From Parcubacteria group bacterium (GTDB lineage: Bacteria; Patescibacteriota; Minisyncoccia; Moranbacterales; JAKLHP01), in assembly GCA_041657845.1 (NCBI GenBank), contig JBBABD010000001.1, positions 14,255-78,254 of the forward strand: a DNA stretch of 64,000 bases, given 5' to 3'. Numbering within the stretch: position 1 is the first letter of the stretch; each line of letters begins with the position of its first letter. The position numbers were made by a program, and so were the translations under genes. The notes beneath the pieces are model-generated. The model was not told the DNA's origin, searched no databases, and saw only the letters and a program-made list of their open reading frames with translations. Of the stretch, positions 1 through 64,000 are shown piece after piece.

Positions 1-1
1 C

Positions 2-904
2 GAAGAAGTAATCGAACCGATGTTCCGAGAAGCCAGCTTCATAGTCAATAAAGATTACCATCTTGCCCATTGTCCGGAAAGGATCAATCCCGGCGATCTT
101 AAATGGAACGTAACCAATATTCCGCGAGTAGTCGGTTCTCTTGATAAAACCGGACTTCAAGGCGCGGCTGATTTTTATGAGAATATTGTCGACGGGCAAA
201 TTATGCAAATGAGTTCCATCCGAGAAGCTGAAGCGGTAAAAATTATCGAAAACTCATTTCGAGACATTAATATCGCTTTCGTAAATGAATTGGCGAAATC
301 ATTTGACAGGTTGGGAATTGACGTCGTTGAGGTTATCAAAGGCGCTTCGACCAAGCCTTTTTCTTTTATGGCTCATTGGCCGAGTTGCGGAGTCGGCGGT
401 CATTGCATACCGGTTGATCCGTATTACTTGATAGAAAGAGCCAAACTTTCCGGATTTGATCATGAATTTATGAAAATTGCCAGAAAAGTGAACCTTTCTA
501 TGCCGGAATACACCATTGAACTTCTGCAAGACGCCCTTAATGAAGTCAAAATGCCTCTTAATGGAACAACCGTCGGAGTTTTAGGACTTTCCTATAAAGC
601 CAACGTTTCTGATCTTCGAGAATCTCCTGTGAAAGAATTGGTAAAATTACTTAGGGAAAACAAAGTAAACGTTCTTGTCTTTGATCCATTTGTTCTGGAA
701 AAATCAACCGCCAAAAGCCTAAGCGAACTTTTCAAAAAATCGGACGCCATACTTTTAGCCACCGATCACGATGAATTCAAAAAAATAACCGCCGAAGACC
801 TTAAAAAAAACAGGGTAAAAGTAGTGATCGACGGAAAAAACTGCCTGGACAAAGAATCTATCAAAAAATTAGGAATTGTTTATAAAGGGATTGGAAGACG
901 TTAA
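2..904 (+). CDS. Nucleotide-sugar dehydrogenase, C-terminal part (UDP-glucose/GDP-mannose dehydrogenase family, WecC/UDP-ManNAc or UDP-GlcNAc dehydrogenase-like). The gene starts upstream of the window.
   Basis: The open frame runs from the window edge. It contains the catalytic 'GGHCIPVDP' Cys motif, the central dimerisation helix region and a C-terminal UDP-binding domain. Confidence 0.7.
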   Translation, partial: EEVIEPMFREASFIVNKDYHLAHCPERINPGDLKWNVTNIPRVVGSLDKTGLQGAADFYENIVDGQIMQMSSIREAEAVKIIENSFRDINIAFVNELAKSFDRLGIDVVEVIKGASTKPFSFMAHWPSCGVGGHCIPVDPYYLIERAKLSGFDHEFMKIARKVNLSMPEYTIELLQDALNEVKMPLNGTTVGVLGLSYKANVSDLRESPVKELVKLLRENKVNVLVFDPFVLEKSTAKSLSELFKKSDAILLATDHDEFKKITAEDLKKNRVKVVIDGKNCLDKESIKKLGIVYKGIGRR

Positions 905-977
905 ACGCTAATAGTTGCGAATATAAAACGAATGAATTCGAATTCATTCGGTATAATTCGCGACAATTTGCATTCAT

Positions 978-1217
978 ATGTTTTCACTAATTAAATTTAT
1001 AATCTGGCTTACAGGACTCGTCGTTGTCTCCTATTTTGTGCTGAGCTATTTCGGTTATGAACCTAATATGAATTATTTCAAAGAAAGCAAGTCCGAGTGT
1101 CAGCAAAAACTCAACGACTGCGGAAAAGAATATGTCGAACAAGGAACCAAAAACGCCAAATGCGATTTTGACTGCGTTAATGTCGGATCACTTATTATCA
1201 AAAAACAAGCTAAATAA
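978..1217 (+). CDS. Small membrane-anchored Cys-rich hypothetical protein.
   Basis: 79-aa ORF with an N-terminal TM helix followed by a tail containing four Cys. Confidence 0.35.
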   Translation: MFSLIKFIIWLTGLVVVSYFVLSYFGYEPNMNYFKESKSECQQKLNDCGKEYVEQGTKNAKCDFDCVNVGSLIIKKQAK

Positions 1218-1264
1218 ATTCGAAATTTGTATATTTGTACAAAATTCGTAATTCGTAGTTTTTT

Positions 1265-2215
1265 ATGAAACTAGTCGTTAATATTCCTGCCTATAACGAA
1301 GAAGAAAAAATAGCGCAAACCATAAAGGAAATACCCCGAAACATTCCCGGAATCGATGAGGTTTTTGTTCAAGTCGTGGATGACGGATCAAAAGACAAAA
1401 CCGTCCAAAAATCCCGGGAAGCCGGAGCTGATTTTGTTTTTTCCCACAATGTAAATCGCGGAATCGGAATTACTTTCCGGACTTCGGTCGGAAAAGCCCT
1501 CAGGAATGGCGCCGATATTATGGTTAACATTGATGCCGATGGACAATTTAATCCAGAAGATATTTCCAAAATAATCAAACCGATTCTGGATGGCGAAGCC
1601 GATATGGTAAGTGCCGACCGGTTTGGAAAACATAAAGCCAAAAATATTCCCTGGATAAAAAGTTTTCTTAATCGCGTGATCGCTTCTATTATTGGAAAAT
1701 TTTTGAACTACAAAATCAACGACCTCACTTGCGGATTCCGAGCCTACAACCGTGAAACCTTACTAAGACTGAATCTTCCGGGAAATTTTACCTACACTCA
1801 GGAAACTATCATTGATGCCATCGGAAAAAACCTGAAAGTAATTTGGGTTCCGGTTGAAGTTATTTATTTCGCCGATAGAGAATCACGAGTTGTAAAAAGC
1901 GTTTATAAATATATAAATAATAGCAGCCGAATAATCCTTAAAGCTGTCCGCGATGTCCGTCCGATGAAATTCTTCGGCGGTCCAGGATTAATTTTGATAT
2001 CCGCTTCGTTTATATTATTCCTAGTTTTCGCCGTAATGTATTTCCAGGATTTTAAGATTACTCCTTACCGAAACTATCTTTTGGCCGCCATCACCTTGCT
2101 TCTCATTGGTATGCAATTTGTTATCTTCGCCCTCATCGCCGATATGGTCAAATCCAGCCGCAAACTTACTGAAGATCAGATGTATTTGATCAGGAAGGAA
2201 AAGTATAAGAAATAG
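1265..2215 (+). CDS. GT2 polyprenyl-phosphate glycosyltransferase (DPM1/ArnC/GtrB-like) with a C-terminal membrane anchor.
   Basis: It has the 'NIPAYNEEE...VVDDGSKD' motif and a 'DADGQ' DxD motif. Two predicted TM helices lie at the C-terminus. Confidence 0.8.
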   Translation: MKLVVNIPAYNEEEKIAQTIKEIPRNIPGIDEVFVQVVDDGSKDKTVQKSREAGADFVFSHNVNRGIGITFRTSVGKALRNGADIMVNIDADGQFNPEDISKIIKPILDGEADMVSADRFGKHKAKNIPWIKSFLNRVIASIIGKFLNYKINDLTCGFRAYNRETLLRLNLPGNFTYTQETIIDAIGKNLKVIWVPVEVIYFADRESRVVKSVYKYINNSSRIILKAVRDVRPMKFFGGPGLILISASFILFLVFAVMYFQDFKITPYRNYLLAAITLLLIGMQFVIFALIADMVKSSRKLTEDQMYLIRKEKYKK

Positions 2216-2283
2216 TTTTATTTTTCAGCTCTTTTCAAAACGAATATTTTTAGAAGGTAAAAATTTAATGAAGGAGGTTGCTC

Positions 2284-2504
2284 ATGCGTAAAAAAATTGC
2301 AGAAAATGATGCAGATGTAGCTCAAATATGCATTGGAGTGAAGACAATGCAAGAGTAACTATCGAAGTTGAGAAAAGCGGTTCAATCAGGAATATATGAC
2401 GAAAGATCAATAGTCGGAGACGCTGTCCTGCTAATGGAGGCAGCCACAGAAAGGATAGGGGAAGCAGTTTCTAATCTTAGAAAAAAGGAGGGACTATGAA
2501 TCTT
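2284..2504 (+). pseudogene. Small reading frame preceded by a strong Shine-Dalgarno sequence and interrupted by one in-frame TAA stop (possible pseudogene or two micro-ORFs).
   Basis: 'gaaggagg' lies 6 nt upstream of the ATG at 2284. The frame reads MRKKIAENDADVAQICIGVKTMQE-stop-LSKLRKAVQSGIYDERSIVGDAVLLMEAATERIGEAVSNLRKKEGL. The region has locally elevated GC. Confidence 0.2.
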
Positions 2505-2762
2505 TGGACTATGCTTGTTATACAAAACGGGAACGACATCAGATGTTTTGCATTGGGTCCTAACGAAAAAGGGCTATGGGCTGGAGGAATAGCTCAATAC
2601 AAAGATGGTTTTCATCACACTTGGCTTACAACTTCAAGCTACGGATTTTATTCCGCCGAAGGAGCGAAAGAAACGATGGAAAATATCATCAAAGAAGTCC
2701 GAAGGTTAGATTTAGGAACTGAAATAAGAAAAATAAATTCAGTTTTCTCTGGGGAAACATAG
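2496..2762 (+). CDS. Hypothetical small protein (88 aa).
   Basis: The ORF has an 'aaaaaggaggg' ribosome-binding site 5 nt upstream. Its composition is distinct from the flanking genes. Confidence 0.4.
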   Translation: MNLWTMLVIQNGNDIRCFALGPNEKGLWAGGIAQYKDGFHHTWLTTSSYGFYSAEGAKETMENIIKEVRRLDLGTEIRKINSVFSGET

Positions 2763-2784
2763 TTTCCCCGCTTTCTAAAAATAT

Positions 2785-3888
2785 TTGTTTAATATTTCAA
2801 AACATTTGATGAAAATTTTATTTATTTCTCGAGCTTATCCGCCGATTGTCGGCGGAATCGAGAACCAGAATTACGAACTGGGAAAATGGCTCGGGAAAAT
2901 TGCGCAGGTCAAAATAATCGCGAACAAAAAAGGCAAAATATTTCTGCCTTTATTTTTGCCTTATGCGATAATTAAATCATTACTTATTGCCAGAAAATAC
3001 GATGCCATTCTGCTTGGCGACGGAGTTTTGGGAATAGCGACCTACAAATTAAAGTTCTTCTTCCCCAAGAAACCAATAATCTGCGTCGTCCACGGACTGG
3101 ATTTGACTTTCAAATCAGCCATCTATCAAAAGCTCTGGGTAAATATATTTTTGAAGCACAGCGTTGATAAATTTATTGCGGTAGGAAATGAAACGGTCAA
3201 AGTCGCCAAGGAAAAAGGAATTACGGAAAATAAAGTGGTTTTTATTCCTAATGGAGTCGACACTGAAAAAAATATCGGGAATCATTCGCGCCAAGAGATT
3301 GAAAAAATAATTGGAGAAACGATCGAAAATAAAAAATTTCTGCTCACTTCCGGCCGGCTGGCTAAACGAAAAGGAGCCGCTTGGTTCATTCGAAATGTTT
3401 TACCCAAGCTTCCGGAAAATGTCATTTATATTATTGCCGGCGACGGACCAGACAAGGAAAACATCCATGATGCCACCAGGGAAACAAAATTGGAATCAAG
3501 AGTTAAATTATTGGGATATGTCGAGGATAATGTCAGAAATATTTTATTCAATGCTTGCGACCTATTCATTCAGCCCAATATTAAAGTTCCCAGCGACATG
3601 GAAGGATTTGGCATTTCAGTGATTGAAGCCGCTTCTTGCAAAATTCCGGTTATCGCCTCTAATCTTGAAGGCTTGAAAGATGCTATAATAAATGAAGAAA
3701 ACGGATTCTTGGTTGAATCGGAAAATACTGATGCTTGGATACGAAAAATCAATGAATTATTAGCTGACGATAATTTCCGAAAAGAATTTGGCGAAAAAGC
3801 ACGGCAGTTTGTGATTGAAAACTATAGATGGGAAATTATTGCAGAAAAGTATTTAGAAGAAATAGAAAATATCATAAAAAAATATTAA
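2785..3888 (+). CDS. GT4 (group 1) glycosyltransferase.
   Basis: The C-terminal domain carries 'EGFGISVIEAASCKIPVIASN...NGFLVE', matching the E-x7-E motif of GT4 enzymes. Confidence 0.8.
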   Translation: MFNISKHLMKILFISRAYPPIVGGIENQNYELGKWLGKIAQVKIIANKKGKIFLPLFLPYAIIKSLLIARKYDAILLGDGVLGIATYKLKFFFPKKPIICVVHGLDLTFKSAIYQKLWVNIFLKHSVDKFIAVGNETVKVAKEKGITENKVVFIPNGVDTEKNIGNHSRQEIEKIIGETIENKKFLLTSGRLAKRKGAAWFIRNVLPKLPENVIYIIAGDGPDKENIHDATRETKLESRVKLLGYVEDNVRNILFNACDLFIQPNIKVPSDMEGFGISVIEAASCKIPVIASNLEGLKDAIINEENGFLVESENTDAWIRKINELLADDNFRKEFGEKARQFVIENYRWEIIAEKYLEEIENIIKKY

Positions 3889-3898
3889 TACCCGTCAT

Positions 3899-4010
3899 GT
3901 CATTCCTGGCTTGACCAGGAATCTACGCCGTCGGATTACACTAGTCTTGATATTTATACATTAAGCTTGTGATTATCGTTTGTGTAGATTCCTGCTTTCG
4001 CAGGAATGAC
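3899..4010. repeat. MITE-like ~110-bp element, copy A, with 28-bp hairpin-forming terminal inverted repeats.
   Basis: The left end is 'gtcattcctggcttgaccaggaatctac' and the right end is 'gtagattcctgctttcgcaggaatgac'; each end is itself a stem-loop. The element is homologous to the reverse complement of 36495..36604. Confidence 0.7.
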
Positions 4011-4020
4011 AAAAGATTAA

Positions 4021-5952
4021 ATGGCATTTCGATTTATATCCTCACAATTCATCTTCTATATCTCAATAATCTTGGTTCTTTTCATTCCCGGCTATTTTTT
4101 GCTGCTCGCTATTGAATCCAAAAAGAAACTCTTTTCGTCTATTGAAAAATTTGTTTTTTCTTTCGGTTTCAGTATTATTATTGTCGACCTTCTGATGATG
4201 CTAATGGGAAGATTGAATATCCTATTCACTAAAATATCAATAATTCTAGGAATTTTTGTTTTTTCTGCTGTCTGTTTCGCGATTTATAAAATTAAGAATA
4301 AAAAACAAGGAGAAATAAAGGATAGTGCTTTTAATTTTTCTAAAAACCAAATCATCCTGATAATATTGCTCTTATTCTTAACAATTTTCATCAAAACCGC
4401 TTATCTTAAAAATTCTATTTTCCCCACCTCCACCGATCTCGGCCATCATATGTATTGGACAAAAACCATTGCCGAAACCGGGAAACTTCCAATTTATGCG
4501 GAAAGCGATATTATCCAAATTGATGGAAATTACCAAGTGAGCCAGCCGGAAAAAATTGCCGATTTTATTATCGGGGAACATCTAATTTTTGCAGCTGTGC
4601 AAATAATTTCCGGCGTTGAATTTGTCTCGTATTTTCCAATTCTAATTTTGTTTCTGGTCAATATTGTCAGCGTTTTGGCAATTTTCGTTACAACTATCCG
4701 GTTATTTGAAAATTACTCATTTGGAAAAAACGCTGGAATAATTTCACTTTTCCTGATCGGTCCGCTTTATGCAATTTCATCTTCACAGGCCAAATTTGTC
4801 AGCGGGGGAGTAATTGGCAACACGATAGGAAACTTGCTGATCCCCTTTTCGATATATTTTATTTTCCGCGCTCTCAAGGAAAAAAACTCGATTTTTCTTT
4901 CCCTATCTCTTCTCTCAACTCTCGGAATGGCTTATACCCATCATTTGACAACATTTATTTTTATCTTTATCTTTATTTTCAGCGCCATTATTTTCTCAAT
5001 TTTGAATTACAACGAAATAGGTTCTCATTTCAAGGAATGGATGAAAATAATTCTAAAACCTCAAATATTAATACTAATTTTTGTTTCCCTTCTCTTTGTT
5101 TTCGCAGTTTATATGCCAGCTTATCTCAACGCCAAGGCAGTTGGAACGGCAGTTGGCGGACCATCAAAAGATACTCGCGCCGGATTAACATTCAATCAGC
5201 TCAAGTTAACAGCAGGAGAATCGAGGATGATCTTGGGACTCGTTGGCGTTGTAATCTTAATCGCTATCAAAAAAAGAAAAAATTATGAAATTGCTTTCGT
5301 TTCTGGATGGGCTATTTCAATTTTAGTAATGTCTCTCTGGCCTCAGATCTTGCTTCTCGACCTTCCTTCCGCCAGAATCGCCAATTACGCTTCCTTTCCG
5401 CTCGCAATTTCCGGAGCCTTTGCTCTGGCTTATATTATAGATAAAATAAAATCTGCTGACGGAAAATATTATATAAATCAAAAATTGTTTTATGCTGTAT
5501 GCTTTATGCTATTTGTCTTTGCTTTAGCAAACGGATTTTACGATAATTCTCAATCCATTAAAGCCCAAAGCAATTATCAAAAAGCGCTTCAAACTGTTGA
5601 TGCTTCTGATTATCTTGGAAAAAATGCCACCAAATCAGATTTGGCAGTAAAAGACCACAACTATATTACTGCGGATTCTTGGATAAAGTTATCTTTTATG
5701 AACGGATACAATTATCCTTTCTCCAGAGGGTATTTCAAAAGATATGAAGATGAGACCAAGCCAAGGGAAATGTGCACGCTTTGGATGATTTCGACGCCCA
5801 ACACTCCGGAAGGACAAAAATGCTTCAATGATTTAGGGGTGAATTTTGCAATGGTCAATCCCCAATTCGACAGCGCCCAATTTCAAAAATCAAAAGAATT
5901 CTGGCAAGTATATGATGGGAAAGAAATAAATATTTATTACAGAAATAAATGA
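4021..5952 (+). CDS. Large polytopic membrane protein (643 aa) with a C-terminal soluble domain; possible GT-C-fold glycosyltransferase of unknown specificity.
   Basis: It has more than ten predicted TM helices and a ~160-aa extracytoplasmic C-terminal domain. Its architecture resembles other GT-C candidates in this window. Confidence 0.4.
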   Translation: MAFRFISSQFIFYISIILVLFIPGYFLLLAIESKKKLFSSIEKFVFSFGFSIIIVDLLMMLMGRLNILFTKISIILGIFVFSAVCFAIYKIKNKKQGEIKDSAFNFSKNQIILIILLLFLTIFIKTAYLKNSIFPTSTDLGHHMYWTKTIAETGKLPIYAESDIIQIDGNYQVSQPEKIADFIIGEHLIFAAVQIISGVEFVSYFPILILFLVNIVSVLAIFVTTIRLFENYSFGKNAGIISLFLIGPLYAISSSQAKFVSGGVIGNTIGNLLIPFSIYFIFRALKEKNSIFLSLSLLSTLGMAYTHHLTTFIFIFIFIFSAIIFSILNYNEIGSHFKEWMKIILKPQILILIFVSLLFVFAVYMPAYLNAKAVGTAVGGPSKDTRAGLTFNQLKLTAGESRMILGLVGVVILIAIKKRKNYEIAFVSGWAISILVMSLWPQILLLDLPSARIANYASFPLAISGAFALAYIIDKIKSADGKYYINQKLFYAVCFMLFVFALANGFYDNSQSIKAQSNYQKALQTVDASDYLGKNATKSDLAVKDHNYITADSWIKLSFMNGYNYPFSRGYFKRYEDETKPREMCTLWMISTPNTPEGQKCFNDLGVNFAMVNPQFDSAQFQKSKEFWQVYDGKEINIYYRNK

Positions 5953-6305
5953 AAAAAATAATCATCGCATTAATAATATTTCTTATTCTAAGCTTCGGTT
6001 TCCTGGCCTACGCCGAAACTCGCCAAGCGTCTCCGCAGTCCCAAAACTGGTGGGTCATTTATTTTGCAAACCCCAAAAACGACAACCTTAATTTTGTGAT
6101 TGAAAATAACAGCGACCAGACCAAATTCCACTGGGCGGTATTGAGCGATAAAGATATATTAAAAGAAGCGGATGTTGAAATAGCCAAAGGTGCGAAAAAG
6201 GAAATAAACCTTACGAAGTCCGACTTCGGAAATTTGAGCAACAAGAAAATCAGCATAACTGTAGTCGCTGATAACGAAAAAAAGGAAATATATAAAAACT
6301 TTTAA
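5949..6305 (+). CDS. Small secreted hypothetical protein (118 aa).
   Basis: It has an N-terminal signal peptide ('MKKIIIALIIFLILSFGFLAYA') and overlaps the upstream gene by 4 bp (ATGA). Confidence 0.4.
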   Translation: MKKIIIALIIFLILSFGFLAYAETRQASPQSQNWWVIYFANPKNDNLNFVIENNSDQTKFHWAVLSDKDILKEADVEIAKGAKKEINLTKSDFGNLSNKKISITVVADNEKKEIYKNF

Positions 6306-7429
6306 TGTATCTCGAATTGATGAAAAAAATACTTCTAGTCACTCGTCCAATTTGTCCGCCTTGGGATGAAGCTTCCAAGAATTTTGCCTATTATCTGGCC
6401 AAAAATATCAAAAACATCGAGGTTCATATTCTGACCAATGGAATTTTGCCAGATCTTCCGCAAAGCATTATCCAGGAAAATATCTACGATTCAAGCAGTT
6501 TCGGATTATCTCAAAAAATGAAACTCATTAAGTTTCTCCGAAAAAATAGAGGGACTTTCGATATCGTTCACTATCTTTTCACGCCGACAAAACTTAATTC
6601 GTTTTTAATAAAAACTTTTGCCAAATTAACCAAGGGAAAAACGATTCAAACTATCGCTACTCTCCGAGAAGATTTGTACTCCGATGAAGATTTAAAAAAG
6701 ATACTGTTCGCTGATTTGATAACCACCTACTCTGATTATTCCAAAAATGAATTAGAAAGATTGGGATTTGGCAGCACAAAGAGAATTTATCCCGGAATTG
6801 ATATTGATTTATTTTACCCCGCTCCAAAAAGTTTGGAACTTTTGAAAAAATTCGGTTTTGCGTCGGATGATTTTGTAATTAATTTTACCGGCGAATATAC
6901 CCGGCTTGGAGCGATTGATGATGTAATTAATAGTTTTATTGAAATATCCAAAAAGATACCCAACGCCAAATTATCGCTGGCCGTTCGGATAAAAAACGGC
7001 AATGACGCGCAAAAGAAAAATGAAGTAGCAGCAACATTAAAAAATAATAATATTTTCAACAGGGTTTCTTTTCAGTATGACGGAAGCTATGAGATGCAGG
7101 ACATTTTTAATCTTTGCGACGTCAGCATTTTTCCCGTCCAAAATATGAAAGGAAAATTCGATGTGCCTCTGGCCATTATTGAAGCAATGTCCTGCGAAAA
7201 ACCAGTGATCATTTCCGATTTGCCGATTCTCAGAGAATTCGCAAATGACCAAAATTCTGTTACAATAGAAGCAGGAAAAGCGAAACAGTTATCCGAAAAG
7301 ATTTTGGATGTTTATGAATATAAAGATCGTTATGTTGAAATTGGCAAGAATGCCAGAAAATACGTCGTAGAAAATTTCGACATCAAAAAAGTCGCAGAAA
7401 AATATCAAGAGATTTACAAAAATTTATAA
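6305..7429 (+). CDS. GT4-like glycosyltransferase.
   Basis: The C-terminal block 'LAIIEAMSCEKPVIISD' is typical of GT4 nucleotide-sugar binding domains. Confidence 0.6.
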   Translation: MYLELMKKILLVTRPICPPWDEASKNFAYYLAKNIKNIEVHILTNGILPDLPQSIIQENIYDSSSFGLSQKMKLIKFLRKNRGTFDIVHYLFTPTKLNSFLIKTFAKLTKGKTIQTIATLREDLYSDEDLKKILFADLITTYSDYSKNELERLGFGSTKRIYPGIDIDLFYPAPKSLELLKKFGFASDDFVINFTGEYTRLGAIDDVINSFIEISKKIPNAKLSLAVRIKNGNDAQKKNEVAATLKNNNIFNRVSFQYDGSYEMQDIFNLCDVSIFPVQNMKGKFDVPLAIIEAMSCEKPVIISDLPILREFANDQNSVTIEAGKAKQLSEKILDVYEYKDRYVEIGKNARKYVVENFDIKKVAEKYQEIYKNL

Positions 7430-7499
7430 GTCCTATAAGTCAAGTATGCCTAATATAACTAGTCTGTCTAACAGCAAAAAAGAATTTCAAACCCCGAAT

Positions 7500-8939
7500 A
7501 TGAAAATACCGGTTATTTTGCATGCCTCGGAAAATCTGCTTCCTAATGAAGAAACTTTTGAGCAATTGGAATATATTGCCGAAGATGAAAGATTTTTTCA
7601 TCATATTGCCGCTATGAGCGACGTTCATCCCAAAAAAGGACGAAAAGCTCCGACTGGAACTGTAGCAGCTAGCGAGCACTTCCTCTTTCCTCAAATTAAT
7701 GACACCGCTCCCAATTGCGGAATGCGGTTCCTTAAAACCGATTTGGATGAAAACAATACCCCGCCGGAAAAAATTGATGAACTTTTCAAGGAATTAGTGA
7801 AAGTTATTCCGACCAAAAAACTGCAAGGCGTTCCGATTCCCTATCAAATGGCCGTAGATATCGCTAGAGACGGAATTCATCCGCTTACTGAATATTTCCA
7901 GACCAGAACCAAAAATGAAATTGAAAATTCCTATGAAGGAGGAAATTTTTTTCGCAATGATATTCCGACTGTGCGGGAAATTTTAGATGTTGTGCCGAAA
8001 TTATTTCTGAAAATCGCCCAACATCGGCTGGGAATTTTGGGCGCGGCGGGAAATCATTTTTTGGATTTAATGAAAATTACTGAAATAAAAAATTCGGAAG
8101 TAGCGCAGAAATTCGGCTTGCGTCCCGGGCAATATATTTTTCTTATGCACACCGGATCGGGACTAGTCGGACAATATGTTTCCTATATGTACACTCCAAA
8201 AGCAAAAGAGCACAAAAGCCAGAAAATGATGCTGGAACTGGGAATCTCCCTTTTTGACAGCCAGCTCAAAAAAGTTTACAAAAATCTTTACCAAAAAATA
8301 AAGAAACATGAGAAATTGAAAAATTTCTTTGGATATGAAGATTCCAGCCTTGAAGGAAGAATGTTTATTAATGCCCATAGAGCTTCGGCTAATTTTGGCT
8401 TTGCCAACCGAACCGTGCTCACCGATCAAATAGACAAAGCTATGGAAAGAGTTTTTGGCCGGCAAGTTAGTTTGGATATGCTTTACGATTCTCCGCACAT
8501 TTCAATCGAAAAGGAAAATCATTTCGAAAAAGATGTCTGGGTTCATCGAAACGGATCGGTTCGTGCCAATGGCTCGGCAAGAATGCAGCACCATCCGATT
8601 TTCAAAGAAACCGGAGAACCGGTTTTTATTCCTTCTTCAATGGCTACTCCGGCTTATCTTGGCGTCGGAACGGATGAAAACGTTTCTACTTTCTTTTCCG
8701 CCGGACACGGAACCGGAAGAAGAAGAAATCCGAATCCGGATACTCCCGAAAATAAGAAAAAACTTTTTGACAAAGTTAGAGAGAAAAAAGTTAAATTATA
8801 TAATGCCCAATCCAAAGAGGTCATCCTGCAAGACAGCGCGTATTACAAAGACGTGGAAGAAGTAATCAGCGGGATGGTGGAAAACAGGATAATAAATGTA
8901 GTCGCCAAAATGGAACCGGTGGCGGTGCTAATGTATTAG
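7500..8939 (+). CDS. RtcB-like RNA ligase family protein (divergent).
   Basis: The N-terminus 'MKIPVILHASENLL' resembles the RtcB N-terminus. Other matches are 'AAMSDVHPKKG' (metal-binding PDxHxGxG block), 'NCGMRF', 'VHRNGSVRA', 'IPSSMATPAYL' and the C-terminal 'HGTGRR' (the HGAGR block of RtcB). Confidence 0.55.
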   Translation: MKIPVILHASENLLPNEETFEQLEYIAEDERFFHHIAAMSDVHPKKGRKAPTGTVAASEHFLFPQINDTAPNCGMRFLKTDLDENNTPPEKIDELFKELVKVIPTKKLQGVPIPYQMAVDIARDGIHPLTEYFQTRTKNEIENSYEGGNFFRNDIPTVREILDVVPKLFLKIAQHRLGILGAAGNHFLDLMKITEIKNSEVAQKFGLRPGQYIFLMHTGSGLVGQYVSYMYTPKAKEHKSQKMMLELGISLFDSQLKKVYKNLYQKIKKHEKLKNFFGYEDSSLEGRMFINAHRASANFGFANRTVLTDQIDKAMERVFGRQVSLDMLYDSPHISIEKENHFEKDVWVHRNGSVRANGSARMQHHPIFKETGEPVFIPSSMATPAYLGVGTDENVSTFFSAGHGTGRRRNPNPDTPENKKKLFDKVREKKVKLYNAQSKEVILQDSAYYKDVEEVISGMVENRIINVVAKMEPVAVLMY

Positions 8940-8947
8940 AAAATTCA

Positions 8948-9559
8948 ATGAAAATAATCTCGATCTCCGGCCTCGACGGCTCAGGAAAATCTACTCAAAT
9001 CCAGCTATTAAAAAAATATCTAGAATCGCAAGGCAAGCGGGTTTTTTATTTTCACGCGATTGAGTTTGGAATCGCCAACAAAATTTCTTCCCATCATTGC
9101 TGTGATTATGGAAAAGAAAATGAGAACAAAGAGAAAAGCGTAACCAGGTCAAATAAACTGGGAATAATCCTTCGAAAGATTTTTTTAAGAATAGACTTCT
9201 GGCGTTTCAAAAAATTGTTTAAAAAATTAGAAAAAGAACATTTTGATTTTATTTTAAGCGACAGATTTTTTTACGATTCCTTGATTAATATTAGCTATTT
9301 GGAAAATTGTGGCATTGAAAATTGGAAATTTATTGAAAATTGGAAATTGAAAATTGAAAATTTATCAATCTACCTCCAAACAAATCCAAAAATAATAATG
9401 CAACGCGAAAGAAAACCGGATCAAGGAATTGAATATTTGGAAAAGAAAAAAGAAATTTATGATAAATACGCCGAAATTTGGAATTTGAAAATTATTGACG
9501 GAAACCGAACGCAGGAAGAAGTTTTCGAGGATGTGAAAAGGTCTTCAGGCGTTGCCTAA
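8948..9559 (+). CDS. P-loop nucleoside/nucleotide kinase, thymidylate-kinase-like.
   Basis: It has the Walker A motif 'ISGLDGSGKSTQ' and 'LSDRFFYDSLI', which corresponds to the DRY/LID region of Tmk-like kinases. There is a Cys-rich insertion and an internal in-frame nucleotide tandem repeat at 9300..9365. Confidence 0.55.
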   Translation: MKIISISGLDGSGKSTQIQLLKKYLESQGKRVFYFHAIEFGIANKISSHHCCDYGKENENKEKSVTRSNKLGIILRKIFLRIDFWRFKKLFKKLEKEHFDFILSDRFFYDSLINISYLENCGIENWKFIENWKLKIENLSIYLQTNPKIIMQRERKPDQGIEYLEKKKEIYDKYAEIWNLKIIDGNRTQEEVFEDVKRSSGVA

Positions 9560-9564
9560 AGACC

Positions 9565-9810
9565 TTAAACAAAGACGGATCCTTTCCCGTTTCCGTTTCT
9601 TCTTGTTGATAGTTTCCCGTCAACAAAAAATGTAATTTCCCCTCTCGCAGTGAGAACAGGATCTCCCGTATGATACGAATAGATTCTTCTGCATACCGGA
9701 CAAACACAGGCATGAATCCAGCTCTGACTATTTAACTTTCCAACCTGAATTCTCACTTTATCAGAAATGCCGACACAGACCTCGGATCTACATTCGCATA
9801 CAATTTCCAT
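9565..9810 (-). CDS. Small zinc-ribbon protein (81 aa).
   Basis: An 'aaggaggg' ribosome-binding site lies 7 nt upstream of the ATG on the minus strand. Two Cys pairs are present ('CECRSEVC' and 'CVCPVCRR'). GC content is higher than the flanks. Confidence 0.45.
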   Translation of the reverse strand: MEIVCECRSEVCVGISDKVRIQVGKLNSQSWIHACVCPVCRRIYSYHTGDPVLTARGEITFFVDGKLSTRRNGNGKGSVFV

Positions 9811-9890
9811 GTTGTTCCCTCCTTATTTTTTTGAAAACCATATTGAATCCATTATTATAAATCTATGGCGCAAAGTCAAATGCAAAACTT

Positions 9891-11459
9891 ATGAAAAGCA
9901 ACCTCGCCAAATCAGCTTTGTGGGTTACGTTTTCGGAGATATTGTTCAATCTCTCCGGTTTTGTGATTCACTCTGTTTTGGGAAGATTTTTGGGGCCGGC
10001 AGATTATGGAAGATACGGAATCATCATCACGCTTACAACGATGGTTATCATTCTGATTGGAAACGGAATTCCGACCGCCATGGCCAAATATATCAGCGAA
10101 TATTTTGAAATCAATCCCAGAATGGTAAAAACGATCAAGAAACAGGCGATTGTTTTGCAAACTATTATCATCGGAGGAATAACAATTTTATTTTTCTTTT
10201 CCATTCCCCTCATCTGCAAAGCGCTTGGCGATCCGACTCTTATTCCGCTATTTAGAATATCCACGCTAATAATCCCCGCTTTCGCCGGTGCTTCTTTCTA
10301 TTTTTCATACTATACCGGCCTTCACAGGTTCAATCTGCAAGCCACTCTCAAAACACTCAGATCGATTTTCCGAATAGTATTTGTCATCGGACTGGCTTAT
10401 TTTTGGAAAGTTGAGGGTTCGATTGTTGGATATATTATAGCTCCCGGAGGCGTTTTTTTGGTAGCTTTTTTGATTGATAAATTTTACATTGGGCCAAAAC
10501 TCAAAAAACAAGAAGAATTGCAAAAAAATATAGCTAGCGATAATCGTTCGGGATCCTTCGCCGCGGCGGCTCAGGATGACGTAAATTTTGACTGGCGAAA
10601 ACTTACCAACTACGCTTGGCAAATTGTTGTATTCTTTTTGGCCTATGAACTTTTGATCAGCATTGACCTATATTTAGTAAAAGCAATTCTCCGAGACGAC
10701 AATTTGACCGGAATTTATAACGCTGCGCTCACTGTTGGACGAATTCCCTATTATATTTTCTACGCTATGACAATTTTTCTCCTTCCCATGGTTTCTAAAT
10801 CCACCTCCCAAAATAACCCGGAAGAAACCAAAAAAATCCTCGCTCAATCGCTCAGAATTATGCTGCTCCTCCTCGTTCCAATGATCGTCCTTATGTCAAT
10901 TTATGCCAAACCGATTTTAATTGACTTCTACGGCGCAAAATATGCCCTTGGGGCGTTTCCGATGTCGATCTTGGAATACGGCATCGGATTTTTGACTATT
11001 TTCTATGTAATGAGTTTCGCCCTGAACGGCGCCGGAAAAACAAAAATGGTAATGAAAATATCAATTGTCGGTTTTTTGATAAACGCAATTTTAAATTATA
11101 TTTTAATCAAAAAATATTCCATAACCGGATCGGCTATCGCCACTTCCATTGCCTCTTTTATTGTCGCTATTTGGATACTATATTATTTGTGGCGTGATTT
11201 CGGAGCTTTGATAAAAATAAAAACATTTTTGAAAACAATTTTCGCCGCAGCGCTAATGTATTTAGTCTCGCTGTTATTTTCAAAAGGAGAAATAGCCTTT
11301 ATTGCTTGGTCGATTATTCTTTTCGTTTTCTATCTTTTTGTCCTATATATCTTAAAAGAAATCAAGAAAGAAGATCTGGAAATTGTCAAAACATTGATAT
11401 TCAGAAAGAAAAAAGAAGAAGTAGAACAAGAATTATCCGGGAATGAGCCTAGCGCTTGA
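9891..11459 (+). CDS. Wzx-like polysaccharide biosynthesis protein / lipid-linked oligosaccharide flippase (MOP superfamily).
   Basis: 522 aa with ~14 TM helices. The N-terminus 'SALWVTFSEILFNLSGFVIHSVLGRFLGPADYGRYG' is typical of the Polysacc_synt family. Confidence 0.7.
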   Translation: MKSNLAKSALWVTFSEILFNLSGFVIHSVLGRFLGPADYGRYGIIITLTTMVIILIGNGIPTAMAKYISEYFEINPRMVKTIKKQAIVLQTIIIGGITILFFFSIPLICKALGDPTLIPLFRISTLIIPAFAGASFYFSYYTGLHRFNLQATLKTLRSIFRIVFVIGLAYFWKVEGSIVGYIIAPGGVFLVAFLIDKFYIGPKLKKQEELQKNIASDNRSGSFAAAAQDDVNFDWRKLTNYAWQIVVFFLAYELLISIDLYLVKAILRDDNLTGIYNAALTVGRIPYYIFYAMTIFLLPMVSKSTSQNNPEETKKILAQSLRIMLLLLVPMIVLMSIYAKPILIDFYGAKYALGAFPMSILEYGIGFLTIFYVMSFALNGAGKTKMVMKISIVGFLINAILNYILIKKYSITGSAIATSIASFIVAIWILYYLWRDFGALIKIKTFLKTIFAAALMYLVSLLFSKGEIAFIAWSIILFVFYLFVLYILKEIKKEDLEIVKTLIFRKKKEEVEQELSGNEPSA

Positions 11460-11531
11460 GCTCAATTGACTTAACAATTTGGTCTGGTACAATAGAATTA
11501 AATTGAATTAAAATCAGGGGAAAAAAGAGAA

Positions 11532-12269
11532 ATGAATAGTGAAAAAATATCTGTCGTCATCCCGTGTTTCAACGAGGAAAAAAACATCCAAAGCAATATC
11601 AAAAAAATATTCAAATACCTCGAGGGAAATTTCGAAAATTTCGAAATAATAGCGGTAAATGACGGAAGCACCGATAAAACCATAGAGGAACTGAAAAATT
11701 TGCAAAACGAAATTCCGCTTGCCATAATGGACAATTACGAAAACGAAGGCAAGGGAAAAGTAGTATGCGACGGGATACTCAAAAGCAACAATAATATTGT
11801 GATGTTTTTAGATGCCGATTTGGCCATTCCCATTGAAGAGCTGGAAAAATTTATTGTCGAAATTAACAAGGGATATGACATAGCGATTGCTTCACGCTTT
11901 GTTCCTGGAGGAAAAGTGATCCAAAAAGTTCTCTGGTACCGCATAATAATGGAAAAAGCTTTCAGAATCATTCGAACGATAATAATCAATAATTATAAGG
12001 TCCGAGATACTCAGTGCGGCTTTAAAGTATTCAGAAGAGATGCGGCTATGAAAATTTTTCCGCTTATGACTATCAAGCGCTTTGCTTTTGATTCGGAAAT
12101 CATATTTCTAGCCGGAAAATATAAATTTAAAATAAAGGAGCTTCCAATAACCCTTCAGAATCCGATCAGAAGCCATGTCAGAATATTTCGCGATCCTTTT
12201 AATATGCTTTGCGATCTTTTCAAGATAAGGATTAATGATGCAAAAAGAAAATATAAATTAAAAAAATAA
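11532..12269 (+). CDS. GT2 polyprenyl-phosphate glycosyltransferase (soluble DPM1/GtrB-like).
   Basis: It carries 'VVIPCFNEEKNI...IIAVNDGSTDKT' and 'FLDADL' (DxD) motifs. Confidence 0.75.
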   Translation: MNSEKISVVIPCFNEEKNIQSNIKKIFKYLEGNFENFEIIAVNDGSTDKTIEELKNLQNEIPLAIMDNYENEGKGKVVCDGILKSNNNIVMFLDADLAIPIEELEKFIVEINKGYDIAIASRFVPGGKVIQKVLWYRIIMEKAFRIIRTIIINNYKVRDTQCGFKVFRRDAAMKIFPLMTIKRFAFDSEIIFLAGKYKFKIKELPITLQNPIRSHVRIFRDPFNMLCDLFKIRINDAKRKYKLKK

Positions 12270-14036
12270 ATGTTTTCTTTAGAAAAAATTAAAGAAAAAA
12301 AATGGGAATTAATCTTCGTTTTGTCCCTGATATTTTTGGGGATTTTTTTGCGTACTTTCCATTTTTCCAAATGGCTCCACTTCGAAATCGACCAGTCTTA
12401 TGATTATTTGATGGTTTCTCCCGCAGTAGAAAAAGGGATTGGAAATCTTCCGCTTCTAGGACCGACTGCCGGCGGCGGAAGAGCGCTCCGGCTCGGTCCG
12501 GCTTTCTATTATATGGAATATTTGAGCGCCAAAGTTTTCGGAAATAACCCGACCGGGCATGCCATGCTCGTTCTGATCCTTTCTATTTTTTCTCTTCCAA
12601 TATTTTATTTATTTTCCAGAAGATACTTTTCCAAAAACATTTCTATCGGACTTCTGGCAATTTTTTCCACTTCGGTTTATATGGTTCTCTATTCCCGCTT
12701 TTCTTGGAGTCCGAACGTGCTTCCGTTTTTAACGCTTCTGACTTTTTACGCCTTGCTTCAAAGCGTCAGCGAGAAAGAAAAAAACAAAGACCGATGGTTT
12801 CTATTTTTCGCTTTTTTAATCGGAGTTTCGACTCAGATTCATTTCAATTCATTTTTCATTATCCCGGCAGTAGCAATTATATTTTTACTGATTAAACGCC
12901 CTAAATTCAAATTGAAAACTTGGGGCTTGGCTATCGCAATATTTCTGTTCTTGTATTCTCCAGTGATTGTTAACGAAATAAAAACTGGCGGACAAGATAT
13001 CGCTTTTTTTCAAGAAAAAATATCTGGGGAATCAAGCGATGAAACAACCCAAGATCCAGGAAAGGATGACAAAAAATCCGGAGAAAAACTTTTTCAAAAT
13101 TTCCGATATCACGCTTATGAATATTTTTTGATTATTAGCGGAAATGACACAATTAACGGCAACCGGCCCAAGGGATATGATTTGGGACTCACTTGCAAAA
13201 CTTGCAGCGACAAACTGCCCTGGAGAACATCCGGATTGATATTGTTCCTCTTTGGAACAATATTGCTTGCTTGCAAACTAACAAAAGAAAAAGATAGTGA
13301 AAGAAAAAATTTCTTGCTGATATCAGCTCTTTGGCTTGCGGCTTCATTTCTTTATTTTTTCGCCATAACTTACGACGGACTTTATATTTATCCACGATTT
13401 TTCCTGGTCGTTGCGCCTCTGCCTTTTATTCTTCTCGGACTCATATTTGAAAGCCTTGGCGCTGATAAAAACAGAATAAGCCTTCTGGCTTTTGCGGCTG
13501 CGATATTATTTTTGTCCTTTGCAAACACGCAAAAATTAAAAGATGATTTCAGCCAGCTAAAAAATGCTCCCATCCAAGACAAGAAAGTGGAAAAAGAAGA
13601 TGTTTTCCCTAATAATTATCGCGTCACGCAGGAGCAGCAGATTCTTATCACGGATTATATCGCATCCGAATTCAAACAAAATAGTTATCCTGTTTACATA
13701 AAAACCATTCATGAATATGAACCGGCATTTTGGTATTATTTGGGACAGAAGGGAATTTATTATTACGGAAAAATGAAACCCGAGACAGTTTATAAACAGG
13801 GAAATTATTTCTTGGTTCTCTATTCCTCCGACAGCAACAAGGAAATAAAAGAATATGGGGACACTTTCAATATTGCCGAAGAAAAAGAATTCGGCGTCCT
13901 TACTGTTTTTCAGTTAAATCCGAAACCGGCATCTATCACCGGCGAAAGACAAAGCGATTCGAAAAGAGAAACACCCGTTCAAGCGCAACAAATTTCCAAG
14001 CTTCTAACCTGGAAAAAATTATTTTCAAAGCAATAA
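12270..14036 (+). CDS. GT-C-fold membrane glycosyltransferase (GT39/PMT-ArnT-like), paralog 1.
   Basis: It has 12 or more TM helices. The first-loop signature is 'FLRTFHFSKWLHFEIDQSYD...LPLLGPTAGGG..LRLGPAFYY'. A C-terminal soluble domain follows. Confidence 0.6.
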   Translation: MFSLEKIKEKKWELIFVLSLIFLGIFLRTFHFSKWLHFEIDQSYDYLMVSPAVEKGIGNLPLLGPTAGGGRALRLGPAFYYMEYLSAKVFGNNPTGHAMLVLILSIFSLPIFYLFSRRYFSKNISIGLLAIFSTSVYMVLYSRFSWSPNVLPFLTLLTFYALLQSVSEKEKNKDRWFLFFAFLIGVSTQIHFNSFFIIPAVAIIFLLIKRPKFKLKTWGLAIAIFLFLYSPVIVNEIKTGGQDIAFFQEKISGESSDETTQDPGKDDKKSGEKLFQNFRYHAYEYFLIISGNDTINGNRPKGYDLGLTCKTCSDKLPWRTSGLILFLFGTILLACKLTKEKDSERKNFLLISALWLAASFLYFFAITYDGLYIYPRFFLVVAPLPFILLGLIFESLGADKNRISLLAFAAAILFLSFANTQKLKDDFSQLKNAPIQDKKVEKEDVFPNNYRVTQEQQILITDYIASEFKQNSYPVYIKTIHEYEPAFWYYLGQKGIYYYGKMKPETVYKQGNYFLVLYSSDSNKEIKEYGDTFNIAEEKEFGVLTVFQLNPKPASITGERQSDSKRETPVQAQQISKLLTWKKLFSKQ

Positions 14037-14050
14037 ACTGTCTTGAATCG

Positions 14051-15589
14051 CTATTTCTGATTTCCCCACCGATAAACCAGTACATCTCCCCTCACCTGAG
14101 GATTGCTGACTTTTGAAAAGTTTTTTTCGACATAATCGACAGCTTCACTGGAAATATAAGTTTCGTCATTGGTGGAAATAATAAACCATCCGCTTGGATT
14201 TTGACTGGCAATGTCCTGGATCTCGGCAACTGATAATTTTTCCTTGGAAAGTTCTCCTCCAAAATCAAAAACTTTTACTTTCGCTCCGCTCCAATAATAG
14301 TTTCGAAAATTTCTGGTTATCAGCGCATCTCCATCTTTTTTGTATTTTTTGAAATAAGTGAAAATTTTTCGATAATTGGGGTTGCTGGACTGGGATGTTT
14401 GGTTATAAGTATTGTCGCTGGTTTCAAAAAAGTAAGCATAATTAGGAAGAATCAAAAGTGAAATAATAATGGTCGTGAGATAGGCTTTCTTTCCGTAATT
14501 TTTCAAGTTTTCTTTGAAAAATTCAGCGGCAAAATATATTCCCGAGGCAATAAGGATTATTCCGAAAGATTTTATGAAAAAGATATATTGATTTCCGACA
14601 TTTCTTCCCCACAAAAAAATCGCGGAAAAAAGAACAACAAAGAAAGACATTGCCAGAAAACTTCCTTCTTTTGACATTTTTTGCTTTTTGGAAATAAAAT
14701 ATATTCCCAAAATAATAAATATGAAAGCTAGGATTCCGTTGGTGTAATCAGAAAGTGAAATTCTTGCGTATTCGAAGTGGCTGGTAAAGAAAGTCAATCC
14801 GGCTGTAAACGAAACTACTGTTTTGGGAATTGCAATAATAGCTCCAATAATCCCTAAAATGCTTAGCCCGAAAATTACCGAATATTTGTTCAGGTGCGAC
14901 TTGTTTTTGTTCCAATTCAAAACAGTCCAAAAAAGCAGGTAAAATCCGACTGCAAAAACGATATTGGCCGTGAGCTGGTGGGTCGCTAGGCTCAAAATTC
15001 CCACAGCAAGAGCGGGAATTAGGTATAGTGGGTTAATATCCCATTTTTCACTAATCTTCTTCAGAAAACCGATTTTGCCCTTATAATTGCTCTCCAGGAA
15101 ACGAAATAAAAGCCAAGAGAGAGCGAGATAAACCGGCAAAAACATTGCGTACATCCGAAGTTTCCTATCAAACTCAATTCCGGAAGTACTGATAGCGAAA
15201 AGAAAAGCGCCAATTAGGCCTATCATCTTCTTTTTGGTAAAATCGGTTGCCACAAAATAAATTAGAGCTATTGTTAAGATTCCCCATAAAACGCTTATTG
15301 TTCGCGCCGTACTTTCCGTTGGAGGGAGAAAATTAAAAAGCTCGGCCACCTGCCATTTATATACTCCAGCGCGCTCATCTCTAGCTTGAAAAACGTTATC
15401 GGCATTCACTTTTTCAAAATTAAAATCCCAATTTTGCCAAATACCGGTTTTGAAATAAGCATAGGAAGAATTTATGTCCAAAAATTCATCTGCCACGAAA
15501 GAATTATTTCCCAACTTATAGAATCGGAGAAACGCTCCGAGCAGAATTATAATTATCAGCGCTGTGTAAATATTTTTTCTAGAAAACAT
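14051..15589 (-). CDS. GT-C-fold membrane glycosyltransferase (ArnT/GT83-GT39-like).
   Basis: The N-terminal TM is followed by 'FLRFYKLGNNSFVADEFLD' (the DE motif of lipid-carrier-dependent glycosyltransferases). It is polytopic with a C-terminal soluble domain. Confidence 0.6.
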   Translation of the reverse strand: MFSRKNIYTALIIIILLGAFLRFYKLGNNSFVADEFLDINSSYAYFKTGIWQNWDFNFEKVNADNVFQARDERAGVYKWQVAELFNFLPPTESTARTISVLWGILTIALIYFVATDFTKKKMIGLIGAFLFAISTSGIEFDRKLRMYAMFLPVYLALSWLLFRFLESNYKGKIGFLKKISEKWDINPLYLIPALAVGILSLATHQLTANIVFAVGFYLLFWTVLNWNKNKSHLNKYSVIFGLSILGIIGAIIAIPKTVVSFTAGLTFFTSHFEYARISLSDYTNGILAFIFIILGIYFISKKQKMSKEGSFLAMSFFVVLFSAIFLWGRNVGNQYIFFIKSFGIILIASGIYFAAEFFKENLKNYGKKAYLTTIIISLLILPNYAYFFETSDNTYNQTSQSSNPNYRKIFTYFKKYKKDGDALITRNFRNYYWSGAKVKVFDFGGELSKEKLSVAEIQDIASQNPSGWFIISTNDETYISSEAVDYVEKNFSKVSNPQVRGDVLVYRWGNQK

Positions 15590-15740
15590 ATGAGCAAATT
15601 TACAATTTTCAATTTACAATTTTCAAACAATTTTCAATTTCCCAATTAATTAATTTTCAAACATTTGGAAATTTAGTCATTGTTTCGCCAGCCGGCGAAT
15701 TCATTGTAAATTGATCATTGTTCATTGAAAATTATAAAGA
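15590..15740. promoter_or_regulatory. AT-rich intergenic region with short tandem repeats between two minus-strand GT-C genes; probable promoter region.
   Basis: Tandem units 'tttacaattttcaa'/'acaattttcaa'/'ttaattttcaaaca' and 'cattgtaaattg'/'cattgttcattg' are visible. Confidence 0.25.
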
Positions 15741-17519
15741 TTATTCTTCTTCCTCATCTTCACTTCCTGTGCTGTCGAATATTTCCTGCCAAGTATAGCG
15801 TTTTGGAACGCCTGCAGCGCTTTTGGATCCGCCAGAGTCTTCGAATATTTCTTCTTCCGCATTTATCGCTTCCGGCTTGGGAGCAAGCTGAATTACCATC
15901 AAAGTTCCGAACTGTTTTTTGTTTACATAATCGTAGGAGATAGAATAATCTTCCAAATGGCCTTCCAAATTGGAATCGGTTGGATAAACCAGAAAATAAT
16001 TTCCATTTCTATAGACAGTATGGCCGTTAACCGCGTCCCTGAAATCGCTTTCCGGAATATCTCTCTGGCTCAGATCAAAAAGCAAAGACCTTCGATAAAA
16101 AGAACTGCTGTTGAGATATACTGGATATTTATTTTTTTGATAAAAACTTTCAATATAATTCGTTATCATATACTGCTGTTCCATTGTCACTCGCTGTCTT
16201 TCCTTCAAAATTCTGTCAGCGGAAACTTTTACCGTTTTATAGGGAGCATTTTTGAGTTCAGTAAATCTTAAATATGTCCTGTATAAGCTTGACGCAGAAA
16301 ATCCCAATATAACAATTAATGCAACTGCGACAGCGATTCTTTGGGGAAAAATTTTCCCGATAAAATCTAATGTGAATCCCAAAAATATGAAAGGCAAAGC
16401 AGAAACCAGAAGCCAGAAGCGGGGAGAAATATCAAATGCTAAAGGCGTGAAAAGTCCAAATACGGCAATAAACCAGAGAGAAATCAGAACAATAAAGTCT
16501 TTTTTTCTTAAGTCCTTTTCAAAAACTAAGTTCTTAAGCATCAGCAAAAGACCCGAGGAAAATAATATAGCTGCCACTATTCCATATGGAAGTTCTTTTT
16601 TACATCCTTGGTCGCATAGAATATTCAGATTGGGATTCCGAAGAACGCGAGGGAGTTCGGAATTCTGAGAGCTGAGAATGAGAAAATGTCCGACAGAATT
16701 TTCGCTGTAATTCTTGACTATTTTCGCAAGAAGGCTTTTTTCGCTTTTTCCCTCCGTTTTTCCTGAAACAACTTCCTTAAATTCTTTGAAATTATCTCCT
16801 CCGGTTTTTATTTCATTCAAAATCACCGGGAAATTCATAAGCAGTATAATACCAATCGCTCCGGTCCAATAAGCCCACTTTATTTTCGGCCTTTTGATGA
16901 TCAGAAACGCCGCCGTGATGACCGGAAAAGAAACATAAGCCAAAAAATGAAGCTGGGTGGCGACTGATATGAAAAAAGCCGCCGCCAAAAGCCACTTTCC
17001 TTTGTTCTTTTCTTCCCTATCGACTGCTCTAAGCAATGAATAGATTGCAAGAATAGTGAATAATGGAAGCGGATTTGGATTCCAGCTGAAACGGGAATAC
17101 ATTACTAGAAATAGCGAGGTTGAAAACAAAAGAAGCAGGCCGATGGAAGTCCATTTATTAAAATACCTTCTGACTAAAATATAGAAAGCGGGAATAGCCA
17201 AAATTCCGAATATCATTATTATGGTTGCTATCCCAGAAGGAGTATTTCCAAAAACTAGTGAGCTTAAATATTTGAAGTAATAAAAAACCGGTCCAAGCCT
17301 TAAAAACGATCCAGCCGCTTTCGGTCCCAAAAGAGGCAACGCTCCCGGCCCTTCTTTGATTGCCAAGTCGATTACTTTGGCATCGCGCGACTGATCCAAC
17401 TCAAAATGAAGCCAATCGGAAAAATGATAGAAACGCAGAAACGCGCCTAGCAAAAGTACGACCAAAAAAACGATATAAAAGTACCTTTTCTTGAAAGAAT
17501 TGAAAGCTTTATTTTTCAT
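15741..17519 (-). CDS. GT-C-fold membrane glycosyltransferase (GT39-like), paralog 2.
   Basis: It has the signature 'FLRFYHFSDWLHFELDQSRD...LPLLGPKAAGSFLRLGPVFYY' and an acidic C-terminal tail 'SEDEEEE'. Confidence 0.6.
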   Translation of the reverse strand: MKNKAFNSFKKRYFYIVFLVVLLLGAFLRFYHFSDWLHFELDQSRDAKVIDLAIKEGPGALPLLGPKAAGSFLRLGPVFYYFKYLSSLVFGNTPSGIATIIMIFGILAIPAFYILVRRYFNKWTSIGLLLLFSTSLFLVMYSRFSWNPNPLPLFTILAIYSLLRAVDREEKNKGKWLLAAAFFISVATQLHFLAYVSFPVITAAFLIIKRPKIKWAYWTGAIGIILLMNFPVILNEIKTGGDNFKEFKEVVSGKTEGKSEKSLLAKIVKNYSENSVGHFLILSSQNSELPRVLRNPNLNILCDQGCKKELPYGIVAAILFSSGLLLMLKNLVFEKDLRKKDFIVLISLWFIAVFGLFTPLAFDISPRFWLLVSALPFIFLGFTLDFIGKIFPQRIAVAVALIVILGFSASSLYRTYLRFTELKNAPYKTVKVSADRILKERQRVTMEQQYMITNYIESFYQKNKYPVYLNSSSFYRRSLLFDLSQRDIPESDFRDAVNGHTVYRNGNYFLVYPTDSNLEGHLEDYSISYDYVNKKQFGTLMVIQLAPKPEAINAEEEIFEDSGGSKSAAGVPKRYTWQEIFDSTGSEDEEEE

Positions 17520-17605
17520 AAATTTGCCTGTATAATTGTTTTGTAGGCTATTTTAAATATTAGGCTATTTTTAACATTTTAGCAATAACCAAATATATCA
17601 AAAAA

Positions 17606-19957
17606 ATGAACTATTCAAAAATTAAAAAAATTCTCAATCTGGAAAATTCCTTGCTTCTTTTCATTTCGATTGTTTCAGCCATAAATACTTTCTTATATGT
17701 TTATTTTAAGCTTCATAAAGCCAACCTTTTCGACTCAATCGGCGATGGAAAAATTGGTTTCATTTATTTTTTCATTATTATTTCTTCTCTGGCCGTTTTG
17801 GCTTATGTCTTTAGGAATCCGGCTGGAACTGCCTATACAGTCAAAAAGTTTCTTCTGACTTTCCTGCCTATGGAATCGATTTTGATTTATGGATATCTGT
17901 TTAATAAAATCGGCTATGACAAAACGATTTTCAATTATACATTGAGACCCTTCATAGGAATTTATCTTGCATTTGCCGGTTTTTATTTTCTTTTTAAATA
18001 TAAAAAATACAAAAAAATAAAGGATTTTTTCAAAGATTTCAGGGAAGAAAAAAATGAAGAAATTGCCGTTTCGCCAAAAGACATTTCTTTCCGGGGAAAA
18101 ATTATTTTCTGGTTTAAAAAAAGAGGGATTCTGGCGACATTAATAATCCTTTCTGTAATAGCCTTGAATTTGGGATTTGGAAGCTATCACCTAGCCAAAT
18201 TTGCCGCTGTTGATGAACCGCTTTGGACGCATGATCGGATTCCCAAATTTTGGACCAATGTGCTGGATGGAGAATTCAATAAAACAATGGTCAGTGACAA
18301 GCCGGGAATAACCGTGGCCATAATTTCAGGCGCTGCTATGAATTGGACAAACCCGACTTATTACAAAAGTTCGAGCTGGGACGGAAATGCTCTGGAGGAA
18401 TATTTAGGGCTAGAGAATCTTAATTTTAATCTCAGGTTTCCCATCCTTTTCTTCAATTGCCTGATGCTTTTGGTCTTTTATTTTTTCATCAAAAAATTAT
18501 TAGGAAAAACTGTTGCGCTTATTTCTTTTATTTTGATCGGGCTTTCTCCTTTGCTTCTGGGAATTTCCACCATCGTCAATCCGGACAGTCTTCTTTGGAT
18601 TTTCGCTCCCCTTTCTTTAATCGCTTATCTTGATTATCTCAAAGAGCACAGGAATAAATATTTGTACTGGACAGGAATATTTTTGGGTCTGGCCGTTCTG
18701 ACAAAATATGTGGCTAACATTCTCTATGTTTTTTTCTTTGGAATGATTTTTCTGGAATATATCGTAAATAAAGTAAAATATGAGAAAACGAGCATTGCCG
18801 AATATTTTAAAAAAACTTTTGCCGATTATTTTGCGATAGTTTTTTTCTCTCTTCTGACTTTTTCCCTACTTCTTCCAGCTGCTTGGGTTGATGTTAACAG
18901 GGTTTTGGAAGGAACTATTCTTTCCAAAGCTTTCACTTCAATCTGGCCATTATTTCTTTGCATTATCGGGCTTGTTCTGGCTGACATATTTATATTCAAA
19001 AATAAAATAATCGCTCCCGTTCTTGATTTTCTTTCTAAATATAAATCATTTTTTGTTATCGCCATCAATTTGATATTTGCCATCCTGACAATAGCAACCA
19101 TTGCTAACACTTATTCTGGAATGAGGTTATACGATTTGGAATCCATTTTGGCCTCACCCAAATCTTCCAAAAGTTTCGGAGGATTTTTGGGACTTATGCT
19201 GGCTAATTTTTATTCGCTGATTTTCGGCCTCACTCCTCTAGCTTTTCTGGCTCTGCTTTTTTCTACTATAACCAACATCTTTCCCAAGAAAAAAAATGCT
19301 AAGGAAACTGCAACTTGGTTCACGTACATCATTCTTTTCATTATTTTTTATTATTTAGCTTCTACCGCCGAAGGAGTAAGCGCTACTGTCAGATATCAAA
19401 TACTCCTCTATCCCCTAGCGATGATTCTTTCCGCTATCGGAATTTATCAATTTGTAAATATCGAAAAGATTAAAAAACATCTAGTTCTCGGTTTTGTTTA
19501 TCTGGGAATTTCAATCATTAGCCTGTACAACCTTAATTCAATTCGACCTTTTTATTTCAGCTATGCGTCCGACCTCTTGCCCAATCAATATGTTTTAAAT
19601 CTCAAAGATATGGGGGATGGAAGCTATGAAGCAGCTGATTATCTCAATAAATTGCCTAATGCCCAAGAATTAACCGTTTGGACTGACAAAAGAGGCGTCT
19701 GTTCTTTTTTTACGGGAACTTGCAAAAGCGGATTTGATTCGAAAACTTTGAATGAAAATATCGACTATTTCGTGGTTTCATCTGGACGAGAATCAAGAAC
19801 TGGGAAAATGACAGCCGGAAGAGCGCAAAACGGAGAAAAGGCAATCATACAATTAGGACAGTTATATAATCAAAAAAACTACGACTACAAATTGGAAATC
19901 GGAGGAAGGCCCGACAATTTTGTTAAAATTGTATCAACAAAGAATATAAAGGAATAA
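17606..19957 (+). CDS. Large GT-C-like membrane glycosyltransferase (783 aa; 'phospholipid-carrier-dependent glycosyltransferase'-like).
   Basis: It has more than 14 TM helices and 'AKFAAVDEPLWTHDRI' (DEP motif in the first extracytoplasmic loop). A C-terminal ~190-aa soluble domain follows. Confidence 0.5.
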   Translation: MNYSKIKKILNLENSLLLFISIVSAINTFLYVYFKLHKANLFDSIGDGKIGFIYFFIIISSLAVLAYVFRNPAGTAYTVKKFLLTFLPMESILIYGYLFNKIGYDKTIFNYTLRPFIGIYLAFAGFYFLFKYKKYKKIKDFFKDFREEKNEEIAVSPKDISFRGKIIFWFKKRGILATLIILSVIALNLGFGSYHLAKFAAVDEPLWTHDRIPKFWTNVLDGEFNKTMVSDKPGITVAIISGAAMNWTNPTYYKSSSWDGNALEEYLGLENLNFNLRFPILFFNCLMLLVFYFFIKKLLGKTVALISFILIGLSPLLLGISTIVNPDSLLWIFAPLSLIAYLDYLKEHRNKYLYWTGIFLGLAVLTKYVANILYVFFFGMIFLEYIVNKVKYEKTSIAEYFKKTFADYFAIVFFSLLTFSLLLPAAWVDVNRVLEGTILSKAFTSIWPLFLCIIGLVLADIFIFKNKIIAPVLDFLSKYKSFFVIAINLIFAILTIATIANTYSGMRLYDLESILASPKSSKSFGGFLGLMLANFYSLIFGLTPLAFLALLFSTITNIFPKKKNAKETATWFTYIILFIIFYYLASTAEGVSATVRYQILLYPLAMILSAIGIYQFVNIEKIKKHLVLGFVYLGISIISLYNLNSIRPFYFSYASDLLPNQYVLNLKDMGDGSYEAADYLNKLPNAQELTVWTDKRGVCSFFTGTCKSGFDSKTLNENIDYFVVSSGRESRTGKMTAGRAQNGEKAIIQLGQLYNQKNYDYKLEIGGRPDNFVKIVSTKNIKE

Positions 19958-19978
19958 ATAATAATTCATAACATTTTT

Positions 19979-21613
19979 ATGCCAAATCTCAAAGACTCGA
20001 TCAAAAAAAACAAAAAAACTATAATCATATTGGCTATTATACTTTTCGCAGGGATATTTTTGCGAACCTATAAATTTCACGATTGGCTGAGATTTAGCAA
20101 GGATCAATCCAGAGACGCGCGGATAATCAGTAATGCTGCTTTGCGAGGAGATCACCTCCCATATCTGGGACCGAACGCCGGAACGACAAAATTCCGATTG
20201 GGACCAATCTACTATTATTTTTCCTACGCTTCAGAAAAAATATTCGGAGTCTACCCTGACAAAATGGCCTACCCCAGTGTTTTCTTTTCAATTCTTTCTA
20301 TTCCTCTTCTGTATTTTTTCCTCAAGGAATTTTTCAACAGGAAAATATCCCTAGCAATGACGGCGCTAATGAGTGTTTCCTATTTTATGATAATAAATTC
20401 CCGCTTTTCTTCCAATCCAAACCTCATCACTTTTTTCGCCCTCCTCTATTTTTATGGATTACTTAAAATACTAAATGATCCAAAAGGAAAATACGCTCTT
20501 TTTTGGAGCGCGCTTGCCGGAATAGGAATAGGGGTTAGCATTCAACTTCATACTACTCTTTTAATAACAATGCCAATAATGACAATCTGTATTTTTGCTT
20601 ACCTGTTTTTTAAAGAAAAATCCATAAAATCTTCGGCCATTTGGAAAAGTTTGCTGGCTGTTATTTTATTTTCCTTAATCCTCAACACTAGCCAGATATA
20701 TTCTGAAATCGATTCGCACGGAAGCAACACGAAACTTTTCTTCAAAGGATTTGCTAAGAGTTCCGAAAAGGACAGCAACCTCGCAAAAAGTGTTTTTCTT
20801 ATCGCATCCTGCCAGATCCAAGCTAATACTCATATAATTTCTTCCTTTCAGGATGACATAAATTGCGAAAATGTTTTCAGATCACCCGACCCAAAAACGG
20901 AAAACCAAGTTTTATACTATTTCGGAATGGCTATAACTATTCTCTTTTCTCTGATTGGATATTTCCTTCTTTGGAAGCGTTTCAGAAGAGAAAAGGATGC
21001 AAAAAAGAAAAACTTTCTCGGATTAGTTATCCTGTTTAATTTTCTTTCATTTATAATATTGATTCCGATTGCCAACATCATATTCGTCGGATATTTCATC
21101 AATCTATTTTTTATTCCTCTTGTTCTTCTGGGTATTTTTATTGAAGAATCGCAAAATAAATTCGGAAAAATTGGAGTTAATATTGCAATATTGGCAGTTA
21201 CTCTTCTTATTGCTTCTTCTCTGGTGAGAGATGGATTTGCAGCTGATAGATACGCAAAGGGACTGGAAAATAATTCCAAAAACAGTACCCTAGGAGAAGT
21301 AGAACTGATGCGCGATTATATATTCTCTAGTTTGAACGGTTATAATCATTTTTATTTTTCCGGACACGGCAACGCTCTTACCAGTCGATTTTTCGCTCCC
21401 ATTGAATATTTTTCCAAAGAAGCCGGCATAAAAATAGAAGGAACCTCTCTGGATTCGTCCCGCGATGATAGAAAAATCGACAAGAACGCTCCGATATTTT
21501 ACATTGAAGAAAATAGCGTTGGAAACAACAAACTGGGACAAATAAGAGAAGGACACGTTATAATTTCCAGCCAAAAATTCTCCAGCCAGACTATTTTAAT
21601 TCTAAAACACTAA
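19979..21613 (+). CDS. GT-C-fold membrane glycosyltransferase (GT39-like), paralog 3.
   Basis: Its signature is 'FLRTYKFHDWLRFSKDQSRD...LPYLGPNAGTTKFRLGPIYYY'. Confidence 0.6.
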   Translation: MPNLKDSIKKNKKTIIILAIILFAGIFLRTYKFHDWLRFSKDQSRDARIISNAALRGDHLPYLGPNAGTTKFRLGPIYYYFSYASEKIFGVYPDKMAYPSVFFSILSIPLLYFFLKEFFNRKISLAMTALMSVSYFMIINSRFSSNPNLITFFALLYFYGLLKILNDPKGKYALFWSALAGIGIGVSIQLHTTLLITMPIMTICIFAYLFFKEKSIKSSAIWKSLLAVILFSLILNTSQIYSEIDSHGSNTKLFFKGFAKSSEKDSNLAKSVFLIASCQIQANTHIISSFQDDINCENVFRSPDPKTENQVLYYFGMAITILFSLIGYFLLWKRFRREKDAKKKNFLGLVILFNFLSFIILIPIANIIFVGYFINLFFIPLVLLGIFIEESQNKFGKIGVNIAILAVTLLIASSLVRDGFAADRYAKGLENNSKNSTLGEVELMRDYIFSSLNGYNHFYFSGHGNALTSRFFAPIEYFSKEAGIKIEGTSLDSSRDDRKIDKNAPIFYIEENSVGNNKLGQIREGHVIISSQKFSSQTILILKH

Positions 21614-21622
21614 AAAATCCTT

Positions 21623-22402
21623 ATGATTAAAAATATATTTGAAAAAATTATTACTTTTTTCGGGAAAAATAAAAAAACAATTATCCTTGTCATTTTGCTA
21701 ATAGTTGCCGGAGGATTATATTATGAATTTATTTATCTCGCCAAGCCGAATATTGAAAACAAAAAATCAATAGAAGCCGCCCTTGTCGCCGATATTCACG
21801 TTGGTCCAGAAAAAAAGGGGCATAGTGAAAATGCCATTGTCCACCCCAAAGAATACAAAAATAATTTGAAACCGCTTATTGATTCAAAACCAGATTTGAT
21901 TATTACCTTGGGAGACAATGTAAATGACAATAAAAAATGCCACCCGTACGCCGATGATTTAAAAAAATATCTTTCTAAATTCAATGTACTTTGGGGCAAG
22001 GGAAATCATGACAAAGATTGTTTTCCTGTTTTTAGCGAACAAGCCTATTATTATCATGATTATAGCAATGCTGGATGGAGAATTGTTATGCTGGATCACG
22101 ACATTGATATTGACCCTGATGAACTCAATTGGCTCCGCGAAACATTGAAAACCGACAAGAAAGTTTTAATTGTCACTCATGTTCCCTTTTTCTCTCCCAG
22201 CCGAGATGAAAACGCCCTGCTTCCGCAATATACTGATGCGGAAAAAGTCATTTCCGAAAGCGGAAATGTGAAATATGTTTTTATGGGACATTTGCACAGC
22301 CGCCTTTGGGACAAAGAATATAACGGTGTGCATTATTACATCATTCCTTCCGTCTCCGGAGACGAATATCCAAAGTATTTTATGAAACTAACCTTAAATT
22401 AA
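21623..22402 (+). CDS. Membrane-anchored metallophosphoesterase (calcineurin-like).
   Basis: It has an N-terminal TM helix and the motifs 'ADIHVG', 'LGDNVND', 'GKGNHD', 'VTHVPFF' and 'GHLH'. Confidence 0.75.
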   Translation: MIKNIFEKIITFFGKNKKTIILVILLIVAGGLYYEFIYLAKPNIENKKSIEAALVADIHVGPEKKGHSENAIVHPKEYKNNLKPLIDSKPDLIITLGDNVNDNKKCHPYADDLKKYLSKFNVLWGKGNHDKDCFPVFSEQAYYYHDYSNAGWRIVMLDHDIDIDPDELNWLRETLKTDKKVLIVTHVPFFSPSRDENALLPQYTDAEKVISESGNVKYVFMGHLHSRLWDKEYNGVHYYIIPSVSGDEYPKYFMKLTLN

Positions 22403-22407
22403 AAACA

Positions 22408-24075
22408 ATGGAATATTTGAAAAAAATTATTAAAAACGAATACGCAATCTTAGCCATTGTAATACTTGTCGCCATATTTTTAAGATCGTATCAGCACAAA
22501 AATTTTCTTGGTTTTCATCTGGATCAGTCAAGAGACGCCATAATCGTCGGCGATTTTATAGATGATTTTTCAAAGATTCCTCTTCTCGGACCCCACACCA
22601 GCGGCAGTAATCTGCAATTGGGACCGGCTTATTATTATCTTCAAGCCATTCCCGTCTTTTTTTTGGGAAAAAGCCCGGAAAATTTTGCTCTAGCTGACTG
22701 GTTTTTTTCTATTCTCTTTGTTTGGCTCTTGTATTTTTTCCTTCGCCTGTATTTTTCCAAAAATATTTCCCTGTTACTTTCGGCTATGGCCGCCGTTTCG
22801 CTTTTCTTGGTGATTTACGGACGCTTTGCTTGGAATCCCAATTCGCTTCCTTTTCTCACGCTACTGGCGCTTTTCGGACTCCTCAAAGCCGACTGGAAAA
22901 ATACTGTCCGCCCTGAATGGTTTTATCTGGGCATATTCGGAGCTGCTGTCGCCACTCAGCTCCATTATGTCTATTTTTTCATGGCGCCTATTATCTTCAT
23001 TGCTTATATCGCCGTCTGGAAGCCGCGTTTGAAAATAAAGCATTATTTAGCAGGGATTCTTATCATCTTAGCAGTCTATTTCCCTATGGTTATCAGCGAA
23101 ATAAAAACCGGCGGCGCGAATACCCAGTTATTAATAAAAAATACTTTCGAAAGAGGCCTCGAGGGCGGAGACAACAAACACAACGTGATCGACAAAGCCT
23201 TCTATGCTTACCAAAAATTGCAGATGACCAACTGGCAAATAATCACGTCCGACGAACACGGAAGTTCTATGCAGCTTTCCAAAAAATTTATCCCTGTCTG
23301 CAAGAAGGAATGCCGGAATGATTTTCCCTTTTTCATTCTTCAAACTTTTCTTTTTGTTTTCGGTCTTTGGGCCGGAATTTCTTCTTACCGCCGCGAACAG
23401 AATCGGGACCGGAAAAAATATATATTTTCGACCTGGCTATGGCTTGGATCAATGTTTATAATTTCCATTCCAATAATATACAATATGAGTCCGCATTATT
23501 ATTTGGCGGCTGCGGCTCCTTGCTTTGTGTTTTTAGGAATATCGCTTCAAAAAACAAGCAACTGGGGGAAATATGGAAAAATAATTATACTTTTCCTGTC
23601 TGCCGCCATCATTCTTTTTAATTTAAGAAACACTTTGATCTATTTGAGAGAACACGCAGCCAGCGCCAAAGGAGAAGTGGAAAATACCATTGGACGAGAG
23701 CTTTATAATGATAAGAAAATCACATTGGAACAATTAGAAGAAACAGTTAAATACATCAAAGAACACAGAAATCCAAATACAACCGTGAGAATTGCAGCTG
23801 ATAATTCTTACGCCCGAGCCGTATTTTATCTTCTGAAGCATCAAGAAAATATACCCGCCTGCTATACCAAAACCAGCGCTTTTCATCCATCAGGAAGTCT
23901 GGATTATTTTTTGGTTTACCGCTTGGGCGTTAATCAGGAAATGCCACAAGATCTGGAAGGGCAATTTTCTATTCGCAGCCAAGAAAAAATCGGCAATCTG
24001 CTGATAATAGATGCCGAGGCGAAAAATCCAGGAGGGAAGCCGGGAAAAGATGAGAAATGCTTTGACTATTTGTAA
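22408..24075 (+). CDS. GT-C-fold membrane glycosyltransferase (GT39-like), paralog 4.
   Basis: Its signature is 'FLRSYQHKNFLGFHLDQSRD...IPLLGPHTSGSNLQLGPAYYY'. Confidence 0.6.
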   Translation: MEYLKKIIKNEYAILAIVILVAIFLRSYQHKNFLGFHLDQSRDAIIVGDFIDDFSKIPLLGPHTSGSNLQLGPAYYYLQAIPVFFLGKSPENFALADWFFSILFVWLLYFFLRLYFSKNISLLLSAMAAVSLFLVIYGRFAWNPNSLPFLTLLALFGLLKADWKNTVRPEWFYLGIFGAAVATQLHYVYFFMAPIIFIAYIAVWKPRLKIKHYLAGILIILAVYFPMVISEIKTGGANTQLLIKNTFERGLEGGDNKHNVIDKAFYAYQKLQMTNWQIITSDEHGSSMQLSKKFIPVCKKECRNDFPFFILQTFLFVFGLWAGISSYRREQNRDRKKYIFSTWLWLGSMFIISIPIIYNMSPHYYLAAAAPCFVFLGISLQKTSNWGKYGKIIILFLSAAIILFNLRNTLIYLREHAASAKGEVENTIGRELYNDKKITLEQLEETVKYIKEHRNPNTTVRIAADNSYARAVFYLLKHQENIPACYTKTSAFHPSGSLDYFLVYRLGVNQEMPQDLEGQFSIRSQEKIGNLLIIDAEAKNPGGKPGKDEKCFDYL

Positions 24076-24092
24076 TCAAGTTTGCCTAAAGG

Positions 24093-24929
24093 CTATTCCT
24101 GCCAAAACCAGCGATAAGAAAGAAGATCGAATGTCCTATAGTTTCCTTCCATTCCTTCAAGAAGAAAAGCCGGCATTCCGACATATTCGATGCCGTTTTT
24201 TTCTTTTTGCCACGGAAGATGCAGATGCCCGGAAAAAACATATTTAACATTTTTCTTTTCAAATTCCTCAATCAGAGGCCTGTAAACAGGATGGATTCTT
24301 TCCGCATTATCCCAATCCCAAACCGGATGATGCATTGCCACAATTATATTTTTTTCGGTATCGGAAACCTCTCTGAACCAATCCAATTGCTTCTTGGTTA
24401 TTCCTTCTTTGTAAGGATCATTTTCTGATTTATCATTCGTATCCAGAACGATGATTCTCCAATTGTCGTAATCTTCGTAGAAATAGGTTCCATTTATTCC
24501 TAAATAATTTATAACATCTTCTTTGTCGTGATTTCCCCTGGCCCATAAAACCTCCATTCCGGATTGATCGATGATATCTTTCATCACTTGGGCATATTTA
24601 AGCGATGGGGTATTAAACTGATCGCCAAGCGAAACAAGAAGACTAACGCCTTCCAACTTCATTTCATTTAGCGCTTCGGGAAGAAATTCCACAAAATCAG
24701 CTGGATATATCACATTTCCGGGCGTATTTTGCTCCATTGATCTTCTGTCTTGGCTGCCGGCATGTATATCAGACACAAAAGAAACTCTAAAAACTTTTTT
24801 TTCGAGAATTTCAGGACAGTCTCCGTCCAAAAGCTTTCTAGAAAAAATAAATCCCAAAATAAAAAAAGTAAGAAAACAGAAAAAAAGCAAGACAAAAACA
24901 AATATTTTTATTTTCATTGATTTTTCCAT
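24093..24929 (-). CDS. Membrane-anchored metallophosphoesterase, paralog of 21623..22402.
   Basis: It has an N-terminal TM helix and the motifs 'VSDIHAG', 'LGDQFN', 'RGNHDKED', 'AMHHPVW' and 'SGHLH'. Confidence 0.75.
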   Translation of the reverse strand: MEKSMKIKIFVFVLLFFCFLTFFILGFIFSRKLLDGDCPEILEKKVFRVSFVSDIHAGSQDRRSMEQNTPGNVIYPADFVEFLPEALNEMKLEGVSLLVSLGDQFNTPSLKYAQVMKDIIDQSGMEVLWARGNHDKEDVINYLGINGTYFYEDYDNWRIIVLDTNDKSENDPYKEGITKKQLDWFREVSDTEKNIIVAMHHPVWDWDNAERIHPVYRPLIEEFEKKNVKYVFSGHLHLPWQKEKNGIEYVGMPAFLLEGMEGNYRTFDLLSYRWFWQE

Positions 24930-24953
24930 TTTAAAGCAATCAAAAAAACAAAC

Positions 24954-25901
24954 CTATTTTTTAATCCTGATCCATTTGCCGAAGTCGCGTTTCCCTTTTA
25001 GATAAATCGGAAAGGCTGTGATATTGGCCAATCCTTGAAGAAAACGATTAAGAATCGCTACCATAACTACCGCTGAAATATTAATCCCTAGCGGAACAAA
25101 AAAAGCCGCATAAGCCCATTCCTTGAGCCCTACTCCCGCCGGTATGGAGGAAACGATGCTTATGAGAAAAATGACCGAAAAATAATCCCAAATATTTATG
25201 TTGATCCCCAGACTCCAGAACAAAACCAGATTAGCTAGTCCTACTCCGATTAAATTAAAAAGAAAAGAATAGGCCAAAGATTCAAAGAAAATTTTCTTGT
25301 TTTTTCCAAAACTAGACAGCTCGCGCAAAAAATTTACCGCTTTATCAGGAAGATATCCGAGAATTTTCTTGGCAAAAGCGGTTTTTCTGGTTTTAAAAAA
25401 AATAGTCAGCCCGATCAGCAATCCCAAAATAATCAAATTAGCCACAGTGATAAAATAAATTCCTGAAGCTTTTTGAAAATTAAGAATAAAGAAAATCGGC
25501 GACATCAGCATAAGAGCCAAGAGTCCGGTAAAACGATCCGCTACCACTGTCGAAGAAGCCTCGGAATATTTTTTTTCTTTTTTCCCGATTTGATATGCCC
25601 GAAAGATATCCCCTCCAATTGTTGAAGGAACAAAATTATTAATAAACGCTCCAGTCAGGTATAACTTGAAAAAATTTAAGAAAGAATCTTTCAGGCCCTT
25701 GTGAAGACAAAGTTTTTGCCACTTTCTGGTAGAAATAAAAAGTCCCAGGAAAATAACTGCCAGATAGGCTATGACCTGCCAAATTTCAATTTTTCTGAGG
25801 TATTGCCATGATTCGCCCCAATCGACCTTAACAATAAGAAATCCAATAAAAACAGCACTTAGCAGAATTTTTAAAATAAGTTTTATGGTTTTATTTTTCA
25901 C
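24954..25901 (-). CDS. Lysylphosphatidylglycerol-synthase-TM-like / 'flippase-like domain' membrane protein.
   Basis: 315 aa with ~8 TM helices and a 'GGDIFRAYQ' block. Proteins of this kind commonly sit next to GT2/GT4 genes. Confidence 0.5.
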   Translation of the reverse strand: MKNKTIKLILKILLSAVFIGFLIVKVDWGESWQYLRKIEIWQVIAYLAVIFLGLFISTRKWQKLCLHKGLKDSFLNFFKLYLTGAFINNFVPSTIGGDIFRAYQIGKKEKKYSEASSTVVADRFTGLLALMLMSPIFFILNFQKASGIYFITVANLIILGLLIGLTIFFKTRKTAFAKKILGYLPDKAVNFLRELSSFGKNKKIFFESLAYSFLFNLIGVGLANLVLFWSLGININIWDYFSVIFLISIVSSIPAGVGLKEWAYAAFFVPLGINISAVVMVAILNRFLQGLANITAFPIYLKGKRDFGKWIRIKK

Positions 25902-25923
25902 AAGAATATAATCCGTTAATTCT

Positions 25924-27105
25924 TTAATTCGTTAATTCGTTAATTTCATAATAAATCTTCACATATTGAACTGCCACTTTTTCCCAGCTCATCGTTTCGG
26001 CTTTTTTCCGACTCTCATCCCCCATCTCAGCTCTTAGTTCTCTGTCTTTTGCTAAAGTTTCTAATTTTTCCGCAATATCCTGGCTGTCTTTCATTTTAAT
26101 GATAAACCCATTCACTCCCTCCTCCAGAAGTTTTCTGGCTCCCCCAGTATCAGTTGCCACAAGAGGAAGACCGGACGACAAAGCTTCAAGCATCGCATTG
26201 CTCATTCCTTCATTAAGAGACGGCAAAACGAAGATGCTAGCTTCCTGATAATACGGAAAGGTTTCTTCCCGCGGAATGCGGCCGGTAAACTCCACATTCT
26301 TTTTTATTCCCAATTCTTTGGCCAGTTTTTCCAAATTTTCTTTTTCATTTCCATCCCCCATTACTTTCAAATATATTTCAGGATATTTGGAAATTAAAGT
26401 CCTAATCGCTTCCAGCAAATAATTAATTCCTTTTCTAGCTGTCACTCTTGAAGCTCCAACGGTTATGATCAGCTTGCCATCGGGCCTTTTTTTCGGATCC
26501 GGAGTAAAATCTGAAATATTAATTCCATTGGGAATGACTCCGATTTCTTGTTTCAAATTAGTTTTTAATGCTAGCTCTTTTAAATCATTGCTGTTAGCAA
26601 TCACTCCTGAAGATTTTTTCCAGATAAGCCTTGTCAGGGGTTTGATGAATTTATATAAAAATATAAAACGATCGCTGTATCCCGGAACGTCGCTGCCGCG
26701 AAGAGAAATAATATACGGAATTTCATACTGCCATCTCAGAAGAAGCGAAATGAATCCGCAAGGAATTGTGAAAAACGAATGACTTAAATCATATTTATTC
26801 TTTCCGACAAGTTTTTTGGAAAAAAAATAAGCCTTCCAGAGATAAACCAACAGATCTTTTTGCGACTGATAATGCAGATTGTTTTGGTTTTTTCCAATCG
26901 GAAGCCGGTGAATGAAAATATTTTCTCCGATTTTATCAAGATGATAATTGGAATCTATGGAAGATGTGATCAAATCCACTTCCAAGCCGGAAATCTTGGA
27001 ATATTCTTCCAAAATATAGGCGGTGGCATTGGCCGCCCCGCCGCCCAGCGGCGGATATTCGTAATTGAAGAAAAGTATCTTCATATAACATATAGCATAA
27101 AACAT
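25924..27105 (-). CDS. GT4 glycosyltransferase.
   Basis: It has 'MKILFFNYEYPPLGGGAANA' at the N-terminus and 'PSLNEGMSNAMLEALSSGLPLVATDTGG' in the C-terminal domain. Confidence 0.8.
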   Translation of the reverse strand: MFYAICYMKILFFNYEYPPLGGGAANATAYILEEYSKISGLEVDLITSSIDSNYHLDKIGENIFIHRLPIGKNQNNLHYQSQKDLLVYLWKAYFFSKKLVGKNKYDLSHSFFTIPCGFISLLLRWQYEIPYIISLRGSDVPGYSDRFIFLYKFIKPLTRLIWKKSSGVIANSNDLKELALKTNLKQEIGVIPNGINISDFTPDPKKRPDGKLIITVGASRVTARKGINYLLEAIRTLISKYPEIYLKVMGDGNEKENLEKLAKELGIKKNVEFTGRIPREETFPYYQEASIFVLPSLNEGMSNAMLEALSSGLPLVATDTGGARKLLEEGVNGFIIKMKDSQDIAEKLETLAKDRELRAEMGDESRKKAETMSWEKVAVQYVKIYYEINELTN

Positions 27106-27181
27106 ATAACAATATGCTATGTCTTTTGCTTTTTTAATTTATTGTCTTGTTACATGCTACATGTTTCATGTTACATGAATT
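27106..27181. promoter_or_regulatory. Intergenic palindrome/direct-repeat cluster between ugd and the GT4 gene (possible terminator or operator).
   Basis: An inverted repeat 'catatagcata...tatgctatg' is followed by three copies of 'tacatg'. Confidence 0.2.
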
Positions 27182-28489
27182 TTAGTTCCTTCCCACTCCC
27201 ACATATTCAAACCCTTCTTTCCTAATCGTTTCGGGATCATAGACATTTCGAAGATCAACGAAAACCTTGCCTTTCATTATTTTTTTGAGTTTGTCAAAGT
27301 CAAGTGAACGATATTCATTCCATTCGGTCATCAAAATTAAGCAATCAGCATCTTTGAGCGCCTCGTATGGATCATCGACATAAATAAGTTCTGGCATATA
27401 TTTTTTGGCTTCTTCCATTCCGTGAGGATCAGTCGCCACAATTTCCGCTCCTTTTTCTTTTAGGGCTGGCAAAATAGTCAGTGCGGCTGAATCGCGCATA
27501 TCATCGGTTTCCGGCTTGAAAGTAAGTCCCAGACTGACAATTTTCTTTCCCGCTTCGCTCCCGCCCAAAGCTTTTCTGATTTTCCCTACCATTCTGGCTT
27601 TTTGCGCGGAATTTACTTCAATTACCGTTTCAACAATTCGAATCGGAGATCCGTGTTCCTGCGCAATCCGGCAAAGCGCCAACGTATCTTTAGGAAAACA
27701 GGAACCGCCATATCCCGGTCCGGCATGAAGAAATTTCTTTCCGATTCTTCCATCCAATCCCATACCCTTCGACAAGTCAACCACATTGGCTCCGATTGCT
27801 TCGCAGAGATTGGCAATTTCATTAACAAAACTGATTTTAGTCGCCAGAAAAGCATTAGATGCATATTTGATAAGTTCAGCTGTCTGAAGATTAGTGAAAA
27901 CGATCGGAGTTTCAATGAGATATAATGGTTTGTAAATTTCTCTCATCGCATCTTCAGCTTTTTTGCTGCTAACCCCAACCACTACCCTATCCGGATGCAT
28001 AAAATCTCCAATAGCTGATCCTTCGCGCAAAAATTCCGGATTGGAAGCCACGTCAAAATCAGCTTCCGGATTAGCTTCTTTGATTACCCTTTTCACTTCT
28101 TTGGCTGTTCCGACTGGTACAGTGCTTTTATCCACAATCACCGTGTAATCCTTGAGCCACGGAGCAAATTCTTTGGCTGCTTCATAAACATAAGTCAAAT
28201 CAGCATATCCATCGCCACGTCTGGAAGTTGGAGTTCCCACCGCAATAAAAATCGCATCCGCTTCTCCGATAGCTTTCTTGGCTTCGGTGGTGAAAGTTAA
28301 TCTTCCCGATCTCACATTTTCCGCCACCATTTGATCTAATCCCGGTTCATAAATTGGGATTATTCCTTTTTTGAGATTTTCAATTTTTTTCTCGTCCTTG
28401 TCCACGCACGTAACAAAATGTCCGAACTCCGAGAAGCAAGTTCCGGAAACAAGACCGACATAACCGGAACCAATTACTACAATCTTCAT
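27182..28489 (-). CDS. ugd: UDP-glucose 6-dehydrogenase.
   Basis: It carries the Rossmann motif 'MKIVVIGSGYVG', the catalytic 'GGSCFPKD' block and a complete three-domain architecture. Confidence 0.9.
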   Translation of the reverse strand: MKIVVIGSGYVGLVSGTCFSEFGHFVTCVDKDEKKIENLKKGIIPIYEPGLDQMVAENVRSGRLTFTTEAKKAIGEADAIFIAVGTPTSRRGDGYADLTYVYEAAKEFAPWLKDYTVIVDKSTVPVGTAKEVKRVIKEANPEADFDVASNPEFLREGSAIGDFMHPDRVVVGVSSKKAEDAMREIYKPLYLIETPIVFTNLQTAELIKYASNAFLATKISFVNEIANLCEAIGANVVDLSKGMGLDGRIGKKFLHAGPGYGGSCFPKDTLALCRIAQEHGSPIRIVETVIEVNSAQKARMVGKIRKALGGSEAGKKIVSLGLTFKPETDDMRDSAALTILPALKEKGAEIVATDPHGMEEAKKYMPELIYVDDPYEALKDADCLILMTEWNEYRSLDFDKLKKIMKGKVFVDLRNVYDPETIRKEGFEYVGVGRN

Positions 28490-28614
28490 TTTATCAATTT
28501 ATGAAATATTCGGATAATGAAATAAAAATACTTACTTTATACCTAAATGTATCCTATGACATTTTCCCGATTTCATTATTAATGATTAATTTATTTTTTA
28601 TTAAAATTATTCAA

Positions 28615-29334
28615 TCAGCAAATAATCGAGCCTGCCTTTTCTCCCAGTATTATTTTTTTCAAAGTTCCTTTTTTGTAAATATTGAAAACAACTACGTGCA
28701 AACCATTGCTTCTGCACAATTCAATAGCCGATTTGTCCATTACTTTTATTTTATCATTTTTGAAAGCTTCTTCAAGCGTCAATCTATCAATTTTTTTAGC
28801 TTTAGGATTATTTATTGGATCATCATTATAAACTCCATCTACTTTTGTAGCCTTAAATATTGCTTGGCATCCTACTTCTAACGCTCTCATTGTTGCAGCT
28901 GTATCAGTTGTAATAAAGGGGAGGCCGGTTCCCCCTCCAAATATGACAATCCTTCCCTTCTCAAGATGTCTAATAGATTTTCTCCTAACATAACTTTCTG
29001 CAATTTGTTTCATCTCTATGGCAGACTGTAATCTTACCTGAAGTCCTCTTTGCTCTAAAATATCTTGAAGAGCCATTCCGTTAAAAATGGTGGCTAGCAT
29101 TCCCATGTAATCAGCCGTAGCTCTATCCAAACCATTTTTACTGCCTGCAACTCCCCTAAATATATTACCCCCGCCCACAACAATAGCTATTTCTATTCCT
29201 AGCTTATGCGCTTCAAAAATTTCTGAAGCAATATAATTCATAAAAATTGGATCAATCCCATATTCTCTTTCTCCTTTCATAGCCTCACCGGATAGTTTAA
29301 GCAATATTCTCTTGTAATTCATTTTTTTACTCAT
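28615..29334 (-). CDS. pyrH: UMP kinase.
   Basis: It has 'ILLKLSGEAMKG', 'IAIVVGGGNIFRG' and the full amino-acid kinase fold signature. Confidence 0.9.
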   Translation of the reverse strand: MSKKMNYKRILLKLSGEAMKGEREYGIDPIFMNYIASEIFEAHKLGIEIAIVVGGGNIFRGVAGSKNGLDRATADYMGMLATIFNGMALQDILEQRGLQVRLQSAIEMKQIAESYVRRKSIRHLEKGRIVIFGGGTGLPFITTDTAATMRALEVGCQAIFKATKVDGVYNDDPINNPKAKKIDRLTLEEAFKNDKIKVMDKSAIELCRSNGLHVVVFNIYKKGTLKKIILGEKAGSIIC

Positions 29335-29395
29335 TTTTATTTATATAGAATTTACACTTTTTAGCAAAAACTGCAAAAGTTTATAAATCTATAAA

Positions 29396-30865
29396 TCAAA
29401 ATAATTTAACATTTACTAGAGGATTTCTGCCCTTGTATCTTTTTGATGCCGATTGATAAACAGCACTACATAGGCTTATCCCGTTTTTATGACTAGTTAT
29501 CTCTGAAACAGGATTTATTTTATTTCCTTGAATAAATGAAATAAATTCTAAGATTGCTTCTCTCCTAGCATCTTCTTGGTGTCCTCTTGACCTTCCATGA
29601 AGATAGTTTTTACCCAATTCCTTAATGCTAAATTTTTCGTAATTTTTCCATTCAGAAAAATAATTGTCATTTCTGAAAACATGAATATCCAAATGATATT
29701 CATTTCCTACTTCATACAAATTATTTGTAATATTAGGTTTTACTTCTCTCGATTGAAATGAATTGAAATGAATTGCCTGAAACGGACCTTGCTCTATGAT
29801 ATGCGACTCATGTCTTATCCGTCCATTTCCTTTATACAAATCCTTTCCGGCTAAACTCAACCAACCTCTTTTAGAAAAACCATTATGAACGAGATTGACA
29901 CTAGCTAAAGTAATAATAGACTTATCTCTCTTGAAAGCAAAGGAGCAGAAAGAATCTATTTCTCCAAAACGTTTATATAATTTCTTTAATTTTTCGAAAT
30001 TATACTTGTTATATGAATTAAAACTAGGAAAAATCTTCTCATAATCTTCCTTTCCAATCTGATTCAAAAAATCCGAAGGCCTCATAAAATTTGAAAATAC
30101 ATCGACATTGTTTGCCTTTTTTCCCTCATCAGCCGCTTTCATGAGCCACATAATTATATCAAAAAAATGATAACCGCTATGTGAACATTTTCCATAACCA
30201 TGGTTAAATGAATGGTAATCCACATCCATAATCTCATTTGGCAATCTCCACTGCCCATCGGAATGGAAAGATTGAATTGATGTTATTGGACAATTCGTTT
30301 TGTCAAACACCTCCCTGACTAGATTTCTAATTTTTTCAAAAGCAGGATGATATCTTCTTTGAACTGCTAAACTGAATAATATTCTTACGTATTTTTTCTT
30401 GGCCTTTTCGTAAACTTTAATAATTTTTTCATAATCATTAATTAATTTTTTCGCTGAAAATTTTGAGGTACTCAAATTATTATGCACCGACAATGGCTTA
30501 TCCATCAAAACATTCAGTCCTTTTTCTAGCGCCCACTGAGCATAAACAATATGACTTTCTGGACCAGTAGAAATAATGACCCCTTGAATGGAAAATTTAT
30601 CAACAATCTCATCTAGCTTCATTTTTATCGAAGATCTCAACCCATTGGATTTGAAATCTTTAGATAAAAAATAATGCATCTCCAGACTGGGATTACCTTT
30701 TTCAGAAAGATAATTCTCAATATCATCCTTTTTTTCTATGAGATCTAAAACACAAACAATCCGAAAATTATATTTTTCTCCATCCTTTAAAAACACAGGA
30801 AAATATATTCTTTTTGCATGAGATCCTAGACCAATAAGCAGCACATTTGTTATTTTTTTATTCAT
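29396..30865 (-). CDS. Gfo/Idh/MocA-family NAD(P)-dependent oxidoreductase (long form, 489 aa).
   Basis: It has 'VLLIGLGSHAKRIY' (Rossmann) and 'VIISTGPESHIVYAQWALEKGLNVLMDKPLS', the conserved EKP block of the family. Confidence 0.65.
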   Translation of the reverse strand: MNKKITNVLLIGLGSHAKRIYFPVFLKDGEKYNFRIVCVLDLIEKKDDIENYLSEKGNPSLEMHYFLSKDFKSNGLRSSIKMKLDEIVDKFSIQGVIISTGPESHIVYAQWALEKGLNVLMDKPLSVHNNLSTSKFSAKKLINDYEKIIKVYEKAKKKYVRILFSLAVQRRYHPAFEKIRNLVREVFDKTNCPITSIQSFHSDGQWRLPNEIMDVDYHSFNHGYGKCSHSGYHFFDIIMWLMKAADEGKKANNVDVFSNFMRPSDFLNQIGKEDYEKIFPSFNSYNKYNFEKLKKLYKRFGEIDSFCSFAFKRDKSIITLASVNLVHNGFSKRGWLSLAGKDLYKGNGRIRHESHIIEQGPFQAIHFNSFQSREVKPNITNNLYEVGNEYHLDIHVFRNDNYFSEWKNYEKFSIKELGKNYLHGRSRGHQEDARREAILEFISFIQGNKINPVSEITSHKNGISLCSAVYQSASKRYKGRNPLVNVKLF

Positions 30866-30875
30866 ACTAATAAAT

Positions 30876-32252
30876 CTAGTGGATCTTTTCCCTCATTAAA
30901 TGAGCAAAACAAAATGGATCCCCTCCCAATAGCTTCCCGCCCTTAATCTTCCCTCCGGTCAAAATGACAGTTGATCTGCATTTTCCTCTGCATTCTTTTT
31001 TATAGAAACTACATTTCAAACAATCTATCTTTTTAGCATTTCTATAATGTTCCGCCATTGAATGATGCCATATTTCATCAACTGACATGCCTATAGCATT
31101 CGGACCAATAAATTCGGGGTAATCAATAAGAAATGGGCATGCCACAACCCTACCGTCAGGAAGAATGGAAATATCCCTAATTAATGCTCCGCATTCTGAA
31201 TTATCAAAGGGGAACGGATTTTGAGATTTATCCTTTAAATTATAATTAAACAAATCCTTGTGTTTTAAGAGGACTTTAATTCCAGAATTGATAACTTCTT
31301 TTTTACTTCTTAAATCTTGAATTTTTTTAGCAAATTTTTTATATTGGTTCGCAGTTAGAATCAATTTATTGGTATCGTTGTCAATCGCTCTTCCTGATGG
31401 TTTTAATGGAATAAAATTTATGTCGCATTTATATTCCATAGCCACTTCCACTAAAAAATCTGTTTCTCTTATATTATCAGATCCAATAGCCACATTGATT
31501 ACAACTGGTATTTTATTTTTCGAATTTTCATTATATTCATGAAGTTTTTTAAGATTTTCCGCTACCAAATTATATGCTCCTTTTGTTCTTCTTTTATCAT
31601 TGATTTTTTCACTGCCCTCAAGACTTATTACCAAATCCCTAATGCCAGAATTAATAATTTTTTTAAACATTTCATTATTCCAGCACCCATTGCTATTGAG
31701 ACTCACCACCATCCCTAAACCATTTGCGTATTTTATAGTTTCAAATAAATATTTATCAACTGTCGGTTCACCGCCGGTAATCCGCCACTCCGTCGCACCA
31801 GCATCAAAAAACTTTTTAATGATTTTTCTTGTTTGATTGATTGTGCGTTTTTTTTCTGAAAAATTGATATTTCCACTTCTAGCGTAGCAATGATGACAGT
31901 TTAAGTTACACTTTCTTGTAAATGTATCATATACCCTCAGAGGCGCACTGAGACAATTTTTTGATTTTATACTTTTAGATTTTACCAGCCTGCAATTACT
32001 AATACATATTTTATATGCATTTTTTTTAATTAATCCCATTTTCACAAAATCCTCAACATTTTTTTCATTGCTTTCGTTTATAGATTTAATATCTATAGAT
32101 CCTTCATGACAAAGATACTCCAAAAAGTTAAATTTTCCTGAATCTATAATACTTATTTCTCCAGATAGAGAATCATATATCAAACCTCCAAAATATTCAT
32201 TTCTTATGGTGAATCTTCTGGATCTAAATTTCTTTTTATTTTTTCTGATCAT
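30876..32252 (-). CDS. Radical SAM enzyme with a C-terminal SPASM/twitch-type auxiliary Fe-S domain and a ~110-aa N-terminal extension.
   Basis: The radical-SAM motif 'CNLNCHHC' (CX3CX2C) is present. The C-terminus carries 'C-x13-G-x4-C' and 'CLKCSFYKKECRGKC' (Cx2Cx6Cx3C). A 10-bp gap separates it from the downstream oxidoreductase. Confidence 0.8.
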   Translation of the reverse strand: MIRKNKKKFRSRRFTIRNEYFGGLIYDSLSGEISIIDSGKFNFLEYLCHEGSIDIKSINESNEKNVEDFVKMGLIKKNAYKICISNCRLVKSKSIKSKNCLSAPLRVYDTFTRKCNLNCHHCYARSGNINFSEKKRTINQTRKIIKKFFDAGATEWRITGGEPTVDKYLFETIKYANGLGMVVSLNSNGCWNNEMFKKIINSGIRDLVISLEGSEKINDKRRTKGAYNLVAENLKKLHEYNENSKNKIPVVINVAIGSDNIRETDFLVEVAMEYKCDINFIPLKPSGRAIDNDTNKLILTANQYKKFAKKIQDLRSKKEVINSGIKVLLKHKDLFNYNLKDKSQNPFPFDNSECGALIRDISILPDGRVVACPFLIDYPEFIGPNAIGMSVDEIWHHSMAEHYRNAKKIDCLKCSFYKKECRGKCRSTVILTGGKIKGGKLLGGDPFCFAHLMREKIH

Positions 32253-32348
32253 TATTTTAATCTTAAATGAAAAATTTAATCATAAAACGTTAAAAAACCA
32301 ACAAATTAAATCCTTAATTCGCAACTTTTTTAATAATATTAAATCCGT

Positions 32349-33287
32349 TCAATTCTCAATTATTTCTTTTACCGAATAATTCATCGTTCCTCTGGTCTTG
32401 TAATAATTTTTGAGCAGAATGTCAGCCAGAAGTCCAAAGATAAAAAGCTGGATTCCCACCATAATTAGAAGTGCGCCGATAAGAGGCCAGATTCTTTCTG
32501 AAAGAGCTGTTCTGAAAAATATTTTTTCCACTGCCATCCAGATTAAAACTGCAAAGCCGGCAAACAGACAGAACATTCCTCCGCCACCGAAAAGATGGAC
32601 CGGACGATTGGAATATTTTCGCCAAAACCAAATGGAAACCATATCCACAATGCCTTTGACTCCCCTTTTCCAATTGTATTTCGTTGTTCCGTGAACTCGG
32701 GGGAAATGATTGACTTTTATTTCTCCGACTTTATATCCATCAAACTGCAAAATAGCTGGCATAAAACGATGCATTTCTCCAAAAAGGTCGACATCTTTGA
32801 AACATTCGCGCTTGTAAGCTTTGAGACTGCACCCGCTATCATGAATATTGTCTTCTACCAGAACCTTCCGAAGCAGATTGGCCATTCGAGAAGAAAGCTT
32901 TTTCATAAAATCATCTTTCCTTTGCCATCTCCATCCGGAAACCACATCGAATCCTTCATTCATTTTTTCTAATAATAATTTGATGTCTTTGGGATCATTT
33001 TGCAGATCGCCGTCCATCGTGATGATAACATCGCCTTTGGCCGCTTTTATTCCGGCATCAAATCCGGCCGTCTGGCCGTAATTTTTTCGGAACCGGATAA
33101 GTTTTAACGGTGTCAGTCCTTCGCAATTTTTGGCCGTTTCATCAGTCGATCCGTCATCGATAAAAATAATCTCGTAGGTTTTGCCGAGAGGCTCGCAAGC
33201 CTCGACAATCCTCTTGTGAAGTTCTTTGGCGTTGTCTTCCTCATTATAGATAGGAACGACAACGGAAATGTCTAGTTTATTGTCCAT
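32349..33287 (-). CDS. GT2 polyprenyl-phosphate glycosyltransferase (ArnC/GtrB/DPM1-like) with C-terminal TM helices.
   Basis: It has 'ISVVVPIYNEEDN...IIFIDDGSTDET', 'ITMDGDLQNDP' and two C-terminal TM helices. Confidence 0.85.
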   Translation of the reverse strand: MDNKLDISVVVPIYNEEDNAKELHKRIVEACEPLGKTYEIIFIDDGSTDETAKNCEGLTPLKLIRFRKNYGQTAGFDAGIKAAKGDVIITMDGDLQNDPKDIKLLLEKMNEGFDVVSGWRWQRKDDFMKKLSSRMANLLRKVLVEDNIHDSGCSLKAYKRECFKDVDLFGEMHRFMPAILQFDGYKVGEIKVNHFPRVHGTTKYNWKRGVKGIVDMVSIWFWRKYSNRPVHLFGGGGMFCLFAGFAVLIWMAVEKIFFRTALSERIWPLIGALLIMVGIQLFIFGLLADILLKNYYKTRGTMNYSVKEIIEN

Positions 33288-33354
33288 AATAATGATTTTA
33301 TCCGATTTCTAAAGAATTGGCAAATGCACCGAATCTAGAAAATCAATAGCCATA

Positions 33355-33428
33355 AAACAGAAGCTTGACTTTAATAATTATGGTGTTAAAATACACATAT
33401 ACATTAATAATTATGGTGTTAATTATAT
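33355..33428 (+). promoter_or_regulatory. Putative sigma70-type promoter with flanking direct repeats upstream of the AAA ATPase gene.
   Basis: 'ttgact' is followed by a 16-nt spacer and 'taaaat'. A 19-bp direct repeat 'ttaataattatggtgttaa' occurs twice, overlapping the -10 element and the start codon. Confidence 0.3.
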
Positions 33429-34668
33429 GATAGATATTCGCAGAAAATTATTCGATGAATTGAAGAATAACCTTAAAACAAAGGAAATTTTACTAATTGT
33501 TGGACCTCGCCAAGCCGGAAAAACAACCTTAATGAACAAACTCCGGATTTTCCTTGAGGAAAAGGGAGAAAAAAGCGTCTTTTTGAATTTGGACTTTGAA
33601 AAAGATGCGGCTTCGTTCGTTTCCCAAGATGCTCTTGTTAGAAAATTAGAATTGGAATTAGGAAAAGAAAAAGGGTTTGTTTTTATAGACGAAATTCAAA
33701 GGAAAGAAAATGCCGGACTTTTTTTGAAAGGAATCTACGATATGGAATTGCCATACAAATTCATTATCTCCGGTTCGGGAAGTTTGGAGCTTAAAGAAAA
33801 AATACATGAATCTCTGGCTGGAAGAAAAAGAATATTTGAACTTTCCACGGTCAGCTTCGAAGAATTTGTTAATTTTAAAACTAACTACAAATACAGCCAA
33901 AAACTGAACGATTTTTTTTCCATTGAAAATGAAACATCATTGTCTCTTTTGAATGAATATCTTAATTTTGGAGGATATCCGAGAGTCATCCTAGAAAGCA
34001 TGCTCGCGGAAAAAAATAGGACTATCAGTGAAATATTCAGAAGCTACACCGAAAAAGATATCGCCTATTTTTTAGGAGCAAACAAGATCGAAAAATTCGG
34101 ATTGTTAATAAAACTTTTAGCCGACCAATCCGGAAAAATTATTAACTATTCGGAATTGGCCAAAGAAACAGGAATAAGTTTTCAGACGTTGAAAAATTAT
34201 CTTTGGTATGCTGAAAAAACCTTTTCTATTCGGACAATATCACCGTATTTCAAAAACAAACGCAAAGAAATAACCCGTTCTCCGCTAGCATATTTCTACG
34301 ATTTGGGTTTTAGAAATTTCTCGCTAGGGTTATTTGGCAATCTTGCTCAACCAGACCAGCTTGGATTTGTTTTTCAAAATCTTGTCGCAAACAGACTGCA
34401 TGAAAAAATAGCAAATACTGCTAAAAACTTGGGTTTCTGGAGGACACTGGATAAAGCCGAGGTTGATTTCATAATTAGTGAGGGGAAATCAGCTCTTCCT
34501 GTTGAAGTAAAATATTCACGGCTTAAAAAGCCTCAAATAACCAGATCTCTTGGAAATTTCATAAAAGCATATTCTCCCACTGAAGCTTGGATTGTAAATT
34601 TGACTTTAGAAACAGAAATAAAAATAGAGAATACAACAGTTAAATTCATACCTTTTTACAAATTATAA
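33427..34668 (+). CDS. AAA+ ATPase (AAA_14 / DUF4143-type ATP-binding protein).
   Basis: It has the Walker A motif 'LLIVGPRQAGKTTL' and Walker B motif 'FVFIDEIQ'. The C-terminal domain is typical of DUF4143. Confidence 0.65.
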   Translation: MIDIRRKLFDELKNNLKTKEILLIVGPRQAGKTTLMNKLRIFLEEKGEKSVFLNLDFEKDAASFVSQDALVRKLELELGKEKGFVFIDEIQRKENAGLFLKGIYDMELPYKFIISGSGSLELKEKIHESLAGRKRIFELSTVSFEEFVNFKTNYKYSQKLNDFFSIENETSLSLLNEYLNFGGYPRVILESMLAEKNRTISEIFRSYTEKDIAYFLGANKIEKFGLLIKLLADQSGKIINYSELAKETGISFQTLKNYLWYAEKTFSIRTISPYFKNKRKEITRSPLAYFYDLGFRNFSLGLFGNLAQPDQLGFVFQNLVANRLHEKIANTAKNLGFWRTLDKAEVDFIISEGKSALPVEVKYSRLKKPQITRSLGNFIKAYSPTEAWIVNLTLETEIKIENTTVKFIPFYKL

Positions 34669-34710
34669 AGTAATTGACGCTCGAACAGACTGGCAGTATA
34701 ATTTATTTAT

Positions 34711-34887
34711 GAACATTACGAAATGCGATATTTGCAAAAAAACAATAAAGAAAGACTCAAAAAGCCTATATATAGGATTGGGTAGTATTTTTTCTAATCA
34801 TATTGAAATATGTGAAAATTGCGGAAAACCTGTAATGAAACTGCTAAAGGATAAGAAGCTAATAGAAAGTAAGCGAACTAGCTAGAA
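34711..34887 (+). CDS. Possible small zinc-ribbon protein (58 aa).
   Basis: 'CDICKK...CENCGK' forms two CxxC pairs. No clear Shine-Dalgarno sequence is seen. Confidence 0.25.
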
Positions 34888-34980
34888 AAAAATTCAGATG
34901 CAAGACTCAAAAAACCAGCCGTGCGCCGGATTTTTGTTTGGCAATAAGTCCAAAATTTGCTATAATTGAAGCGTTAAAAA

Positions 34981-36450
34981 TTGAAAAACAAAATGATGAA
35001 GAAAATAATCGCTTTTTTTGTGTTTTTGTCATTCTTGTCCGCTTTCTTCCCCAGCACTAGACCCGCCAAGGCGGATGATAGTCTTGTTTCGGTATATAGC
35101 TTTTGGAGCAAAACATCTTCTTATCGTTTTTTGACTTCATCGGCATCGGAAATCAAAAGCCTCTCTTCAAACAGCAACTGGGAAAGTGAAGGAATCTTGT
35201 GGTATGCCTATTCATCAAAGCAAAATGATACTGTTCCTATTTATAGAATAAAAAGTAGCACATACTCATATTATTATTACACGGCTTCAAAATCAAAAAG
35301 GAGCAGTTTGATAAAAACAAAGGGCTGGGTCGACAAAGGAATTGCTTTCTATGCCTATGCCAGCAAGCAAGATGCCACAACGCCTGTATATGCGCTAAAA
35401 AATTCAAAAACCAAAAAATATTTCTATACTTCAAGCCCGGGAGAAAAAAATTGTATGCTAACGGACAGCACATGGACTGGCGGAGAAACGGCTTTTTGGG
35501 TTCCAAAAGAAAATGCCAACGTCTCAGATTATGAAACCACCTGCCGAGCATCTTATGGACCGGAAATTAGCGTTGGTCTCTGGAGCTATACCAAAAAGGA
35601 TTTGCAAAGTGGATATTTCAAAATAAAAGCCAACAAGGATTATACGATAAAAGATAAGGATGGAGACAGAATAACTACAATTTCGGCAGGCACCATAACA
35701 AAAGTGAAATACAATGGAGATAAGGATCTTTTGGTTTATAGCTCAATAAAAGACAGGACATTCAGCAAAGAAGTGAGCTTTGACGCCAAAGATGGAAATA
35801 ATTCCAATCTGGTTTTTGACATCTACCGCCCCGGATCCAGCTACGATCAATATCGGGGAAAGATAAAAATAAAATATTATGACAACGATAACATTTGGGT
35901 TGTCAACACTCTTCCGATGGAACAATATGTCTGGGGAATGGGAGAAACGACGGGAACCGGACCATTCGAGCACACCAAAGTTATGACCACAATGTTCCGA
36001 ACTTACGGCTATTGGTACAAAGAATACGCCACCAAATATTTGAAATATGGATTCACCATCCGAAGCGATTCAGGATCCCAAATTTATCGAGGTTACGATT
36101 GGGAGAAAAAATATCCCAATATCAAAAAAGCGGCGGAAAGTACCAAGGGAATCATTGTTAAATATAAAAACGAGATTGCGCTGACTCCATACAGTTCTTG
36201 GAGCGATGGAAGAACTCGAAGTTTTGAAGAACGCTGGGGATCGGATGATTACCCATGGTGTAAATCAGTAAAGGATCCGTACGGAAAACATCCATCGCTT
36301 AGTACCAAAAAGCTGGAAGCGGCCGGAAATCATATGGTCGGACTGATTGCCAACGGATCACTAAAACTGGCCGGAAGCAAATACAAAAAGAAATATGACT
36401 GGATACTCAAATATTATTACACCAAAGTATCGCTTGCGAAAATGTATTAA
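34981..36450 (+). CDS. Secreted SpoIID/LytB-domain protein with an N-terminal array of ~45-aa repeats.
   Basis: It has a signal peptide and three repeats of the 'W..EGI..YAY.S.Q..T.P(I/V)Y' type. The C-terminal 'NTLPMEQYVWGMGE...FRTYGYW' matches the SpoIID/LytB motif. Confidence 0.5.
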   Translation: MKNKMMKKIIAFFVFLSFLSAFFPSTRPAKADDSLVSVYSFWSKTSSYRFLTSSASEIKSLSSNSNWESEGILWYAYSSKQNDTVPIYRIKSSTYSYYYYTASKSKRSSLIKTKGWVDKGIAFYAYASKQDATTPVYALKNSKTKKYFYTSSPGEKNCMLTDSTWTGGETAFWVPKENANVSDYETTCRASYGPEISVGLWSYTKKDLQSGYFKIKANKDYTIKDKDGDRITTISAGTITKVKYNGDKDLLVYSSIKDRTFSKEVSFDAKDGNNSNLVFDIYRPGSSYDQYRGKIKIKYYDNDNIWVVNTLPMEQYVWGMGETTGTGPFEHTKVMTTMFRTYGYWYKEYATKYLKYGFTIRSDSGSQIYRGYDWEKKYPNIKKAAESTKGIIVKYKNEIALTPYSSWSDGRTRSFEERWGSDDYPWCKSVKDPYGKHPSLSTKKLEAAGNHMVGLIANGSLKLAGSKYKKKYDWILKYYYTKVSLAKMY

Positions 36451-36494
36451 CGGAGTTATAAGATTGGGACTTACGCATTTTAAATAATAATTAT

Positions 36495-36604
36495 GTCATC
36501 CTGCGAAAGCAGGAATCTACGCAAACGATAATTGAGAGTTTAACGTGTAAATATCATACTGGCGTAATTCGATAATGTAGATTCCTGGTCAAGCCAGGAA
36601 TGAC
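36495..36604. repeat. MITE-like element, copy B, inverted relative to copy A.
   Basis: The reverse complement aligns to 3899..4010. The terminal hairpins are identical apart from one indel, and the internal ~55 bp is ~75% identical. Confidence 0.7.
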
Positions 36605-36644
36605 AACCAAACGCGTAATTTATAAAAATTATAAAATTTTCAAG

Positions 36645-37175
36645 ATGTTTAAAAAGATTATTCTGATATTATTCATAATCGCCCTGGGATTGCTGGCCTA
36701 TTTCGCCTATCCGATTGTTAAAAATCGCTATTTTAAAAACGAAAGTTCAATTAAGAATGAAGAACAGGGATCAAATGAAAATACAATCATGAATAATGGA
36801 AATGAATCAGAAGATGAAAAAAACAACACCAGTGATGTTGAAAACGAAGAAAACTCAGCTTCAAGCAACGAAGTTAAGGATGAAATTGACGAATCAGGAG
36901 ATGCTGTTAACATTACAGCCAAAGATTGCGACAATGAATGTTTAAATTTCCAAGAGAATGAAAGCAGTTTAAGATATTGTCAAGACATCTGCGACATTTC
37001 TTCGACCAAGGACAGTGATAATTGCGAAAGCAAAACCGGAACAGATAAGGATTACTGCTTCAAAAATCAAGCAGTTGCAAAAACCGATCTGAAAATTTGC
37101 AATTCAATAGCTGATGCAAAAATAAAATCCGCCTGTAAAAACCGAGTGACAGAAGATTTGCTGGAAAATCAGTGA
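36645..37175 (+). CDS. Membrane-anchored acidic Cys-rich hypothetical protein.
   Basis: The probable start is 'MFKKIILILF'; the longer ORF from 36600 would run through the MITE. It has a TM helix, a low-complexity acidic region and ten or more Cys in the C-terminal half. Confidence 0.4.
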   Translation: MFKKIILILFIIALGLLAYFAYPIVKNRYFKNESSIKNEEQGSNENTIMNNGNESEDEKNNTSDVENEENSASSNEVKDEIDESGDAVNITAKDCDNECLNFQENESSLRYCQDICDISSTKDSDNCESKTGTDKDYCFKNQAVAKTDLKICNSIADAKIKSACKNRVTEDLLENQ

Positions 37176-37221
37176 TGCTAATATGCAAATCTTATGCTAA
37201 TCTGCTAATTGCGAATAAATT

Positions 37222-37617
37222 ATGAGGAGAGATGAATTAATTTACTCTGATTTGTCTTATGAAATATTCGGCATATTATTCAAAGTCCAAAATGAATTAG
37301 GCAGATATTGCAATGAAAAGCAATATGGAGATTCTATAGAAGAAAAATTAAAAGAAAACAAAATTAGCTATGCGAGAGAAAAAACATTGCCAGTGTCGTT
37401 TGAGGGAGAAAAGATAAACAGAAATAAGGTTGATTTTATCATAGAAAACAAAATAATATTAGAATTGAAATGCTCCAATTTCACTACTAAAGAAAATTAC
37501 TACCAATTAAGAAGATACCTTTCTGCATATAATTTGAAACTTGGAATTTTAGTAAATTTCAGGGATAAATATCTAAAACCAAAAAGAATATTAAATTCAG
37601 AATGCAAAGAGTATTAA
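37222..37617 (+). CDS. GxxExxY-family protein (PD-(D/E)xK-like small protein).
   Basis: 131 aa. 'ELGRYCNEKQYGDSIEEKL' and the C-terminal 'LKLGILVNF' fit the family. It is flanked by inverted repeats. Confidence 0.5.
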   Translation: MRRDELIYSDLSYEIFGILFKVQNELGRYCNEKQYGDSIEEKLKENKISYAREKTLPVSFEGEKINRNKVDFIIENKIILELKCSNFTTKENYYQLRRYLSAYNLKLGILVNFRDKYLKPKRILNSECKEY

Positions 37618-37677
37618 GATATATTAGCATGAAATAATTCGCGGCATTCGCATCAATTAGCATATTAGCATCATATT

Positions 37678-38355
37678 ATGAAAATTTTTATCGTTATTCC
37701 CGCTTTTAATGAAGGAACTGTGATTCAGGATGTTATAAGAGAAATAAAAGAAGAAGGATATGAAAATATTATCATCGTTGACGATGGAAGCAAGGATAAT
37801 ACCTATTCAAAAGCCAAAGAAATAAAAGGGATTACTGCCCTGAGACACAAAATCAATCGAGGAAAAGGAGCGGCTACCAAAACCGGCATTGAAGCGGCAA
37901 AATTGCTTGGAGCTGATATTATTGTTACAATGGATGGAGATGGACAGCATGACCCCAAAGACATCAAAAAACTCGTAGAACCGATAATCAAAAATGAATT
38001 CGACGTTGTTTTGGGCACAAGACTTAAAAATCCCGAGGGTATGCCCTTGTACAAGAGATTGCATAATTGGATCGCAAATCTGGTAACTTGGTACTTGTTT
38101 GGCATCTGGGTAACCGACAGTCAGTCGGGTTTTCGCGTTTATTCGCGAAAATCCGCAGATTCAATCAACACAAGATATGATCGGTATGAATATGACAGCG
38201 AGGTAATCCGAGAAATTTATTTGCGAAAACTCAGCTTCACGGAGATCCCAATCACTGTCAGATATACTGAATATTCTATGGGAAAGGAACACGGCCAAGG
38301 AATTATAAACGGATTCAAAACGTTATACAAAATGATTTGGAGGCTAATGAATTAG
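37678..38355 (+). CDS. GT2 polyprenyl-phosphate glycosyltransferase (soluble DPM1-like).
   Basis: It has 'FIVIPAFNEGTVI...IIIVDDGSKDNT' and 'VTMDGDGQHDP'. Confidence 0.75.
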   Translation: MKIFIVIPAFNEGTVIQDVIREIKEEGYENIIIVDDGSKDNTYSKAKEIKGITALRHKINRGKGAATKTGIEAAKLLGADIIVTMDGDGQHDPKDIKKLVEPIIKNEFDVVLGTRLKNPEGMPLYKRLHNWIANLVTWYLFGIWVTDSQSGFRVYSRKSADSINTRYDRYEYDSEVIREIYLRKLSFTEIPITVRYTEYSMGKEHGQGIINGFKTLYKMIWRLMN

Positions 38356-38373
38356 ATCATTATAAACGCCACT

Positions 38374-38718
38374 ATGAAATTACAACTTTATCAAATCATC
38401 ATTTTTGCAATCTCCGCTTTTATGATTTTTCAGGGAGTCAAAAACTTTATCAGCGGTAAAAGCGGACAGACAATCTACAAACTATCGATTCGAATAATTG
38501 TTTGGGGCGGAATGGCAATTGTTACCATTTTCCCCAAGCTTATTCATCTCTTGGCCAAAACTCTCGGGATCATAGATAATATGAATGCGGTAGTTTTGAC
38601 CGGATTTCTGCTGGTTTTTCTGATGATATTCAAACTGCTCTCGGCTATTGAGCGCCTAGAGCAACAGCTTTCGGAGGTTACCAGAAAAGACGCGCTAAGA
38701 GGAATGAAAGACAAATGA
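38374..38718 (+). CDS. Small membrane protein (DUF2304/GtrA-like partner of GT2).
   Basis: 114 aa with 3-4 TM helices. It lies immediately downstream of the GT2 gene. Confidence 0.45.
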   Translation: MKLQLYQIIIFAISAFMIFQGVKNFISGKSGQTIYKLSIRIIVWGGMAIVTIFPKLIHLLAKTLGIIDNMNAVVLTGFLLVFLMIFKLLSAIERLEQQLSEVTRKDALRGMKDK

Positions 38719-39863
38719 AAATTATTATTTTTTGCCCATATTATTCTCCGCACATTGGAGGCCTTGAAACTCACGCCGATGAGTTCAACAAATATCTATC
38801 TCAGAGAGGGATAGATATAACTGTTTTTACGCCCAGATTACCGAAAAACGCACCTGAGAATGAAATAAGATATGGCAATGTAAAGATCATGAGGTTTCCA
38901 GCTTTTGAAATAATTTCAAACTATCCCCTGCCGAAATTCTGGACAAAAAAATATCGGGATTTAAAAAAAGAGATAAAAAAAGAAAAATATGACATTGTTA
39001 TTTCCAGAACCAGATTTTTCAACACTTCCCTGTTGGCGCTGATATATTCAAAAACAAAAAAAACAAAATGGATCCACATCGAACACGGATCCGATTTTGT
39101 AGAACTGTCGAGTAATCTGAAAACACTGCTTGCAAGATTCTATGATTATACATTCGGAAGACTCATATTCAAAAATTCTGATATTAATATTTCAATTTCC
39201 AGAGCAGTTAAAAAGTTTGTTTATAAATTTGACAAGCGCGAATCGCCTGTTATTTATCGCGGGCTTGATCTGGGAGAAATAGACAATATAATTCCCGACA
39301 TTGAAACAAAAAATAAATATGAGGGAAAAATAATAATTTCTTTTGTTGGAAGATTATACAAATGGAAAGGCGTAAAAAACAGCATCGAAGCGATAAAATC
39401 ACTCCCCGAAGAAATAAAGAAAAAAATTGTTTTTTTGATAATCGGAGATGGAGAAGATTTCTCCTATTTGAAAAAAATTTCCGAAAATGAAAAAACAATA
39501 GAAATGTTAGGCAACCTGCCCAGAGAAAAAGCTATTGCTATTCTAAAAATTACTGACATTTATCTCCATTCAGCGTATCCGGGCGGAGGCTTGTCTACTT
39601 CCCTGCTTGAAGCAATGTATTGCGGATGCGCAGTCATTGCTACTCCGAATGAAGGAGCGGATGAAGTGATCGAAAATGATAAAAATGGAATTTTAATAGA
39701 AACCGCAAATTCTGTCGACATTACAAAAAATTTGTTAAAATTGATCAATAATATAAATTTAAAAATGTTTATCCCTGACAATGGTAAAGTTTCAGTAAAA
39801 AATAAATTCAACTGGATGCCGTCAATTGAAACCTACAATAAAATTTTTAATAAGTTAAAATGA
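38715..39863 (+). CDS. GT4 glycosyltransferase.
   Basis: It carries 'GGLSTSLLEAMYCGCAVIATPNEGADEVIENDKNGILIE'. Confidence 0.75.
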   Translation: MKIIIFCPYYSPHIGGLETHADEFNKYLSQRGIDITVFTPRLPKNAPENEIRYGNVKIMRFPAFEIISNYPLPKFWTKKYRDLKKEIKKEKYDIVISRTRFFNTSLLALIYSKTKKTKWIHIEHGSDFVELSSNLKTLLARFYDYTFGRLIFKNSDINISISRAVKKFVYKFDKRESPVIYRGLDLGEIDNIIPDIETKNKYEGKIIISFVGRLYKWKGVKNSIEAIKSLPEEIKKKIVFLIIGDGEDFSYLKKISENEKTIEMLGNLPREKAIAILKITDIYLHSAYPGGGLSTSLLEAMYCGCAVIATPNEGADEVIENDKNGILIETANSVDITKNLLKLINNINLKMFIPDNGKVSVKNKFNWMPSIETYNKIFNKLK

Positions 39864-40846
39864 ATATTAAAAACAAAATTTCACCACTCGTAGAACTTTT
39901 AAGAGGATTGGTTTCCTATTTGCCCGGTTTCGATGCTCCTGTATTCACCAGAACCGGCGGAACAAATTCTGCCAGATATTGTTATTCGGTCTGGCTAAGG
40001 CATCTTGTTATGGCAAAAGAAAGTGGCGTTTTTTCCGAGATGCCGAAAGTTATCGCCGAGCTGGGACCGGGAGATTCTCTGGGCATGGGGCTGGCAGCTC
40101 TACTCTCGGGAGGGGAAAAATATTACGCCTTTGACGTAGTAAAATATGCCGACATTGAAAAAAATCTGGAGATATTGGATGAATTAATCGAACTTTTCAG
40201 ATTAAAAAAATCCATCCCCAATGATAAAGAATTTCCGCTAGTAAAACCGTACCTTGAAAATTATTCCTTTCCAGATGAGATATTGAATGAGGAGTTATTA
40301 AAAAACAGCTTAAAGGAAGAAAGGTTGGATCTCATTCGTGAATCGATAAAAAATCCCGAAAAGGAAAAAGGTATGATTGTCTATCAGGTTCCATGGAATG
40401 ATTCGTCAATCATCAAGAAAAATTCCGTTGATATGATTTTTTCTCAAGCAACGCTGGAACACGTGGATGACATTGAAAATACTTACCAGATTATGTATGA
40501 ATGGCTAAAACTGGGTGGCTTTATTTCTCATCAGATAGACCTTAAATGCCACGGCACTTCCGAAGAATGGAACGGCCACTGGACTTATTCCGATCCAGCT
40601 TGGAAAGTTATCAGGGGCAAGAGACAATGGCTACTTAACAGGCTCCCCTGTTCCGAACATATAAAATTATTGGAGAAAAATAATTTTAATTCCATTTGCA
40701 TAAAAAAAATAAAAACTCCTTCAAAGATCGCCAGAAAATCTTTAGCAGATAAGTTTAAGAGTGTCTCCGAAGAAGATCTAAAAATCAGCGGAGTATTTTT
40801 TATAGCGGAGAAATATGGCGGAAAAAATAACCGAAATGGAAGATGA
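39860..40846 (+). CDS. Class-I SAM-dependent methyltransferase (putative).
   Basis: Motif I is 'ELGPGDSLGMGLAAL' and the post-II block is 'IFSQATLEHVDD'. Confidence 0.45.
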   Translation: MNIKNKISPLVELLRGLVSYLPGFDAPVFTRTGGTNSARYCYSVWLRHLVMAKESGVFSEMPKVIAELGPGDSLGMGLAALLSGGEKYYAFDVVKYADIEKNLEILDELIELFRLKKSIPNDKEFPLVKPYLENYSFPDEILNEELLKNSLKEERLDLIRESIKNPEKEKGMIVYQVPWNDSSIIKKNSVDMIFSQATLEHVDDIENTYQIMYEWLKLGGFISHQIDLKCHGTSEEWNGHWTYSDPAWKVIRGKRQWLLNRLPCSEHIKLLEKNNFNSICIKKIKTPSKIARKSLADKFKSVSEEDLKISGVFFIAEKYGGKNNRNGR

Positions 40847-42338
40847 AGATTTAAAAGAATCTATAAATGAAATTGCTCAAGGAGCCAGTGTGTCTTTTGT
40901 ATTCGGACTGGCTGGTTATTTATTAATTTTCATTTTCAAATTATTAGCAGCAAGATACCTCGGACCGGAAAAATATGGGGTTTTTGAATTAGGAAATACC
41001 CTTTTTCTTGTGTTTGTTTTAATTTCTTCCTTAGGAATTCTAACTGGAATAGCGCGATTTATACCCTATTATCTGAAGAAAAAAGAATTCTCGCTTTTGC
41101 ATGGATATGTCAGTTTCGTGTTTAAATTTCCTCTTATAGCTTCCATAATTGTCGGAAGCATAGCATTCTTGAGTTCAGATTTCATTGCCAGTTTTTTTAA
41201 TCGCTCATCCGACTTTGCATTGTTCATAAAAATAATAAGTTTAGCAATTCCATTAAAAGTTCTAAGCAACACAGCCAGACAGATTATAACATCAAGAAAA
41301 AAAATATTCTACAAAAGCTTTAGTGAAGCTATCATAGAAAAATTTATATTATTTTGCGGATTGGGATTAATTTCATTCTTCAATCTTTCACTATTATATA
41401 TATTTATTACATTATTATTTTCAACATTAATATCGTTGATATTCGAACTTTTTATTTACAAAAAAATAAAATTACCTTTAGCGCAAAATGAAACAACTCT
41501 GCACAAAGAGTGGATATTATTTTCTCTGCCATTGTTTTTAAGCGGTTTTTTCAATTATTTTATAAAATGGAGTGACAACATAGTTATCGGTAAAATGCTG
41601 GCAGTATCTTTCTTGGGTATTTATGCAATAGCCTATTCCATTGGCGATGTTTTGGGATTTTTCCAAAATATTTTCATGTCCATACTTAACCCTATTTTTT
41701 CCGAAAAATATGCTTTGGATAAAAACGACGAGCTTAATTTTCTTTTTAAAAAAGTATCTACTTGGGCTTTCGGACTCGCATTCCCCTTGTTTATTTTCAT
41801 TCTAATTTTCGGAAAAGATTTCCTGACTTTATTCTACGGAAATAGTTATTCCTCCGGATATCTCCCATTGATAATAATAAGCTCGGGATTAATGTTTTTT
41901 CTAGCCACGGGACCAAATGAGTCTATATTGATATTGCATAAAAAAACCGGATTCATTTTTAAAGTGAACACTTTCGTTGCCATACTCAATATATTCTTGA
42001 ATATAGTTTTAATTAAATATTTAGGCATTGCTGGAGCCGCTCTGGCATCTGCCTTTTCTATGGCACTAAGAAGTTTGATCACTTTTGTCGAAGCAAAAAA
42101 AATAAGCGCAATCTCCGTAAATAATAGTGCTTATTTTAAATTTATAGTCTCGGCATTTATCACTTATGCATTAGTTTTGCTAACTAAAAGTTTTATTTTC
42201 AAAAACGGCCTTGCAATGCTTTTATTATTTGGATTTGGAACAACCATCATTTATTTTTTAGCATCTTACCTGACTAAAGCAATAACCAAAGAAGATATTT
42301 GGACAATTTTATCATTAGTAAAGAAAAAACAATTATGA
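40815..42338 (+). CDS. Wzx-like polysaccharide flippase (MOP superfamily), second copy.
   Basis: 507 aa with ~14 TM helices and Polysacc_synt-like topology. Confidence 0.65.
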   Translation: MAEKITEMEDEDLKESINEIAQGASVSFVFGLAGYLLIFIFKLLAARYLGPEKYGVFELGNTLFLVFVLISSLGILTGIARFIPYYLKKKEFSLLHGYVSFVFKFPLIASIIVGSIAFLSSDFIASFFNRSSDFALFIKIISLAIPLKVLSNTARQIITSRKKIFYKSFSEAIIEKFILFCGLGLISFFNLSLLYIFITLLFSTLISLIFELFIYKKIKLPLAQNETTLHKEWILFSLPLFLSGFFNYFIKWSDNIVIGKMLAVSFLGIYAIAYSIGDVLGFFQNIFMSILNPIFSEKYALDKNDELNFLFKKVSTWAFGLAFPLFIFILIFGKDFLTLFYGNSYSSGYLPLIIISSGLMFFLATGPNESILILHKKTGFIFKVNTFVAILNIFLNIVLIKYLGIAGAALASAFSMALRSLITFVEAKKISAISVNNSAYFKFIVSAFITYALVLLTKSFIFKNGLAMLLLFGFGTTIIYFLASYLTKAITKEDIWTILSLVKKKQL

Positions 42339-42379
42339 ACTAAATGATAACGGGGGTATTTTTAATATTATTACCTGTT

Positions 42380-43147
42380 CTAAAATGAATTATTTATTCT
42401 CCCTACTATAAAATTTATCATTTCCTTCTGATGCAAATTTATTGAGCGATAATGAACCGTAATCGCCAAAACTCCATCGTCCAAGTTAGAATTTTTAATG
42501 ATATCTTCTATATTTTTTTTTGTTATACACTGGATCCTGTAATTGAATATTTCCTTGTGCTTTCCAAAATCCAAAATTTTAGGATAACACAAGTTTCTGT
42601 TTCTAAAATAATTCTTATAAATTTTAAGAAAAGATTTAAGATATATTCGATTGAATTGAATTTCTCTTGGAAGTGGCCCCATTCCCCTGCTTATGTATTT
42701 GTATCCGACTTTTTCTGCTGCTGATATTGCCTCTCTTGAAAATCTATCATGAGGAGCTACTATGGTATCAATTTCAATATTAAACGCTTTTTCTAATAGT
42801 TTCTTCCCTTCCGCAAGCTCTCGGGCTAGTATGCCTAGATCCCTTCTCTCCATTTCAAATTTTCCATCATAATTCTTATGAGTAAGCCCGTGCTGGTAAA
42901 TTTTGACTTTTCCTTCTTTTATTTTCGTTTTCAAAAAATAAACCAACTCCTTGTTCATTGCGATGGGATAATTTTCATTTTTATTTTCCATACATAATTG
43001 CATAGGGATAGCTCCACTAACTAATCCAACATTAGGAATTACCGCAAAGTTAATCGGTATTCTATCCCAAATATCTCCATATGCAAATTCAATTTGACTT
43101 ACCTTCGTAAAATATGACAAATCGTCATCTCTAAGCATTAATTTCAT
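42380..43147 (-). CDS. Putative polysaccharide-deacetylase-like protein (DUF2334-like).
   Basis: 'LRDDDLSYF' and 'QHGLTH' resemble the DDD/HGxxH metal-binding blocks of deacetylase-like folds. Confidence 0.3.
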   Translation of the reverse strand: MKLMLRDDDLSYFTKVSQIEFAYGDIWDRIPINFAVIPNVGLVSGAIPMQLCMENKNENYPIAMNKELVYFLKTKIKEGKVKIYQHGLTHKNYDGKFEMERRDLGILARELAEGKKLLEKAFNIEIDTIVAPHDRFSREAISAAEKVGYKYISRGMGPLPREIQFNRIYLKSFLKIYKNYFRNRNLCYPKILDFGKHKEIFNYRIQCITKKNIEDIIKNSNLDDGVLAITVHYRSINLHQKEMINFIVGRINNSF

Positions 43148-43164
43148 AATAATAATATAAAAAA

Positions 43165-43761
43165 TTATTTCAAAGAAAGGCTAGCAAAAATTTTGGATTT
43201 TGTTTCCCTAAGTGGGAGTTTTTCAAAAATAGGATTATAACGATCGGGGTAAAATGTTTTATACTCCAAAACTTTAAAGCCGTGTCTTTCTGCCAGATTG
43301 AACAAATTTTGTTTGCTATACCAATTCACATGTTCAGGATTATCAATATTTTCAATATTAAATAAAAGTTTCATGATTCTTGCTATATTTCCAAATGCAA
43401 AAACATTGGGCGTCGTTATAATCAATTTACCTTCTTTTTTCAAATGCTTTCTCGCGGAACATAAAAATTTCCCCGGATTAGATAAATGTTCGATCAATTC
43501 TCCCGCTATTATTATATCGAATTTATCATTTAAATTAAACTCTTCCGCATCCGCGCAGATTGCGTTGTAACCTTTTGATTTTAACATATTAACATCATCT
43601 TCTAGGCAATCAATTCCAATCGTTTCCTTGGCTTCATTTCTTATTTTATCGTGCAACCAATTCGGATTGGATATTGATTTTTCCCAATTGTGCTGGACAA
43701 ACCCAACATCCAGTACTTTTTTGCCCTTGATATAAGGCTTCAATAGTTCAATTCTTTTCAT
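43165..43761 (-). CDS. Class-I SAM-dependent methyltransferase.
   Basis: It has 'KKVLDVGF' (motif I) and 'DIIIAGELIEHLSNP' (motif II/III). Confidence 0.6.
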   Translation of the reverse strand: MKRIELLKPYIKGKKVLDVGFVQHNWEKSISNPNWLHDKIRNEAKETIGIDCLEDDVNMLKSKGYNAICADAEEFNLNDKFDIIIAGELIEHLSNPGKFLCSARKHLKKEGKLIITTPNVFAFGNIARIMKLLFNIENIDNPEHVNWYSKQNLFNLAERHGFKVLEYKTFYPDRYNPIFEKLPLRETKSKIFASLSLK

Positions 43762-44903
43762 TTGCGCAAATTTTTATTGATTATTTCACTTACAATTTCA
43801 CTCATTTTCCCCGAAAAATTATCCCACGTTCCATTTTTCTCGATATTTTTTCGAGCCTCTTTCCCTATTTCTAATATTTTATTCTGATTGTTATAAAAAA
43901 ATAATATCTTTTCTTTTATAGCTTCTGTATTCCTAATTGGAATTATAAAACCGTCTATTCCGTTTCTTATAATTGATCCGGAGTTTTCTGTACAAATAAC
44001 TGACAATCCGCAAGCCATTGCTTCTTTTATTACTCTCGAGGATCCCTCACTTAAGGATGGATGGACAAGAACGGAGGATTGATGATAGAAATCAATTGGA
44101 TCGGAATGTTTTATAAACTTGATATTTTTAAAACTTTTATATCTGTTGAAAATAACTTGCATTTCTTTACTGGGGTTTCCAAGCAGAACCAACTCGCTTC
44201 TTTTTAAATCCATTTTGGACCATGCCTCAAGCAAATATTGAAATCCTTTGAGAAGTCCGCAATTGGCCATCGCCAAAACTCTAAATACGTTATCTGTTTT
44301 TTCCCCGGGTTTGAATTTTTTCGTATCTATGCCTCCGGTTAAAACAAAAATATTTTCTGGTTTAAAACCTGCTTTCACATATGTTGATTTGCAATATTCG
44401 GATTGGGAAATAATATATTTAGAGCTGACAAGCGATTTTTCCAAATGATCTGCTTTGTACTCTTGGGGAAAATTAAATCCGTATTTCAAAAATTCCTGTT
44501 TATTCATATCAGAAATCATTCTTCCAGTAGCACTGGTTCCAATATTTATCGTAATTTTCCCCATTCGGTTAAATTTTTGACAGGTTCTCCTGAATGAATA
44601 TGGATGGAATATAATTATATTAGCATCATCTTTTTTAAAATAAGCGAAAAAATCAAGAACTGAATAAATGTCGACTCTGATGTGGAAAAATTTTTTAAAT
44701 AAATAAATTATTTGAAAAATTATTTTTCCTCCTAAAACAATCTTTTTAAATCTCGGATCATTTCCTTTATAATCACGACAATACACATTAGAAATGTTAT
44801 CTTTCAAGCTTTCAAAAATGGCTCTGGCATAATCAGATTTGAGATTTTTCAGTTCTCCTAAGTCGGCAATCGTATAAAGAGATACTTTTATTTTTTTCGA
44901 CAT
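43758..44903 (-). CDS. GT4 glycosyltransferase.
   Basis: It carries 'HPSLSEGSSRVIKEAMACGLSVICTENSG'. Confidence 0.7.
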   Translation of the reverse strand: MSKKIKVSLYTIADLGELKNLKSDYARAIFESLKDNISNVYCRDYKGNDPRFKKIVLGGKIIFQIIYLFKKFFHIRVDIYSVLDFFAYFKKDDANIIIFHPYSFRRTCQKFNRMGKITINIGTSATGRMISDMNKQEFLKYGFNFPQEYKADHLEKSLVSSKYIISQSEYCKSTYVKAGFKPENIFVLTGGIDTKKFKPGEKTDNVFRVLAMANCGLLKGFQYLLEAWSKMDLKRSELVLLGNPSKEMQVIFNRYKSFKNIKFIKHSDPIDFYHQSSVLVHPSLSEGSSRVIKEAMACGLSVICTENSGSIIRNGIDGFIIPIRNTEAIKEKILFFYNNQNKILEIGKEARKNIEKNGTWDNFSGKMSEIVSEIINKNLRK

Positions 44904-45646
44904 ATGTATATCTGGTTAAGCCCTAAATTTCTTATCAAAGGAATTTTCGACAGAAACAGTTCTGACTTAAATAATATTTTTTCAGGAAGTAAAATAATTT
45001 TTTTTCTTCCGGGAAAAACAGTAAACTTTTCAATCTTGATAATTTCAAATCCCGATTCATCAAGCAGTTTTCGAAACTCTTTTTCCGTCGCGGTATTTAT
45101 GATTTTTCCTTTTTCTTTCAGTAAATTTTTTCTAATCCAAAATTGAATGCCAAGCAATGAAAATCTATTTATATGATTATTGATAATCAAATATCCATCG
45201 TCTTTTAAACATTTACACAATTCTGCAAGAATTATGCCCTTATTTTCTTTCTCCATATTAAGAAATAGTCTGAAGGAAGTTATCAAATCGAATTTTTTTC
45301 CATCTAGAAGATTTTTATTTTCCACTATATTTCCGCATAAAAAATCAGCATTAGTTTTCTTTTTAGCTTCTTCCAACATAGCAAATGAAGTGTCTATGCC
45401 AATAATCTCTTTAAAATTAAACTCTTTATTTAAGTATTCTATTATTCTTCCTGTCCCACAAGCAAAATCCATATAACTAACTTTTCCGAGATTTCTAAAA
45501 TTTCCAGAAACAATTCGCTTTAGAAAATATTTTTCTAACTCCCAAATAAACAATTCGAATTTATTTTCTATTTTTTTATCATATCCCTTTCCTCTTTTTG
45601 AATTATTTTGATAGCTCTTAGTATAATTTGATTTGTAATTTTCCAT
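44888..45646 (-). CDS. Class-I SAM-dependent methyltransferase.
   Basis: It has 'MDFACGTGRIIEYL' and 'FDLITSFRLFLNM'. Confidence 0.6.
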   Translation of the reverse strand: MENYKSNYTKSYQNNSKRGKGYDKKIENKFELFIWELEKYFLKRIVSGNFRNLGKVSYMDFACGTGRIIEYLNKEFNFKEIIGIDTSFAMLEEAKKKTNADFLCGNIVENKNLLDGKKFDLITSFRLFLNMEKENKGIILAELCKCLKDDGYLIINNHINRFSLLGIQFWIRKNLLKEKGKIINTATEKEFRKLLDESGFEIIKIEKFTVFPGRKKIILLPEKILFKSELFLSKIPLIRNLGLNQIYICRKK

Positions 45647-46445
45647 TTTCGAATTTTTTAATTAAATAATTTAAGTATAAATTTATTATAAATTTTTTTA
45701 ATCTATAAATAAAGCTACTGGACATATAGGGTTTTCCTTTTTTCAATAATTCAATGAAAATCTTATTCAGTAGATCTTCTTTAATTTCAAATTTTGAATT
45801 CTGCATATATCCATCTAAAAAATATCTAGTTATTAATTTTCGCTGTCTAAATAATAGCATCTCATAAATTAGATTAGTTGGATAAATATTTTTTATAAAT
45901 CTTAGAATATCCTCATAAATTAATTCCTTCCTAGGCATTGGATCGAGTATTACCACTTTTTCGTTATCCAAAAAAATTAAATTTTTTTCATTTAAATCGC
46001 CATGAATTTTGGAAATAGGAATGTTTTCTTTGCTATATCTAATAAAATTTTCATTATGAAAATTCGCCAAAAAATTTCCTATTCCAACAAATTTTTTTTC
46101 TATATTCCCCATTTTTCCCCAAAATATAGATTTAATTAAATAATGGTAAAAACCAATACCATTATAATAATCCATACAAATTACTTTTTGAGAAATCGTC
46201 TTTACATTGGGAACAATAACCACGTCAGATTTTATTTTCACGAGATCATTATAAGATTCTATTTCTTCTTTTGCTAATCTTTTACTATCGAATTTTTTAA
46301 AAAAATAATCACCCTTTCCAGTTGACAGCATGAAGCTGTCGGCATAATAACCTTTATGTATTTGATAAATTTTAGATGAATTATTTTCTGCTTCAAATAG
46401 TTTCAAATCTTCTTTAATCTTATATTTTTTTATCAATTTTTTCAT
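45618..46445 (-). CDS. Phosphotransferase-family kinase (APH/choline-kinase-like).
   Basis: The Brenner motif 'IHGDLNEKNLIF' and 'VVILDPM' (DxxxxN...D) are present. Confidence 0.5.
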   Translation of the reverse strand: MKKLIKKYKIKEDLKLFEAENNSSKIYQIHKGYYADSFMLSTGKGDYFFKKFDSKRLAKEEIESYNDLVKIKSDVVIVPNVKTISQKVICMDYYNGIGFYHYLIKSIFWGKMGNIEKKFVGIGNFLANFHNENFIRYSKENIPISKIHGDLNEKNLIFLDNEKVVILDPMPRKELIYEDILRFIKNIYPTNLIYEMLLFRQRKLITRYFLDGYMQNSKFEIKEDLLNKIFIELLKKGKPYMSSSFIYRLKKFIINLYLNYLIKKFENGKLQIKLY

Positions 46446-46487
46446 TCAAGAATTGCTTAAAAAAATTAACTTATTGAACAATTTAGA

Positions 46488-47234
46488 TTATTTATTATTT
46501 TTCTTTGCAAGGTAAAAAACGGTACTTTCGAGACCATATTTCATTTTGTTAAAAGGGTAAAAGCAGAAGTACAATATGGGCTTTAGAATCTTATGTATTG
46601 CTATTTTCTTTAAGTTCCATGTTCTATATTCAAGTGGTTTGCTCATAAAATAAACTACATCATAACCACAATCTTTTAACAATTCAAATATTCTCCATGG
46701 AGAATACTCTTCAAAATGCAATTCTGACATTAAGTCAGTCTTCCCGAAAAAAAACAATTTAATTACATTCTCTATTCTATAAATACTTGGAGTAGAAATT
46801 ATTATATACCCCCCCTTTTTCATTTTTCTGCTTACTTCATTAAGCAATCCATCGGGATTATCAACGTGTTCTATTATGTTATTGCATATAACTATATCGA
46901 AATATTCATTTTGCATGGGTATATTCATCGCGTCACATGAAATAAAACTTATTTCTTTAAAAATACTTCTTGCTTTATTGATAGCTATCCCCGATTTATC
47001 TATACCAAAAACATCCGCTTTTTCAAACAAGTTTTTTATTTCATACGTAATATAGCCTTCTCCGCATCCAACATCTAAAATCTTTGGTTCTTTAGTATTT
47101 AATAATTTTTTTGCCTTTAAGCAAAGCTTCTTTGTAAAATAAATTCTTCTTTTTTGGAATTCTGATTCGATGTTGTTTTTTACTTTATACGGATCTCCAT
47201 TTTCATATTCATCATTTTTTAAAATTTTATTCAT
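46488..47234 (-). CDS. Class-I SAM-dependent methyltransferase.
   Basis: It has 'ILDVGCGEGYIT' and 'DIVICNNIIEHV'. The first ATG is at 47234; the six-frame ORF extends through the poly-G tract from a TTG. Confidence 0.6.
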   Translation of the reverse strand: MNKILKNDEYENGDPYKVKNNIESEFQKRRIYFTKKLCLKAKKLLNTKEPKILDVGCGEGYITYEIKNLFEKADVFGIDKSGIAINKARSIFKEISFISCDAMNIPMQNEYFDIVICNNIIEHVDNPDGLLNEVSRKMKKGGYIIISTPSIYRIENVIKLFFFGKTDLMSELHFEEYSPWRIFELLKDCGYDVVYFMSKPLEYRTWNLKKIAIHKILKPILYFCFYPFNKMKYGLESTVFYLAKKNNK

Positions 47235-47249
47235 TTTTAAATCAGAACA

Positions 47250-47271
47250 CCCCCCCCCCCCCCCCCCCCCC
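47250..47271. repeat. Homopolymeric C22 (G22 on the minus strand) tract.
   Basis: There are 22 consecutive C. The tract lies 16 nt upstream of the methyltransferase ATG and abuts the GC-rich end of the IS200-like element. Confidence 0.8.
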
Positions 47272-47905
47272 GCCAAAGGCGGTGGCTTGATGAATAGGGT
47301 CGCCTCAAAGGCGATCAGCCTTCATCTCACGCTTAGGTGTTAATTAATTAGCTTTTGTTAATATTTATCGTCTTCTTCTTGCTGTTCTCTGATATATTTT
47401 TGATTATCTCTTCGTCGAATCCGATGGTTAAAACTGCATATCCTCTTGCCCAGAAATGCGCTCCGGTGTAATTTCTGTCTTTTTCTCCCATCCTTGCGAC
47501 TGCAATAGCGCTTTTCCCTTTCATGAATCCGATAACTGAGGCTACGGCATATTTGGGCAGGATTTCAATACACATGTGGACGTGGTCTTTGGTGAGATTT
47601 CCTTCGGTGATTTTGCTTTCTTTCTGCTCTGCCAGTTCGTGGAGGATTTTTGCCAGTTCTGTCCTGATTTTACCATAGATTACACTTTTTCTTTTCTTGG
47701 GTATAAATATTATATGATATTTGCAATTCCATTTTGAGTGAGATAAACTTTGATAGAGATTAGGCACAATATTGTTAGTGAACGAAGACTCTTTATCAAG
47801 CCAAGTTCATTATACATTATTGTGCCTTTTTTCTTGTGGTTGCGGCAACGGTAAAACCTTTTCGAGTCTCACTAGTAGAACTAGCGGTTTACCTTCTGGG
47901 AAAAA
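47272..47905 (-). mobile_element. IS200/IS605-family insertion sequence (tnpA only).
   Basis: It contains a Y1 HUH transposase. The subterminal sequences are GC-rich and imperfectly palindromic ('gccaaaggcggtggc', 'gcctcaaaggc', 'aggcacaata...tattgtgcct', 'ctagtagaactag'). The boundaries are approximate. Confidence 0.6.
47348..47767 (-). CDS. tnpA: IS200-like Y1 transposase TnpA.
   Basis: It has 'DHVHMCIEI' (HuH) and 'GAHFWARGY' (catalytic Tyr). Its length is 139 aa. Confidence 0.85.
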   Translation of the reverse strand: MPNLYQSLSHSKWNCKYHIIFIPKKRKSVIYGKIRTELAKILHELAEQKESKITEGNLTKDHVHMCIEILPKYAVASVIGFMKGKSAIAVARMGEKDRNYTGAHFWARGYAVLTIGFDEEIIKNISENSKKKTININKS

Positions 47906-49249
47906 CTAATTATTTAATTCAGAAATTGTATATAAGAATTTACCACTTTTTGTAGGCGATATGTCCGATACAAATTTCCAAACAATTTTACATTCTTTTC
48001 CCATAACTAATTTGATGTTTTTTTCTATTTCATTAATTTCATCCAAATTCTCTTTTTTTTCAAGAACTACATTTATTTCTATTGCTTCATAATTCTTTTG
48101 TATTACTTGAAATTTATTTACCCATTTTCTAAAATAAAATAAATGAGTGAAATATTCTCCACCTATTAGAGTTCCCTCTCTGGTTTCAAATAAATTAACA
48201 CTTCTTCCCTTGATACTCTCGATAACCGGAAATCCTCTCTGACAACTTGGATTTTTGAAATCTGGAATACCGATATCCCCGATGGCATATCGTATTAGTG
48301 GCATAGCTTTATTACATAAAGTAGTAATATAAATATCTCCAGCTTTTCTAGGCAAAGAATTGTTTAATTTATCATCTAGTATCTCTAAATAATGTGAAAA
48401 AATATTGAGATGTAAGCCTTCATGTTTTTCACATTCGCAAGCAATATCTCCTACCTCCCGTGATCCATATTTATTAAAAACATGACACCGAAATACCCTT
48501 TCAATCGTTTTTCTAAATTCAGGAAAAAGAGTGCCTGCTGAAGATATTATTGACTGCGGAGTATGAATTTTTATTTTTTCCTTTTCAATAAATCTTGAAA
48601 ATTCATATATTGATTCCGCATAAGCAACAACTATGGAGGGTTTTTCTTTGTTAATTATTTCTACAAATCTAAGCATGTCTTCCTTGGTCATCCGAAAAGC
48701 ATTTAAATTAATACTGTTTATAAAATTACGCATTAAAAATCCACTCAGTCCTTCTCTGGCTTTTAGAATATCCTTCTCTGAACCCCATAAACTTATTACT
48801 AAATCTCCTGGCTTCCATCCCGCCCATTCATTCCAGAACATTTTAGTTGCTGCGCTCCAATCGTTTTTGACTTTATCCTGAAAAAAAACAACTGGTTCGC
48901 CGGTACTTCCTCCAGAAGTGTTTTTTACAGCAGTAATTTTTTTATTGATTAAATTATTGAGTTCTTTCCTAATTATTTTTTTGGTAAGAATCGGAAATTT
49001 TTTGATATCTTCGAAAATAGTATTTGGAGCAACAGTTATATTATTTTCTCTAGCAATCTTTCTGTAATATGGAATATTTTTAATTGAATAATCCAGAATC
49101 TCGTAAAGTTTCTTTTTTTGAATTGCGATATTTTCTTCCAAAGACTTCCCCTGTTGTTTTTTCAGATACTCATAAATCTCATAGCGATTGCTACCCTTTC
49201 CGTATTTCCAAAGAATTGGAGCTATATATTTTGATAAAAAATATCTCAT
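47906..49249 (-). CDS. Adenylate-forming enzyme of the PaaK/CapK (coenzyme F390 synthetase-like) family.
   Basis: The 'TSGGSTGEPVVFF' block is an ANL-superfamily AMP-binding motif. Its 447-aa length matches CapK-like proteins. Confidence 0.5.
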   Translation of the reverse strand: MRYFLSKYIAPILWKYGKGSNRYEIYEYLKKQQGKSLEENIAIQKKKLYEILDYSIKNIPYYRKIARENNITVAPNTIFEDIKKFPILTKKIIRKELNNLINKKITAVKNTSGGSTGEPVVFFQDKVKNDWSAATKMFWNEWAGWKPGDLVISLWGSEKDILKAREGLSGFLMRNFINSINLNAFRMTKEDMLRFVEIINKEKPSIVVAYAESIYEFSRFIEKEKIKIHTPQSIISSAGTLFPEFRKTIERVFRCHVFNKYGSREVGDIACECEKHEGLHLNIFSHYLEILDDKLNNSLPRKAGDIYITTLCNKAMPLIRYAIGDIGIPDFKNPSCQRGFPVIESIKGRSVNLFETREGTLIGGEYFTHLFYFRKWVNKFQVIQKNYEAIEINVVLEKKENLDEINEIEKNIKLVMGKECKIVWKFVSDISPTKSGKFLYTISELNN

Positions 49250-50349
49250 TGGTTTAACAAAAAAATTTTATAATTTTCTTTTATTATATGCAAATCGTAT
49301 TTGTTGATCACTTTTCGAAAAGCATCATTTTTGAAATTATTTGCTTCATTCAAATTATTCATGCAACCATTGATTTTTTCTGCTAAATCTACTAGGTTTC
49401 CTGCTTCAAAATTAAGTCCTTCTTTCTCATTTTCAATTAGTTCTTTATTTTCTTCAATATCGCTTGTGATTATAAGCTTTTTCGATGCCATGGCTTCCAA
49501 GAGCGCGTTGCTCATGCCTTCATTCAATGACGGCAAGACAAAAATATCCATAATCTGGAGCAATTCAGGAACATCAGTTCTTTTTTCCAGAAAAAAAACT
49601 TCTTTTTCTATCCCAATCTCTTTTGCGAAATTCTTAATATTTTCTTTTTCGCTCCCGTGTCCGACAAGCAGCAAGACCGCATTACCATGCTTTTCTTTCA
49701 CCAGCTTGAATGCCTTGGCTAGCGTTGGAATATCCTTTTGCTTTTCCATCCTTGCTACGCATCCGATAACCAAGCTATTTTCCGGAATTCCGATTTCTTT
49801 CTTCTTCTCAGCTACATCTACATTTAAATTTTCAAATCGGGAGAGATTAATGCCATTGGGAATGCACATAGTCTTTTCTTTCTTAAATCCCATCTTCTCG
49901 ATATAATATTTTCTTGAAGCTTCGGAATTTGTCAGTACAAAATCAGCCAGAAACAAAGTGATCTTATCCAAAAACAGCAGAAATTTTTTACCCTTATGGA
50001 TATTGCGGATATAAGGAACAATTTTTTTGACTCCGAATATTTTCCCGAATATCCTTCCGAATATATCGGCATGAATTAGATAATTCACCTGTACATCAGG
50101 ATTAAAATCCTTTAGCACTTTATTATACCGGAAAATCATCCCAAAATCAAAAATGCTTTTTAAATCCAAATAATAAACAGGAATGCCCAAATTCTCCAAC
50201 TTTTTCCCTATCTCCCCCCTTCCCTTTATCACGCAAATTCTATTATCTAATTCTTCCTGCATCTCAGGCAAAAGCTGAAGGAGCATATTTTCCGCTCCCC
50301 CGCCTAATTCCAACCCAGTAATTAAATGCAAAATTTTCTTTTTCATCAT
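49246..50349 (-). CDS. GT4 glycosyltransferase.
   Basis: It has 'LHLITGLELGGGAENM' at the N-terminus and 'PSLNEGMSNALLEAMASKKLIITSDIEE'. Confidence 0.8.
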   Translation of the reverse strand: MMKKKILHLITGLELGGGAENMLLQLLPEMQEELDNRICVIKGRGEIGKKLENLGIPVYYLDLKSIFDFGMIFRYNKVLKDFNPDVQVNYLIHADIFGRIFGKIFGVKKIVPYIRNIHKGKKFLLFLDKITLFLADFVLTNSEASRKYYIEKMGFKKEKTMCIPNGINLSRFENLNVDVAEKKKEIGIPENSLVIGCVARMEKQKDIPTLAKAFKLVKEKHGNAVLLLVGHGSEKENIKNFAKEIGIEKEVFFLEKRTDVPELLQIMDIFVLPSLNEGMSNALLEAMASKKLIITSDIEENKELIENEKEGLNFEAGNLVDLAEKINGCMNNLNEANNFKNDAFRKVINKYDLHIIKENYKIFLLNQ

Positions 50350-52104
50350 TTAGTTTCCATTAACCATACACTTCCATATCTTGACATTGCTGGTGTCATA
50401 AACTTTCTGAAAATATTTTGGATTATCATCTAAAACTGAAAAACTGTCCAAAGGAATGCTCTCTGAATATCCCGAAGTGCCTATTCTTTCAAGATAGGGA
50501 TTTTTTTCATCATTTTTTGCATAATAAATATAAGCGGTGTTTTTATTTGACAAATTCGGATTAACACTTAAATCGGAAAGAAGCTTCCCCGATTTGCTTC
50601 TCATTTGCTTAACGCTATCAAGCAATTTCATGCGGTCAAAATTATTTTCGAACATATCTTGAAGTTTCGTAAAGTTTAATCCAATATCTAAAATCTCTTT
50701 TTTCAAATCATCATCACTCACCGATACTGTTTCTTTGAGATTAATGATTTTAACTAATGAAGAAAGATCTCTTTGACTTAATAAATCTTTTTTAATATTA
50801 ATAACCGGAGTATTCGAATGATATTGTAAAACACTTCGCCATCCATAGTAGAAAATAACCCTATTTGGTTCCAAGTTGTTTTTTATCCATTCGAAAGAAT
50901 CCATTTCATACCGAGGAACTATATACTTAAAGCTATTGTTTACATATGTTGCGCCGAATGCGGAAATTAAAAATCCAAAAATAAAAGTTACAAATATAAT
51001 ATTTTTTTTAAACGGTGAACTGTTCTTTTCGACCATATAAAGCAACTCGAATAACAGGAATGCTAGCATAATACCTAAAAATATCCATGCTCTGTCCGGC
51101 AAATAGGCAATGTTCCCAAATCTTGGAAGAAATTCGGCGATAAACAAGAAAAAAGCAATGAACAAATATATCGGCAAAAAGTACACGTTGCTCAAATTAT
51201 TTTCAAAGAAGGCTCTTTTGTTCTTTGAAACAAAAAACAAATATAGGCATAGCAAAATTAGAATTCCCAAAAACGGTCCCGCATAGAAAGCATAGAATTT
51301 CAAAACTCCCAACAAACTCACCCACCCCATTTGATTGCCGTCAACATTAATGTAATGGGCTGGAAATCTAAGATTAATTGAAAATTGCAAAAATATTTTA
51401 TGAAATATTTCTAAAATAGCCCTAGAGATAGAGAATGTCATTGATTTAATTTGCAATTTATCCAACCATGGATATAAAAGCAAAAACACTATGACAATTC
51501 TAAGTTTATTTCTAAAAATAATTTTTCTGTATGTATAGGCCGCCGCGATAACCCACAAAGCTAGAAAAAGCACAAAAATTTTGTGAAAAAGGGAACTTAC
51601 GGCTGTTATGGGTATAAAAAACCCATAAAGCCAGTTATAGTTTCTCTTGCTAGATGCCATCGCCGAAAGTCCAAGCATAAAATATAAATACAACATCGCC
51701 ATAACTTGCGGTCTAGTTCCTTCAAATTGGATAATTACAGTTGGTGATACCGCTGCCGACAAAAGAACGAGGGTCTGGAATTTTTTTTCGGTAAGTTTTC
51801 TCGCGACCAGCCACAAAGGGAAAAGAGCAGTCATGGAAAAAATCGGAAAGATATATTTGAACAAACCATACATATCAAGATCCGTCAAATAATGAAGGGA
51901 TGAGATAAGGGAAGAAAATAATTGCCGATAGAAATACAGTGAGTCAGGCTGGGCATTGGAATATTTGAGAATCCATCCATAACTGTCTTTGTCAGCTATA
52001 AAATCATATTTGGTAATATTAAAAGCATGAAGAGATAAAATTACTATCTCAGCAATAAACAAAGGATGAAAAATTATTTTCTTAGCTTTTTTTATTAGAT
52101 CCAT
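50350..52104 (-). CDS. Large polytopic membrane protein with a C-terminal soluble domain (possible polymerase/GT-C-like).
   Basis: 584 aa with ~12 TM helices, followed by a ~190-aa extracytoplasmic domain. Confidence 0.4.
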   Translation of the reverse strand: MDLIKKAKKIIFHPLFIAEIVILSLHAFNITKYDFIADKDSYGWILKYSNAQPDSLYFYRQLFSSLISSLHYLTDLDMYGLFKYIFPIFSMTALFPLWLVARKLTEKKFQTLVLLSAAVSPTVIIQFEGTRPQVMAMLYLYFMLGLSAMASSKRNYNWLYGFFIPITAVSSLFHKIFVLFLALWVIAAAYTYRKIIFRNKLRIVIVFLLLYPWLDKLQIKSMTFSISRAILEIFHKIFLQFSINLRFPAHYINVDGNQMGWVSLLGVLKFYAFYAGPFLGILILLCLYLFFVSKNKRAFFENNLSNVYFLPIYLFIAFFLFIAEFLPRFGNIAYLPDRAWIFLGIMLAFLLFELLYMVEKNSSPFKKNIIFVTFIFGFLISAFGATYVNNSFKYIVPRYEMDSFEWIKNNLEPNRVIFYYGWRSVLQYHSNTPVINIKKDLLSQRDLSSLVKIINLKETVSVSDDDLKKEILDIGLNFTKLQDMFENNFDRMKLLDSVKQMRSKSGKLLSDLSVNPNLSNKNTAYIYYAKNDEKNPYLERIGTSGYSESIPLDSFSVLDDNPKYFQKVYDTSNVKIWKCMVNGN

Positions 52105-52498
52105 TTTTTTCTAAAATACATACAAACAATAACGAAACCGTAGAAGTCACTAAATACAATAAAATAATAGATATTTCCGAAATAAATCCACTTATGCTGT
52201 AAAAAACAAAAACTATTGGAGGCATAAAAAACAATGAAGCGAATATCCCGACAGTCAGAAGCTCCCAGAGATCTAAATAAAATCTGGAAATTTTTTCAAG
52301 AACTAAAGCCATATTGATTCCTGCAACAAAAAAAACTGTCAGTCCCGTAACGATCCTGAAACTAGAAAATAATCCCAAATCAACTTTCGAACTCACAAAA
52401 TAAGCAAGAAAATAGAACAGAAATATGTAAATATTTAATTTAAGCAATTTTTTTGTAGGCATTGTCTGTTTTCTATTATTTTTAACTTGCAGAATCAT
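52082..52498 (-). CDS. Small membrane protein (138 aa), hypothetical.
   Basis: It has four predicted TM helices and overlaps the start of the downstream gene. Confidence 0.3.
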   Translation of the reverse strand: MILQVKNNRKQTMPTKKLLKLNIYIFLFYFLAYFVSSKVDLGLFSSFRIVTGLTVFFVAGINMALVLEKISRFYLDLWELLTVGIFASLFFMPPIVFVFYSISGFISEISIILLYLVTSTVSLLFVCILEKNGSNKKS

Positions 52499-52654
52499 TT
52501 TTTATTCAGCTCGTACAACATATTTTATATCATAACTTTAATTTCATACTATTTCAATCCAGTCCAATTTTCAAATAGAGCATACTTTTATAATACTCCC
52601 AATACCGCTCCGCACCATAAGCACTTAAGTTTTATAAAATTATTTCTATACGAC

Positions 52655-52700
52655 TATTCCTCAAAACTCTCCAGATATTCCGGAAACTTCAAAATTTGAT
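52655..52700. repeat. Degenerate copy of the cassette-boundary core repeat.
   Basis: 'ctccagatattccggaaacttcaaaat' versus 'ctatccaaatattccggaagtttcagaat'. Confidence 0.35.
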
Positions 52701-52777
52701 ATTTTTATTTGCCAGCATATTAAATAATTTTAAATTCCAAATTCTAAAAGATTATACCTGTACCGAACTATTGTAGC

Positions 52778-53290
52778 TTATTTCTTTATTATTTTCCAGT
52801 ATCCGCCCTTGTCGGAACCGACTCTTTCGAGCAATTCTTTTTCCTTAAGTTCAGTTATATTATTTCTTACATTTTTTTCATTAATACCTATCTTTAGACT
52901 TAATTCTCTTTGTGTGATGGCTTTATTTTTATTTATTTCAGAGAGTATCTTTTTCTGGTTTTCTGAGAGCCCCAAGTTTTCTAGGTCTTTTTCTAGGTCT
53001 TTTGTTTCTCTTTTTTTGAAAGAAACAACAAAAGCGCCCGTTTTTTCTGAAAAATCAGGCAGCTTGTTCCCATTTTTTTCACACTCTTCAATCGTATTTT
53101 TTCCAACCTGAATTTCATTCGTAGTACCATCATCTTTCATTCCAACGATAACCTTACCGCCTTTTTTATTAGCAAAGGCGCAAAGAGCAATTATCGCTTC
53201 TTTCCACTCGGAAAAAGATGATTTCAATTCAATTTTTTCAGATTCTTTCAATTTCATATAAATTTTTTGATTTTCGAAATTAATTTTCAA
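52778..53290 (-). CDS. AlbA_2 (Schlafen-like) domain plus winged-HTH protein; putative regulator or defence-associated DNA-binding protein.
   Basis: The N-terminal 'ALCAFANKKGGKVIVGMKDDG' block and the C-terminal wHTH 'ITQRELSLKIGINEKNVRNNITELKEKELLERVG' are present. Confidence 0.45.
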   Translation of the reverse strand: MKINFENQKIYMKLKESEKIELKSSFSEWKEAIIALCAFANKKGGKVIVGMKDDGTTNEIQVGKNTIEECEKNGNKLPDFSEKTGAFVVSFKKRETKDLEKDLENLGLSENQKKILSEINKNKAITQRELSLKIGINEKNVRNNITELKEKELLERVGSDKGGYWKIIKK

Positions 53291-53325
53291 AACTATCCAA
53301 ATATTCCGGAAGTTTCAGAATCCAT
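53277..53325. repeat. Cassette-boundary core repeat (variant 2), copy.
   Basis: 'aaattaattttcaaaactatccaaatattccggaagtttcagaat' matches 54965..55010 exactly. Confidence 0.6.
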
Positions 53326-53469
53326 TTTGCCTGCTCGGGATAGAAAAGAAATCTTTCCACATCTTTCACTGCCTGTTTCAAATCGCTTTTTTCGGCTTGT
53401 TTTTTCAAAAATAAACATATATTCATTCTATCAAATAAACACTCTTTAACACTTAACTATATATGATCT

Positions 53470-53547
53470 ATGATATAATTTCCCACCATTCCACCGTATT
53501 CTTTGATCCTTCTTCAAAATTAACTTCCGACTCGTAGCCAATCCATT
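53470..53547 (-). pseudogene. Relic of the 3' end of the NAD-dependent epimerase gene (duplicate of the 56300..56375 region).
   Basis: The minus strand encodes '...KIKWIGYESEVNFEEGSKNTVEWWEIIS*', versus '...GFGYEPKINFEEGLKRTVEWWKTL*' in the intact gene. Confidence 0.6.
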
Positions 53548-54243
53548 TTATTTTTCGTTTTCCCTCATTATTTTCAGAAGAAAAAGCGTATCCGTCCGGA
53601 GTTTTGCCCGAGCCCAGTCTTTTTTTGGTTCGGAAAGCATTTCACCGAGGCCATCAAGAATATGACGATTATCCATTTTCTCCAACAACTCAATGCATCT
53701 TGTCAAAATTTCCTTATATGAAACTTTAGCTCGATCTTCAACTAATTTCTTATTTATCGGCCAAATATTTTTTGCAAAAAAATACACATCATAAACATCC
53801 CGACTAGTCTTGCCAATTCGCTCATACATTGCCATCAGCTTATTGGCAAACATATCTTCCTTGACCATTATTAGCATTGGGATGCCAAGAAGTGTTTCCG
53901 GTTCGTATTTTGATCCAAAATCACGACAGTTTACCTCGATTTTGATGTTTTGAGATTTCTGATCATATGAAATAACTGTAATAAGATTAAACCGCTTAAT
54001 TCTTGAATCAATTACCTTGCCATAACCAGCAACTATTTTTTGAATCTTTTCAAACACTTCCTGCTTCTTGCTTTCGTCCAGCAAATCTAAATCAATATCA
54101 ACAGAATCGCGATCCAATCCGTAAAACATCAAAGCAGCCGTACCGCCCTTAAATCCCAAAAATGGAGCTATTGATGTGTCAGAAAAAATATCTTTCAAAA
54201 TTTGCAACAAGATATTTTTATGTTTTGGATAATTGATGGTCAT
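53548..54243 (-). CDS. AbiEii/AbiGii-family nucleotidyltransferase toxin (type IV TA, DUF1814).
   Basis: It has 'FLGFKGGTAALMFYG' (the conserved GGTAL block) and 'DSVDIDLDL' (nucleotidyltransferase DxD). There is a 4-bp ATGA overlap with the upstream gene. Confidence 0.65.
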   Translation of the reverse strand: MTINYPKHKNILLQILKDIFSDTSIAPFLGFKGGTAALMFYGLDRDSVDIDLDLLDESKKQEVFEKIQKIVAGYGKVIDSRIKRFNLITVISYDQKSQNIKIEVNCRDFGSKYEPETLLGIPMLIMVKEDMFANKLMAMYERIGKTSRDVYDVYFFAKNIWPINKKLVEDRAKVSYKEILTRCIELLEKMDNRHILDGLGEMLSEPKKDWARAKLRTDTLFLLKIMRENEK

Positions 54244-54854
54244 TTTGCTTGGTTATTTGATTTATTTTCTTCATAGTGTTCAAAATATTCCTGAACTTTT
54301 TTGTTCATTCTTTTATTGCTATAGATTGGCAAAATTTCAAAAACTTTATCCCAATCCAAAACATCCAAATGATCGAAATGATAATCCTTACTAACATATA
54401 TTCTGTCCAAAAACGCGCGCTCTTTTGTCGCGGTAGCCACATTGCCCTGTTGCTCAATCCCGCTCGTGCTACTCAAAACATAATCTTTCATTTTGACAAA
54501 ATTTATTTTTTGTCCATCAATTTCAATCTCTCTGGTAATATAGGAAGCCACAAAGATGTTTCCATAATATTGGAAATTAATTCCTGCTCGAGTTAATATG
54601 GTTTCAAAACTGATATACGCGGGGGTATAAATCCGCGTTGCCAATTCATGACGATCATAATTAGTATCTTTGGCATAAATACCGTGGCGAACCCTGATTA
54701 ATTTTCCTCTTTTAATGTAATCACTCAATCTTACGCGAACCGCGCTTCCTACCTTTTCACCCCATAACAAAGCAACATCTTTTGTGGAAAAGATGGTTTT
54801 TTGAGATCGTAATATAGTCTCAATATATTCACCCTTTGCAGGTTTTTTATCCAT
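54240..54854 (-). CDS. AbiEi-family antitoxin / transcriptional regulator (N-terminal wHTH).
   Basis: It is translationally coupled upstream of AbiEii. The N-terminus 'ILRSQKTIFSTKDVALLWGEKVGSAVRVRLSDYIKRGKLIRVRHGIYA' fits the AbiEi wHTH. Confidence 0.5.
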   Translation of the reverse strand: MDKKPAKGEYIETILRSQKTIFSTKDVALLWGEKVGSAVRVRLSDYIKRGKLIRVRHGIYAKDTNYDRHELATRIYTPAYISFETILTRAGINFQYYGNIFVASYITREIEIDGQKINFVKMKDYVLSSTSGIEQQGNVATATKERAFLDRIYVSKDYHFDHLDVLDWDKVFEILPIYSNKRMNKKVQEYFEHYEENKSNNQAK

Positions 54855-54924
54855 ATTATTACTGATAGTTAGCTTTAAGCTTACTATCAGTTCTATTATA
54901 CTAAAAAATGCACTCTTGTCAAAT

Positions 54925-55015
54925 TATATTCCCTTCCGCCATTCCACCGTCTTTTTCATCCCTCCTTCAAAATTAATTTTCAAAACTATCCAAATATTCC
55001 GGAAGTTTCAGAATT
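54925..55015. repeat. Second relic of the epimerase 3' end fused to the variant-2 core repeat (cassette boundary).
   Basis: 'ccattccaccgtctttttcatccctccttcaaaattaa' is followed by 'ttttcaaaactatccaaatattccggaagtttcagaat'. The minus strand reads 'NFEGGMKKTVEWRKGI'. Confidence 0.6.
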
Positions 55016-55180
55016 AGTCCGGATATTCACATTGAAATTCAGTCAAAAGTTCCTTAAATTATTCCAAAAGAATATTAATAAAAATTATCCGCCGTTATTG
55101 ATTTTGACCTTTACTCACACAAATATATTACTTTTTTAGCATTGAATGCATAAAAAGATATATCCAATTATACATACCGA

Positions 55181-56212
55181 TCATTTTTTCAACTTATAAT
55201 AAGTCGCTTTTCCTCTGCCCATTTTCTCAATGATACCCAATCCTATCAATTTCCTAAAATCAAGATTTCTTGTCGGTTTGGCTCTATCGGTCAATTTTGC
55301 ATAATCACGATCACTGATATACTCATTCTCTTCTATGAAATTAATAATCTTTCTATGATGATCTCTCAGGTCTTTTTCCAAAGGAACAGCCTCTTGTTTC
55401 ATCTCTTTACTCACCCTAAGCAATTCATCAATAATTCCATCCGTAAAATACTCGAGCCAGGAAGTGAAGTCGATTTGATCTTTGATTTCATAATAATTTC
55501 CAAACAAACCAACTTCTTGAAAATATTTACTGACATTTTTGTTATAATAATTTTCAAAACTGAAAAGATTGAAAGTATTAAGTCCCATCTTCGCTAAAAG
55601 CACCTTAGTTGTCAAACGAGCTGTTCTTCCATTGCCATCAATAAAAGGATGGATGATGACAAATTGTTTGTGAAAAATTCCAGCCAAAATCAAGGGATCA
55701 ACTGTGTTTTTGTTTTTTTCGATATAATCAAGCAATTCTTGCATTAATTTTGATACTTCCTTATGTTCAGGAGGAAGATAAGCAGTCTGGCGAGTTTTTG
55801 GATTATTAACAAAAACCGGCTCTTGTCTCAATTTTCCAGAGCGATATTTCTCAATCAAGCCTTGCGTTATTGTTTCCTGAATTTTCAAAATTAATGGCAA
55901 ATCAAAAACTCGTTTTTTATTTTTAATTGAATCATTCAATTCAACCAATGCCTTATTATAATTCAAAACTTCTTTTTCGCTATCGCGAATATGTTCCGGC
56001 CTAGTTTTCAAAATTCTTTTGACATCGGTCAGTGGCAATGGATTGCCTTCAATGCTCGTTGAAGAAAAAGCTGAAACCTCTCTAGCTCTTTTTTCAAGCT
56101 CCGCCAAAACTAGCCCCGAAAAATTCCGACTGTTTAAATCGACAATAATTTCAGTTATTCTCTTAATATTGCCTAATAATAGATTGGAAATGGTATATTT
56201 TGGATTAAACAT
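55181..56212 (-). CDS. Fic/DOC-family protein (AMPylator-type) with a C-terminal wHTH.
   Basis: The canonical Fic motif 'HPFIDGNGRTARL' is present, with a C-terminal 'IGLGIIEKMGRGKATYYKL'. Confidence 0.8.
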   Translation of the reverse strand: MFNPKYTISNLLLGNIKRITEIIVDLNSRNFSGLVLAELEKRAREVSAFSSTSIEGNPLPLTDVKRILKTRPEHIRDSEKEVLNYNKALVELNDSIKNKKRVFDLPLILKIQETITQGLIEKYRSGKLRQEPVFVNNPKTRQTAYLPPEHKEVSKLMQELLDYIEKNKNTVDPLILAGIFHKQFVIIHPFIDGNGRTARLTTKVLLAKMGLNTFNLFSFENYYNKNVSKYFQEVGLFGNYYEIKDQIDFTSWLEYFTDGIIDELLRVSKEMKQEAVPLEKDLRDHHRKIINFIEENEYISDRDYAKLTDRAKPTRNLDFRKLIGLGIIEKMGRGKATYYKLKK

Positions 56213-56234
56213 ACTTTATTCAGATTATCTTATA

Positions 56235-56270
56235 TAGACGTATTATAGACGTATTATAGACGATTGTCAA
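56235..56270. repeat. 11-bp tandem repeat x3 upstream of the Fic gene.
   Basis: 'tatagacgtat tatagacgtat tatagacgat'. Confidence 0.5.
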
Positions 56271-56299
56271 ATGCTTAAAAAATCTTACCTACCTATTAA

Positions 56300-57244
56300 T
56301 TACAGCGTTTTCCACCACTCCACCGTCCTTTTGAGCCCTTCTTCAAAATTAATCTTCGGCTCGTATCCGAATCCTTTTTTGGCTTTCAAAACATCGGCGT
56401 GGGTATGACGAACATCGCCCAGCCTCGGTTTTCTTTTTTCCAGTTCAATTTTCTTTCCGGAATATTTTTCAATCAGTTTTTTCACCTCCAAAAGATTGGT
56501 CCTTTCTCCGTGGGCAATATTGAAAATTTCTCCCATAAATCTTTTTTTGGCTTGCATCGCCAGAATATTGGCATTCACCACGTTATCAATATAACAAAAA
56601 TCGCGAGATTGCTTTCCGTCTCCTTCCAGAAATAATTTTTTCTTTGCCGGCCGATAAAGTCCCGTCAGCCAAGCGGAAACCACAGTTGAATACGGAGAAT
56701 CTCCGTATTGCCCCGGACCGAAAACATTAAAATAGCGCAGGCACACTGTGTCCAAGCCATACAGTTCCCCGAACATTTCGCACATCAGCTCATCGGCATA
56801 TTTTTCCAGCGCATACGGCGATTTCGGATTAGCCGGATTTTCCTTTTCCTTGGTCGGAAGAATTTTCGCCCCGCCATAAATCGAAGAAGAGGAAGAATAA
56901 ATCACTCTTTTGATTTTGTAATCACGGCATTTCTCCAGAATCATCGCCGTTCCTCCGATATTATTTTGGACAGTCTTGGCTGGATTTTCCACGCTAAAGC
57001 TGACTCTTGGAATGTAGGCAAAATGAAAAACGTATTCAAATTTGTGCTTCTTAAAAATTTTGTCCAAAAATTTTCCATCGCACATCGAGCCTTCATAGAA
57101 AACTATGCTCTTCGATACCGCATCCCTTCTTCCCGTTGCAAAATTATCAATCCCCACAATTTCCGCTTTGGGAAATTTTTTTCGAAATTGCTGGGAAAAA
57201 TTACTGCCGATAAAGCCCGCACATCCCGTGATTAATACTCGCAT
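56300..57244 (-). CDS. NAD-dependent epimerase/dehydratase (extended SDR; UDP-sugar 4-epimerase or UDP-GlcA decarboxylase-like).
   Basis: It has 'MRVLITGCAGFIGSNF' (Rossmann) and 'SPYALEKYA' (the S...YxxxK catalytic triad block). Confidence 0.8.
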   Translation of the reverse strand: MRVLITGCAGFIGSNFSQQFRKKFPKAEIVGIDNFATGRRDAVSKSIVFYEGSMCDGKFLDKIFKKHKFEYVFHFAYIPRVSFSVENPAKTVQNNIGGTAMILEKCRDYKIKRVIYSSSSSIYGGAKILPTKEKENPANPKSPYALEKYADELMCEMFGELYGLDTVCLRYFNVFGPGQYGDSPYSTVVSAWLTGLYRPAKKKLFLEGDGKQSRDFCYIDNVVNANILAMQAKKRFMGEIFNIAHGERTNLLEVKKLIEKYSGKKIELEKRKPRLGDVRHTHADVLKAKKGFGYEPKINFEEGLKRTVEWWKTL

Positions 57245-57292
57245 ATATTTGACAATCTTTTAAAATAATTACCCCTATAGTATACTAAACAT

Positions 57293-58726
57293 ATGACTTT
57301 TAGACAAATCCTTTTTTCGCTTAGAAAAAGCAAACTATTGCTGTTATTGCTGACTATTTTTTTTGTTAAGCAACTTTTTACGGTGGCTGTTTTTCCAATA
57401 TTTCAAGGACCGGACGAACCGATCCACTATTCCAGAGTCCAGCAATCCGCTAATCCCGTATTTCGCAGTTCAGAAAGCAATAACAAGCCTTCCGGCTCAA
57501 AATTTTCCGAAGAAATAAACAACACTTCCGCAATGACTGAGGCAGAAAGAATCTCTTTCGACTCATTTGAAACCCAATATTTCACCAATTCCCAGAACGG
57601 AAAATCCGAGGATGAAATAAAAAACAGCAACTGGAACAGGCTGGCAGAAAATCCATACACAACCGGCAACAAATTTATTAATTATTATTCTCTGAATTCC
57701 AGCATCGAAAAAATGTTTTCCGAACAAGACATTTTCTCAAGATTTTTCGCCATAAGGATTTTTTCCGCTATTTTAGGACTTTTGTCTGTTCTTTTCATAT
57801 TTTTGTCCGCCCGAAAAATTTTCGACGAAAAGATATCTTTTCTTTTTTCAATTATAATTGCTTTTCAACCGATGCTTTCCCAGACTTCCGCCGTTGTAAA
57901 CTACGACGTTCTTCTAACTCTGGCCTTTTCGATCTTTGCATATGGAGCAGTTTGGGCGTTGAAAGAAGGCCCTGATTGGAAAAATGTTTCAATTTTAATC
58001 TTATCGACAATTTTGGGGATAGCTACCAAAGCCCCCGGGATAGTTTTGGCTCTGGCAATATGCTGTCTGGCTGTTTATTCTGTAAAAAAACGTTTCAAGA
58101 TAAGAAACAATCTTTTTGCTATCGGAACAATTATCGCCATCCTGCTTGCTATTATAATTGTTATTGTGGTTTTACCTTCTAGCTACATTAATTCGCTTCT
58201 TTCGGTTAGTGAAAATTCCCATTTTAATTCCGTTTCCCAATCAATATTGGAATATATTTCGGAAACCAAAAATCGATGGAGCTGGTCGGAACTTTCCTAC
58301 TGGGGAAATTTCGGCTGGCTGGACGCCAGAATTCCCTCTTGGATTGTCGATGTTGCCCATTATGTCGAAATTGCCGGCATACTGGGAATTGTCGCCTATT
58401 TTGTTTTTCCCAAAAAAATTCCCGAATTCCTTCCTCGAAGAAAATTTGTGATATTTTTTATCGGTATTTTTTTGGCGCTTGAGTTTGCAATCCGCTTTGC
58501 CGACTGGCCGTATTACAATCGGAGCGGAAAAATTGGGCTGGGAACTCCCGGCAGATATTTTCTTCCCGTAATCGGAGCGCAGTTTGCGCTTGTAGCAATC
58601 GGCATTGGAATGTTGGCCAGAAAATATTCCATTTGGAAAAACATCCTGAAAGTTTTGGCGCTTAGTATGATCATTCTTTGGACTTATTCAATGTTGATTA
58701 TAATCATTCCCAGATACTATTTATGA
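57293..58726 (+). CDS. Polytopic membrane protein with a DEP motif (DUF2142/GT-C-like putative glycosyltransferase).
   Basis: It has 'VFPIFQGPDEPIHYSRV' in the first loop after TM1 and ~10 further TM helices. Confidence 0.45.
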   Translation: MTFRQILFSLRKSKLLLLLLTIFFVKQLFTVAVFPIFQGPDEPIHYSRVQQSANPVFRSSESNNKPSGSKFSEEINNTSAMTEAERISFDSFETQYFTNSQNGKSEDEIKNSNWNRLAENPYTTGNKFINYYSLNSSIEKMFSEQDIFSRFFAIRIFSAILGLLSVLFIFLSARKIFDEKISFLFSIIIAFQPMLSQTSAVVNYDVLLTLAFSIFAYGAVWALKEGPDWKNVSILILSTILGIATKAPGIVLALAICCLAVYSVKKRFKIRNNLFAIGTIIAILLAIIIVIVVLPSSYINSLLSVSENSHFNSVSQSILEYISETKNRWSWSELSYWGNFGWLDARIPSWIVDVAHYVEIAGILGIVAYFVFPKKIPEFLPRRKFVIFFIGIFLALEFAIRFADWPYYNRSGKIGLGTPGRYFLPVIGAQFALVAIGIGMLARKYSIWKNILKVLALSMIILWTYSMLIIIIPRYYL

Positions 58727-59412
58727 GATATTTTAAATTTAATTACATTCTAATAATTTTGTCCGTCATATTTTTTACAGTTATCTTCTGGAAATTTTTC
58801 AGTCTTTTGTCATTTTCCGACCAATCGATTTCTTTTGAAGGAGACGGCCAGCAGGAAAAACTGTACGCAGATTCTCCCATAATTCAGAAAATAACCGCTG
58901 CGGAAAATAATTTTAGCCAAGTGAACATTTCCATCAGCAAATTTTCCGGGAACTTCGGGGATAAAATCGTTATGGAAGTGGCCGATGAATCCTGCGAAAA
59001 AATTATCCATACTTCGAAAATAGATGCTTTCTCATGGAGTTCTCCCAATTATGAGAAATTCAGATTTGAAAATATTCCGGATTCAAAAGAAAAAACCTAT
59101 TGCCTGAAATTTACCTATATTCCAAATGGAGAAGAACAAGATAAAAAAGCCTACATTTCTTCATATTCTTATGAAGGATCTTCCTATATAAATACCGGAA
59201 ATAAAAAGAATTCCGGAGAACAAGAAAACCGGTCTCTGGGATTGAAACCGGCCTATGGAAATGGATCTGTTTGGCAAAATTTTTCCCAGCTTGTCGATCG
59301 AATGTCGCAGTACAAGCCGGATTATTTTAAAAGTTTAAGTTTGGAAATAATTTTCTTTCTGTCTTTCGCTTTAATTTTATTTATTTCCACAGTTATTATT
59401 TTTATAAAATAG
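58724..59412 (+). CDS. Hypothetical bitopic membrane protein.
   Basis: The probable start is 'MRYFKFNYILIILSVIFF'. It has N- and C-terminal TM helices around a soluble domain. Confidence 0.35.
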
Positions 59413-59425
59413 ACACATTATTCTT

Positions 59426-60187
59426 CTATTGCAGCATCCTTTTGACAATTCCTTTCGTCCCGCTGCGCTTGTACTCCCGCCATGAATTTCCCAGCAATTT
59501 CGCCGGGTTTTTTGTGATTATTTTTCCTGCAATGCGTGAAATTTTTCCTTTTCTTTTCAATTTTTCTAATTTTCGTTCGATAGTTTTTTGCATTTTCAAA
59601 TCAGGCTTCATTTTTTTGATAACTACCGTAAAACCGTTTCCCACTTTGTCATCGGCATCTTGAAAATCAACCACTTGCCAATCCAAATTAATATTTTTCA
59701 CCAGCTCAATAATATCCTCCGTTATCCAATGAGAATAATGTCCCGACATCGACGGCTCTTTGTCGTACTTTGCATTATTGTGCCTTTCGAGCAGTTCATT
59801 GAGCGTGGTTCTTTTCTCATCTTTGTCGAAAGTTCTTTCCTTGTGAGGAACAATCATAAAGATATATCCACCTTTTTTGACTATCCGATACCATTCCTTG
59901 AGTGCTTTTATCGGATCAGGAAAATGTTCCAAAACATGAGAACTCACAACAAAATCCTGCGATTCATCGGCAACGGGAATGTTGTCTCCAAAAGCTACGA
60001 CATCAACCGGAAGAAAATCCCCACGCATATCATATTCCTCTTTTTTGAAAGTGGTTTTGTCAGAAGCAGAATAGTCAACATTTTTCGTATTCAAACCGAA
60101 AGGATTATGAATCGACCCGCCAATCTCAAGACCGACAAGCCCATCCAAATATTTGTGCGCCAATTTGCTTTCCGGAAATGTTTTCAT
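59426..60187 (-). CDS. Class-I SAM-dependent methyltransferase (Methyltransf_11-like).
   Basis: It carries 'VVSSHVLEHFPDPIKALKEWYRIVKKGGYIFMIVP'. Confidence 0.55.
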   Translation of the reverse strand: MKTFPESKLAHKYLDGLVGLEIGGSIHNPFGLNTKNVDYSASDKTTFKKEEYDMRGDFLPVDVVAFGDNIPVADESQDFVVSSHVLEHFPDPIKALKEWYRIVKKGGYIFMIVPHKERTFDKDEKRTTLNELLERHNNAKYDKEPSMSGHYSHWITEDIIELVKNINLDWQVVDFQDADDKVGNGFTVVIKKMKPDLKMQKTIERKLEKLKRKGKISRIAGKIITKNPAKLLGNSWREYKRSGTKGIVKRMLQ

Positions 60188-60191
60188 AAGG

Positions 60192-60485
60192 TTAAACTTT
60201 CTTTCTCTTGTTTATAATATAATTTGAAACCAGCAAAACAAACAACCCAAGATTTATCCACGGCCAATACCAAAGAGTGAACTTCACTAACCACTTAAGA
60301 TTATAGACATCAAACAGGAGTGAACTAGTTCCCGTGTATAAAATTAAATTACTTACTGTAGAGAACAGAAAAAAACCTAACAATAAATTTTTCTTTTTTC
60401 TCCATATAAAAATAGAAAAAATTAGAACAATAATTAATAAAAAAATATTTATGTTAATATCACTTTGTACACTTCCGATAAACAT
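60192..60485 (-). CDS. Small membrane protein (97 aa), hypothetical.
   Basis: Three predicted TM helices. Confidence 0.3.
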   Translation of the reverse strand: MFIGSVQSDININIFLLIIVLIFSIFIWRKKKNLLLGFFLFSTVSNLILYTGTSSLLFDVYNLKWLVKFTLWYWPWINLGLFVLLVSNYIINKRKKV

Positions 60486-60529
60486 ATTTTTTAAATTAAA
60501 TAATTACTTACTTCTTTATTCTCTCAAAA

Positions 60530-63166
60530 TTAGACCTTTTTATCAACTCGACTTCGAGATACAAGAAAAATAACACAGAAAATAGCAACTAATATAAATA
60601 CGAATGTCACTATATTGGTAAATTTTTTGTTTTCTTCGTTGCGCTTGGGCAAATCTTGAGGATCATATTTTATCCCCAAAACATCCTCATTGATATTTTC
60701 TCTGATATTTTCAAAAACATTGTTGTTTTCCAAAGTTTGATCTTCAAGAAAAGATTCAATATTGGAATTCGAATCTGTTTCCTCTTTTTTTGTGTCATTT
60801 TCTGAATCATCATTTTCATTATCAAAATTGTCATTAGAAACTGTTTCTAATCCGGCAACTGAAGAAACAATATTATCATCTGTCTTTTCTTCTTTTGTTA
60901 TTGTCAAAGTTTTTTCTTCCTGTTCGCCTTTAACCGCTGTTCCGATTATTTTTTGTGTTGATTCTCCAGCTTCGCCGCTACTCGCATCCTCTACGATTTT
61001 TGTCGCGTCGATTTCATATTCTCCGTCTCCTGTGCCTTCCGCAATAATTTTGTATTCTCCATCTTCAGGATTAGGGATAACCAAAAATTCATTTTCTGTC
61101 CCCGATCCGGAATAATAGGCACCTTCTATTTGATTGATAATTCCACCAGTTTCAAAATTCTTTCCAACCTTCTTTCCGTTCGGGTCAATGACTTGAATAT
61201 CAATCGGAGAAAGAATTCCAAAAGTGAGAATGCTCACAATTTCGGCAGTGTCTTTAATGTAGGAACAATTCTTTTCCGATTTATTGGTGAGCTCCGCCAA
61301 TACCTTGCATTGAGCTCTGGAGGGAAGCTGCAAATGAGTTGCCTTTATTTCTTCCATCTTTCTAGAATTAATTCCAGTTGAACTGAACAATGGGACTGTC
61401 TCGTCGCCTTTCCCATATTCAATACCTCTATCAGTTGTATCATCATAGAAATTTTCCGGCATCCCGTGTTTCCATTTCCCTTCTTTTAGGGTTTCCGCCA
61501 CTCGAAATTTTTTGATGGTTTTTTCCGAATCAAGATTCCCGACCATATTGACAAAATTAACTCCGCTCATTCTTTTGACTCTCTCCTTGCCATTAAGAAA
61601 CTCTAAGAGTGAATTATCAGGATAATCGTCTGGATAATTTTTCATTTCCCCATCGGAAACTTTTTGAAGATAATCGTAGTCAGGAAGCAATTCCCCAACT
61701 GACTTTACTTTATCTTGAATATATTTCTCCAAATCTGAATATCCCGCATGACGAGCTTCAACCTTGAATAATTCTTTAGCAAGCTGTTCTGCTCTGGAAA
61801 AAAATCCTTCCCCTGCTTCCAAGTACAAATAACCCTTTGGCGATCCCCTATGCGGTGTTCCCAAAGTTATCAATTGATCCACATCATCTTGATAATCATC
61901 TCCTTCAATATAATACCTCGCAATCAAACCCCCCATCGAATGCGCCACCAAATCCACTTTCGAAACTCCTGTGCTGTTTTTCACATCTTGGATTTTTTGC
62001 TTCAGCAAACCCGCAGTAATAACATTGCTGTCTCTCCATTCATAGGGAAACTCGAATAGATTGATGTTTTTCTGATATCCGTTCTGATCCAGAGAATTTA
62101 TCAAATTATCATAAGTATGCAGAATCGGATCCATAATCAGCTTGCCTGCTACTTCAGCCGATCCCATAATTCCCGGAATAATAATCGCCGGATCAGAAAT
62201 CAAATTACTGTTTCTGAATCCATCGAGCGTGTAATCTCCGCTAATTTTTTCTCCCTTCTCTGGCGAATCATTTTTCTCTGTCGGCCCTTGAAGATGCCCG
62301 TACCAGTTGTTTTTCAAAATGACCTTGCTTTTTTCCGAAACAGGATCTTCATTTTCAGAATATTTTTTGGCGCTGGATATTAAAGCATTTTTTTGCTTAT
62401 TGCCTTCAAAATTAGAATTCACGATTTCCAAACGACTCATTGGTTCTCCGCTATAATATCTAACGGAAACCTCGACATCCGCATAAGAATTATTCTTGAA
62501 GCTGGAATTTTCAATATGAAGATTTCCATATTCAAATTTTAATGCCGGATTAATTCTTTCCAGCGACTCAGCTGCCCAAGCAGTATTAAACAATCTTCGA
62601 AAAATATTATGATTCATCGCTTGGCAATTTTCATCCTCATACGGACAAGCACATTCTTCTTGATCAACATAATCGTAGGATCCCATATTATTGAATTCTA
62701 CATAGCGAAAAATAGAAGGTTCAGTGCTATATTCTGATATCCATGCATTATCAGCAAACTTTATCAATCCTCTTTCTCCTCGGACGCAATTAGTTTTTAT
62801 TCCATACTCAGAAGGAGCCGGAGTTGCTTTAGTAAAAATTATTTTTTCATCCTTAGTTCCTTCGGCTATAATTCTTCCCATATTAACCTCCAAATTCAAA
62901 ATTTCAATATGTGTTCCTTTTTCTATGGTAAGATTAGCGCCATTAACAATAACTACCGGTTTATCTAAGTTGTTATAAACTATATTCCCTCTCCATGTAG
63001 TGTCAGTATCAATTACAACAAAGTTATCATAATCCGTCCATTTTTCTTCATCTGGAATATCCAAGGCTTTTGCCACACCAGCATCAAAAAATCCTACCTT
63101 TATTAGAGATAATATAATCAAGCTTGCCGAAAAAAAGAAAGATTTTTTTTCAAATACTTTTTTCAT
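60530..63166 (-). CDS. Large (878 aa) secreted, C-terminally membrane-anchored protein with an alpha/beta-hydrolase (PGAP1/lipase-like) domain.
   Basis: It has a signal peptide, 'VDLVAHSMGGLIARYY' (GxSxG nucleophile elbow) and an acidic low-complexity region. The C-terminal TM helix 'VTFVFILVAIFCVIFLV' is followed by 'SRSRVDKKV'. Confidence 0.5.
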   Translation of the reverse strand: MKKVFEKKSFFFSASLIILSLIKVGFFDAGVAKALDIPDEEKWTDYDNFVVIDTDTTWRGNIVYNNLDKPVVIVNGANLTIEKGTHIEILNLEVNMGRIIAEGTKDEKIIFTKATPAPSEYGIKTNCVRGERGLIKFADNAWISEYSTEPSIFRYVEFNNMGSYDYVDQEECACPYEDENCQAMNHNIFRRLFNTAWAAESLERINPALKFEYGNLHIENSSFKNNSYADVEVSVRYYSGEPMSRLEIVNSNFEGNKQKNALISSAKKYSENEDPVSEKSKVILKNNWYGHLQGPTEKNDSPEKGEKISGDYTLDGFRNSNLISDPAIIIPGIMGSAEVAGKLIMDPILHTYDNLINSLDQNGYQKNINLFEFPYEWRDSNVITAGLLKQKIQDVKNSTGVSKVDLVAHSMGGLIARYYIEGDDYQDDVDQLITLGTPHRGSPKGYLYLEAGEGFFSRAEQLAKELFKVEARHAGYSDLEKYIQDKVKSVGELLPDYDYLQKVSDGEMKNYPDDYPDNSLLEFLNGKERVKRMSGVNFVNMVGNLDSEKTIKKFRVAETLKEGKWKHGMPENFYDDTTDRGIEYGKGDETVPLFSSTGINSRKMEEIKATHLQLPSRAQCKVLAELTNKSEKNCSYIKDTAEIVSILTFGILSPIDIQVIDPNGKKVGKNFETGGIINQIEGAYYSGSGTENEFLVIPNPEDGEYKIIAEGTGDGEYEIDATKIVEDASSGEAGESTQKIIGTAVKGEQEEKTLTITKEEKTDDNIVSSVAGLETVSNDNFDNENDDSENDTKKEETDSNSNIESFLEDQTLENNNVFENIRENINEDVLGIKYDPQDLPKRNEENKKFTNIVTFVFILVAIFCVIFLVSRSRVDKKV

Positions 63167-63457
63167 TTTTTTATTATATCACAACACAAAAGCACCGCAA
63201 CGGCAATTTGACATAAACTCAATAGTATAGTAGTATTACATCATATAAGAATCCCGGCCAGAAGTTTATACACTTCACATCGTGGCGGGGGTTTTTATTT
63301 TATTCGGGAGAAAAACAAGACATGAAATACTTCTTATTGTTTTTATCTTCTTTGCCATAAAAACAGCGCAAAACAAAATTTGCGCAGAAAATATAAAAGA
63401 AGTTGAGACTATATTGAATTAGATCTCTCGACTCGCTTCGCTCGCTCGAGATGACAT

Positions 63458-64000
63458 TTATAAATTGGCTATTTTTGATCTTAAAAAAGAGTAAAACTCC
63501 TCATTTTTCGCCGTTTGGGTGGAATACTGCTCAAGGGCTTTTTTGCGAGCCTCAGCACCCATTCTGGAACATAGTTCTGGACTCAAAATCAGCCTTTCCA
63601 GCTTGTTTATCCAATCGCTGGTATCAGACGCCACAAAGCCATCGAGGCCGTCGGAAATGGCTTCTTTGAAGGTTCCCGTAGCGCTAGCCACCGTCGGAAC
63701 ACCTACGATTCCCGCCTCAAAAAACTTGAGCTGGGACTTGGATTCGCAGAAAGGATTTCCTATCTCAAGTGGAGCCAGATTGATGTCAACTTGGGAAATA
63801 TTTTCAAAATGCTTGTTTCTTGCAACGTATGGCAATTGTTTGATTCTATCTTTAAATTTGTTCAATTTACTTTCAATATCCAATGGTCCAACCAAAAATA
63901 ATTCCACATTGGAATGTTTTTCCATAATTTCCAAAAGCGCATCGGTTATCACCGCAAAGTCTTTGTTGTGACTGATGGTACCCGAGAAATAACCGAGCGA
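63458..64000 (-). CDS. GT4 glycosyltransferase, C-terminal portion. The gene continues beyond the window end.
   Basis: 'KSQLKFFEAGIVGVPTVASATGTFKEAISDGLDGFV' is the GT4 C-terminal E..E block. The frame is open to position 64000. Confidence 0.55.
   Translation of the reverse strand, partial: SLGYFSGTISHNKDFAVITDALLEIMEKHSNVELFLVGPLDIESKLNKFKDRIKQLPYVARNKHFENISQVDINLAPLEIGNPFCESKSQLKFFEAGIVGVPTVASATGTFKEAISDGLDGFVASDTSDWINKLERLILSPELCSRMGAEARKKALEQYSTQTAKNEEFYSFLRSKIANL

Follow-up and report, generated by a model that had tools for sequence, protein, structure and literature searches.

A 22-nucleotide G tract inside the right end of a lesion-bearing IS200-family element, upstream of a methyltransferase gene in a glycan operon of a Parcubacteria-group bacterium

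Background

Poly-G/C contingency tracts are known from the capsule, LOS and flagellar glycosylation genes of Campylobacter jejuni, and also from Neisseria, Haemophilus and Helicobacter. The classic tracts are located either inside an ORF, where a change in length shifts the reading frame, or between the -35 and -10 hexamers of a promoter; they are present in many copies per genome and are usually 8-13 nt long. In the 64-kb stretch of DNA analysed here (the window), which comes from a MAG of the Parcubacteria group (CPR), a homopolymer of 22 nt is found directly upstream of a methyltransferase gene. An earlier note on this DNA had taken this tract for a phase-variation switch, and had offered the target or junction of a neighbouring IS200-like element as an alternative origin. 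The locus raises the question of whether the tract is a contingency locus, a product of the neighbouring insertion sequence (IS), or an artefact of sequencing and assembly.

Results

The homopolymer and its glycan operon

The forward strand of the window contains exactly 22 consecutive C at 47250..47271, read as G22 on the minus (coding) strand, which agrees with the C/G run described in the earlier note. The spacing given there also holds: with its nearest G at -16, the tract is 15 bases away from the ATG start codon of the methyltransferase gene, and this distance from its 3' edge stays the same at any tract length. The window has a GC content of 35.3% (and not ~33%, as had been stated) and 0 N, and the sequence runs on for tens of kb on either side of the tract. 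The second-longest G/C run in the 64 kb is a C7 at 46809-46815, with further runs of C6 at 50214 and 61929 and G runs of no more than 5 nt, while at a C frequency near 0.19 a C22 is expected by chance ~1e-11 times per 64 kb. With the next G/C runs at 7 nt or below and such a low expectation, the C22 is a genuine feature of the assembly and far exceeds what chance would give. Tandem Repeats Finder detected no further homopolymer or short-unit array of contingency type in the 64-kb window, and in ~480 kb of related DNA G/C runs of 8-11 nt were present at eight distinct places, with none exceeding 11 nt. That the homopolymer is long enough for slippage, as had been argued, was upheld by the pure G22 found here and the G13 found in a second assembly of the locus (L001, described below).

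The tract stands in a co-directional and tightly packed glycan operon of nine genes, which extends on the minus strand from 52104 down to 42380 and contains the IS in the same orientation (Table 1). The operon starts with genes for a large membrane protein, a GT4 glycosyltransferase and a capK-like enzyme, followed by the IS and the methyltransferase gene, and continues with genes for a kinase-like protein, a second methyltransferase, a GT1 glycosyltransferase, a third methyltransferase and a DUF2334/deacetylase-like protein. The description of the gene behind the tract as encoding a glycan-modifying methyltransferase was correct insofar as it is a SAM methyltransferase gene within a glycan operon. 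The upstream 447-aa gene is called capK-like here from its GGSTGEPV motif, which we take to be of the adenylate-forming type; a CapK_C match belongs to a different protein, encoded in a related cluster, and not to the 447-aa gene. The IS fits exactly from the TAG stop codon of the capK-like gene to 5 nt before the methyltransferase ATG, and with TAG-TAAAA-ATG as the inferred arrangement before insertion, no ORF would have been broken. An empty (pre-insertion) site was not found, the next methyltransferase homologue being 58% identical and located in a different gene order, and an identical methyltransferase was found only in the source contig (JGI, and NCBI MAG copy) and in one Logan contig. 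Exact-protein look-ups of the window TnpA, of P0001 and of the 447-aa upstream protein returned no record. No tRNA genes were found in the window, and Rfam searches gave no family at gathering score over the window and only a chance-level CRISPR-DR match (E=0.87) over the IS.

Table 1. Coordinates of the IS, its lesions and the flanking genes in the window (positions in the 64-kb window; lesions are relative to other copies of the element)
Feature	Position	Strand	Evidence or remark
IS200-family insertion sequence, tnpA only	47240..47905	-	boundaries from nine independent insertions (left) and ~75 (right)
Target / left cleavage motif TTAG, outside the IS	47906..47909	-	its last three bases are the stop codon (TAG) of the capK-like gene
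Left end: guide-like AAAC (47890-47887) and hairpin CGCTAG-TTCTA-CTAGTG	47870..47890	-	
Promoter-like elements upstream of tnpA, inside the IS: TGTATAAT (47816-47809) and TTGATA-17-AACAAT (47799-47771)	47771..47816	-	consensus matches only
tnpA pseudogene (Y1/HUH transposase)	47348..47767	-	PF01797 E=2.4e-31; HVH kept at 47584-47576
Right-end hairpin 1, GATCGCC-TTTGA-GGCGACC	47298..47316	-	fold and compensatory changes
Right-end hairpin 2, putative TnpA recognition hairpin (IPR), CCACCGCC-TTT-GGCGGGGG, preceded by CAAG (47289-47286)	47267..47289	-	fold
Right-end terminal 10 nt, TGTTCTGATT (canonical TGTTCTGACT)	47240..47249	-	copy comparison
Lesion: left hairpin foot CAC>CGC	47885	-	CAC in all other copies
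Lesion: tnpA start codon ATG>GTG	47767	-	
Lesion: A6>A5 frameshift near the tnpA 3' end	A run 47397..47401	-	
Lesion: G expansion	47250..47271	-	hairpin-to-terminus distance 10 -> 27 nt
Lesion: terminal motif GACT>GATT (C>T)	47241	-	
TAAAA, inferred original 5-nt spacer from capK-like stop codon to methyltransferase ATG	47235..47239	-	from IS boundaries
Class I SAM-dependent methyltransferase, 248 aa, intact, ATG start	46488..47234	-	Methyltransf_31 E=3.6e-25
Upstream 447-aa gene, capK-like (weak annotation)	47906..49249	-	no Pfam match

Anatomy of the IS200-family element

The IS is 666 bp long in the window vs 649 bp in a canonical, intact copy (L002). The nine independent insertions that define its left boundary all start with TTTTT(C/A)(C/A)CA(G/A)AAGG right after ..TTAG, ..ATAG or ..ATTG, and the left flanks end in ..ATAATTAG or ..TAAATAG directly ahead of TTTTTCCC. 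Terminal inverted repeats are absent, since ..CTGACT at the right end is not the inverted counterpart of TTTTTCCCAG at the left start, and there is no target-site duplication, the right flanks being unrelated to the left ones (at this site AATTAG on the left and TAAAA on the right). Subterminal hairpins are present at both ends, and comparison of copies shows covariation in the stem of the left hairpin (CACTAG/CTAGTG, CACCAG/CTGGTG, CACTGG/CCAGTG). Both of the GC-rich hairpins at the right end fold, and the one further from the terminus (hairpin 1) carries compensatory changes between copies (TCGCC/GGCGA, CCCGC/GCGGG, TCGTC/GACGA). In single-strand DNA folding hairpin 2 has the stem CC-A-CCGCC / GGCGG-G-GG, with the first 5 G of the tract as its 3' arm. 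Hairpin 2 has an invariant sequence in every copy retrieved, among them copies with 85% identity in TnpA, and the pairing of its G run is predicted from folding and not from covariation. In canonical copies the distance from the foot of hairpin 2 to the IS terminus is 9-10 nt.

The encoded protein has both the Pfam match and the HUH motif (HVH) of the Y1/HUH transposases, and has the PDB relatives 2ec2, 2f4f and 2a6m/2vjv. The transposase type is shared with the IS200/IS605 family, as are the insertion 3' of TTAG/ATAG, the left end beside the target and the subterminal hairpins. In IS608, left cleavage (CL) takes place 19 nt 5' of IPL, and right cleavage (CR) within 10 nt 3' of the foot of IPR (PMC3201880). 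The geometry of our element is close to that of IS608, the mechanistic model from H. pylori, with ~18 nt from the target to the left hairpin as compared with 19 nt, and 10 nt at the right end in both. The window copy differs from the family in the absence of the catalytic tyrosine, in 17 extra G which make the right spacing 27 nt, and in a terminal GATT for GACT together with a mutated left hairpin foot; a fixed 10-nt distance to the right cleavage site is therefore seen in the canonical copies but not in this one. On these features the element is a member, by descent, of the IS200 group of the IS200/IS605 family, and would be non-functional at this site. It is widespread in Patescibacteria MAGs, for example in Moranbacteria, Kaiserbacteria and Falkowbacteria, and with its 649 bp, TTAG/ATAG target and IS608-like end geometry it represents a well-defined new element of the IS200 group.

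The tract as an expanded G5 of the right end

Other copies of the IS were collected via close TnpA homologues and by a DNA-pattern scan of reference genomes. Their canonical right end reads ...CAAGCCACCGCCTTTGGC-GGGGG-TGTTCTGACT, and the flanks become unrelated only past GACT. At the position of the tract, GGC-GGGGG-TGTTCTGACT is found in 76/81 right ends, while the run is G4 in 2/81 and the lengths G9 (L005), G13 (L001) and G22 (the window) occur once each among the 81. None of the 75 IS copies from reference genomes exceeds G5, a run of at least 8 G is present in only one contig of the JGI metagenomes (L005, the G9), and an expanded copy was absent from the viral contigs searched. One lineage (L088-L093) has GGGAG at the position of the G run. 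Since 10 more bases of the IS follow the tract, and flanks diverge only after GACT, the tract is internal to the element and represents a 17-base expansion of the G5. The tract does not, as had been described, lie between the IS and the gene and abut the IS terminus, but is inside the right end at 10 nt from the terminus; on the comparison of copies, it is a G5-to-G22 expansion in the 3' arm of the putative right-end recognition hairpin.

Lesions in the window copy

The copy in the window differs from its relatives by the lesions listed in Table 1, all at positions conserved elsewhere, of which the start codon, left hairpin foot and terminal motif changes are each unique to this copy among the copies compared. 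The frameshift turns ...EEIIKKYIREQ... into ...EEIIKNISENS..., with the loss of the catalytic tyrosine. The KKYIREQ of intact relatives aligns with the IKKYIEEQ helix of solved Y1 transposases, and by offset the lost residue corresponds to Tyr127 of IS608. As judged from its sequence, this copy is a fossil that would encode no active transposase, and it is most probably also unusable as a transposase substrate.

Tract length in two assemblies

Tract length was compared between two assembled sequences of the locus, namely the window and L001, an independently assembled Logan contig from run SRR18595299, on which nothing was found in the literature searched. L001 covers the 3' end of the capK-like gene, the whole IS, the methyltransferase gene and six more genes, and over 7,661 nt there are 0 mismatches to the window and a single 9-nt gap, located at the tract (G13 vs G22). 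As the two assemblies are identical save for this difference, the tract is length-unstable, either in cells or in libraries. A long tract does exist on the evidence of these two sequences, and its length varies among template molecules, with differences within one sample, differences between samples and, in part, library PCR as possible sources; the exact figure of 22 is not to be trusted. Length heterogeneity, for which the earlier note had proposed to inspect raw reads, was seen here between two assemblies, and the concern expressed there over a poly-G artefact or scaffold join is largely answered for a join and for dark-cycle poly-G (see Discussion), with the exact length staying untrustworthy.

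Tract length and expression of the methyltransferase gene

A consensus promoter scan gave no hexamer pair bracketing the tract, and an effect of tract length on promoter spacing, as proposed earlier, found no confirmation. The best pair recognised by eye, TTGGCG / TCTGAT (TGnTCTGAT), has 8/12 matches, needs G14-16 for a spacer of 16-18 nt and would put the transcription start at the ATG. A promoter-spacer switch was rejected, because the scan was without a pair and the pair found by eye is too weak, with an optimum of G14-16 that is neither allele. Likewise, GGGGG as a mimic of a Shine-Dalgarno (SD) sequence, pairing with the anti-SD, was rejected as unlikely, with SD-like motifs in 1-2/49 window genes and the tract edge 15 nt from the ATG. 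Transcripts that read through the right end into the methyltransferase gene could originate from the promoter-like elements that precede tnpA within the IS.

With regard to the reading frame, the tract is outside the annotated methyltransferase ORF, and the closest homologues (240-246 aa) start at the same ATG. A frame beginning with TTG is open through the tract into the gene, and is in frame in both G22 and G13; as the 9-base difference leaves the same upstream frame in both alleles, it would not toggle a fusion. The proposal that length changes fuse or shift an upstream TTG frame is thus supported by neither the two alleles nor the start of the homologues. Other contingency-like tracts, the lack of which the earlier note had counted, together with an invariant tract length, as refuting phase variation, are absent from the 64 kb, which includes ~20 kb of glycan genes.

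The structure of the leader was modelled by tract length using ViennaRNA with G-quadruplex energies. No quadruplex is predicted at G5 (energy gain 0), whereas two tiers are predicted at G8-G13 (about -15 kcal/mol at G13), three tiers at G15-G18 and four tiers at G22 (about -44 kcal/mol). In these predictions, a 5'-UTR G-quadruplex is the sole length-dependent property derived, and phase variation of the methyltransferase is plausible but unsupported by the sequence.

Discussion

Origin of the tract and competing explanations

In our view, the tract probably arose by slipped-strand expansion of a G run with a structural role in a now decayed IS, any effects on expression being a side effect. 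The IS would have inserted into the 5-nt spacer between two genes of the nine-gene glycan operon, and this copy would subsequently have decayed to an immobile fossil. When transposition stopped selecting for the exact 10-nt distance from hairpin foot to cleavage site, the G run would have been free to grow, and slippage may have lengthened the G5 to G13 and G22. Past ~8 bases the run would have become hypermutable, and two assemblies of the same strain would then come to disagree on its length. The tract would be in a transcribed spacer, where it could affect the methyltransferase gene and the five genes behind it via polarity or via a length-dependent G-quadruplex or leader structure. The tract, its position within the IS, the canonical G5, the lesions and the length difference are observations; slippage as the cause, relaxed constraint as the reason and any effect on expression are our interpretation. 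Most likely, IS decay has left the tract as a hypermutable by-product that may exert polar or modulatory effects downstream, and under this explanation we do not expect it to be a dedicated ON/OFF switch, again with reasonable rather than high confidence.

Counted in favour of IS decay are the absence of any other contingency-type repeat in the 64 kb, the lack of a bracketing promoter pair and the little SD usage. Counted against it are that a pure run of 13-22 G is unusual in neutrally decaying sequence, that contingency loci typically involve genes of this class and lie, as here, shortly ahead of a start codon, and that the predicted quadruplex stability changes sharply with length, which makes a functional consequence conceivable. 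The purity and length of the tract could reflect selection for mutability.

Two of the competing explanations concern the existence and origin of the tract. The true run may be G5 or otherwise short, and may have been lengthened by chemistry errors, PCR stutter or de Bruijn behaviour; Illumina instruments are error-prone on long G runs, the two assemblies disagree by 9 bases, and a length of 22 is k+1 for the k=21 with which multi-k assemblers often begin, although the latter may be coincidence. Such an artefact is improbable, as the hairpin before the tract and TGTTCTGAtT after it follow one another in a single IS consensus, which excludes a scaffold join, a chimeric join and dark-cycle poly-G. 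Furthermore, both lengths are below the assembly k values (31 for Logan), and each run must thus have been spanned by real k-mers holding both flanks, while the window is without N and extends tens of kb to either side of the tract. Nor is expansion provoked by the motif as such, which came out of assembly as exactly G5 in 76 further copies, drawn from many projects. The earlier suggestion that the tract belongs to the insertion target, or to a junction made by the insertion, draws on the proximity of the tract to the GC-rich end of the IS, and is contradicted by the conserved internal G5 in 76/81 right ends. It is hardly credible given that the IS sequence TGTTCTGAtT goes on for 10 nt past the tract and is common to ~75 independent insertions with unrelated flanks, and that the target (TTAG/ATAG) adjoins the left end, which is the opposite end of the element (PMC3201880).

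The other two explanations give the tract a function. In a genuine contingency locus, a G-quadruplex or other structure of the leader, or a weak leaderless-type promoter spacing (TTGGCG ... TGnTCTGAT), would tune the methyltransferase, and expression of this gene and possibly of the downstream glycan genes would go up and down, resulting in heterogeneity of surface glycans in the population. This is possible but rather doubtful: the tract lies in neither an ORF nor a recognisable promoter spacer, the promoter found by eye matches neither observed allele at its optimum of G14-16 and has 8/12 matches, the distance from the 3' edge to the ATG is fixed at any tract length, a single such tract is present in 64 kb, and no precedent for homopolymer switches in CPR bacteria was found in the literature searched. 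What speaks for it is that the tract, which is pure and exceeds all other runs by far in length, occurs as two alleles (G13 and G22) in otherwise identical DNA and precedes by 15 nt the ATG of an operon gene for a glycan-modifying enzyme, and that the predicted quadruplex goes from none at G5 to two tiers at G13 and four tiers at G22; a genome without SD sequences should need an unstructured A/U-rich leader, so that structure could matter here. Translation of the tract, with the TTG at 47276 starting a 14-residue glycine-run extension (MAGGGGGGGCSDLK-MNK...) and tract length setting the frame, is very improbable, even though the frame is open from the TTG and both G22 and G13 are in frame (a chance of 1 in 3). 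The TTG is located in the loop of a GC-rich hairpin whereas the starts of this genome follow A/T-rich leaders, the two closest homologues, of 240 and 246 aa, align from the ATG, and both the JGI and NCBI gene callers picked the ATG. A slipped-strand expansion in a decayed IS thus remains our preferred explanation of the tract.

Comparison with known systems

If the tract reflects IS decay only, it would be a clean, small example of how the structural G run of a transposon end turns into a hypermutable microsatellite once it is unconstrained, and no homopolymer expansion inside an IS200/IS605 end was found in the literature searched. The locus is also a reminder that homopolymer lengths in MAGs are not to be taken at face value. 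It is unlikely that a dead IS200 has been turned into a regulatory cassette, in which the hypermutable poly-G would act, via a G-quadruplex or the leader structure, as a length-dependent switch on the methyltransferase gene and the rest of the operon; if true, this would be the first homopolymer contingency locus in the CPR/Patescibacteria, and a contingency tract born from a transposon end. Searches of the literature gave no homopolymer phase variation in the CPR (Patescibacteria, Saccharibacteria). Should the tract modulate the methyltransferase, then simple-sequence phase variation, which is mainly known from host-adapted pathogens, would reach the ultrasmall episymbiotic CPR bacteria, whose surface glycans plausibly have a part in attachment to the host and in escape from phages.

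The tract resembles the known contingency loci in that a G/C homopolymer, pure and long, stands in an AT-rich genome beside the gene for a glycan-modifying methyltransferase. It may also resemble them in length polymorphism within a strain, as the two assemblies, apparently of a single strain, differ in tract length, a difference that may be partly technical in origin. It differs from them in its location in an IS-derived leader, in the lack of a bracketing promoter and in being the only one in 64 kb, and no ON/OFF consequence is derivable from the sequence here. By its sequence, it thus lacks two features of contingency loci, namely a placement that would toggle expression and, in the 64-kb window, multiplicity. 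Homopolymer switches upstream of genes, such as those of porA and opc of N. meningitidis and fim of Bordetella, have tracts which set the -35/-10 spacing. The tract is likewise upstream of a start codon, so that its length would act on expression and not on frame, but here there is only the weak 8/12 pair seen by eye, with transcription starting at the ATG. G-quadruplexes in bacterial 5' UTRs or on non-template strands repress translation or transcription, and the sense-strand G22, with four predicted tiers and ending 15 nt before the AUG, is comparable to these; the difference is that the quadruplex here is a prediction, that the tract is a simple homopolymer in place of an evolved G3N1-7 motif, and that the fold would change with each slippage event.

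Within the CPR, the closest comparison is with a hypervariable coding array of 9-mer repeats (PTD tripeptide) in Gracilibacteria, for which slipped-strand mispairing has been invoked (PMC6851277). Both are CPR repeats for which slippage is invoked and short-read assembly is unreliable, but the tract described here is a non-coding, IS-derived homopolymer and not a coding array. Among these systems, it is a hypermutable homopolymer that is unusual for its origin inside the end of an IS.

Expanded right ends and homopolymer runs near IS copies

Only one further IS copy with an expanded right end was found besides that of the window, on the JGI contig Ga0209343_10120994 (L005), where positions 26-34 read G9 followed by TACTGACT, this run lying at the extreme start of a 2.1-kb contig. 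The G9 may reflect both a T>G substitution in the TG which normally comes after G5 and an expansion by two G residues.

Homopolymer runs were also seen outside the right ends. At a single locus represented in different metagenome samples, a run of G9 (L088:411-419) contrasts with G10 in three other contigs (L089, L090 and L092, each at 410-419). Here the opposite strand carries bAvd, a DGR accessory gene (PF22296), whose 5' part includes the run, and the one-G difference between L088 and the other three changes the gene call from 146 to 137 aa; it is a second homopolymer length polymorphism adjoining an IS copy, in this case in a coding region. In a MAG labelled Pyrinomonadaceae, a further IS copy has a C11 run (L054:4765-4775) 24 nt upstream of its left end, and this proximity may be a coincidence. 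In the window itself, the G/C run that ranks second in length is a C7 within the methyltransferase gene (46809-46815); on the coding strand it reads G7 and codes for the Gly-Gly in KKGGY, and it is unchanged between the window and the Logan contig carrying the G13 allele (L001).

Distribution and gene neighbourhoods of IS copies

Identical IS right ends were found in many Patescibacteria MAGs, and also in MAGs labelled Pyrinomonadaceae, Bdellovibrionales, Gammaproteobacteria, Bathyarchaeia and Omnitrophota (L007, L012, L021, L029, L041, L054 and other loci). Most of these right ends lie no more than about 130 nt from a contig end, and the cross-phylum labels reflect either wide horizontal spread of the element or mis-binned contigs which end in the repeat.

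Two loci (L083 and L084, both at 1-350) carry a further Y1 transposase gene (PF01797) on the opposite strand, about 250 bp away from the IS copy. This second gene is the larger one, with at least 176 aa, and the arrangement points to IS200-type elements that are clustered or nested. On a Logan contig (SRR10769903, L004:599-1431), an IS copy directly precedes a class I methyltransferase gene, as in the window, this gene belonging to a carbamoyltransferase-containing cluster; the placement may be due to the A/T-rich ..TAG target at gene ends in glycan operons. In the window, the region directly upstream of the glycan operon (52778-56212, minus strand) contains the genes listed below.

Genes directly upstream of the glycan operon (window coordinates)
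Feature	Position	Strand
Schlafen AlbA_2 + winged-helix protein	52778-53257	-
AbiEii/AbiEi type IV toxin-antitoxin pair	53548-54854	-
Fic/DOC protein	55181-56212	-

Across the 49 gene starts of the window the leaders are A/T-rich and Shine-Dalgarno motifs are almost absent, with GGAG, GAGG or AGGA upstream of only one or two genes.

Left end and target choice

Comparison of the left ends of the window copy (47887-47914) and of eight other loci (L002, L003, L022, L046, L051, L066, L070 and L083) revealed that the four nucleotides which immediately precede the left hairpin on its 5' side covary with the IS-adjacent flank. Copies with GGTAA-A-CC are preceded by ..ATAATTAG (four independent insertions), whereas those with GGTAA-T-CC are preceded by ..TAAATAG (four insertions) or ..TAAATTG (one insertion). 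This covariation is consistent with guide-directed target choice similar to that of IS608. However, the conserved flank, at 7-8 nt, exceeds a tetranucleotide in length, and the altered positions do not align in the manner of a simple Watson-Crick swap.

Follow-up and report, generated by a model that had tools for sequence, protein, structure and literature searches.

The window analysed here, a stretch of 64,000 nt from the genome of an ultra-small Parcubacteria (CPR) bacterium, carries a small defence and toxin-antitoxin island within a cell-surface glycosylation locus that is very large and highly rearranged. At the head of the island lies a gene for an NAD-dependent sugar epimerase/dehydratase (56300..57244; Pfam Epimerase, E=3.5e-56), orthologues of which are present with 88-100% identity in CPR metagenomes. 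Behind it follow a SoFic-like Fic gene (56212..55181), an AbiEi gene (54854..54240), an AbiEii gene (54243..53548) and a gene combining AlbA_2 and winged-HTH domains (AlbA_2-wHTH, 53257/53290..52778; 159 aa counted from the ATG at 53257). All five lie on the minus strand, as do the modules, repeats and remnants described below, and the original prediction of co-oriented Fic, AbiEi/AbiEii and AlbA_2-wHTH genes behind the epimerase was correct in position and strand. An IS200-type (Y1) transposase gene (47767..47348) is found about 4.7 kb from the array. The glycosylation locus around the island is hypervariable. Self-BLAST of the whole 64-kb window returned two families as its sole significant direct repeats, the epimerase ends E1-E3 and the AbiEii ends A1-A3, and judging from their sequence the defence modules appear to be kept apart by these leftover 3′ ends of the epimerase and of an older toxin gene.

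The Fic gene matches PADLOC SoFic (E=6.7e-49) and Pfam Fic (E=4e-20), and its translation contains HPFIDGNGRTAR, in agreement with the Fic-domain motif HxFx(D/E)GNGRxxR. Its module (55185..56272) opens with a promoter (56270..56242) that matches sigma-70 perfectly, at 12 of 12 positions, and continues through three tandem CGTCTATAATA units into the gene. DNA homology with three related contigs (L165, L170 and L173) is limited to 56272..55185. The AbiE module (53548..54924) likewise has a 12/12 sigma-70 promoter (54922..54895), overlapped by a palindromic operator (54908..54843). AbiEi and AbiEii, which overlap by ATGA, match their PADLOC profiles with E=1.5e-58 (positions 3-184 of 186) and E=1.3e-69 (positions 3-226 of 231), respectively. 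With a winged-HTH antitoxin (AbiEi), a nucleotidyltransferase (AbiEii) and a predicted autoregulated promoter, the pair can be classed as a putative AbiE type IV toxin-antitoxin system. Its DNA homology with L161, L162, L163, L176-L178 and L082 sets in at the -35 box and breaks off at the stop codon or close to it. Conservation of the modules is thus confined to the interval between -35 box and stop codon, and the flanks are unrelated from genome to genome. Homologues number 5,584 for Fic (73-85% identity in the best matches listed) and 4,211 for AbiE (77-92% in the best matches listed), and both units are self-contained promoter-to-stop modules that have spread widely between CPR lineages.

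The AlbA_2-wHTH gene had been proposed as a third cassette, which our results do not support: Pfam SLFN_AlbA_2 covers just profile positions 1-68 of 118 (Pfam HTH_24 matches with E=2.3e-8), and no promoter of the quality of those of Fic and AbiE was found for this gene. Remnants of 36 nt from its 3′ end are present in L161 and L177. The spacers of the island are composite too, each breaking down into pieces of genes or promoters known from other variants of the island. Downstream of Fic lies a mosaic spacer or tail (55015..55180), and the tail pieces T1 (55195..55121) and T2 (55098..55071) sit on either side of an AbiE module in L177. A 23-nt remnant (52584..52606), weak when taken alone, is identical at 22/23 nt to L161 2355-2377, in a repeat originating from another epimerase's 3′ end.

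The last ~26 codons of the resident epimerase (E1, 56379..56300, ending in GFGYEPKINFEEGLKRTVEWWKTL and a stop codon) recur twice: as E2 (54981..54925), a pseudo-copy of the last 17 codons (KINFEGGMKKTVEWRKGI and stop), and as E3 (53547..53470), the last 24 codons of an epimerase allele (WIGYESEVNFEEGSKNTVEWWEIIS and stop). The epimerase 3′ end is therefore repeated at the unit junctions, as had been claimed, in three copies with pairwise nucleotide identities of 81-85% (E2 versus E1, 85%; E3 versus E1, 81%). E2 matches the epimerase from codon -17 onwards, E3 from codon -24. E2 stops immediately before the AbiE -35 box. Its counterpart in L181 and L182 is followed by an intergenic region of its own and then by an ABC-transporter gene that is intact; the two sequences part ways after GAATGGCGGAA, and the terminus of E2 (KGI and stop) is a junction product. 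E3 belongs to a longer unit (53397..53547) comprising the epimerase end, the downstream intergenic region (IG) and an ABC-transporter start, the latter a remnant (53418..53397) of the first ~6 codons (MFIFEKT) of a formerly adjoining gene. The intergenic part of this unit resembles that of L082 (score of 29 versus 17.1±3.1 in shuffles), and the unit is 78% identical across 134 nt to the stretch of L182 that carries the E2 counterpart, its intergenic region and the ABC-transporter gene, the transporter start being kept in both.

The second repeat family corresponds to a ~40-bp core that the original prediction took for an att-like site. It does occur three times. A1 (54966..55014), fused directly to E2, consists of the last 16 codons and stop of an A-type AbiEii (ILKLPEYLDSFEN and stop), and A2 (53280..53426; 49-nt core at 53321..53273) is a 48-codon C-terminal remnant of an A-type AbiEii. 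The latter, also named orf48, carries a gene annotation. A3 (52655..52696) is an older, diverged AbiEii 3′-end remnant (ILKFPEYLESFEE and stop). A1 (55014..54966) and A2 (53321..53273) are identical at 48/49 nt and spaced 1,693 nt apart, an exact 36-mer of the core occurs twice where shuffles expect 0, and A3 (52696..52661) is 86% identical to both. Since the core reads as a protein end in all its forms, including the degenerate copy, we consider it a coding remnant and reject a non-coding site. The intact 268-aa AbiEii of L001/L081 ends in FLFYPEQAQWILKLPEYLESFENKRY and stop, and the same toxin allele is intact in L082; A1 is homologous to the 3′ end of these intact genes. A2 is 77% identical in amino acids and 80% in nucleotides to the end of the L081 AbiEii, and A3 is 90% identical in nucleotides to the L081 3′ end, above its identity to A1 and A2. 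By these comparisons the 49-nt core is the 3′ end of an older, different AbiEii toxin allele.

Could selection instead have preserved these repeats for a regulatory function, as terminators, promoters or small ORFs? The end of E2 right before the AbiE -35 box and the annotation of orf48 would fit such a role. Against it, both families are recognisable as truncated coding ends of two gene families, no Rfam match was found for them, a terminator scan of the repeats returned nothing save a weak stem in E1, and neither self-BLAST nor the 36-mer count revealed further occurrences in the window. We regard a regulatory role as highly improbable, and the claim that the repeats are specific to the junctions, rather than ordinary terminators or promoters, holds.

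The compact, co-oriented units had also been likened to integron cassettes, and the Y1 transposase gene nearby offers a second conceivable agent of mobilisation. Integron cassettes carry an attC site (an imperfect inverted repeat) at each 3′ end and are mostly promoterless, with IntI, attI and Pc adjoining, while IS200/IS605 transposition needs subterminal hairpins and leaves no long duplication of its target. Pfam scans covering the ~56 main ORFs of the 64-kb window detected no IntI and no tyrosine or serine recombinase, leaving the IS200-type gene as its sole transposase and confirming that no integrase or recombinase is encoded nearby. No attC-like structure was found at Fic or AbiE, nor any attI, and the AbiE operator, internal to its module, is the single strong palindrome. 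Furthermore, the cassettes bear their own perfect promoters, their flanks are long target duplications, and the module ends share no conserved hairpins among the copies compared. Either form of cassette reading is contradicted already by its defining features (no IntI or attC, own promoters, no end hairpins), and we give it almost no weight.

Comparison with related genomes shows that gene content downstream of this epimerase differs among relatives, as had been anticipated. The repeat-module-repeat footprint recurs at 7 further sites in related contigs, at different target genes: the 3′ end of Bac_transf (L170/L171), a 32-33%-identical epimerase (L161 and L177), the 5′ end of DUF2142 together with a divergent intergenic region (L162/L178/L180), the 3′ half of a YdjM-like gene (L082) and two sites in L165, where one of the repeats comprises the 3′ end of HTH_17, the intergenic region and 18 flippase codons. 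Fic is thus found at the epimerase, Bac_transf or HTH_17/flippase, or without a repeat, and AbiE at two different epimerases, the YdjM-like gene or the DUF2142 promoter region, or again without one. The repeats range from 49 to 221 nt, and some take in 5′ ends and intergenic regions.

These data bear directly on the proposal that the epimerase is a site-specific accretion hotspot. In this view, a tyrosine or serine recombinase whose gene lies elsewhere in the genome would have inserted small CIME-like elements, themselves lacking an integrase, one by one at the epimerase 3′ end, with every element supplying a replacement gene end. The layout (full gene, module, gene-end copy, module, gene-end copy in tandem) is that expected, the E copies apparently come from different alleles, and decayed elements are known to accrete at gene 3′ ends in streptococci (PMC5704250). 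A 12-nt block, TTAATTTTGAAG, is common to E1, E2 and E3, with similar sequence 3′ of A1 and A2, and could be read as a crossover core. However, the epimerase homologies of E2 and E3 begin at different codons in spite of this block, and the unit seen in L175, discussed below as a possible excised circle, is bordered by the AbiEii-remnant repeat and not by epimerase ends. No conserved attP was found at the modules. As the same modules lie between unrelated flanks at different targets, there is no fixed attP and no specific targeting of this epimerase. The breadth of the repeats, which can include 5′ ends and intergenic DNA, and the 64 kb devoid of a recombinase gene point in the same direction. 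Finally, extra epimerase gene ends were found at 0/156 other loci with this epimerase. Site-specific integration is hence an unlikely explanation, and the comparison speaks against the hotspot.

The repeat copies themselves are informative as to their origin. Between copies at the sister loci, substitutions are distributed as 15, 5 and 39 over the three codon positions (p~3e-7), and the L170 copies differ by 9 synonymous and 0 amino-acid-changing codon differences. This third-position excess shows that, at these loci, a foreign version of the gene border arrived with the incoming DNA, as the original prediction had held. At the present locus, the same test on E1-E3 gives 7, 2 and 9 (p=0.11), the copies being too short for it to inform. 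Here E3 has Trp in KWIGYE, the family consensus (KWxGYE), where the resident E1 has Gly, and its ...EIIS tail, absent from E1, resembles the ...EIS/...KIS tails of other lineages. On these substitutions and the consensus Trp, the inserts appear to be flanked by one resident and one donor-derived copy. Non-conservative changes in E2 and E3 (W to R, L to S/M) indicate that some decay took place in situ.

Such changes, typical of pseudogene decay, would also suit a purely local history, that is, tandem duplication of an epimerase-to-AbiE segment followed by decay and deletion without any foreign gene ends. The near identity of A1 and A2 and the L175 contig, compatible with tandem duplication, speak for it too. 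In contrast, a local origin would not account for the consensus Trp and ...EIIS tail of E3, for the divergence of the E3 unit from the L182 stretch when both retain the transporter start, or for A3 being nearer to L081 than to A1 and A2. Sister-locus copies differing almost solely at synonymous sites, and modules that have clearly spread horizontally, are equally at odds with it. We consider a purely local history quite improbable.

The array probably arose in the hypervariable glycosylation locus through insertion-duplication without a recombinase, through unequal recombination and through deletions that left scars. The repeats look like fossils, scars of repeated DNA exchange with relatives, rather than recombination sites, and not like traces of an integron or of a dedicated integrase. 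DNA from a diverged relative would bring a module and, along with it, a copy of the host-gene border beside which it sat, and would insert by border homology, either through a Campbell-type single crossover of a circular fragment or through an unequal homologous crossover. Alternatively, entry could involve one homologous and one microhomology junction (homology-facilitated illegitimate recombination, HFIR), an established process (PMC3240628). The outcome would be a duplicated border with both neighbouring genes intact. Recombination between the resulting direct repeats could then loop out or duplicate units, and microhomology deletions would later trim the non-functional DNA. Junction microhomologies of 5-11 nt, easily found in 65% A+T DNA, can be read from the sequence: ~10 nt (TTTTTGAAA) where the ABC-transporter remnant meets A2, about 5-6 nt, imperfect, between A and E2, and AAAAA between AbiEii and E3.

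Relatives suggest a possible order of events. The starting structure may have been epimerase, IG and ABC transporter with AbiE(A) beyond, like L082. An insertion or deletion would have turned it into E3-IG-ABC′ (the truncated transporter) followed by A and by the E2 counterpart with its IG and ABC gene, like L182. An AbiE module would then have entered at epimerase codon -24, and recombination between epimerase-end copies would have yielded a unit composed of E2, AbiE, E3-IG-ABC′ and A, which may finally have been joined to a Fic-bearing variant through the 49-nt A core. L175, a contig of a near-identical strain, contains the junction expected for this unit: A is joined back to E2-AbiEi. The permuted junction is the outcome expected of recombination between the repeats. 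It is compatible with the 1,693-bp unit in circular or tandem form, or else with a chimeric assembly, which may have arisen across the 49-nt repeat at low coverage; a candidate for the predicted circular cassette junction therefore exists, with this reservation. Tracts of 50-80 nt at 75-85% identity are a poor RecA substrate. Longer or better-matching tracts, since lost from view, must have served in the original crossovers. The enzymology would be that of host recombination after DNA uptake, and RecA and other homologous-recombination genes, as well as comEC/pilus DNA uptake, are reported to be kept in many CPR genomes (PMC12455944).

Insertion-duplication of this kind raises a further idea, which is doubtful at present: CPR bacteria may spread single-gene defence or toxin modules through a recombinase-free cycle of loop-out, uptake and re-insertion. 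A module lying between duplicated host-gene borders would loop out as a 1-2-kb circle, of which L175 would be one, and enter a related cell, where it would re-insert at the orthologous gene border by one crossover, so that diverged repeats of the gene end form anew and units come to stack in tandem. Still bolder would be to suppose catalysis by an unknown trans-acting enzyme. To our knowledge, a recombinase-free module cycle has no prior description as a natural mode of mobility.

Among known systems, the AbiE and SoFic families describe the cargo alone, which matches them over full profile length and shares the ATGA overlap and promoter palindrome, and are silent on how the array formed. Integron arrays share the compact, co-oriented stacking of units, whereas here IntI, attI and attC are absent, the modules have their own sigma-70 promoters and the junctions are host-gene remnants. 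Tandem accretion of ICEs, IMEs and CIMEs (ICESt1/ICESt3 fda type; PMC5704250) is closer, with a full gene followed by units that are bounded by copies of its 3′ end, lack their own integrase and receive the replacement end from incoming DNA. It differs in that our units are single promoter-to-stop modules of 1.1-1.7 kb, found at many unrelated targets between repeats of 49-221 nt that may include 5′ ends and intergenic DNA, that no integrase was found in the 64 kb, and that the crossover positions appear not to be shared. The Neisseria minimal mobile elements and core-gene-flanked defence hotspots similarly place small cargo without mobility genes between conserved genes, and homologous recombination swaps this cargo in an organism capable of natural transformation (PMC3787668). 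Their double crossovers leave no duplicated gene ends, whereas the cargo here lies between diverged duplicates of a gene border, in units that stand in tandem. HFIR and Campbell-type insertion-duplication in natural transformation (PMC3240628) resemble the array in the use of homology on one side or in one segment, in the duplication of the homologous segment and in needing no dedicated recombinase; the short microhomology at their other junction may have its counterpart in the 5-11-nt matches read here. These processes are known mainly from laboratory constructs in Acinetobacter, Streptococcus, Pseudomonas and E. coli; here, we infer a recurrent natural route for CPR defence modules, with L175 as its possible loop-out form.

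The window has a G+C content of 35% and, according to Pfam scans of its ORFs, is almost wholly a cell-surface glycosylation/polysaccharide locus, encoding many GT1, GT2 and PMT_2 transferases, flippases, methyltransferases, UDP-glucose dehydrogenases and one radical-SAM enzyme. Within it, and all on the minus strand, the epimerase gene (57244..56300) is followed by Fic (56212..55181), by AbiEi (54854..54240) and AbiEii (54243..53548), which share an ATGA overlap, and by a short AlbA_2+wHTH gene (53257..52778), after which come two membrane-protein genes. No AlbA homologue was found in any of the comparison loci. The 3′ end of the resident epimerase gene (E1, 56379..56300) recurs at 54981..54925 (E2) and 53547..53470 (E3), with 81-85% pairwise identity, and a 49-nt core lies at 55014..54966 (A1), 53321..53273 (A2) and, in diverged form, at 52696..52661 (A3). 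A1 and A2 are identical at 48 of 49 nt and spaced 1,693 nt apart. All copies are where the original prediction placed them, and they are not generic signals: self-BLAST of the whole window gave no further significant direct repeat beyond these two families, and the chance expectation for the exact 36-mer, which occurs twice, is 0. Rfam matched nothing in the window. One candidate junction motif, TTGAAAATTAAT, was dropped as too A+T-rich and picked after the fact (15 matches with at most one mismatch, against 7±2.5 expected; one L082 junction also has it). Synteny near the epimerase is scrambled among relatives (window 57251 and 63473-64000; L081, L085, L163). The DUF2142/p244 block precedes the epimerase in the window but comes after the AbiE(A) pair in L081; the GT401 gene follows the epimerase in L081, precedes it in L085 and sits at a distance of 6 kb in the window; and one breakpoint falls exactly within the divergent promoter region at ~57251. 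In L082, the stretch directly upstream of the epimerase (1-186) encodes the C-terminal portion of a transposase of IS3 type (rve).

Read in frame, the core translates as ILKLPEYLDSFEN followed by a stop, and A3 as ILKFPEYLESFEE followed by a stop, with conservative changes only. The closest genomes with this epimerase, L001/L081 (81% amino-acid identity) and L082 (75%), encode an intact AbiEii toxin of 268 aa that ends in KDVERFLFYPEQAQWILKLPEYLESFENKRY and a stop; it is a different allele, ~31% identical to the AbiEii of the window. The 48-codon orf48 (53426..53280), in which A2 lies, has 77% identity with the C-terminus of this toxin, and A3 matches its end with 90% identity at the DNA level. 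These two matches identify the core as a fossil of the end of an AbiEii gene that was there earlier, with three remnants of this 3′ end left. Small ORFs of the orf48 type call for caution from annotators as gene fossils. The 64-79-aa 'hypothetical protein' annotated in L175 (761-955), L181 (11-205) and L182 (135-374) is two gene fossils, a 1-nt core deletion in these sister strains putting the AbiEii remnant in frame with an epimerase-end remnant. A supposed relative of orf48 from a common cluster, P0243, was rejected as an unrelated acyl-CoA dehydrogenase and a clustering artefact.

The nature of the extra epimerase ends can be read from contigs L181 and L182, which are 98-99% identical to the window in the stretch that they share, where they are also identical to a third contig, L175. 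There the AbiEii stop is followed by E3, an intergenic region and the first ~6 codons of an ABC-transporter gene, then by 48 codons of the A remnant, and then by a counterpart of E2 with its own intergenic region, the intact ABC transporter and further sugar genes. The two units are one gene border in two copies, 78% identical. In the window, the E3 unit (53547..53397) comprises the epimerase end, the intergenic region and the ABC start (MFIFEKT), and is fused to A2 at a ~10-nt microhomology; downstream of its stop, E3 resembles the post-epimerase intergenic region of L082 (local score 29, versus 17.1±3.1 in shuffles). Such a unit is what would be left if the stretch from the epimerase to the end of the other AbiEii allele were deleted from an L082-like arrangement. 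E2 of the window departs from its counterpart past GAATGGCGGAA, and since this split coincides with the start of the AbiE module, the KGI-stop tail of E2 is a junction product. Reading the tail as the mark of an L081-type allele was rejected because L182 shows that it is made by the AbiE-module junction. Furthermore, E3 has KWIGYE, for an orthologue consensus of KKWFGYEP and KKGFGYEP in the resident gene; its Trp, present in the consensus and absent from the resident gene, indicates derivation from another allele rather than decay of E1. At 156 related loci, neither a six-frame regex nor tblastn queried with the C-terminus of the epimerase at that locus turned up extra epimerase ends; the only hits were paralogous full-length epimerases.

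Fic and AbiE modules occur on thousands of contigs in many CPR lineages, with 5,584 Fic and 4,211 AbiEii homologues in CPR metagenomes; among the best 120 listed of each, identity is 73-85% for Fic and 77-92% for AbiEii, and lengths are near-constant. Aligning the window with nine independent contexts (L161-L163, L165, L170, L173, L176-L178, L082) shows that DNA conservation is confined to a stretch that opens at the -35 box and closes near the stop codon, at 56272..55185 for Fic and 54924..53549 for AbiE. The left ends are the positions of the region's only two perfect (12/12) sigma-70 promoters. Beyond these limits the DNA is unrelated from genome to genome across the nine contexts, so the modules bring no attC, attP or epimerase end of their own. 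With coding DNA itself ~80% identical, neutral flanks would be past recognition; the sharp edges simply mark the onset of purifying selection. Across genomes, the spacers to the left and right of the modules yielded no common end motif, only mosaic fragments and a 13-nt GC-rich hairpin (CCGCCTCTGGCGG), which may be a terminator or REP-like motif and adjoins modules in two unrelated contigs (L170 2823-2835; L082 ~10385-10397). The Fic promoter region (56232-56272, minus strand) carries three tandem CGTCTATAATA units overlapping the -10 box, kept in L170 and reduced to a remnant in L161, which are probably an operator for autoregulation. Between the AbiE -10 box and start codon, every AbiE copy examined has an imperfect 32-nt palindrome (CTGATAGT...ACTATCAG; 54843-54908), presumably the AbiEi operator. 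L173 and L174 have one Fic gene in common, together with the 795 nt that precede it, at 99% identity, and their left neighbours differ (glycosyltransferases in one, FtsA/FtsZ in the other); the ~1-kb stretch upstream of Fic in this pair has GC-rich hairpins and no called gene.

Nearly all spacer DNA can be traced to fragments that are also known in other variants of the island. Directly upstream of AbiE, L161 has a remnant (36 nt) of the AlbA 3′ end and then one of the Fic promoter, AbiE in L177 has a piece of the Fic 'tail' of the window on each side, and window 52606..52584 matches an epimerase-end repeat of L161. This mosaic is the texture to be expected where a streamlined genome has undergone insertion and microhomology deletion again and again.

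Self-comparison of the other module contexts, the most informative of the analyses, showed that modules are often bracketed by direct repeats of local host sequence. At seven sister sites, the repeats are the last 26 codons of a Bac_transf gene around Fic in L170/L171 (81% over the best-aligned 53 nt); an HTH_17 3′ part, intergenic region and first 18 flippase codons around Fic in L165 (201 nt, 88%); 213 nt (86%) around AbiE in L165; the 3′ end of another epimerase, which has 32-33% identity with that of the window, around a 54-aa ORF and NYN gene in L161 (87 nt, 84%) and around AbiE in L177 (74 nt, 96%); a DUF2142 5′ end with divergent promoter region around AbiE in L162/L178/L180 (135-168 nt, 92-96%); and a YdjM-like 3′ half around a decayed AbiEi in L082 (221 nt, 98.6%). 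AbiE in L163 and Fic in L173/L174 have no repeat. The target differs at each repeat-flanked site, and at none of them does the duplication disrupt either of the adjoining genes. Differences between copies at codon positions 1, 2 and 3 total [15,5,39] (binomial p~3e-7), a count that rests on the sister loci, the very short E repeats of the window being uninformative; L170 has 9 synonymous and 0 amino-acid-changing codon differences over 17 codons. This third-position excess shows that the copies diverged within working genes of separate lineages before they were united, and that at the sister loci incoming DNA does bring a gene-border copy of foreign origin.

Pfam scans covering the window's ~56 main ORFs (69 are at least 110 aa, the rest nested in larger ones) revealed neither a tyrosine or serine recombinase nor an IntI. 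The sole transposase or recombinase gene in the 64 kb is an IS200/IS605 Y1 gene (47767..47348, minus strand; NCBIfam transpos_IS200, E=7e-36), ~4.7 kb from the array, and Y1 chemistry yields no long target duplications. The main rival, site-specific accretion of integrase-less elements (CIME-like; PMC5704250), could draw on a recombinase encoded outside the window and on a 12-nt block common to all E copies. Modules without a fixed attP, targets that change from site to site and the lack of a tyrosine or serine recombinase in the window make it improbable. The site-specific, integron-like mechanism of the original prediction is not supported; its successive insertions that shift older gene ends downstream broadly stand. 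Elsewhere in the locus, a MITE-like element of ~115 nt with terminal inverted repeats (TGTCATCCTGC...GCAGGAATGACA) and no Rfam match occurs twice, at 36491-36605 and 3898-4014, in opposite orientation, 84% identical and intergenic in both cases. Solitary AAA_14/DUF4143 ATPase (33427-34668, plus strand) and PDDEXK_3 nuclease (37222-37617, plus strand) genes lie amid glycosyltransferase genes; they have no detectable flanking direct repeat in the window and may be more stand-alone modules from the same mobile pool. An AAA_14/DUF4143 gene adjoins AbiE in L161.

Recombinase-free turnover is the best-supported reading for the array. Donor DNA from diverged relatives would bring a module together with the border of the genes beside it, and CPR bacteria are reported to keep recombination and DNA-uptake genes (PMC12455944). 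The incoming DNA would insert via border homology, by Campbell-type insertion-duplication, unequal crossover or homology-facilitated illegitimate recombination (PMC3240628), and the border would be duplicated whichever the route. Recombination between repeats and microhomology deletions would then reshuffle and trim the array. The 1,514-nt contig L175 matches the window at 99-99.8% identity, the differences being 7 SNPs in AbiEii and the loss of 1 nt from the core. It has the order AbiEii, E3, intergenic region, A (48 codons) and core, then E2 and AbiEi, and so rejoins the end of the 1,693-bp unit bounded by A1 and A2 to its start. Recombination between direct repeats would give such a junction, in a circle or in a tandem duplication; an assembly path that crossed the 49-nt repeat at low coverage could account for it equally well.

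The genomes of CPR/Patescibacteria are tiny and contain few mobile elements of the classical kinds. The scars described here and at the seven sister sites suggest that modules can move and accumulate without an integrase, riding copies of adjoining host-gene borders and using host recombination, mostly within surface-polysaccharide loci. If general, diverged gene-end duplicates flanking a unit conserved from promoter to stop would be a simple, testable signature of recent gene gain in uncultured bacteria. The cargo families and the recombination processes invoked are already known. What seem to be new are the recurrent natural footprint, diverged gene-border duplicates around single promoter-to-stop modules, its spread over several CPR lineages, and the possible loop-out form.
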